DNA of 64,000 bases from positions 90,469-154,468 of the forward strand of contig CAXHJY010001387.1 in assembly GCA_964016885.1 (NCBI GenBank). Direction: 5' to 3'. This stretch comes from Eledone cirrhosa (Eukaryota). Positions 1 through 64,000 of this stretch are shown here, one piece after another. The stretch's first letter is position 1; each line of letters starts with the position of its first letter. The translations under genes and the position numbers were made by a program. The notes under the pieces were generated by a model. That model made no database searches and was not told the DNA's origin. It saw only the letters and a list, made by a program, of their open reading frames with translations.

Positions 1-323
1 GGTGGCGCTAGGGTGGCGCTGGAAGGCTGTTTACTTAGGTAAGTTTTATAAGCCATATTTGTACGTCTCTTAGACACCGTGTGAATGCATTTGAATGAAG
101 AAAACGAAGAAAATAAATAAAAGAAGCTTGTCAAAGAATTCCCTAGGGAGACCAAAGAAATAAAAGAAAATGAAAATAAGGGCAACGTCAACTTTGACAA
201 GTTACAAGAACAACAGAAACGACAAGAAAAAGAAGTAATGGTGATGAAAGGTGTGGGTGTATACATATACGTACATAAAATCATACAAACATGCACACAC
301 ATGCATATGTACATACATACATA

Positions 324-916
324 GTGGCTGCCAACTCGTTTTCGAGTACGGCCACTACTTTATATCCATGTAGGAGAACCTCTAGCGATGCGCTGAACGA
401 GTGTGACTTTTTAGTCCAGCCAGCGACTTGAAAACTCTGGTACAAACACTACACTTGTGACAATTATTGACACAGTGCTGGGCCCATGGTACCATGTGAC
501 GACAAGTGCAGAGAGATCTCCAGATATAAAGCAATGCCTGTGCCGTGAAGCTTTTATAGTGAGCAAAGGCATTGCACAAAGCCAGTCCCACTCTCTTAAC
601 CAAGATGATATTTACCAAAAAGAAGAACAAGTCAACATCATTGGACACCATTAGGGTTGCAGGTGTTATATCAGAGTTTTCCTTCTCCTAGAATTCTGCC
701 TTGACAAAGGCTAAGGGGTGATCTCTCCCGGTGATTTTGGATGGCCATTGACTCTTAAGAGCTCCTTTGCCCTTTGACAGGTTTTGTTTTTAGTCCTGCA
801 GGATGTCCAAAGTCACCCTCCTCACCAAGAAACATTGTTGGGGTTGCCAGTTTAGTCGCCAACGAACCGACCATGAGACAGGTTGTACTGGGATACATGT
901 TACCAGTAGCACCAAC
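324..916 (-). mobile_element. ~590-bp non-autonomous RTE-derived element (5'UTR fused to 3' zinc-finger end), copy 1
   Basis: Near-identical to 33760-34357 in reverse. 5' part resembles the RTE 5'UTR at 9578-9875. 3' part encodes CSVCTRVFKSLAGLKSHTRSAHR, like the last zinc finger of the RTE at ~13960-14037. Flanked by (CATA)n. Confidence 0.8.
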
Positions 917-1206
917 ATACATACATATATACATACATACATACATACACACATATATACACACAGGCCGGTGTTGGTGTTTGATGAGGTTGAGAACCTG
1001 GTCAGCTTTCAACCAGAGCTGTGGTATTTAATCTCCCTAGGTAATCAAATCTGGAGGCAAAATTTTCTCCTTAACAAAAAAAAAAAAAAATCATGTCAAC
1101 ATCCTTACACACTTAAATATAAATGCATGTATATATACAAATGTATAAATGCATAGCTAAATACATAGGTAAATGTATGTATGTATATATGTATGTATGT
1201 ATGTAG

Positions 1207-1252
<46 letters not shown>

Positions 1253-1711
1253 AGAGAGAGAGAGGGGGGGGGAGAGAGAGAGAGAGAGCGAGAGAGAGAG
1301 TATACACACACACATATATATATTTTTTATTTTTTATGTTCCACTGCCTGGGCCGACCAAAGCCCTGTGAGTGGATTTGATAGACCGAAACTAAAAGAAG
1401 CGCGTCGTATATATGTCTGTGTGTGTCTTTGCGTTTGTGTTTGCGTTCCCACCAATGCTTGTTGGTTTGTTGACGTCCTCATAACTAACCAAGGTGATGC
1501 TCCAACATGGGCGTAGTCCAGAGACAGAAAAAAAGTAAAGTATATATATATATATATAATATATGTGTATGTGTGTGTAGAAGAGGGGTCTCAAAATGAA
1601 GGACATAAAAGGGCCATTACGTCCTGGAGGAGAGGCATAGTGGGCCAAACGTGGTGGTGGATGACGATTTTCACCAGTTATAATCATTTCTACTATAGGC
1701 ACAAGGCATGA

Positions 1712-1900
1712 CATTTAGGGTTTAGGGTCCCGTCGATTACATCGATCCCAGTTCACAACTGGTACTTAATTTATCGACCCCAAAAGGGTGAAAGGCAAAG
1801 TTGAGATCGGCGGAATTTGAACTCGGAACGTAAAAACGGAAGAAGTACCGCTAAGCATTTCGCCAGATGTTCTAACGATTCCACCAGCTCACCGCCTTAT
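1712..1900 (-). mobile_element. tRNA-derived SINE (family with CCTTTCATCC..GGGGTCGATAAA..AAGTACCAG central block)
   Basis: Minus strand has A-box-like TGGTGGAATCGTTAG, B-box GAGTTCAAATTCC and the conserved central block shared with other copies in the window. Confidence 0.8.
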
Positions 1901-1959
1901 TTTCACCAGTTATAATGGAATCTAAAATATTGGTTCTCTCACTCTATATATATACATAG

Positions 1960-2062
<103 letters not shown>

Positions 2063-2112
2063 CACATACATATATATACATATATATATATTTATATATA
2101 CATATATATATT

Positions 2113-2199
<87 letters not shown>

Positions 2200-2297
2200 A
2201 GTTGTTATTTGACGTTGTTGAAAAGAGCAGTGGCCTTTGACCAGGCTATAAAAACTGGAGACAAAATTCTTTCTGTACCAAAAACAAGGCACACACA

Positions 2298-2340
<43 letters not shown>

Positions 2341-2399
2341 ATGTGTGTATGTGTGTGTGTGTGTGCGTGTACGCATGTGTGTGTGTGTGTGTATATATC

Positions 2400-2438
<39 letters not shown>

Positions 2439-3014
2439 GATACAGATATTGTTTGTTCACTGTCACCAATCATCTCAATTCATTCGTTGTAACTAAGTTT
2501 GCGATCGAGGCACTTTATTTTGCAAGGTACTATTTTTCACTTTCGTTTGTGATTCAAGAGAAAGGTAAGAATTTCTTCATATTTTGCATCTTTTGTATTT
2601 TGACTTTACACTTTGAATTGTAGAATTGTCTATCCACTCAAAATATTACAACAGCTAACAGTGAAATATAGAATTAAAAAAAGAAAGCTTTTTCGACTGA
2701 GATCAAATCTTTGAGAACATTCACGTCTTTTTTTTTAAATATATCATTTGAAAAAGCTTGCTTTTGTTTGGGACTGAAATTTTTTGTATTTAATTCGTAC
2801 GAGTATTTTTAAAAGATCTTTTTAAAGATTCTAACATAACTTGATTTGGCCCAGTAATCTACTGATATCAAAATTAGTAGTATATTGAAAAATAGAAAAA
2901 TAGGGTAGGGGCGTTTCGTGATGTTGAGGGGCAAAAGGTTTGGCCGAAATGGGTTGAGAACCTTTGCTCTAAATCTATGACTGCGTATATGTATAGAGCC
3001 CTCCCCCCCTCTCT

Positions 3015-3062
<48 letters not shown>

Positions 3063-3185
3063 GGAGGTGAGTTTTATTGTAGCACAATAAAGCAATGCAA
3101 ATATCGGATAAGTAGCACTCTACAGTTTGTAGAACTGGAGTATAAATAATATAAGATCAAAAGATGGTTAAAAGAGTTCTAAGTG

Positions 3186-3252
3186 TTTTATTATGCGCAT
3201 TTCAAAAACAAATATCATCATGAGATGATATCTGCATTTTCATCAGATAAAA
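3186..3252 (-). ncRNA. Type I hammerhead ribozyme
   Basis: ttttat-CTGATGA-long stem II (gatatcatc..gatgatatt)-GAAAT-GCGC-ATA^-ataaaa; palindromic stem III. Confidence 0.8.
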
Positions 3253-5100
3253 TAGGGATACATGATATGAAGGTTAAAAAACACTTGTGAATAGTGAAGT
3301 TTTAAATCAACATATGAAAAATAATTTAAGATTGATGTGTGATATTGGGAAAAAGTGAGGGGGGTTGGAAAGGGTAAGGAAGAGGAGGAGATGATAGTAA
3401 AGAATTGTGGGGAGGAGTATAAGAAGGAAGGATGAGAGAGGAGGAGAGATGGATGATAGAGAGAGGGAGATAGCCTTTACAACTGAGAAAAATATATATT
3501 GTCTCACAGAGAGAAGTTAAAAAGTCGTTGGAAGATAATAGATAATTTAAAAGAATTTGAAATTAAAAGTTGATGAAGAGAAAAAGGGGTTAAGAATAAT
3601 ATTAAATTAAGGTTTGTATATTGAAGGGTTTAATAATATGTGCAAGGAAAAGAAATTGTTAATATGTATTATTAAAATAAAAATATTAATGTTATTAAGG
3701 ATATAATGTGAAAAGAAGTTGAAGAGTGGATGAGTTATGAATTTAGAGGAATTAGTTAGTGTTTAAGTTTGTTTTTATGTAATGTAATATGTGTGTGTAA
3801 TATATGTACGTAAATAGTTTGTTTAAAAATGAGCGCAGAAAGCAAAGAAGAAAAGAATGTTTAAGGAAGAAAATATCTAACATCAAAATATATGTTTACG
3901 AAATATTTTCTAATGGTCATAATATAATATATTAAAAGAAATTAGTTAGGGTTTAAGTTTGTTTTTATGTATTGTAATATGTAATATGTAAAAGTCAAAC
4001 GAGCATGAAAGGAAGAGATAAGGAATTTAAGGAAGAAAAATCTAACGTCAAAAAATGTTTATGTTTACGAAGGACTATTGAAAGGTAATACTATAATGTA
4101 TTAAAAAGATAATAATAATTTTTATGGCCAATGATATGAAGAAAGATGGAAGAATGGATAATGTTGTGGTGAGTAATAATAAGAATTGAGAAGTAGTTAG
4201 GAAGAAAAAGTACAGATTAGAGGTTAGAAGTTAAAAAGAAAAAAGAAAAGAGGAAGAAAGGAAAATGATAGAGAGGAATGATATAGAATGAGTAACTTGT
4301 ATTATATAATATATAATAAATAATATTGAAATAAGGTAGAAAGATGGGTATATTTAAAAAGAATATATAAGCCTTTGAGAAAAAGGATTTTAAACTAGTA
4401 AGGTATTAGATATTAGCTGTATACTTTATGGAATGTTCTGTGGAATGTATGCAAGCAGAGAGAAAATAAATCAGTGCGTCTATTTATTATAGAATTTAAA
4501 TTAGATATAATGGTAAATTTCTCAGATAGGCAAACTATTTACGTACATATATTACGCACACATATTACATTACATAAAAACAAACTTAAACACTAACTAA
4601 TTCCTCTAAATTCATAGCTCATCCTCTCTTCTACTTCTTTTCACATTATATCCTTAATAACATTAATATTTTTATTTTAATAATACATATCAACAATTTC
4701 TTTTCCTCGCACATATTATTAAACCCTTCAATATACAAACCTTAATTTAATATTATTCTTAACCCCTTTTTCTCTTCATCAACTTTTAATTTCATATTCT
4801 TTTAAATTATCTATTATCTTCCAACGACTTTTTAACTTCTCTCTGTGAGACAATATATATTTTTCTCAGTTGTCAAGGCTATCTCTCTCTCTCTCTATCA
4901 CCCATCTCTCCTCTTCTCTCATCCTTCCTTCTTATACTCCTCCCCCACCATTCTTTACTCTCATCTCCTCCTCTTCCTTACCCTTTCCAACCCCCTCACT
5001 TTTTCCCAATATCACACATCAATCTTAAATTATTTTTCATATGTTGATTTAAAACTTCACTAGTCACAAGTGTTTTTTAACCTTCATATCATGTATCCCT

Positions 5101-5169
5101 ATTTTATCTGACGAAAACGCAGATATCATCTCATGATGATATTTGTTTTTGAAATGCGCATAATAAAAT
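5101..5169 (+). ncRNA. Type I hammerhead ribozyme (inverted copy)
   Basis: attttat-CTGACGA-stem II-GAAAT-GCGC-ATA^-ataaaat. Confidence 0.8.
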
Positions 5170-5312
5170 ACTTAGAACTCTTTTAACCATCTTTTGATCT
5201 TATATATATATATATATATGTGTGTGTAAAAGGTAAACAGAAATAACAACACAATCAATACTGTATATGGAAGATATATATTAGGTTAACGCTTGATATA
5301 GCAGGAAGAGGG

Positions 5313-5348
5313 TCTTAACGTTTCGGACGCTAGTCCTTCATCAGAAGA
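5313..5348 (-). ncRNA. Minimal type I hammerhead in a PLE pLTR fragment (~5228-5640)
   Basis: tctt-CTGATGA-AGGAC-TAGC-GTCC-GAAAC-GTT^-aaga. ATGCAAAT octamers at ~5544 and ~5572. Confidence 0.8.
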
Positions 5349-5639
5349 AAGAATGAGAAATAAAATAGATTGAGGGGACGGGCGGGGTGGAATTGGAAAA
5401 AATGTCTTTAGATAAAAATAACAGGTCCATATATATACATGCATATTAAAATGTAATACGATGTAGTCTCCATATTTATTCACGACTCACACTCTGTAGA
5501 TACTGTCGTACAATCAATGTTAGGCCGTCAGCAACGTAGTAATATGCAAATGAGTAATCAGTTTCAATCAAATTTGCATATTAATGAGTAGCTTTCGTTC
5601 GTTCTCGGACCAAATTATATAAGCCCTGTGGGCTCTCTA

Positions 5640-6150
5640 ACTGGTCTAACGACTAGATGAAATACTGGGCTAACCACTTAATTAATTACTGGGCAAATCA
5701 CTGTGCGAATTACTGAGCTAACCACTGTATTAATTGGGATAATTACTAGGTTAAACACTGGGCTAACCAATGTATTAACTGTGTACATTACTGGGTTAAC
5801 CTCTAGGCTAACCACTGGACTAACCTCTAGGCTAACCAGTGGGCTAAACTCTGTATTAACTGTGTACATTACTGGGCTAACCTCTAGGCTAACTGCTGTG
5901 TTAGCCACTGCATTAACTGTGTACATTACTGGGCTAACGTCTAGGCTAACCACGGGCCTAACAACTGTATTAACTGAGTACATTACTGGGCTAACCTCTA
6001 GACTAATCACTGAGCTAACCACAGTATTAACAGAGTACATTACCAGGTTAACCTCTAAGCTAATCACTGGCCTAACCACTGGGCTAACCTCAGTAGTAAC
6101 TGGGCTAACTCGGCTAACTACTGAGCTAAACACTGGGATAACCACTTGGT
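5640..6150. repeat. Degenerate 12-bp-unit minisatellite (ctgggctaacca / ctgtattaa)
   Basis: Directly visible tandem units; explains the Thr/Val-rich ORFs on both strands. Confidence 0.8.
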
Positions 6151-6386
6151 CAATAGGACAAGCACACACATTATACATATGCATATACTCGCATACATAT
6201 ATACATTTCTCTATATATATGTGTATGTATGTATATATATATATGTGGATGTATGTATATATATATGTGTGTTTGTGTGTGTGTATGTATATATATACAT
6301 ACACACACACACATATATATGTATATACATACGTATATACATAAATACATACATATATATACATATACATATACACACAATGGCAT

Positions 6387-6423
<37 letters not shown>

Positions 6424-6599
6424 CAGCTACACATCTGCACACATACATATACATACAGACACATGTATGTAAATATGCATGTATGTATGTAAATATGCAT
6501 GTATGTATGTAAATATGTTATCTCTTTCTCTTAATTTCGAGTATTTTTTTTTTGACCGGCCACCTTCCTGGTGGCAAGGTTGTAAAAGAAAAGAAATTG

Positions 6600-7480
6600 T
6601 CATCCCTTGAATCGCAAGAATGTTTTGCAAATTTTGAAGGTGCCAGCTATCGCAGTCATTTGTAGACTATGAATTAGGGAGCTGCGCTCTTTTTCCGCAA
6701 ATCCAAGTTCAGTTATACATTGGTCCAAGCGGGTTCGTATATAACCCGTAGCACCAATAATGATGGGTATGAAGCTAAAGGTGTATCTTGGATACTGGAT
6801 TTGTAAACTCCTCATCAATGGTCTGTAGATGTCCTCCTTCTCCTCTATTTTTCTGACAACGTTTACATCAAGTGGGCAGCTGATCTCCACAACAGAACAC
6901 GTTTTCAATGTGAGGTCCCAAACAACAATATCAGGCCTGTTGTGCTTTAATTTGGTGGCAGGTTTTATTTTCAGGTTCCACCAGTATTCCTTAGTGCCAT
7001 CTGTCTCAATATATTCTTCCTCGTTTGTTGTTAATTTTGTTTTCCGAAGTGCGTTCCAGATGGTTCTAGCTATCCCATCGTGTCTCATGGGGAGGTAGTA
7101 GCGAGATGACATTCTTTCGCAGCTGGCAACAATGTGGCTTACATCTTCGATCTTTGTTTTACATAGCCTACATTTATTGTCAGCTGATGGCCTTCCTCTT
7201 TTGTGCAGCAGATATTTGGTAGGGAGTTCTTGTTCCTGTATTGCATAGAGATATCCCTCAAGGTGTGATGTCATAAACTTGTCGGAACTCCATGGCAGGC
7301 TTATTGAGTGGTTTATCCCCTCTATGGTCTGTGTTTTACGTCTCAAGTATCCATGCACAACTTTTTCTGTAAATTGGTCAATTGTTTTATCTTGTTTGAA
7401 CATTGATTAGGATCTTCCGATTTCTCTGGGTGAGAGATTTATATCAGGCTTTATTCCATATCTCTCCTCCAGATCAGTCG
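6600..7480 (-). mobile_element. 5'-truncated RLE non-LTR retrotransposon (R4/Dong-like), CCHC + restriction-like endonuclease
   Basis: CRLC..EDVSHIVASC, RHD, KHNRPDIVVWD, VVEISCP, IPIIIGATG motifs in ORF 6600-7403. Confidence 0.85.
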
Positions 7481-7989
7481 CTATTCTAATGATATTTTTT
7501 TTTCATGTTCATAAACCTGGGCAAGATGGTTGCCAAACTTTTTCCTCTGTTGAAGGTGTTGCTTCAGTGTTACTATGCATGTATGTATGTATGTATGTAT
7601 GTATGTATGTATGTATGTATGTATGTATGTATGTATGTATGTATGTATGTTTGTCAAACTCTCTACTCTCTGTTGAATGTGTATATATATATATATGTAT
7701 GTATATGTGTGTATATACATCACTCAGTCAAACGACCAGATTTCAACCCCAACATCTACAACAACAACAACACCGGCACTAATGTTTACAGCAACACCAG
7801 CTTCAGAATGAACTGAAATGAATAATTACAACAACAACAACAGCGGCATCAAAAGAAAAGGAAGGGGAAAAAAATCAAAATAACAAAACACACACACACA
7901 CGCACACAACACAACAACAACATCAACTGCCATCACCACCACTACCGCCGCCGCCATCACCATCACCAGCGACCGGGCCTTAAGAAAAC

Positions 7990-8140
7990 AACTTTAATAA
8001 TAATTTTTCTGCTTTTGGCACGGATCCAGCGACTGGACCAGTTCATCACTGGTACTCTCATTTGTTGACTCCGTGGGGATGAAAGGCAAGGTTGACCTCG
8101 GCGGGATTTGAGCTCAGAGCGTGGAGGGCCGTGACTCTAT
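7990..8140 (-). mobile_element. tRNA-derived SINE fragment
   Basis: ggatgaaaggcaaggttgacctcggcgggatttgagctcaga matches the SINE family. Confidence 0.7.
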
Positions 8141-8230
8141 GCTGTAAAACAATTATAATAATACTGGACTGTAGTACGATCGGCTTCAACTATACAAACT
8201 CTTGAAAGTCAACAGTTGACATAATGACGG

Positions 8231-8320
<90 letters not shown>

Positions 8321-8324
<4 letters not shown>

Positions 8325-9409
8325 GAATAATCGAGTATCGAAAAATCGGCGCACGAGTTCACGATAAACAAAATTCGAGATGAGCGGCAGAGGGCTCTTT
8401 AATTCAAATAAATTAGAGCTATAACTATCGTTAAATACCGTCACACGTAGAATATGTCTACAATCAACCAAATAACCGAAAAGTTCGATATGGAAGATTC
8501 GGGACACTCAGATAAATTATCAATAAATCAATAAATGAAATGAATGTAAAATGCATACCCGGACCCACTAGAGAGATGGAATATCTAGCTTCTTGGGTTT
8601 CTGTAAATCCTTAAACCGTCATCTATCAGCTCATATAAAAATATAAGCCTTACAGATAATCGGGGGACTGGAGTTACTTCATCAACGAGCTTCGTCCGAA
8701 TGGATAAAAAGATAAGACCCAGGCTAAAAATACGCACATGGATTTCAGCAAGGGAGATAACCTTTATATCCGCAAAAATATTCGGAAAAATGTGGCAAAA
8801 ACACATATCGAATAAGAATGCTCAATAGACATGTTAAAATAAACAGGGGCTATTCATCATTTAATAGAATCGACAAAAAATGAACAATAAAATTAACTGG
8901 TCAATAGCTAAGTCTAGAGCTAAATATAGTAGAATAAACGAGTATCGAAAAATCGGCGCACGAGTTCACGATAAACAAAATTCGAGATGAGCGGCAGAGG
9001 GCTCTATAATTCAAATAAATTAGAGCTATAACTATCGTTAAAATACCGTCACACGTAGAATATGTCTACAATCAACCAAATAACCGAAAAGTTCGATATG
9101 GAAGATTCGGGACACTCAGATAAATTATCAATAAATCAATAAATGAAATGAATGTAAAATGCATACCCGGACCCACTAGAGAGATGGAATATCTAGCTTC
9201 TTGGGTTTCTGTAAATCCTTAAAACCGTCATCTATCAGCTCATATAAAAATATAAGCCTTACAGATAATCGGGGGACTGGAGTTACTTCATCAACGAGCT
9301 TCGTCCGAATGGATAAAAAGATAAGACCCAGGCTAAAAATACGCACATGGATTTCAGCAAGGGAGATAACCTTTATATCCGCAAAAATATTCGGAAAAAT
9401 GTGGCAAAA

Positions 9410-9410
<1 letters not shown>
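8321..9410 (-). mobile_element. Non-coding hammerhead tandem element, family F1 (607-bp unit x1.8), retrozyme-like
   Basis: Direct repeat with period 607 (8321/8928). (TA)n on both sides. Homologous to 37361-37805 and 62461-63885. One hammerhead and one bulged hairpin per full unit. Confidence 0.85.
8557..8690 (-). ncRNA. Expanded type I hammerhead (F1); second copy at 9165-9299
   Basis: gctcg-TTGATGA-A-GTAA..(~80 nt)..TTAC-A-GAAAC-CCA..TGG-GTC^-cgggt. Confidence 0.7.
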
Positions 9411-9449
<39 letters not shown>

Positions 9450-9884
9450 AAGTGAGTAGAGTAGCGTGTGTGTGTTTGTATGTATGTATGAGTGTTGCTG
9501 TGTGCGCGCATATGTATGCGCGTGTGTGTATGTCGTACGTATAAGTGTCAATAAGTGGTTTTTTTTTTTTTTTTTTTGCGCGCGGGGACATAGAAATAAT
9601 CGGGCTGGATGCCCGATCGCGCAGTTAAACCACTGAGAGTGAAGAACCCCTAGCCCTTGTCAGGGCATTCTTCTAGGAGAAGGCATCTCAGGAAACTGGG
9701 TTAACTCCGACATAAAACCTGCGGCTCAGTAGTTCCCGATGATGTTGATCTTTTCTTCTTTTCGGGTTATAGCTACTGTCGCTCAGAGAGTGGGATTGGC
9801 TCAGTGCACTGTCTTTCCTCACTTTAAAAATATTCGTCACGCACAGGCATTGTACGAGTGCATTAATAATTATTAATAGTGTAC

Positions 9885-9927
<43 letters not shown>

Positions 9928-9934
9928 GTTGTTA

Positions 9935-10438
9935 TTCCTTGAATCTCAGTCATTGATGTTGGTTAACTGGAAAGTCCGTTGGAATGAATATCAAGCCACT
10001 ACCTGCAGCCTCAGATATTCAGGACGTATCGGAGGGTTCTTGCTGTTCCAAGCAAGCATGCCTTTTGAAGCGCTCCAAAAAGCGTGAAGGGGCCGATTTT
10101 CTTTAACCATCCCTGGAAACTTTTGGAGATAGTCCCCAGTGCGCCTATGACAATCGGGATCACTTTGACGTCATGGCAGTTCCAAATCCTTTTCACCTCC
10201 CACTTTAGGTCCTGGTATCGGTTAATTTTCTCCCTCTCCTTCTCTTGCACTCTCGTGTCGAAAGGGCAGGCCACATCCACAATCAGACACGATCTTTTTT
10301 CTTTGTCCACAACCATCAGGTCAGGTCTATTGTGTTCCAGTTTTTTGTCCGTCTGTATCCTAAAATCCCACAGCACCTTCACCTGATTGTTCTCCATCAC
10401 CGCCTCTGGCCTATACTCATACCATTTCTCAGAATGTG
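9935..10438 (-). mobile_element. 5'-truncated R4/Dong-like RLE element in (TAA)n
   Basis: LWDFRIQTD..HNRPDL..IVDVACPFD..VIPIVIGALG in ORF 10011-10400; (TAA)n on both sides. Confidence 0.85.
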
Positions 10439-10494
10439 ATTATTATTATCATTACTATTATTATTACTTTTTTTTTTTTTTTTTTTCCAATTCA

Positions 10495-13400
10495 ATGATG
10501 TTCCAGAACAATATAAAAGAGATAATTGGCAATTTAGGTTCTGGAACAAAAAAGATCATTGGCAATAAGGGCAGGGGCCCCAGGTTATCACAGCCTGGGC
10601 CCGCTCGTCATCGTGCCATTGTAATAGAGCCAAACAAGGCATTTAGTCTTGGCTGCTGGAACGTACGGACGCTGCTTGACAGGGATTCCTTGGGGCGTCC
10701 TGAACGAAGGACCGCTCTTGTTGCAAAGGAGCTTCGACGTTACGATCTTGACATCGTGGCTTTATCTGAGACGAGGCTAGCTGGAGGTGGTCATCTTACG
10801 GAATTTTGTGGAGAATATACATTCTTCTGGAAAGGAAGAGATGAAGGAACCAGAGAGAGGCTGGGGTAGGATTTGCTGTTAAGACTGCTTGTGAACAAAT
10901 TAGAAGAATTCCCAGTAGGGATTAGTGAGCGTCTTATGTCCATGAGAGTTCCGCTGGACAAGGGAAAATATGCTACCCTGGTGAGTGTGTATGCTCCAAC
11001 TATGAGTTCTGTCGATGAGGAAAAGGTGTCCTTTTACCATGCCTTGAAAGGTGTTTTAAGAAATATCCCTCAGGCAGACAAAGTCATCGTGCTTGGTGAC
11101 TTTAATGCTAGAGTGGGTAGGGATTTTAACACATGGAATGTAATCGGAAGGCATGGGGTGGGAAAGTGTAACAGCAATGGTATGCTCCTGCTCCAGATGT
11201 GTGAGGAGCTGGATCTGTGTGTTACCAACACCATGTTCCAACAAAAGAACAAATTCAAGACCACATGGATGCATCCTGCATCTAAGGAATGGCATCTTTT
11301 GGACTACGTCCTAGTCAGGATGCGTGACAGACAGGATGTGCAGTGTGTTCGTGTTCTTCGTGGAGCTGAGTGCTGGACGGACCACCGCCTGGTACGCGCA
11401 AAAGTGAAACTAATCACTAAACGTAAAATCCGGGCTCCTGGTCTTGCCCTGCCCAAAAGATTGAATGCTGCTCGTCTTAAGGATAAAAATGTGAAGAGGA
11501 CATTGGAAGAAGAGATGCAGGCTGCAGATCTTGGTGAGGATTGGCCGACCCTTAAAAAGTCGGTTTATGATGTAGGCAGGCGTGTTCTGGGATTGGCGCA
11601 GAGGAGACATCAGGACTGGTTTGATGAGAATGATGTACATATAGAAGACTTGTTGGGTGATAAGAGGCGTGCTCTGTCACGCTACTTGACGGCAAAACCA
11701 CAGGAGAGGAATACGTTGCATGAGGAACTCAGGGATGTAAAATCATGTGTTAGGCGGAGTCTTTCTCAGATGAAGGATCAGTGGTGGAGTGAGAAGGCTG
11801 GTGAGATACAAACTGCGTCTGATTCCAATAACACAAAGCTGTTGTACAGTCTCTTGCGTGAGGTTTATGGACCGTCTTCTTCTTTGGTGACACCGCTTCG
11901 CAGCAAGGATGGCAAAGAACTTCTTCGTGACTCACAAGGAATTCTACGAAGGTGGCGAGAGCACTTTGGTGATCTTTTGAATCAGCCGTCTGTCGTCAGT
12001 GAAGATTTCCTCAATCTCATTCCAGAAAGTCCTGTGAAAGTAGCTCTCGCAGAACCTCCGACGCTTGTGGAGGTTGCAGTGGCTATTTCGAAGCTGAACA
12101 GTGGAAGATCTCCAGGTATGGATGGCATACATGCTGAGCTCCTACAATATGGTGGTGAGAGACTCCTGCAACATCTTCACTCTTTGTTTGGCAGGATATG
12201 GGCTAATGAATCCGTACCTGAGGACTGGAGAGATGCAGTAATGGTGGTCTTGTACAAGGGAAAGGGTAACAGGAACGATTGTGGGAACTACAGAGGTATA
12301 TCATTGCTTTCTGTCGTAGGGAAAGTTTTATGTAGGGTGCTTCTGGACCGTCTGCTGACACACATTGCAGATTGTGTTCTTCCTGAAAGTCAATCTGGTT
12401 TTCGTGCTGGACGCGGCACTACTGATATGATTTTCTCAGCTAGACAGCTCCAGGAGAAGTGCATGGAACAAGGCTTGGATCTGTATCAGGTTTTTGTTGA
12501 TCTGACAAAAGCTTTCGATACTGTTAACAGAGATGCATTATGGAAGGTTCTCCAGAAACTTGGTTGCCCTGATAAGTTCCTTGCTTTAGTTAGGTCTTTC
12601 CATGACGACATGAAGGCTTGGGTTAATGTCGGGGGTAACATGTCGGAGCCTATCTCAGTAAAAAATGGAGTGAAACAGGGGGATATTCCAGCACCGACCC
12701 TCTTTGCCATATACTTTGCAATGGTTTTCTGTATTGCATTCAGGAATTGCGAGCATGGTGTTTACATCCGATATCGAACCTCAGGCAGCATATTTAACAT
12801 CAGGCGCTTTGCTGCGAAGACAAAAGTATTTACATCAATCATAAGAGACCTCTTGTATGCAGATGATTGCGATCTTGTAGCGCACACAGAGAGTGATATG
12901 CAACACATTTTGAATGCATTTTCTGACGCTTGCACTGCCCTAGGTCTGACTGTCAGTCTCAAGAAAACCGTCGTCATGTACCAACCTGCCCCTGGTAAGC
13001 AGTACACTGAACCAAACATCTATGTGTATGGCAAACGACTTGGAGTGGTTGATCAGTTTGTCTACCTGGGAAGCACTGTCAATCGATACAGCAACCGTGA
13101 CAGTGAAATCTCACTTAGGATTAGGAAAGCAAGTGATGCTTTCGGAAAGCTAGAAAGGCGACTCTGGGGTTGGCGAGACATATGCAGGAGGACAAAGGTA
13201 AAGGTGTACAGGGCATGTGTGCTCTCTTGTCTTCTTTATGCCTGCAAGACCTGGGTCACATATCGATACCACCTTAAGCAATTGGAGCGTTTCCATCAGA
13301 TGTGTCTCAGACGGATCCATGGCGTTCACTGGAGGGACCACATCAGTGATGTCGAGATTTTGGAAAGCTCTATGTGTGACAGTATAGAAGCTCTTGTGCT

Positions 13401-14037
13401 TAAGCAACGACTCCGTTGGAGTGGTCACCTTGCCAGGATGAAGGATTCTAGAATACCAAAACAACTCTTTTATGGAGAGTTGGTTAAAGGAAAACGACCG
13501 CCACATAAACCAAAAAAGAGGTATAAGGATTCCTTGAAAGCCTCTCTGAAAGACGCTAACATCTCTGCTGATACATGGGAGAATATTGCTGCTGATCGTA
13601 ATAAATGGAGAAAGACTGTATATGAGGGAAACGTTGCCTTTGAGGCATCTTGAATCGCATACGAGAAAGTAAAGCGGGATGTGAGGAAGGGCATTGCTGT
13701 TGCACTTCCAGACAGCGAGGGTCCTCCTATGGTGCTGACATACAGCGTATGTGCGAGACTCTGCCTAAGCAAAGCTGGACTCGAAAGTCATCTTCGCAGT
13801 CATAAAGTAAGACCAGTGGTTGACTACCAGGCTGCTGTTAGAGATGCTACTCATCATGCTTGCCAAACATGTGGTAGAGAATGTAAATCAGCAGGAGGGC
13901 TCAAGCGACATGCAAAAGTACATGAACTCCAACCACAGCCGACTATTCCCAGTGAATGTTTTGGTTGCCGACTCTGTGCAAGACATTTTATATCATTAGC
14001 TGGGCTAAAAAGCCACATTCGATCGCAGCGCTGTTAG
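10495..14037 (+). pseudogene. RTE ORF: APE endonuclease, reverse transcriptase, three C-terminal C2H2-like zinc fingers; lightly disrupted
   Basis: WNVRTL, LSETRL, GDFNARVG, TDHRLV, GVKQG, LLYADD. Frameshift/stop at ~10855-10890 and in-frame TGA at 13651. CQTCGRECKSAGGLKRHAKVH-type fingers follow. Confidence 0.9.
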
Positions 14038-14419
14038 TTGCTATTGTGTGTGTGTGTGTAGATATGCTTATGTGTGTGCGTGTGTGTGTATATATATATG
14101 TATATGTATATTATTATTGTTGTTGTCGTTATTATTATTGTTGTTATTATTATTATTATTATTGTTATTAATGTATGTGTGTGTGTATATGTGTGTGAGT
14201 GTGTGTGTGTGTGTATATGTGTATGTATATGTATATATATATATATTTCTTTTCTTTTTTTTTTATTTTTATTTTCTTTTTATTTATTTATTATTATTAT
14301 TTTTTTTTTCTTTCTTTCTCCTCGTGCAATGGTCATACTCGATAACGAGGGGCAGCCATCATGTATGTATGTATGTATGTATGTATGTATGTATGTATGT
14401 ATGTATGAATGTATGTATG

Positions 14420-14482
14420 TAGGGGTTCTCCTACATGGATATAAAGTAGTGGCCGTACTCGAAAACGAGTTGGCAGCCACCA
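14420..14482 (+). mobile_element. 63-bp 3' end of the RTE-derived family, inside the (TGTA)n tail of the RTE
   Basis: Matches 34294-34357. Confidence 0.8.
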
Positions 14483-14498
14483 TGTATGTATGTATATA

Positions 14499-14571
<73 letters not shown>

Positions 14572-14576
14572 ATCTT

Positions 14577-14626
<50 letters not shown>

Positions 14627-14638
14627 TATATATATATG

Positions 14639-14778
<140 letters not shown>

Positions 14779-14782
14779 GATA

Positions 14783-14840
<58 letters not shown>

Positions 14841-14882
14841 TATATATATATATATATGATATTTCTCTCTCTATATATATAT

Positions 14883-14914
<32 letters not shown>

Positions 14915-14918
14915 GAAA

Positions 14919-15011
<93 letters not shown>

Positions 15012-15021
15012 TGTGTGTGTG

Positions 15022-15067
<46 letters not shown>

Positions 15068-15376
15068 CACACACACATATATATATGTGTGTGTGTGAGC
15101 GTGTATGTGTGTATGTATCACACATATAGCTACGTACATAGACAGACAGTCTGATACAATTAGTTTGTCACAGTCCACAATTCCTGTATTCCCTTGTGTG
15201 ATATCATTAATATTCCACAGAGGAACCACACATAAACCAACCATTTTATTAATCAACTTAATTACCAATTAGTGCTGCATTTAATTTATTTATTATTTTG
15301 TTTGTTTGGTTGTTGGGTTTTTTTTTTTGTTTTTTGTTTCTTTCGCGTATTAAACTAATATCTCTAATCTCGGATT

Positions 15377-16890
15377 GATGGTGGTGGTGGTGGTGGTTGT
15401 GGTGGTGGTGGTGGTGGCTGTGGTGTTGGTGGTAGTTGTGATGGTAGTGGTCTTGGTGGTGGCTGTGGTGGTGGTGGTTGTGGTGGTGGTGGCTGTGGTG
15501 TTGGTGGTAGTTGTGATGGTAGTGGTCTTGGTGGTGGCTGTGGTGGTGGTGGTTGTGGTGGTGGTTGTGGTGGTGGTGGTTGTGGTGGTGGTGGCTGTGG
15601 TGTTGGTGGTAGTTGTGATGGTAGTGGTCTTGGTGGTGGCTGTGGTGGTGGTGGTTGTGGTGGTGGTTGTGGTGGTGGTGGTTGTGGTGGTGGTGGTAGT
15701 GGTGGTGGTGGTAGTTGTGATGGTAGTGGTCTTGGTGGTGGCTGTGGTGGTGGTGGTTGTGGTGGTGGTTGTGGTTGTGGTGGTAGTGGTCTTGGTGGTG
15801 GCTGTGGTGGTGGTGGTTGTGGTGGTGGTTGTGGTGGTGGTGGTTGTGGTGGTGGTGGCTGTGGTGTTGGTGGTAGTTGTGATGGTAGTGGTCTTGGTGG
15901 TGGCTGTGGTGGTGGTGGTTGTGGTGGTGGTTGTGGTGGTGGTGGTCGTGGTTGTGGTGGTAGTGGTGGTGGTGGTAGTTGTGATGGTAGTGGTCTTGGT
16001 GGTGGCTGTGGTGGTGGTGGTTGTGGTGGTGGTTGTGGTTGTGGTGGTAGTGGTGGTGGTGGTAGTTGTGATGGTAGTGGTCTTGGTGGTGGTTGTGGTG
16101 GTGGTAGTGGTTGTGGTGGTTGTGGTGGTGGTGGTGATTGTGGTGGTAGTTGTGGTGGTGGTTGTGGTGGTTGTGGTGGTGGTGGTGGTGGTGGTGGTAG
16201 TGGTTGTGGTGGTTGTGGTGGTGGTGGTGGCTGTGGTGATTGTGGTGGTTGTGGTGGTGGTGGTGGTTGTGGTGGTGGTGGTGGCGGTAGTTGTGGTGGT
16301 GGTGGTGGCTGTGGTGGTGGTGGTGGTAGTTGTGATTGTAGTGGTGGTTGTGGTGGTGATTGTGGTGGTGGTAGTGGTTGTGGTGGTGTTGGTGGTGGTG
16401 GTTGTGGTGGTGGTGGTGGTTGTGGTGGTAGTTGTGGTGGTGGTGGTGGTAGTGGTAGTGGTTGTGGTGGTAGTGATTGTGGTGGCGGTTGTGGTGGTGG
16501 TGGAAGGGGTGATGATTGTGGTAGTGGTGGTGGAGGTTTGGTAGCGATGGTTGTTGTGGTGGTTGTGGTGGTGGTGATAGCAGTGGTGGTGATAGCATTG
16601 GTGGTGTCGATGCTAGTGGTGGTGATGGCATTGGTGGTGATAGCAGTGGTGGTGATGGCATTGGTGGTGTCGATGCTAGTGGTGGTGATGGCATTGGTGG
16701 TGATAGCAGTGGTGGTGATGGCATTGGTGGTGATAGCAGTGGTGGTGATGGCATTGGTGGTGTCGATGCTAGTGGTGGTGATGGCATTGGTGGTGTCGAT
16801 GCTAGTGGTGGTGATGGCATTGGTGGTGTCGATGCTAGTGGTGGTGATGGCATTGGTGGTGTCGATGCTAGTGGTGGTGATGGCATTGCT
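15377..16890. repeat. (GTG)n-based micro/minisatellite with higher-order units
   Basis: Visible; source of poly-His/Val/Pro ORFs. Confidence 0.9.
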
Positions 16891-16926
16891 ATTGGCGATC
16901 GAGTTATCTGTATTCTAAGAGGGATT

Positions 16927-17085
16927 GAGGTGGCGAATTGGCAGAGTCGTTAGAAGGTCAGATAGAATGTTTTATGGCATTCGTTCTGACTCTCTGCTCT
17001 CGGAGTTCAAATCCCGCTGAGGTCAATTTTGCTTTTCAGCCTTTCGAGGTCGATAAAAAAAGTACCAGTCTAGTACTGGGGTGGA
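16927..17085 (+). mobile_element. tRNA-derived SINE
   Basis: TGGCAGAGTCGTTAG A-box, GAGTTCAAATCCC B-box, conserved central block. Confidence 0.8.
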
Positions 17086-17354
17086 TTCTTCCTCTATATC
17101 TTTCTCATTTCCTCTCTCTCACTTGCTATCCTTCTCTGGAAGAAACCTGCTGTACTCAGGTCTGGAGAGGGATGGGCTCCGCCGGGCTTAAATGCCTCCA
17201 AAACGCCGTATGTCAATACGGCGCCCCTACGACTATCAGGAGTTACAGGACCATACATATATGCAAGAGGGGAAGACTCAAATGGAATAGACCACCTTCG
17301 CTGTCGACGATGACTGTTGCAGTTGTTCGATCAGCGGACCAGCGTCCTCGTTAG

Positions 17355-18267
17355 TGTTACCAGAGAATATGAAAATAGCATCAATTTGGACATGCAACCA
17401 CCCTGAACATATATTTCAATTATGAAATAGCATTAACACTAACTACCCTGAACTTATATTTAATATGATCACATACATTTAGTTATACCCATAACACACA
17501 AACAACACTCACATATTGATTATGATTACATAGTTTTTGTTATACTTATTACACTCACATATTGATTATTTTCACTTCTTTCTTTCGCTATGCGTACATC
17601 TAAGTATGTAAGTATATACATTTGATGTCTATAAGACGCATCGACCACTCCTTCATGTTAATGATATATTTAACGTACATATATAAGTTCACATACATTT
17701 AATTATACTTATAACACTTACATATGATTTATATCCAATCTTATAGCATCGAAAACTCCTTTTTTCTCTGCAAATATACTTAACATATTCATAGATATGT
17801 ATGAATATTTTTGAGTGCTAATATATTTATTTTTTCTATGTATGAACTTATAGCAATTATTTGTTGGTCGTGTGGGTTAATTGATTGTGTTGTAATGTTG
17901 ATTGGTTTATTGCGTGCATGATAACTTGTAGCTTGTTGTGTCGTGTGGTCACTGTTGTGTGATACAGTGTGACCAGAGGTTCAATAAGATGATGATAATA
18001 TGATAGTTCCTTGATCACACAGAAAATGAATATATATAAACGAACCACGATGACACCAAACGACTAGATTATTAATTTATTGAAAATAACTCACGCTGGA
18101 GTTATACTAAAAATACACAGGGACGTTATTTGTTTGTAGTAGAATTAAATTGTATTTACCAAGATAACTTCATAGACTTCACTGTCTTAGCTAAGAGAGA
18201 GACCAAGAGATAGAGATAGAGCGAAAGAAAAAGAAAGAGAAAGTAAGAGTCTGTAAGACCAGGAGAG

Positions 18268-18323
<56 letters not shown>

Positions 18324-18566
18324 TCTGTAGACCCAATGGGGTCTGTAGAAAGCAAATGTTTTACATCGTTACTCTATCAGGAACTGCTCAGAACTACCTT
18401 TTGCTTGGTCTAAGACAGGCTATTTATATTTGTCGCTTCCTCTGTCCCCTGCCTTGAGAACCACCGAGGTGACCTCGAGAGATCGCCCATACATAGACTT
18501 GTTTACGCCAAAAAGTGAGCGTTAAATGTCACCCAGGGGTCAGGGTGTGGTCAGATTTCGCTACAA
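17355..18566 (-). mobile_element. Possible LTR (TG...CA) of an LTR retrotransposon
   Basis: Minus strand begins TGTAGCG and ends GGTAACA, with TATAAATA and AATAAA in order. No TSD or clean PBS seen. Confidence 0.3.
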
Positions 18567-18816
18567 ACTTACGTGTGTATGTGTGTATATATGCGTTTAT
18601 ATGTATGTGAATATATTTTTTTGTACGTACGGTTTTATGTGTATATATGTATGTTAAGTATACACATATATATATACACATACAACCGTACCTACGTTTG
18701 GGATTTTACATATCTCTAAACCCACTCTGCATCTCTCCAAGTATTGAGTACTCCCAAGATTAGTGGCCTCCCCAGTCTCAGCATCGCAGACTCGATACAC
18801 ACACATATATATGTAT

Positions 18817-18885
<69 letters not shown>

Positions 18886-18914
18886 CACACACATATATAT
18901 AATAATCATAATAA

Positions 18915-19102
18915 TTGTTTCTACTTTAGGTACAAGGCCAGCAATTACCAGTACATAACAGGTACTTTATTTTATCGACCCCGTAAGGATGAAAGGCAAA
19001 GTTAACCTCGGCGGGATTTGAACTCATACCATAAAGGTCCGTAACTCTTTGCTGCAAAGCATGGCGTCTGACCCTCTACCGATACTGCCAATCCACCGCC
19101 CT
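18915..19102 (-). mobile_element. tRNA-derived SINE
   Basis: Same family as 25068-25243, 36441-36660 and 54345-54640. Confidence 0.85.
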
Positions 19103-19106
19103 CATA

Positions 19107-19157
<51 letters not shown>

Positions 19158-19399
19158 TTTTCTTTATTAACCACAAGGGTTCACATAAAGTAGACATTAA
19201 GGACAGTACAGGACAATACAGGACGGTACAAATGGGCATTTCTGCGTGTAAAAAAACAGAGGTTGAAATAAAATAACAAAGAAAAATTCCCCAATAGGGG
19301 GGAGACTTCCAAGGGACATTTGTGGAGAAAGCCCATTAAAAGACCACAGTGGCCCTGACCACCAGGGCAAGTGCCCTCTCCCAGTTTTCCACCTTTAAT

Positions 19400-22300
19400 T
19401 TACAGACACATACTCAGAGAAGGCCCATTCATTCGGGCCATACTTGCTTCTCTCACCCATCTTTCAACAAAATGCTGGGAAGAGAGCACTTCCCTCTCTA
19501 CCCTGATTTTCCTTTTCAAATGAAATTTGAAAAAGTTAATCAGGGCATCACCGAAGAAGTAAGTGCTCGTCTTCAGCCCTTTCAAACGTGTCCACCATAC
19601 TATCTCTTTCGCCATGGCCACCAGACAGATAAAAACTGCCTGCCCTTCCAGGCTAAAGGAAGGGGGCGGGGCAATCCTCACGATGGACTCAGCTGATAGC
19701 TGGATCCGTCCTACACGTGACAGCAGGTGTTCGACATAAACCCACAAGTCAGCAATGCTCGGACACTGGACGAGTGCGTGCAGGACGGTTTCGTCGCCCT
19801 GCGCGCATCTCGGACATGCCCGGCTGACGGCACCTCCATGCCTGTAGAGTTTATCCCGAACTGGCAAAGCTCCTCGGTAGCACTGCCAGGCCAGGGATTT
19901 CTGGAAGTTGTCCATAGGCCCCGGCCCGAAAGTCCTTCCGAAGAGATTGGCTAGTTGATTTTCGTCGACGCCTAGAGTTTCTCCAAGTACGTCGTCGCTC
20001 TTCCCCTCCACTAATCCCCTATAGAACGCCAAGGTGGAGTTTCCACCGATCACATTGCCCGATTGGTCGAGGGCTGTGAGCGCCTGAAGACATTCCAGTC
20101 TCCAAGCGCTCCCTCTCGGTCTTCGCTTGACCCAGGACTGCAGCTCCGTCAAGGAGACGAGCTGGGGAAAAACGTGTCTTGCAAACGGCGACCACACCTG
20201 ATCACCGTCGAGGAAGAGGTGGAGATGTCGTAGCCTGAGCGCGTGTCTGCGCATCATCAGCCACGGCATGCCCAGCCCTCCACGTAGCGGGTGTTGACAG
20301 CAGATGGACCGCCTGACCATCGGAGCGCGTCCCTTCCACAAGGAGCGAAAGAGCAAACGCTCCAGCGCAGTCAGGCGGGGCTTAGGACAAGGTACGACGG
20401 TCAGGCGGTAGTAGATGACGGATGCGATGTACGCATTCGCCACCTCCGCTCGACCTTTCAGGGATAGCTTCCTCTCGGCCCATTTCTGGGTGAGAGAAGC
20501 CACCCTGCTCGTCACCTCGTCCCAGTTTTTGTCCGTCTGGAGGTCTGGACCGAACCAGACCCCCAGCAATTTAACCGGTCCGTTCGTCCAGCGCCCGACG
20601 ACGCTGTTGGACGGCATGGACCTGCCTCTCCAGGTGCCGAGCTGCAGGGCCACTGACTTTTCCTGGTTGATCATTGCTCCTGTCACCGCTTCGTATTCTC
20701 TTAGTGTAGTGCCGATCGCCTCGATGTGTTTGGCGTTCGACACCACTACGGTGACATCGTCGGCATATGCTGACACGGATCTTCCGCATCCTAGTTCGCG
20801 CGGGACCCCCCTCAACGTCTCCAGTTTGTGCAGTAATGGCTCGAGAGTCAATACGTACAATAGGGACGAGAGGGGACATCCTTGGCGGACCGAGCGCATG
20901 ATGTTGAACGGTTCCGAAAGGTGACCGTTCACTCTCACTACAGAGCAGATGTCGCTGTGCATGGCAGCGATCCAGCCTCTGAAGACGGGCCCAAAGCCAG
21001 CCGCCCTCAGGACTGCCGTTAGGTAACGATGGTCGACCCTATCGAAGGCTTTCGACTGATCTAAATTGATCAAAGACCCACCCGTGCCAGGTTCCCTAGC
21101 TACCCTCTCTACGATGTATCGCATGAGGTGGAGGTTGTCGTGGATGGATCTGTCGGGAATGGCGCATGTCTGTGCCTCTCCCACCAGACCACCAACGACA
21201 AGCGCCAACCTCTTTGCTAGCACCTTGACCAAAATCTTGAACTCTGTGTTTAGCAGAGTTATGGGCCTAAAATTATCTATGTTATCCCCCTTGTTCGGAT
21301 CCTTTCTCAGCAGCGCCACCGCTCCTCGGCTCACAGAGCTGGGAATTCTCCCGTTCTGTTGCCAGTTGCAGTAGACGTCCGCCAAGAGGCCTCCGAACAA
21401 GTTTGGCATTTGTACGTAAAGTTCATAGGGCAGACCATCCAAACCAGGCGATTTACCCCTTGTGCAACTAGTCATTGCATCCCGTACTTCAGCGGTTGTT
21501 ATCGGCTTTTCGCAACACTCCGCCTCAGTGGTCGAGAGCCGCGGCAGTCCGTCGAGGTAGACACTAAAGTCCATCCCTCGATCCGGCCCGCCACTGCCCC
21601 CGAACAGTTGAGCGAAGTGTCGCTGAAAAGCTTCACACATTTGCCCGGGATCGAGTAGCATGCGCCCGTCGTGGTCCACCAAAGACCGGATCGTGGTTTT
21701 GTTGCCACGACGCGCCTCCGCCACTCGGGCCCATTGAACGGCTTTCGTCCCCTCGTGTCTGAGAGCACGCACCCTAGCTCTGACAACGCAGCCTTCGTGC
21801 TTTGCATTGAAGAATTGGTCAAGGGCCAATTTCGCCGCAAGTACGTCGGTCGCGATGCCTTTGCTAAGCGCCTCATCTAATTTTCTAACTAATTCTCCCT
21901 CTGCTCTATTTTTCTCTATTGCTAAAGTCTTACTAAACCTAATGGACTCTATTCTAATTGCTCTTTTCAGAGCAAACCACAACTTGTTGTTGACGATGGC
22001 CCCCGTCAACGCCCGCTTAACTAGTTCGCTAATCCGGTCTCTGTAGGCCTTGCGCGCTGGTAAGGACGCGTTTAGCTTCCAGTAGCCGGGTCCTTGTCTA
22101 TGAAGCCTATCTAAGTCAAGCACACAGATCACGAATTTGTGGTCCGTGTAGCTGACTATCTTGAATTGTGGATAGCCTATGCTAGACCTATCTATTTCCC
22201 TACAAAATACTCTATCTAGATATGATCTGGATGACCCTATGCGATTTGTCCAAGTCCACATTGGTACATTCGGGAAATCCATTCGGTACCTGTCAGACAG

Positions 22301-22819
22301 TTCAAAACGTCTGAGCAGGTTGGTGAGACTCTTGCACCCTCCTTCCCTATCCACTAATCCCACACAATCCCAGCGTGCATCTAAGATCCCGTTCCAGTCG
22401 CCCACTAACGCTAAAGAGCGGGACGTTCCAAGAAAGGTCTCCAGACGCCGGAAGAAATCAGGCCGCCCTGCTCCTGTCGGGGCATAGACGGCCACTAACC
22501 TGAAAGCTTGCCCGTCTCCGCTGGTCACGTCCAGCACCACCAACTTACCTTCTGGGTCCAGGAAGATGGCCCGTATGGCAAGATCCAAACCTCTCCGAAA
22601 AAGCACAGCAACTCCTCCCCCCGATCCCGGACGGCTGGGAGATGCGTACACATCGTAGCCGCCGAAGATCGGTGCGAAAGCCTGTGCTTCGGAGATTCTG
22701 GTCTCGCTGATGGCCACTACATCTATGTTTAGTGACCTGAGGTCGTTGAGCAGGTGGCCCTGCTTCCATGACGACCCCAAGCCACGCGCTTTTATGCTGC
22801 CTATTCTGAGTGAGGTCAT
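19400..22819 (-). CDS. ORF2: APE endonuclease-reverse transcriptase with C-terminal zinc knuckle (1139 aa, intact)
   Basis: ISET, GDWN, TDHK, PGYWKLN, KSPGLDG, DQSKAFDRV, RQGCPLS, AYADD, CPRC..ETVLHALVQC. Confidence 0.93.
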   Translation of the reverse strand: MTSLRIGSIKARGLGSSWKQGHLLNDLRSLNIDVVAISETRISEAQAFAPIFGGYDVYASPSRPGSGGGVAVLFRRGLDLAIRAIFLDPEGKLVVLDVTSGDGQAFRLVAVYAPTGAGRPDFFRRLETFLGTSRSLALVGDWNGILDARWDCVGLVDREGGCKSLTNLLRRFELSDRYRMDFPNVPMWTWTNRIGSSRSYLDRVFCREIDRSSIGYPQFKIVSYTDHKFVICVLDLDRLHRQGPGYWKLNASLPARKAYRDRISELVKRALTGAIVNNKLWFALKRAIRIESIRFSKTLAIEKNRAEGELVRKLDEALSKGIATDVLAAKLALDQFFNAKHEGCVVRARVRALRHEGTKAVQWARVAEARRGNKTTIRSLVDHDGRMLLDPGQMCEAFQRHFAQLFGGSGGPDRGMDFSVYLDGLPRLSTTEAECCEKPITTAEVRDAMTSCTRGKSPGLDGLPYELYVQMPNLFGGLLADVYCNWQQNGRIPSSVSRGAVALLRKDPNKGDNIDNFRPITLLNTEFKILVKVLAKRLALVVGGLVGEAQTCAIPDRSIHDNLHLMRYIVERVAREPGTGGSLINLDQSKAFDRVDHRYLTAVLRAAGFGPVFRGWIAAMHSDICSVVRVNGHLSEPFNIMRSVRQGCPLSSLLYVLTLEPLLHKLETLRGVPRELGCGRSVSAYADDVTVVVSNAKHIEAIGTTLREYEAVTGAMINQEKSVALQLGTWRGRSMPSNSVVGRWTNGPVKLLGVWFGPDLQTDKNWDEVTSRVASLTQKWAERKLSLKGRAEVANAYIASVIYYRLTVVPCPKPRLTALERLLFRSLWKGRAPMVRRSICCQHPLRGGLGMPWLMMRRHALRLRHLHLFLDGDQVWSPFARHVFPQLVSLTELQSWVKRRPRGSAWRLECLQALTALDQSGNVIGGNSTLAFYRGLVEGKSDDVLGETLGVDENQLANLFGRTFGPGPMDNFQKSLAWQCYRGALPVRDKLYRHGGAVSRACPRCAQGDETVLHALVQCPSIADLWVYVEHLLSRVGRIQLSAESIVRIAPPPSFSLEGQAVFICLVAMAKEIVWWTRLKGLKTSTYFFGDALINFFKFHLKRKIRVEREVLSSQHFVERWVREASMARMNGPSLSMCL

Positions 22820-22853
22820 GTTGAAAAGGAGTGGAAAAGATGGGAAAGACCAC

Positions 22854-24811
22854 TTACCTTACTTCTCGTAGGGGAAGGACGGCTTTTCCATCCTTTTCAC
22901 TGCTTGTGGCCTCCTCAGGAAGGATGTCCTTATAAATCCTCCTGGAGAGTGCTTGTCGGAAGTCTCCGATGTCTTTGGGGAATTTTTGTTTTAGTGTCAT
23001 GTACGTTTTCTGTGTGATGCGAGTGATTTGTATGTGTGGAGGTGGTGTGAATTTTGGGGTTGTTGTGTAGTCTTTTTCTGTGATGTTGGTGTTGTGTTGG
23101 ATGTAGTGTAATAATTGCTTGTTGTTCAAATTTAATGCTGTGTAGTGTGTATCGTTTTGGTTGTTTTGTTTTGTTTGCGTTTGTTGTGGGTTTGTTTCTG
23201 TTTCGCATTTTGGTGACTTTTGTGGTGTAGGTGATGGTGGTGCTGGGGATAATGATGGTGATGGTGTTGGTGTTTGGGTTGATGGGGTTGGTGATGCTGG
23301 TGTGGATGGTGGCATATCTGTCCTAACTTTTTTGTTTCTTAGTTTATTTGTTTCCCTCTGTATTTTGTTTTTGGAGGGGGAAGGAAGAGAATTTTTTTCT
23401 TTTTTGGTTTCTTTTTTTTTTCCGGATATCGTTTCCCACTCCTCGTCGTCACAATCTGTCTCCAGTTGTGATAGGCCGGGGAGTGGAAAATCCTCCACAG
23501 CCGTTAGTTTTGGTTGTGGTGTGGTGGATGGTGTAGGCGCTGGTGCTAGTTCTGAAGCGTTGGGTGGTGGTGGTGTTGGTTTTGCTGGTGGTGGTAGTGG
23601 TGTTGGTTTTGCTACTGTTGCTGGGGTTGTTGCTGTTATAGTTGCTTCTGTTGTTGCTGCTACAGTTGTTGCTGCCATCTCTGCTACTGGTGGTGTTGAT
23701 GGTTGTGTCACTGGGGTGGGTAGGAGAGGTGGCCTCAACCTTTTAGCCTGAGGGCAGAAAGCCCTTAGGTGGGTTCCTTCACCACAAACGACACACCTAG
23801 GTCTTCTGCCCTCGACAATTACCGTGAGGTGGCTGCCGTCAGTGAGGTCTATTACCTCTGGGATCTCCTCAATGCTTTTTTGGTCCGCTTGGATCAGGAG
23901 CTCCATCCCAGATCCGGACCAGTTTTCCTGCTTTTCTTTTGCTACTGCTATTATTTTCGTGTTGACTTCGATGCCGGCGAGGACAACCGCTATTAGCCAG
24001 GGAATTTCGATGGCCGGTGGAACGTGGGTCACCCTGATCTTTACGAGTCTCTGGCCACAATAGCTTGGGACGAGTGTGAGGTCGTCACTTTTTAATGGGG
24101 CCATGGAGTGTTCTCTAGCCTCCTCTGGTGTTTCAAAGAACACATCCACGGTTCCATACTTTTGCCCACGTCTGATGTGGGTTTTTCTTGCCCACACATG
24201 TCCCGTTCCACTCGGCGCGATTTTACATTTATTGTTCTATACGACACGGTGCACAGGCGCCGATGCTCCATTTTATTAGGTGGGGGGGTGAGGCTGACCC
24301 TGTACCCATCTTTCTTTACCATTTGTTTGGCATTTTCTAAATCTTCTTGAGTTACCGTGAACGCTTCGAATTGTTTTGCTACGATGGCGAAACTGAGGGT
24401 CGGTTTTATAATGTCATTGTTGTTGTTGTTGCTATCGTTAATATTAATTTTATTTTCAGTTGTGGTGGTGGTGACGTCAGTCGTCTTTGGTGGGGAAGAG
24501 TCCATTTTGCTTGATTTCATTTCCACGTCACGAGTTAATTTATTTTTTTCTTCTTTTGTTTCTGTTGTCGCGGTGGTGGTGGTGGTGGTGGTGGTTGTCG
24601 CGGTGGTGGTGGTGGTGGAGGGTTTAACACCTGCAGTCATTGGTAATGGCGGGAAATGAATGTCTGCCTGAGACAAATTTAAAATATTGCTACTGCTTAT
24701 ATTTTTTTTTGTGTTGGCAAACGTAGTAACATTTACAATGGTGGTGTCGGTGTGAGGTGTTATTTTGTGAGGAAGGCTTTCAGCTGCTTCGTGCAGAGGG
24801 GAATTAGCCAT
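22854..24811 (-). pseudogene. ORF1 (gag-like, CCHC knuckle) with one frameshift near 24195
   Basis: ORFs 24092-24811 and 22854-24197 join if a TG dinucleotide is removed from ATGTGTGGG. CVVCGEGTHLRAFC knuckle. Confidence 0.8.
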
Positions 24812-25019
24812 TTTTTTTCAAAGAAATTTTTGGATAATATAAAAGTTAAAATTTTGGGCACAAGGCCCCAATCTTTTTGGGTGTCCTTTTCGGAAAACAA
24901 TGTATGTGTACTTATAAACAGTTTACAATAAAATTTTCCATAAATGGCAATTTTTAAACAAACGGAAATAACAAACCTTTGCGGAGCTCACGATAATACG
25001 ATTTCCTACGTAGGTCGCC

Positions 25020-25067
<48 letters not shown>

Positions 25068-25243
25068 TGTTTCTACGTTTGGCACAAGGCCAGCAATTAT
25101 CCAGTGCATTACTGGTACTTTATTTTATCGACCCCGTAAGGATGAAAGGCAAAGTTAACCTAGGTGGGATTTGAACTCAGAAAGGCAAGGGCCGTAACTC
25201 TATGCGTCAAAGCATGGCGTCCGACCCTCTACCGATACTGCCA
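25068..25243 (-). mobile_element. tRNA-derived SINE
   Basis: Family match. Confidence 0.85.
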
Positions 25244-25249
25244 ATAATA

Positions 25250-25562
25250 ATAAAAGGACGATTTGTTATGTCTTCATTACGTTTATTGACTGGTGACGCG
25301 CGTTTCGCTATTGATCAACTGTGGTAATGACACAGCAGAGGTCCGACGAGCTTTTGATTCCAGAGTCGGGCCAGATCGAACCTTGAGCTGATCAATAGGG
25401 AAACGCGCGTCACCAACCAATAAACGTAATGAAGACATAACAAATCGTCCTTATATTATTATATTTATACTCTGTCTAGCCCTACACCTCGTTACAGACG
25501 TGAATCTAAACATCGGGTGCTCACCTGGGTGAACATACGGTAACTTCACGTTACACTCTTTG
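25250..25562 (+). mobile_element. Palindromic mini-PLE with hammerhead (25339-25413) and tail
   Basis: ~70-bp inverted arms. ggt-CCGACGA-stem II-GAAAC-GCGC-GTC^-acc, AATAAA, then TATACTC hairpin tail. Confidence 0.75.
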
Positions 25563-25674
25563 ATATATATATTTACACACACATATATAAAGGTATATTA
25601 TACATACACGCGTGTGAGTGTGTGTGAGTTTTGTAGGTGGTGGGTGTATGTAGATAAGTAAGATGTTACACGCG

Positions 25675-25895
25675 GTTTGTGGTCGAACCTGTGGCAGTGA
25701 GTGGAGACTTCCAGTATTCTTGCATTCTTGCCCACCCTCTCCGATCATATGGTTACCCCAAATTGCGAGCCTCGTGAGGTGGAGTGGCTGTTCCAGAGCG
25801 TCTTCCTCGCTATCTGCAATGTCTGCTCTATCGTCTTCTCTATCCTGTCCGCCGGGACCACGAGGCGGACTAACCCTTAAACAAGGAGATCCTCT
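25675..25895 (+). mobile_element. Degenerate CRE-like non-LTR 3' fragment
   Basis: PREVEWLFQSVFLAI resembles PRELEWLFQRVSLAV at ~57175. Confidence 0.6.
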
Positions 25896-25969
25896 TCTAA
25901 TCACATTTTTTATTGCATATTATGACTATTAATACCATTAATTTTCCATTTCCCATGGAAACGGTTTAA

Positions 25970-26191
25970 CCCTTTAGCATTTAAACTGGCCATATCCGGC
26001 CAGAACTCTCTCACTTCTTTCTGCTCAAACTGGCTATAACCGGCTGCTTATACTTATGTTAAGGTATTATTCTCAAAATAAATAATATCAAAATCTCATA
26101 GATTCGATATTGTGTGGGGTAATTTTGTGAGATAAAGTGTTTACTATGAAAATACTATGTAAATATATAGAGTAATGTAAATACTAGAGGT
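25970..26191. mobile_element. piggyBac-like MITE
   Basis: TTAA|CCCTTTAGCATTT ... AAATACTAGAGGT|TTAA. Confidence 0.6.
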
Positions 26192-26670
26192 TTAAGCTTT
26201 ACCATAGATCATTGCGTTATTTACTGTAGAATACCCACTGAAGATCCTATGCCGATTCCCGGTTGATGATGCAACTGTCTGCTGGGATATACACTTATTT
26301 ACGTAACTGTTACTAGCAGTTTGGCTTTTAATGAAACTAGCGCTGTTTGGGGTTTATATTAATATTTTTATATTGTTAATGGCTGATTCGATTATCGATT
26401 GTTTGATACTAGTTGTATTAATTTCATTGACGACCATATTTAATTTATGGGATATATCAATAGTTTTGATATTTTTATTAGATGATTTGATGGTCGCTAA
26501 GTTGTTATTCATATTAATTTTTGTTGATAACTCTAATTAACTTGTTCAATATTGCCACTACACTTCTGATTCTGTTGTGAAGTAGTTTGTTACTGGATTC
26601 ATTTCAGTTAGCTTTGAGTAAAATGGTGTGAGGTATGGTGTTGAAGTACTGTGGCAATATGATTTTGTGA

Positions 26671-26739
<69 letters not shown>

Positions 26740-26740
<1 letters not shown>

Positions 26741-26931
26741 GTTATTCCGGGTTGAATCGGAGGTAACCACAGTAAGTAAGGTACTCGATACATTGCAGAG
26801 TATAAAAGTTTTAATATAGATGAGATTCTACAGGACTAGAACTGTTTCATTCTTTAGAAATCATCAGGAATCTCCTGATGATTTCTAAAGAATGAAACAG
26901 TTCTAGTCCTGTAGAATCTCATCTATATTAA

Positions 26932-26935
<4 letters not shown>
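26740..26935 (-). mobile_element. Palindromic mini-PLE with back-to-back hammerhead cores
   Basis: Perfect ~60-bp arms 26808-26935. Minus strand gagattc-CTGATGA-tttctaaagaat-GAAACAG..CTGTA^-gaatctc. Tail 26740-26807; (TA)n flanks. Confidence 0.85.
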
Positions 26936-27003
<68 letters not shown>

Positions 27004-27004
27004 A

Positions 27005-28707
27005 GATAAATCTACCAAAATATACGGTAGTGTCCAATCCGTATGAAGAACTCAATGTAATCCAAATATCACGAAAAGAGAAAATGTATTCAAAGTTTTT
27101 TCGATGAAAAACACAGGAAAACAGAGTCAAGATAAATTAATAAAAATAATGAATAAAAACAAACGGTCAAATTTTCCTACTCCACAACCAAAAATATACA
27201 ACAAAATATAAGTGCCTACAATGCATATAAATGTGATAAAAAAAAACATGAATATACCACCAACACATCAAACTAACCATAATACTAAAATAAACCACAG
27301 CAAACCACCATCTCATTCACATACAACAAGTCGAGAAAATTCCACACCTAATTTGATTAACTCCCCTGATATAACATTCACGAAAGGTTGTAACTGTAGA
27401 AACAAAGCAAATTGCCCATTAAAAGGAAATTGCCTTATTAATAACATAGTATATAAATGTAAAATTAGCACTAAGGACTCAACTTATTCATATATAGGAG
27501 CTACTTCTAACCAATTTAAAGTAAGATTTAATACCCACAAACACAGTTTTAAAAATGCCGCATTAGCTAATACAACATCTTTAGCTGAAATAATGAATAA
27601 TTATAGAAAAAAGAATATCGATTATAACCTGACCTGGAGTGTGCTCAAAAGGGCCACCCCTTATCAAAATAATAGATATGAATGTAGATTATGTTCCCAG
27701 GAACTTTTTGAAATAATGAAATCTAAGGATATCCTATTAAATAAGCGACAAGAATTAATTATATCGTGCAATCATAGAATTAGAAAAACTTTCAAAAGTT
27801 ATAAACCTAATTAAAATACACTTATATTTTACAAATTATTATAATTAATTTTTTTAAAATTAGTTAACCTATAATTAATATTCTACTACTAAGAACTGCA
27901 TAATTTTATTTCCCTTTTACAGCTATCTTTTCCTAAAATTTATACTATTTTAATTTCCTGTTCTGAATCTAAATTCCTTGTAATCTATATAAGTTTGTTA
28001 TTTCTCACAAATACATTTATCCCCCCCCCCCCAAAAAAAAAATTGTTTTCCTTCGTTTTTAACAACATTCTTTAATAACATCTAACTCTTATTTATCATA
28101 TCTATATGAATTAATATAAATTTATCCCTATAAATATACCTATCAATTAAATTAATTTAATTTCTTTTTATAGATCTAAATTCCTTATGTTTTAAATAAG
28201 ATTGATATTTTTCACTAACACATTTATCGTAAAATTTTATTCTCCTTAGATTTTAACATTAGAATTATTCTTTAATAACATCAAATTTTCGTGTACCTTT
28301 CACCGGATTGACCTATTTTCATCCCCAAAGTTATCTTTTCATTCAAAATACTCTTTCCATTCAAAACTGAAGTCTGCATTCCTCTACCCCTAAATTAAAT
28401 TTCTACTACTACTATTCTATCAACTTGACCACTTACTACTTTTTTATTGGTCAATTCAAAACCTGTTCCCAAACAGACCTATTATATTAAATCTTTGTTG
28501 GTTCTCTTCAATAAACAGATATCATTATTTCTGAAGACAGCATATATATGTGTAGGTATGTATATTCCCTCTGATAGTTTGTAACATTTTTACATAGATC
28601 TATATGATATACATACCAACACACACATATATATCCTAGAAACGATCGTAAAATGATGAATTTTTTAATATAAGGAACTGTTTCTTTGTTTTTATTCATT
28701 ATTTTTA

Positions 28708-28712
<5 letters not shown>
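27005..28712 (+). mobile_element. 5'-truncated Hydra-like PLE: GIY-YIG endonuclease + 3'UTR with hammerhead
   Basis: ORF 27212-27814: CNCRNKANCPLKGNC, IVY..YIG, FKVRFNTH, CRLCSQE, LNKRQEL..CNH. Ends in (TA)n. Confidence 0.88.
28521..28657 (+). ncRNA. Type I hammerhead with ~100-nt stem II
   Basis: attt-CTGAAGA..atatatatgtgtaggtatgtatat/atatacatacc..acacatatatat..GAAAC-GATC-GTA^-aaat. Confidence 0.7.
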
Positions 28713-28765
<53 letters not shown>

Positions 28766-28795
28766 TGTGTGTATATATATATATATGTATATGTA

Positions 28796-29305
<510 letters not shown>

Positions 29306-29307
<2 letters not shown>

Positions 29308-30128
29308 TAAATCATGTCCTTAGAATTATTAGATAGAATATATACCATTTCCTCTCCCAATTAGCATAATTAACCATATAAAAAATCAATTAGACCAAGC
29401 TATAAGAATAAAGGTTCCTATGAAGAAATTTCCGACAAATAACCGAAAGCGCCCTCTTCGCGGTGGCTCCAATAGAGTATTTATCCAACATTTCAACACC
29501 ATGTAGAAACTGACTAAATATACCGTCAACCATACACAATAGGTGTAAATTCAAACTTAGAAGAAATGTGTACATACCGTAATTATATCTCTACCATGGT
29601 TTCATCCGTATTTTTAGACATCCAATTAACAGGATATGTCCAGAGTATCGGATTCTTCAGGAGAAAAACTCAAAATTAGACATTTAGTTTTCCAAAGTGA
29701 TCGCGCCAAAAATAGATTCAAAAATGGCTAAGAATCGTGACGTGGCAGTGATCAAGTTAGAAAGAATGTGATTACTTGCTTACGGCGGGTAGGCTTGTTG
29801 CTATAAAGCGCAGCCCAATATCGCCCAATTGTATCTCAACCTGACGGGAGATTATTAAATATAAAGGTTTACATATACATAAAGTCATAGATATATATGT
29901 TGCAACCGGTCACGTTTTGGCTCAATGAAGAATTAATAAATTAAATAATCAGAGCAATATATCATAAATCATGTCCTTAGAATTATTAGATAAAATATAT
30001 ACCATTTCCTCTCCCAATTAGCATAATTAACCATATAAAAAAACAATTATACCAAACTATAAGAATAAAGGCTCCTATGATGAAGAAATTTCCGACAAAT
30101 AACCGAAAGCGGCCTCTTCGCGGTGGCC

Positions 30129-30130
<2 letters not shown>
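29306..30130 (-). mobile_element. Non-coding hammerhead tandem element, family F2 (657-bp unit x1.25)
   Basis: Direct repeat 29306/29963; (TA)n flanks; diverged homolog at ~50060-50402. Confidence 0.8.
29588..29664 (-). ncRNA. Type I hammerhead (F2), canonical core
   Basis: tctc-CTGAAGA-ATCCG..CGGAT-GAAAC-CATG-GTA^-gaga. Confidence 0.85.
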
Positions 30131-30219
<89 letters not shown>

Positions 30220-32501
30220 ACGAAGGAAATGTGGTAAGGAACCAGGTGGACCATAACGCACCAAAGTACTCAATACTTAGGGTAGTAGAGTGGGTAATAG
30301 GAACGAGTAGGACCCCGACGGCTGAGCTCAAGCCGTTTCGACGGCTAATTCTGGACTAAATGAAAATTTTTATCCTGGTATATGAATAGCCGAGCTTCTC
30401 AGGGGGTAATTCCATATATGGTAAAAGTGATTGTCACAAGTATTGGTCAAAAGTTTGTTGTTGAGACACATAATTCTATCATGGCAATTTGTGGAAGGAA
30501 GGGGTAGTTGAACCTGCCAGTAGAAGAAAGAGGGATAGGGGGTGGAGGAAACCCAGTCGTGCGTTGATAGTGCCAACTACAGCAGGGCAGGAGGTGAAGG
30601 AAGTATACTAGGGAGGGGGAGGGGGGAAATCGAAACAATAAGTAAAACAATATGGGGTAAATATATAGAAAAATACCGAGAACGTTAAAAAAAACAATTA
30701 AATATAAAGAAAACAACAAAAAAACAGCAATTTCTGGTTACTATAACCTAAGGACAGCTATCAAGTCTCTCACTGGTACTGCTAGACAAAAGAAAGGTTT
30801 ACTAGGTGGGACGGAATTATAATGAGACCCTTTTAAGAAGTATTAGTAATCAACCGAGTATATCTTACGGTGACGGGTCAACAAGTGCGGGGCCAAAATA
30901 CTAAAGAAACTACCACGAAATAATAACTCAGAGTCCCGAGACGAATACGAAATAATGGTTTCTACCCTAGGCACAAGGCCAGCAACCACCCAGTGCAAAA
31001 AATAAACTAATACGAAATAATAATTCAGAATCCCGAAAAGGAATACTAATACTATCTCTAAGGGTGCCGCTACGACACAAAAATTCTAGTGCAAACTACA
31101 TAAATGCTCGTACGAAGCCAACTCTTACACGGGAGGACGCCGTCCGTGCAATTTATGCTCGGAGGAAACTTTACAAATGCTGATTTCGACGGACCAACTC
31201 CTAAACAAGAAAGATGAACTGGTAACTGCATGCAAACACAGATTGCGTAGGACTTACCTCGCCCTCAAACCCCATAATGACCCGGGGGGGAGGGTAGACA
31301 AGGGCTATAACACCCCACTTGCCGACTTTGTAATGGGTAACCCCTGCTTGCAAAGGTAGACGTAAGATCTTCTTTTATATCTTTTTATCGCTTCCTCTAT
31401 ATTTCCTTCTTCCCCCCATCCCTCCCTAGTCCGTCCACCCCAGTCTTCTTTCTTTGTCGTCGTCCTTTTCACCTTCTCGCCCACCTGAGGTAGCCCCTCG
31501 GTCCTTTGTAGCCTCAGTACCCCCACCCCCTTCCCCTATTCTATGATAGAATTGGCCGACTCCGCTTTTTATAGCAGATGTGATAGACCCCGGATACTTG
31601 CCTTCTTATCCGATGGCTGCCCTTTTCCGTGCTTTCTACATTTCTTAGTGGTATCTTTGCTTTAATTTCTCGTATATCAGTATTTATTTTTATTTTTTTT
31701 TTGGGGGGGGGGGGGGGGATTCTGAATTAATTTTCCGTATCAAATTTTTCATATACTTCGTACGAGCATTTATGTAGTTTGCACTAGAATTTTTGTATCG
31801 TAGCGGCACCCTTAGAGATAGTATTAGTATTCTTTTTCGGGATTCTGAATTATTATTTCGTATTAGTCTCGGGACTGAATTATTATTTCGTGGTAGTTTC
31901 TTTAGTATTTTGGCCCCCCACTTGTTGACCCGTCACCGTAAGATATACTCGGTTGATTACTAATACCTCTTAAAAGGGTCTCATTATAATTCCGTCCCAC
32001 CTAGTAAACCTTTCTTTAATCTAGCAGTACCAGGGAGAGACTTGATAGCTGTCCTTAGGTTATAGTAACCTCAAATTGTTTTGTTTTTTTTGTTTTTTTT
32101 ATATTTAATTGTTTTTTAACATTCTCGGTATTTTTCTATATATTTACCCCATATTGTTTTTCTTATTGTTTCGACTTCCTCCCCCCCCTCCCTAGTATAC
32201 TTCCTTCACCTCCTGCCCTGCTGTAGTTGGCACTATCAACACACGACTGGGTTTCCTCCACCCCCTATCCCTCTTTCTTCTACTGGCAGGTTCAGCTACC
32301 CCTTCCTTCAACAAATTGCCATGATAGAATTACGTGTCTCAACAACAAACTTTTGACCAATACTTGTGACAATCACTTTTACCATATATAGAATTACCCC
32401 CTGAGAAGCTCGGCTATTCATATACCAGGATAAAAATGTTCATTTAGTCCAGAATTAGCCGTCGAAACGGCTTGAGCTCAGCAGTCGGGGTCCTACTCGT
32501 T

Positions 32502-32505
<4 letters not shown>
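30220..32505 (+). mobile_element. PLE with inverted arms (30220-31117 minus, 31118-32505 plus)
   Basis: 30297-31117 mirrors 31756-32505. Plus arm starts with CNLCSEE..LLNKKDEL..CKH. Hammerhead-like motif in each arm (32396-32491 plus). Confidence 0.85.
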
Positions 32506-32539
<34 letters not shown>

Positions 32540-32699
32540 AATAGTAAAAAGGAAAAGGATTTTTTCAGTAGAACATGCTGGAGAGATTCTTTCAGTATAA
32601 TATCAAAACATTTATTTATAAAGTGGATATTTCCGCATTTAATATACATACATACACACATTTATAGGTATGAAGGTTTATATATATATATATATATGT

Positions 32700-33229
32700 A
32701 TATACATACTGCTGTACGTCTGTATACATATATGTATGTACGTATACATACTTATATTTAAGTATCAGCCGTACTAAGAGTGAGAAATGAAATTTCATTT
32801 TTTCCATTTATCGTTTTCGGTATGCCCGGCCCACTAACTCACTCGATATGCAAATTAGGCTGCTCAGCCGTTAATATGCATAAGGAAAATATATACTTTC
32901 AAACGCTCAATCGACTGACAGGAAGGTATACGATGCTGATGACAGCTAATAAGCTAGAAACCAGTTCATCGTTCCTTTGTCAGTGTTGAACAAAAGAGCA
33001 ACGATGGTTGCCGAACACTGTACGGCTTAACTCGGGCTGTTTGTTTACACACAAACCGAACATTATAATAAATGTTCGGTAAACCCATACGTACATATAT
33101 ATATATGTGTGCATGTATGTATGTATATACATACTACTGTACGTCTGTATACATATATGTATGTACGTATACATACTTATATTTAAGTATCAGCCGTACT
33201 AAGAGTGAGAAATAAAATTTCATTTTTTC

Positions 33230-33230
<1 letters not shown>
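32700..33230 (+). mobile_element. ~425-bp hammerhead repeat, family F3 (retrozyme-like)
   Basis: Direct repeat period 425; homologous to 43212-44060. Confidence 0.8.
32914..32984 (+). ncRNA. Type I hammerhead with extended bulged stem I (F3); also 43466-43534 minus
   Basis: actgaca-ggaa-ggtata-cgatg-CTGATGA-C-AGCT-aata-AGCT-A-GAAAC-CA-GTT^-catcg-ttcc-tt-tgtcagt. Confidence 0.88.
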
Positions 33231-33323
<93 letters not shown>

Positions 33324-33391
33324 TGTGTGTGTGCGTGTGTGTGTGCGTGTGTGCGTGTGTGCGTGTGTGTGTATGTATATATGTATATATC

Positions 33392-33575
33392 CGTATGTGG
33401 TTGACGGCTGAAAGAATAGTACTCAATACCGAAGTAGGGTTTCATATTAATTTTATTAAGGCAAAATAGTGAGTCTTGTTACTCTGGAGTTTCGCCAGTT
33501 TATCTCAGGGTCATCAGGCATGAAACTTCAGAGTAAAACAAGATTCACTATTCAGCCTCAATAAAAGGAATATAT
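33392..33575 (-). mobile_element. Palindromic mini-PLE with hammerhead core; related fragment at 55797-55866
   Basis: CTGATGA..GAAACTC-CA-GAGTA; inverted arms; tail hairpin with TTCG loop at 33419-33442. Confidence 0.75.
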
Positions 33576-33602
33576 ATATACTGTGTATATACACACACAC
33601 AC

Positions 33603-33713
<111 letters not shown>

Positions 33714-33759
33714 TATATATACATATGTGTGTGTATGTGTGTGTTTGTATATATATATG

Positions 33760-34357
33760 TCAGGTCACCAGTTGGTGCTACTGGTAACATGTATCCCAGT
33801 ACAACCTGTCTCATGGTCGGGTCGTTGGCGACTAAACTGGCAACCCCACCAAGGTTTCTTGGTGAAGAGGGTGACTTTGGACATCCTGCAGGACTAAAAA
33901 CAAAACCTGTCAAAGAGCAAAGGAGCTCTTAAGAGTCAAAAATCACCGGGAGAGATGACCCCTTAGCCTTTGTCAAGGCAGAATTCTAGGAGAAGGAAAA
34001 CTCTGATATAACACCTGCAACCCTGATGGTATCCAATGATGTTGACTTGTTCTTCTTTTTGGTAAATATCATCTTGGTTAAGCGAGTGGGACTGGCTTTG
34101 TGCAGTGCCTTTGCTCACTATAAAAGCTTCACGACACAGGCTTTGCTTTATATCTGGAGATCTCTCTGCACTTGTCATCACATGGTACCATGGGCCCAGC
34201 ACTATGTATCAATGATTGTCACAAGTGTAGTGTTTGTACCAGAGTTTTAAAGTCGCTGGCTGGACTAAAAAGTCACACTCGTTCAGCGCATCGGTAGGGG
34301 CTCTCCTACATGGATATAAAGTAGTGGCCGTACTCGAAAACGAGTTGGCAGCCACCA
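33760..34357 (+). mobile_element. ~590-bp RTE-derived non-autonomous element, copy 2
   Basis: Reverse complement of 324-916. Confidence 0.8.
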
Positions 34358-34589
34358 TATATATGTGTATGTTGGTGTATATGTGTGTATGTACAGAAAC
34401 GTATACGCACACAACTACATTCTCTTGGATGTCACATCTTTATACATGTGCATACATATGTGTATGTATATACACTTATGTATGCACATAAGTGTATATA
34501 CTTCTTCGTGGTATGCATATACTCATGTATATGTGTGTGTGTATGCGTATGTGTGTGTACTTATATATGTGTGCATGCATGTGTTTGTA

Positions 34590-34905
34590 AAGGCGTGACT
34601 TAGTTGTTAGATGGTTCTGCTCATGATCGAACGGTTGTGAGTTCGAGTCAAGACTGCGTTGCTGTGTCCTTGGGCAAGACACTTTATTTTATGTTGTTTC
34701 CCTCAAATCAGCTAGCAATACTCAGGTGAACGTGTGATTTAAAGGTTAGTTTCGTCGCACAATGTGTGTCACTCAGAATCTCCCTGAGAGCTACGTTAAA
34801 GAAACTCGTGTCTGTGGAATGCTCAGCCACTTGCTTGTAAAATTTCACGTGCAGCCTGTTGTGTTGAACGCATTGTCTGGAACACTTGTTGACGAAACCA
34901 ACGAC
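34590..34905 (+). mobile_element. tRNA-derived SINE with CORE-like tgtgtccttgggcaagacactt block
   Basis: A/B boxes; 3' half matches 47298-47490. Confidence 0.7.
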
Positions 34906-35249
34906 AACACACACACACACACACATATCTATTATCAAACACACGTATGTGTCTGCATATATTTGAGGTTCAATGCATGCATGTATACACGTATACTTAT
35001 ATTATATATGTGTGTGCACTGCATGCATGCGTTTGTTTGCATATATTCAAGGCCGCATGCATAGATGTATACGCGTGTACACACACACATACACGCGCAC
35101 ACACACCCATACATACACGCACACACACACACACATATATATATATGAAGTGTATGTATGTGTGTGTTTGTATATATTTGAGATGGTATGTATTACGGAT
35201 ACATGCACACACATATATATTTATGCATGTATATAATTATATATATAAT

Positions 35250-36172
<923 letters not shown>

Positions 36173-36440
36173 CTAGCTTGTAACCACTACTGTACGGAAA
36201 TTTCCGAATATAATGTCATGTGTGCAAGGTTTTCTTTCAGGAAGTACTTTTGGTGAAATACCTTCTTTGTATTTATATATTCACACCAATACTTAGCAGA
36301 CGATGACCCTGGAGTTCTGTGTCTTTCGTTTGTATTTTTGTTTTTAATGAACCATGGTCATCAAAAACCAAAAACAAATCATAGCATAACAAGGTTGTTT
36401 GTTTGCAAACGAATCGAATATAATTATTATTCGAAATAGA

Positions 36441-36660
36441 AGGGCGGTGAATTGGCAGTATCGGTAGAGCGTCGGACGCCATACTTTGCAGCATAGAGTT
36501 ACTGCCCTTTACGGTCTGAGTTCAAACCCTGCTGAGGTTCACTTTGTCTTTCGTACTTACGGGGTCGATAAAATAAAGTACCAGTAACGTACTGGGATCG
36601 ATTTAATCGACTTTCCTCTCCCCCGAAATTACTGGCCTTGTGCCTATAGTAGAAATGATT
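36441..36660 (+). mobile_element. tRNA-derived SINE
   Basis: Family match. Confidence 0.85.
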
Positions 36661-36808
36661 ATTATTCGATATAGAACACATAAATACAATTTTTTAAAGT
36701 TTCCCTGAAAAAAAATTGTTTTTCGTTTTGCCTTGTTTTTGTTCGTTGTCTTGTCTTCTATTTGTTCATTTTCTTAAGTTTATCAATACTAATGTATCAA
36801 TACAAATG

Positions 36809-36852
<44 letters not shown>

Positions 36853-36883
36853 TGGGTGTGTGGGTGTGTGTGTGTGTGTGTGT

Positions 36884-37323
36884 GCCGGGTTCAATCGGGG
36901 GTAAACACAGTAAGTAAGGTACTCAATACACATATTACGAATTCTGTTGAATAGTCTTAAATACTGCAGCCTCCTGCCTAAGTTAATAGAAACAGTTAAA
37001 ATACATTTGTAGAGTACCGTATTTCGCGGCACCGAAGACGCTTCGTCCTCGAGGGCGCACCCTAATTTTGACAACCAAAAGTTTGAAAAAAAAAAAAAGA
37101 CAATGTTCGGCTTCCAAGACACATGGGAGATTTTTGAAACTTGTTTTAGGAAAAAAAGTAGCGTCTTCGACGATGGGAAATATGTTAAATGCAACAAAAT
37201 TTAATATAGAAATGGCTTCTACAGGACTGTTTCATTCGAAGGAAATCATCAGAAAAGCCCTAATGATTTTCTTTGAATGAAACAGTTTTAGTTCTGTAGA
37301 AGCCATTTCTATATTAAATTTTG

Positions 37324-37325
<2 letters not shown>
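36884..37325 (-). mobile_element. Palindromic mini-PLE (26740 family) interrupted by a MITE
   Basis: Tail matches 26745-26790; palindrome 37194-37325 with CTGATGA..GAAAC. Confidence 0.8.
37017..37185. mobile_element. Tc1/mariner-superfamily MITE
   Basis: TA|CCGTATTTC..GAAGACGC ... GCGTCTTC..GAAATATGT|TA. Confidence 0.7.
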
Positions 37326-37360
<35 letters not shown>

Positions 37361-37362
<2 letters not shown>

Positions 37363-37802
37363 TGTTGCCTCCCTTGCTGAACCCCACGTGGGGTCAGTTA
37401 CAGACACATCTATGTGGACATTCGAACTGAATCCCGTTGACAACGCGTACTCCCAGTTCGGTCAGAATACCAGATGCCTAACATCCTTTATGTAAGTGGA
37501 CAGTAAATGACTTATGGAGCCGCAGAAACCCAAATACTGGATTTTACCATCTCACCATGGGTCCGGGTAAATTTTCAACCATGTATATTTTTATATATTT
37601 TTATATTTGTATATCTGTTTGACCCGAATTAGGCGGTCGATTTTTCGCTGTGCGGGTGATTAGTTTAACCACCATCTCAGTGTGTTTGGCCTTTAACGTA
37701 AGTTGTAAGCTCTAATTCATATGAATTATCGAGCGCTTGCCACACAACTCGGAAGTGTTTTTTGTTATTCCTGAGCTGAAATTCGATTCTCGCTAATTTT
37801 TA

Positions 37803-37805
<3 letters not shown>
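37361..37805 (+). mobile_element. Diverged 5'-truncated F1 monomer with hammerhead (37433-37567)
   Basis: Shares ctcccttgctgaa, cgttgacaacg, cagaaaccca, tgggtccgggta, gctctaatt and the same 3' end at (TA)n. Confidence 0.8.
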
Positions 37806-37850
<45 letters not shown>

Positions 37851-37935
37851 GAACACACACAGAACACACACACAGAAACAAGATGGCGTAGGACAGAACA
37901 AAGGAGAGGCACAAAAACAAAGAAAAGAATCCCCA

Positions 37936-37978
37936 GTCACTGAAGAGGTCACAGAATGTGTGACGAAAGAACTTTGAC
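37936..37978 (+). ncRNA. Type I hammerhead in a short PLE-type fragment (~37870-38140)
   Basis: gtca-CTGAAGA-G-GTCACA-gaatg-TGTGAC-GAAAG-aa-CTT^-tgac. Confidence 0.8.
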
Positions 37979-38133
37979 AATATATAAACAACCATCTGGT
38001 TGTGCTGGTTGTGGAACCAACCAACCAACCGGAAATTTATAAATTCCTAAATTTATAAATTTATTATAATAAATTGAAGTGAAAGCAACTGGTGCGAGTG
38101 TTTCTTATTGGCAACATGACCCTCCCAAAGTAT

Positions 38134-38172
<39 letters not shown>

Positions 38173-38173
<1 letters not shown>

Positions 38174-39051
38174 CAACTAGAAATTGATTAACATATAAAT
38201 AAACATATGAAACAATCACAGGGGATAATTTTTACAAGTGTGTAAGCACACATAGCTAGGTAGGTAACTAAATAAAGTTAACTAGAACTTCAGAAATAGA
38301 TACCGTATAATATGATTAATCTTCCCTGTATATATTCCATTAAAGAAATATATTTCACCAATTAATCGAATGGTAAACGACGGAGGCCGATACTTGGATT
38401 TTCAACAAGGAAGCAGTCCAGCGATCTGTGTTTACGCATGAAGTTCAAATCAGCGACTGGCCAGTAACACGTGCTGTATCTACTAAAAATACACACATCA
38501 TACTAGCTTCGTCGCAGTGGCGTGAATAGGGTTATCGACAACTAGAAACAGCAGTCAAGTCCTTTGAAAAGAGTTAGCTCTACAATTAAGGAGCCGTATT
38601 TATATATCTATATCCAAAATTAAGATAAATCAAAATGAATTTAATCTAAATCAAAATTATGGGTGTCATGCCAGAAAGGCATGCACCATATCACCCGTAA
38701 AATAAGCTCCAAGATTCTAATGAATAGGTCCGAGCATTTTATAACAACTAGAAATTGATTAACATATAAATAAACATATGAAACAATCACAGGGGATAAT
38801 TTTTACAAGTGTGTAAGCACACATAGCTAGGTAAGTAACTAAATAAAGTTAACTAGAACTTCAGAAATAGATACCTTATAATATGATTAATCTTCCCTGT
38901 ATATATTCCATTAAAGAAATATATTTCACCAATTAATCGAATGGTAAACCACGGAGGCCGGTACGTGGATTCTCAACAAGGAAGAAGTCCAGCCATCTGT
39001 GTTTACGTATTACACCCATAATTTCGATTTCGATTAAATTTATCTTAATTT

Positions 39052-39055
<4 letters not shown>
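38173..39055 (-). mobile_element. Non-coding hammerhead tandem element, family F4 (571-bp unit x1.5, short terminal inversion)
   Basis: Direct repeat 38173/38744; 39010-39055 is an inverted piece of 38614-38667; (TA)n flanks; related fragment 43040-43150. Confidence 0.8.
38321..38413 (-). ncRNA. Type I hammerhead (F4) with U3-A8 core; second copy at 38892-38984
   Basis: cttccttg-TTGA(A/G)AA-T-CCA..TGG-T-GAA-ATATATTTC-tttaat-GGAATATAT-A^-cagggaag (8-bp stem I, 9-bp stem III). Confidence 0.8.
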
Positions 39056-39118
<63 letters not shown>

Positions 39119-39564
39119 GCGTGCTGATGTTGATGCCCATTTATCTTCGAGGGTTTATCCGCCCTGTTATTAAATTATTTCCTGTAGTCAAAAACACGGC
39201 GAAATCTACTAATTTAATTCAATTTCCATATATCTAATATATATTTGTGAAATGGGCGGTGGTTGAAATTCAGATGTGCACGGTTAAATGGTAGTAGACG
39301 TGGTCGGACTGACATGAAAATTTACACACCTATGTAAAAAGTGCCAAGGAAGCAAATAGACAAGGTTTCAAATCTCTAATTTGAAAAATGTGGTCCGTGG
39401 AGCCCCAAAACTATCGCATTCGGTGAGTTATTTCCCCCTGTTCTAATACTTTTGTCTTATTTACAATTTCATCATCCTTCTACATTTAACGATCATACAG
39501 TACCGTTTTATGAAATCGATTCTGCAGTACGGTCACTGTTTTCTATCAAAAGAAATAAAACCCT

Positions 39565-40142
39565 TGGCGATACTTGGTTTTAGTGTCCTAAATTATCATC
39601 ATCGACATTCAATTATTAGCTCCACCCACTACACGATACGTCACGAAAGTAAATGTTTCGAAAAAATGTTAAACTGTATATCGCAACAATATATTGTTTA
39701 AAGACATTTTTTTTCTGCTGTTAAAAACAGTAAATCTGTTTTTAAAAAAATGTATTTCGCAGCAATTTTTTTTCTGTTAAAAACTGTAAATAAATATTCA
39801 TGTAAAAATGAAGCATAGTGTTTCGGTTTAAAACTTAAAAACTGTAAATAAATATTCATGTAAAAATGAAGCATAATTTTTCTGTGAAAAACTGTAAATA
39901 AATATTTATTTTGTTCAAAAATTAAATCAAAAATCTAATTTTCTCTGTTAATATTTTAATAAATATTTATTCTAAAAATTCAATGTTTTTTCAAGTAAAA
40001 ATGAAGCATGTAAGAAAATGAACATGTAAAAATCAAGCAGCAGCAGTAGCTGATGACGTGTCGTGACGTATCGTGTAGTGAGTGGAGCTAATAATTGAAT
40101 ATCGATGATGATAATTTAGGACACTAAAACCAAGTATCGCCA
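39565..40142. mobile_element. Unclassified TIR element, ~82-bp TIRs (TGGCGATACTTGG), 6-bp TSD AACCCT
   Basis: AACCCT|TGGCGATAC...GTATCGCCA|AACCCT; internal AT-rich tandem repeats. Confidence 0.8.
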
Positions 40143-40190
40143 AACCCTTAAATTGCGAAGAAGATACGCGTGTTTTTATTTTAATTCTAA

Positions 40191-57400: not shown

Positions 57401-57734
57401 TTAAAAAAAGAGAAAAAAACAGGAAGAGACAGGATAGACTGCGTCTTTCGACGAATCACAAATAAACCAAACAAATTCTACAAACCAATGTGCTTCAATT
57501 GAAAAGGAAGACATAAAAACGCGGTGTGTGATAGCTTCACCAAGAAGAGAGGAATAGAAATAAATAGTTTGGATTATAGTCCTACGAAAAGAGGGTACAG
57601 AACGAATAATGACTAGTCCAGCCACTGAGAGAAATGAGGCCGTCATATTATGTATATAAATATATTGTTGAATCATTAAGTCTGGCGAGTAGATCGTTGC
57701 TGGAGTCGGGTACATAGCTTCCATTTGTGATTTT

Positions 57735-58925
57735 GAGCCAATCTTCGGACATTTCCTGGTTGATTTTCGTTCCCGTAAGCGCTTCATATTCCCTTAGACC
57801 AATGCCGATCACCTCAGTGTGTTTGAGGCTCGACACTACGACTGTGATGTCCTCAGCATAAGCCGACACAGATCCTCCGTGTTCCTGTTCGCGCGGGATG
57901 ACCCTTAACGTCTCTAATTTGTGTAGTAGTGGCTCGAGAGTCAATACATACAACAAGGACGGGAGGGACAGCTTTGGCCAACCGAGCGCATGAGGTTGAG
58001 CGGTTCTGAGAGGTGACCCTTCACTCTCACCACAGAGCAGATCCATCCTCTTAAAACGAACCCAAAGCCTACTGCTTTGAGGACCGCCGCCAGGTACCGA
58101 TGGTCGACCCTATCGAACACTTTGAATTGATCCAAATTGATCAGTGCCCCGCCCGTGCCAGGTTCTTTAGCCACTCTCTCTATGATGTATCGCATGAGAT
58201 GGAGGTTGTCATGGATGGGTCTCTTGGGAATGGCACATATCTGCGCGTCCCTTATCTGACCACTGACGACAAGTGCCAACTTCGTTGCTAACACCTTGGT
58301 CAGAATTTTGAACTCTGCATTCAGCAGAGTTATGGGCCTAAAATTATCTATATTGTCTCCCTTCTTCGGGTCTCTTCTCTGCAGCCCCACCACTCCATGG
58401 CATACAGAACTGGGAATTCTCCAGTTCTGCTGCCAGTTGCAGTAGACGCCTGACAAAAGGTTACCGAACAAGTCTGGCATGTAAACGTAAAGCTTGCAGG
58501 GCATGTTTACATTGGCGCATTCGGAAAATCAAATCGGTACCTATCAGACAGTTGGAAGTGTCCGAGCAGGTTTGCCAGGCTTTTTCCAGCATAATCTAAG
58601 ATACCGTTCCAGTCGCCCACTAAGACTAATGAGCGAGACGTTCCTAGAAAGTTTTCCAGGCGTCGGAAGAAATGTGTGTGTGGGGGGCGTGTTTGTGTGT
58701 GATGGTGTATGGTTTGGGGTGTAAACAAATTTTGACAATGTTGAAAAAGACAGATAATAATACAAATTAAAACAAAGTTCCTTAATAGAGAGACGTTCGC
58801 GGGTTACTTGTGGAAAAAAACTCTATAAAACAATGGGTGACCTGATCTCTAGGTTAAGTGCCCTATACCAGTTGTTCTCCTCTAATTTACAGGCTCGCGC
58901 TCAGAACGGGCCCATTCACTCGTAA
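57735..58925 (-). mobile_element. Degenerate fragments of the Tx1/L1-like family
   Basis: RT piece 57735-58505, APE piece 58505-58670 and 3' end 58700-58925 are each homologous to 19157-22819. Confidence 0.85.
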
Positions 58926-59206
58926 ATACCTGCATCGAATGCTTCAGTCACTGTCCTCAGGAAGCAAAATTTGTTCTTAAAATGGTCTAGACCGGATTAA
59001 TTGGATTTATTTTCTTCGATTTTTCAACTTAAACTTTGGGCTCCCTGTGTAACACAAGTTGCTTACCTTAGTTTTTTTTTATAGTACCTCCCTTTTCACA
59101 TCAAGGGATTTATCTGTTTATAGATACATTTTGGATTACCTATACCTTAGAACCGTCCTATACTTTTTAAAATCTCCTTCGTGGGAAGTCGTTTTTATGT
59201 ATATGA

Positions 59207-59255
59207 CAAGTTGAATGAGTTGGGGGTGAATAACCCAACGAAACTTAAGTACCTG
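59207..59255 (+). ncRNA. Degenerate hammerhead in a PLE terminal fragment (~59000-59345)
   Basis: caag-TTGAATGA-GTTGGG..CCCAAC-GAAAC-TTAA-GTA^-cctg, then TATACTT..CTGAGTGC tail and (TA)n. Confidence 0.6.
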
Positions 59256-59706
59256 TACATGTAACTTTTGTAACTAATTATACTTAACTCGACATATGAA
59301 CTGAGTGCTCTAATGCTTGGATATTTAAACCAATTTCACCACAGTATATATATATATATATATATAGTGTACTCCCGGCATTTGCGATCCCGGTTATTCG
59401 TGGAATTTTCCTTAGAATCTAACTAATAACTATTCATGGAAACCATTACATGTTCGTGGAATCGTAAATATCTTCCGCGATTTTCTAATGGCTATTTTTC
59501 GTGGCAATATATACTTTTTTCATGCTTTTTAACGCTAAATTATTAATAACAATATACCGAATTTTCCGTTATGTTTTGACGTTTAGAGGCATTTTTGTGA
59601 ACCATGTCCAATATTCGTGGTTTTTCACTCTTAGCGGGTGCTCTAGGAACGTAACCCCGCGAATACCGGGGGACAGCTGTATATATATATATATATTTTT
59701 TTTTTT

Positions 59707-60000
59707 GTGACCCCCTACGGTCACGAATGACCATGGGATTTGCACCTAAAACGTTTCCCTCCCAGGCACAAGTCTGGGCAAGGTTGTTTGTGGAAGACCA
59801 GCAGTCGCCCATGCACACCAGTCTCCCCTCTCTATGCCACTGATGTTGTCCAAGGGAAAGGCAATGGCCGACACATATTGGTACCTGTGACGTCGCAACT
59901 CATTTCTACAGCTGAGTAAACTGCAGCAACGCGAAATAAAGTGTCTCGCTCAAGGACACAACGCATCACAACCTTCCGATTGCAAGCTCAATGCTCTACG
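59707..60000 (-). mobile_element. CORE-like SINE with RTE-type 3' tail
   Basis: ttgtgtccttgagcgagacactt block; catggtcattcgtgac 3' end. Confidence 0.7.
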
Positions 60001-62460
<2,460 letters not shown>

Positions 62461-63885
62461 AGAAAGATCGAGTATCGAAAAAATCGGCGCACGAGTTTCA
62501 CGAAAAAACGAAATTCGATATGAGCGGCAGAGGGCTCAATAATTCAGATGAATCAGAGCTATAAACTATCGTTAAAATACCGTCACATATAGAACAAGTC
62601 TACAATCAACCATACGATTTAAAATCGATAAAGGAAGATTCGGGCCAAACAGATAAAAAAATATCAATAAAAACAATACGTCAATAATTTAAATGAATGT
62701 AAAATCATACCCGGACCCACTAGAAAGGTGTTAAAATCTAGCTTCATGGGTTTCTGTAAATCCTTAGACAGTACTCTATCAGCTCACATATAAATATAAA
62801 AGCCTACTAGAATAAGTGGAACGGAGTTTACGTTGTCAACGAGTTTTATCCTGGCGGCAAAGGAGTCAACTAGCGGTGAAAAAACGCACATGGCATTAGA
62901 CAAGGGAGATGACCCCTATATCCGCGAAAACAATTCGAGTGAATGTGGAAATACACATATCGAATTAGAGTGCTCAATAGACATGTTAAAATAAAAACAA
63001 AAGCTATTCATCACTCAATAGGATCGACAAAAAAATGAGCAATAAAAATTAACTGGTGGATAGCTATGTCCAGAGCTAAATATATTAGAAAGATCGAGTA
63101 TCGAAAAAATCGGCGCACGAGTTCACGAAAAAACGAAATTCGATATGAGCGGCAGAGGGGCTCAATAATTCAGATGAATCAGAGCTATAACTATCGTTAA
63201 AAATACCGTCACATATAGAACAAGTCTACAATCAACCATACGATTTAAAATCGATAAAGGAAGATTCGGGCCAAACAGATAAAAAATATCAATAAAACAA
63301 TACGTCAATAATTTAAATGAATGTAAAATCATACCCGGACCCACTAGAAAGGTGTTAAATCTAGCTTCATGGGTTTCTGTAAATCCTTAGACAGTACTCT
63401 ATCAGCTCACATATAAATATAAAAGCCTACTAGAATAAGTGGAACGGAGTTTACGTTGTCAACGAGTTTTATCCTGGCGGCAAAGGAGTCAACTAGCGGT
63501 GAAAAAACGCACATGGCATTAGACAAGGGAGATGACCCCTATATCCGCGAAAAACAATTCGAGTGAATGTGGAAATACACATATCGAATTAGAGTGCTCA
63601 ATAGACATGTTAAAATAAAACAAAAGCTATTCATCACTCAATAGGATCGACAAAAAAATGAGCAATAAAAATTAACTGGTGGATAGCTATGTCCAGAGCT
63701 AAATATATTAGAAAGATCGAGTATCGAAAAATCGGCGCACGAGTTTCACGAAAAACGAAATTCGATATGAGCGGCAGAGGGCTCAATAATTCAGATGAAT
63801 CAGAGCTATAACTATCGTTAAAATACCGTCACATATAGAACAAGTCTACAATCAACCATACGATTTAAAATCGATAAAGGAAGAT
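62461..63885 (-). mobile_element. F1 hammerhead tandem element (~625-bp unit x2.3); hammerheads at 62709-62844 and 63333-63467
   Basis: Unit starts 62461/63087/63710; actcg-TTGACAA-C-GTAAA..TTTAC-A-GAAAC-CCA..TGG-GTC^-cgggt. Confidence 0.85.
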
Positions 63886-63914
63886 ATATAATATATATAT
63901 ATATTATATATATA

Positions 63915-63956
<42 letters not shown>

Positions 63957-64000
63957 CCGCTCAAGGACACAACGCATCACAACCTTCCGATTGCAATATA

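What the first reader, a model, noticed from the sequence alone, without database searches (positions are those of the whole stretch)
8557..8690. F1 hammerhead: ~135-nt expanded fold with a non-canonical core supported by three-way covariation
Comparing 8557-8690, 37433-37567 and 62709-62844: stem I gctcg/cccg/actcg pairs with cggg(t); stem II base GTAA/TTAC, GCG/CGC, GTAAA/TTTAC; stem III ACCCA/TGGGT with GUC site. The core is TTGACAA in two variants and TTGATGA in one. Established: positions 3 and 8 form a tertiary pair, so U3-A8 is the compensatory form of C3-G8 and U3-G8 should be weaker. Stems II and III carry ~80 and ~25 nt of extra structure, so standard CUGANGA searches would miss it.
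Basis: partly seen in the sequence, partly recalled or inferred. Interest (0 to 1): 0.75.

Follow-up and report, generated by a model that had tools for sequence, protein, structure and literature searches.

The report
Pseudoknotted long-arm hammerhead in animal retrozyme
This is a hammerhead self-cutting-RNA motif with long arms, a loosened core and a predicted pseudoknot, carried by over 4,000 copies of a 600-base jumping repeat; truncated genomic copies begin unusually often exactly at the predicted cut, so it likely cuts in the living animal, though cutting has not been assayed.

Summary
The motif is real: a type I hammerhead in each unit of a ~600-bp non-coding repeat inserted in (TA)n (4,309 full matches, 0 in the control). 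It is a Penelope-type retrozyme. Two of the three named copies are on the minus strand.

Position 3 is U in 98.5% of copies while position 8 toggles (U-A 3,140, U-G 1,106, C-A 62, C-G 1); C3-G8 is the rule only in sister families.

Of 81 junction hits near the site, 23 start exactly at the predicted cut, including U3-G8 lineages, which is indirect evidence of cleavage in vivo. 3' ends are fixed ~240 nt downstream and arrays read through the cut, fitting a circular template.

Each core oddity has a printed precedent. This scan earlier noted other U3-A8, long-stem hammerheads elsewhere in this genome. No RNA data or cleavage assay. New variant of a known kind.

The parts
8557..8697 (-).
8694..8697 (-). 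Pseudoknot 5' strand (GGAC), predicted to pair with 8665-8668
8665..8668 (-). Pseudoknot 3' strand (GUCC) in the first internal loop of stem II
8686..8690 (-). Stem I 5' strand; pairs with 8557-8561
8678..8685 (-). Core U3 U4 G5 A6 U7 G8 A9 plus the extra nucleotide (8678)
8603..8677 (-). Extended stem II, 75-nt irregular hairpin starting with the G-C pair
   Evidence: z -5.4 for this copy
8598..8602 (-). Extra A (8602) followed by G12 A13 A14 A15.1
8563..8598 (-). Stem III, 36 nt: 4 bp, 5-nt bulge, 6 bp, 11-nt loop
8561..8562 (-). Predicted scissile bond, C17 (8562) / C1.1 (8561)
   Evidence: hammerhead consensus; 5' junction peak at this bond, statistics
8322..9410 (-). Family A retrozyme insertion, about 1.8 units of 608 bp between (TA)n runs; fixed 3' end at 8322, truncated 5' end; second hammerhead at 9165-9306
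37361..37804 (+). Family B insertion, about 0.7 unit, between (TA)n runs; hammerhead 37424-37568 (U3-A8, pseudoknot GAAC 37424-37427 with GUUC 37456-37459), predicted cut 37563/37564
62460..63885 (-). Family C insertion, about 2.3 units; hammerheads 62709-62851 and 63333-63474 (U3-A8), predicted cuts 62714/62713 and 63338/63337

Best explanation
The motif is a type I hammerhead present once per unit of a 600-bp non-coding tandem repeat inserted in (TA)n, and it likely cuts its own transcript at GUC^CGGG to give unit-length RNAs that are probably ligated into circles and copied back into the genome by a Penelope-like element's enzymes. Shown: the fold and its conservation, copy number, (TA)n targets, fixed 3' ends about 240 nt downstream of the cut, scattered 5' ends with a peak at the cut, arrays that run through the cut. 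Inferred: a 4-5 bp pseudoknot between the 5' tail of stem I and the first internal loop of stem II docks stems I and II and lets the core work despite a wobble or mismatch at 3-8 and a 1x1 mismatch at the base of stem II; the well-formed stem III lets it act as a monomer; reverse transcription is primed by nicked (TA)n DNA annealing to an internal UAUAU of the RNA and goes round the template until it falls off. Untested: transcription, cleavage rate, circles, the identity of the partner element.
For: Copy number and control. Fold: (stem II z below -1 in 23 of 28 representatives). Core kept when left free in the pattern: 92 of the 100 listed matches have exact AGAAA and UC, all departures scattered (that pattern excludes families A and C). 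Pseudoknot: pair 2 Watson-Crick in 27 of 28 (15 A-U, 12 G-C; shuffle mean 14.1), pair 4 27 of 28, pair 5 18 of 28 (A-U, U-A, G-C; shuffle mean 8.9), flanking pairs at chance; on the tree pair 2 goes A-U to G-U to G-C; the same GAAC/GUUC match is seen in the C3-G8 sister family. Junction peak: 23 of 81 hits start at +1; at the six G/C positions without TA microhomology the counts are 1, 0, 23, 5, 2, 6 (P 7e-10; each of three clade searches separately P 0.005, 0.0009, 0.00002); control site 0, 0, 2, 0 at four such positions; sister family also peaks at its own predicted cut (7 of 17 hits). Ends and arrays; units differ by 0-2 nt within arrays and 0-7 between (20 units). An RT/GIY-YIG-type Penelope-like family in the same genome has a hammerhead with the same C-A mismatch and a 101-nt stem II downstream of its endonuclease in 16 of 20 loci.
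Against: No cleavage assay. In one deep mutational scan only the G3-C8 swap rescued and other changes in that region had low activity (PMC9901934, passages), and PLE hammerheads cut slowly in vitro (PMC4209133). In 280-nt context the hammerhead fold is 1.2 to 9.7 kcal/mol above the minimum-energy fold when the pseudoknot is not counted. The pseudoknot shrinks to 3 bp plus a U-U in the youngest family C copies, pairs 1 and 3 were fixed by my anchor rule, and related sequences inflate the shuffle test. Junction classes were read by eye; microhomology positions at the control site hold 5-6 junctions each, close to the 8 at +1, so the peak is clear only against positions without microhomology. No autonomous element homologous to the repeat was found; the only link to a specific PLE family is one fused copy (L099, 1 of 65 loci).
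Confidence: 0.72

Rival explanations
1. The ribozyme cuts, but there is no RNA circle: arrays come from long linear read-through transcripts that are cut only rarely, or from DNA-level expansion after insertion.
For: A slow core would leave most sites uncut; only a small minority of 5' ends stop at the cut; one long array carries a variant in a subset of its units (C1:119.98-120.00 Mb), as unequal crossing-over would give.
Against: Arrays of 26 or more 615-nt units would need very long linear templates; units are nearly identical within arrays and carry array-specific variants; circles are documented for related retrozymes of coral and mussel (PMC7229834, section 14 and passages).
Confidence: 0.2
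2. The motif is a degenerate hammerhead that no longer cuts; it is kept as a structural or protein-binding signal, and the junction peak comes from reverse transcriptase stalling or another nuclease.
For: Position 3-8 drifts through U-A, C-A and U-G without returning to C-G; stem II starts with a mismatch; the hammerhead fold is not the minimum-energy fold in longer context.
Against: The catalytic positions stay fixed across subfamilies that are only 66-80% alike; the peak is at the single bond that hammerhead chemistry predicts, in four separate searches, and the two positions just 5' of the GUC have 0-1 junctions.
Confidence: 0.1
3. The core is read one nucleotide out of register: an insertion after A6 makes the variable purine position 7, keeps U3-A8 in nearly all copies, and makes the A/C nucleotide position 9.
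For: It would explain why that purine toggles freely while U3 is fixed; an insertion after A6 is known and weakly active (PMC3088659, section 8).
Against: It puts C at position 9 in families B and C, breaking the G12-A9 pair; sister families with the same extra nucleotides keep C3-G8 in the standard register (that pattern required G8).
Confidence: 0.08

Closest known systems
Metazoan non-LTR retrozymes (Cervera and de la Pena 2020, PMC7229834, passages and section 14; Li, Clavereau and Pollet 2026, bioRxiv 10.64898/2026.07.22.740005, parts 1-2 of 5)
   Same: Non-coding tandem repeats, monomer to long multimer, one type I hammerhead per unit, thousands of copies, co-existing with Penelope-like elements; 608-650 nt is inside the 51-972 bp range reported.
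   Different: Their hammerheads are compact with a C3-G8 core and typical helix sizes; here stem II is 73-81 nt, stem III 33-37 nt and well formed, the core is U3-R8 with a 1x1 mismatch, and the tertiary contact is a predicted pseudoknot. RNA circles are shown for them, not here.
Hammerheads of Penelope-like element pLTRs, including the Schistosoma mansoni Cercyon U3-A8 variant (Cervera and de la Pena 2014, PMC4209133, main text parts 1-2 of 4 and supplement parts 1-2 of 3)
   Same: U3-A8 core (about 1,300 hits there); conserved extra nucleotide between 9 and 10.1; short stem I of 4-5 bp; G10.1-C11.1 kept. In their Fig. S3 text one Saccoglossus row has U3 with G8, and one row (the Cotesia bracovirus PLE, if the PDF's text order holds) has an A before GAAA.
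   Different: Those have a minimal or palindromic stem III, need dimers, have a 7-8 bp stem II and no recognised tertiary contact.
Pseudoknot-stabilised hammerheads, e.g. human C10orf118 type I (Perreault et al. 2011, PMC3088659, passages and section 8)
   Same: Watson-Crick pseudoknot of 4 or more pairs between stems I and II; about 40% of their set; truncating it inactivates the ribozyme. Also reports natural U3-A8 and a U-U mismatch at 10.1-11.1.
   Different: Here the stem II partner is an internal loop with about 55 nt of further hairpin beyond it, in a high-copy mobile repeat, combined with a wobble-tolerant core.

Membership tests
Type I hammerhead ribozyme | Three helices around the core, ends in stem I | tested here: met
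Type I hammerhead ribozyme | U4 G5 A6, A9, G12 A13 A14, A15.1-U16.1, H17 conserved | tested here: met
   3' half left free (92 of 100 listed exact); 5' half present at the right distance in 4,309 of 5,274 sites
Type I hammerhead ribozyme | Watson-Crick pair between positions 3 and 8 | tested here: inconclusive
   U-A 3,140, C-G 1, U-G 1,106, C-A 62 of 4,309: met in 73%, wobble or mismatch in 27%
Type I hammerhead ribozyme | Stem II begins directly between A9 and G12 | tested here: not met
   one extra nucleotide on each side in all but 17 copies; a variant with precedent in PMC4209133 and PMC3088659
Type I hammerhead ribozyme | [quoted passage not shown] | tested here: met
   covarying pseudoknot, (prediction from sequence)
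Type I hammerhead ribozyme | Site-specific self-cleavage after H17 | not testable with these tools
   indirect only: 5' junction peak at that bond
Rfam hammerhead families | Match to an Rfam covariance model | tested here: not met
   8322-9410, E<=10: 4 matches, none a ribozyme; five sister-family loci, none at gathering score
Non-LTR retrozyme | Non-coding tandem units each with a type I hammerhead | tested here: met
Non-LTR retrozyme | Dispersed, retrotransposon-like insertions | tested here: met
   fixed 3' ends, variable 5' ends, (TA)n on both sides, many contigs
Non-LTR retrozyme | Expressed as circular RNA | not testable with these tools
   no RNA holder listed
Non-LTR retrozyme | Derived from or mobilised by a Penelope-like element | tested here: inconclusive
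   shared hammerhead layout and (TA)n target with an autonomous-type PLE; one fused copy; no homologous pLTR found

The most novel reading that the evidence does not exclude
A natural hammerhead lineage has escaped the requirement for a Watson-Crick 3-8 pair, cutting in vivo with U3-G8 and C3-A8 cores because a pseudoknot into a long stem II holds the active fold; and its insertions record the whole Penelope-type cycle in DNA: cut at the ribozyme, re-ligation to a circle, priming at a fixed internal UAUAU by nicked (TA)n DNA, and rolling reverse transcription through the sealed cut.
Probability: 0.4. Interest if true: 0.72.

Novelty: new variant of a known kind. Interest (0 to 1): 0.5.

Why it matters
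Craig et al. 2021 (bioRxiv 10.1101/2021.04.23.441226, passages) call hammerhead function in endonuclease-bearing Penelope-like elements unclear. A junction peak at the scissile bond is a DNA-only readout that such a ribozyme cuts in the germ line, and it can be applied to any family with enough copies. The family is also a natural mutant series (U-A, U-G, C-A, C-G at 3-8, on a resolved tree, with a covarying pseudoknot) for asking how peripheral contacts relax core requirements.

Tried and rejected
Rfam on the whole window gave only microsatellite-driven miRNA matches among the 150 of 334 rows listed. Expression: no RNA holder listed; the three runs laid were contig sets of one sample and add nothing on expression. 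Autonomous partner: a family profile was run on 110 loci that include the PLE and GIY-YIG hits and on 66 PLE loci; it found no homologous pLTR, only neighbours and one fused copy (L099). In L139 a long-stem hammerhead element sits upstream of a PLE ORF but is separated from it by a (TA)n run, so I rejected it as a pLTR; 30 relatives showed no consistent ORF. Only 2 of 30 top GIY-YIG loci showed a hammerhead downstream with my scanner. Two-armed inverted insertions, noted earlier for other retrozymes in this genome, are rare here within the flanks held: 2 of 124 overlapping loci had hits on both strands. First junction search was swamped by overlapping matches; first control site was uninformative because the native sequence itself matched. 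One search added nothing. The MAFFT alignment with the 5' flank misaligns the pseudoknot strand, so pairs were counted with an anchored script instead; 2 of 57 motifs had no anchor and were dropped. Circular folding ran for family A only (hammerhead fold 3.2 kcal/mol above the minimum, 62% paired); the script failed on family C. Sequence look-ups in the scan's earlier notes found no look-alike. Przybilski and Hammann 2007, Lunse et al. 2016 and Nelson and Uhlenbeck 2008 are not held, so measured rates for U3-G8 and C3-A8 and further PLE variants could not be checked.

Full report
OBSERVATION. The three stretches exist as described, but two are on the minus strand. Read in the right sense each is: stem I 5' strand, UUGANRA, one extra nucleotide (A or C), a 75-79 nt stem II opening with G-C, one extra A, GAAA, a 35-36 nt stem III, GUC, then CGGGU. 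Each motif lies in a unit of a ~600-bp repeat: 1.8 units at 8322-9410, 0.7 unit at 37361-37804 and 2.3 units at 62460-63885, every insertion flanked by (TA)n. The 3' half of the motif has 5,274 exact matches in G000 (control 2) and the full motif 4,309 (control 0). Family A has at least 40 identical copies of the 181-nt region on five contigs. Rfam sees nothing here.

WHAT COVARIES. On 27 subfamily representatives RNAalifold predicts the three-way junction without help; 5 of 17 pairs, all in stem II, change on both sides; stem I changes on one side only; the stem III base is invariant, partly because my pattern fixed it. To remove that bias I left seven core positions free: 92 of the first 100 listed matches kept exact AGAAA and UC, and the extra A was present in all 100 (which excludes families A and C). 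Only 17 copies lack the extra A. The stem II extension folds as an irregular hairpin with z below -1 in 23 of 28 representatives. On a tree built without those columns U-A is in the deepest clades at the midpoint root, C-A marks a grade of subfamilies, and G8 appears and is lost more than once. C3-G8 is the rule in sister families with the same two extra nucleotides (119 matches, control 1, a pattern that required G8), one of which is homologous over most of the unit. So U-A versus C-G covaries between families, while within this family the pair drifts through wobble and mismatch.

A G-R-A-C 8-10 nt upstream of the core matches G-U-Y-C in the first internal loop of stem II. In 28 representatives pair 2 is Watson-Crick in 27 (15 A-U, 12 G-C; shuffled mean 14.1), pair 4 in 27 (25 C-G, 2 A-U), pair 5 in 18 (8 A-U, 5 U-A, 5 G-C; shuffled mean 8.9), and the pairs on either side are at chance. 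Relatedness inflates such shuffles; on the tree pair 2 changes once, by way of a G-U intermediate, pair 4 once, and pair 5 several times. Pairs 1 and 3 were fixed by my anchor rule.

DOES IT CUT? There is no RNA data. The insertions give an indirect test. 3' ends are fixed about 240 nt after the predicted cut, at an internal TATAT, and 5' ends are scattered. If some templates end at the cut, 5' junctions should pile up at +1. Three searches, one per clade, for an A/T run followed by element sequence near the site gave 30, 26 and 25 hits. Read by eye: +1 has 8, 7 and 8; +2 has 5 in all, +3 2, +4 6 (only could see +4, and those may be microsatellite), -3 0, -4 1; positions where the element's own preceding base is A or T, plus two C-starts at -6, hold 7 (-1/-2) and 18 (-5 to -7); 19 hits were unrelated or ambiguous and were left out. 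Over the six positions without microhomology, 23 of 37 fall on +1 (P 7e-10; separately 0.005, 0.0009, 0.00002). At a control site near the 3' end, 17 of 23 hits sit at three microhomology positions and the four positions without it hold 0, 0, 2, 0. The C3-G8 sister family peaks at its own predicted cut (7 of 17 hits, three of them clustered and perhaps one event). Five of the eight +1 junctions carry a downstream signature that went with U3-G8 in 13 of 13 sampled motifs. The peak is modest, about the size of a microhomology peak, but it falls on the one bond that hammerhead chemistry predicts.

MECHANISM. Most likely: tandem copies are transcribed; the hammerhead, docked by the pseudoknot, cuts once per unit; units are sealed into circles; a Penelope-like endonuclease nicks (TA)n, the DNA end anneals to the internal UAUAU, and reverse transcription runs round the circle, through the sealed cut, until it stops at random; the few templates still linear stop at +1. 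Units differ by 0-2 nt within arrays and 0-7 between, as one template per array would give. Transcription, ligation, priming and the partner are inferred from retrozyme and PLE biology (PMC7229834; PMC4209133; bioRxiv 10.64898/2026.07.22.740005). An abundant PLE family here also ends in (TA)n and has a hammerhead with the same C-A mismatch and a 101-nt stem II (16 of 20 loci), and one retrozyme fragment is fused to it (L099, 1 of 65), but no homologous autonomous element was found. Against activity: the hammerhead fold is 1.2-9.7 kcal/mol above the minimum in 280-nt context without the pseudoknot; a mutational scan of another hammerhead found low activity for changes in this region other than G3-C8 (PMC9901934, passages).

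COMPARISON. It works like a metazoan non-LTR retrozyme and meets the sequence-level criteria; circles are untested. Each core oddity has a precedent: U3-A8 (PMC3088659 section 8; PMC4209133), the nucleotide between 9 and 10.1 (PMC4209133), a mismatch at the base of stem II (U-U, PMC3088659), and, in the text of Fig. S3 of PMC4209133, one row with U3 and G8 and one with an A before GAAA (the PDF's row order is assumed). A search for U3-G8, U3G8, C3-A8 or C3A8 with hammerhead found no main text holding them; hammerhead with octopus gave 5 papers, 4 listed, none on such a family by title. Lunse et al. 2016 and Przybilski and Hammann 2007 could not be read and may cover more variants; bioRxiv supplements were closed. 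The scan's own notes list other U3-A8, long-stem hammerheads in this genome (unchecked, no sequence match to this family). What I did not find described is the combination: long stems II and III, a covarying pseudoknot into an internal loop, a 3-8 position drifting off Watson-Crick in over a quarter of copies, and a genomic footprint at the cut.

VERDICT. Real feature, new variant of a known kind, interest 0.5.

Noticed in passing
window 27239-28700 (+): 5'-truncated Penelope-like element (GIY-YIG-type end, very abundant family) whose 3' region holds a C3-G8 hammerhead at about 28523-28658 with a C-A mismatch at the base of a 101-nt stem II and a palindromic short stem III; seen in 16 of 20 loci.
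   Followed up: partly
L113-L117, L120, L129, L130: Homologous 650-nt sister family with C3-G8, the same A-A mismatch and pseudoknot match, and a 90-nt stem III; its 5' junctions also peak at its predicted cut.
   Followed up: partly
L118, L121, L122, L132, L136, L139: Several older, diverse C3-G8 hammerhead families with 74-92 nt stem II and the extra A before GAAA; none reaches an Rfam threshold in the five loci tested.
   Followed up: partly
L099 (G000:C2:287060358-287063903): A fragment of this retrozyme is fused without a TA spacer to the 5' side of a truncated PLE, with no remainder downstream: template switch or later deletion.
   Followed up: partly
G000:C11:17042724, C3:368564732, C3:199732458: Short tandem duplications of the first 12-15 nt after the predicted cut that restart at or next to +1, as if reverse transcriptase reached a template end and re-primed.
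   Followed up: no
window +5108, +32936, +53942, -3246, -26867, -35347, -43513: Seven further short hammerhead-like motifs of Penelope type; several families have U-U, C-A or A-G at the base of stem II.
   Followed up: no
window about 10600-14030 (+): Long coding-like stretch that looks like an endonuclease-reverse transcriptase LINE by eye; not scanned.
   Followed up: no
window 60001-62459: A 2.4-kb degenerate (TA)n array abutting the 3' end of the family C insertion.
   Followed up: no
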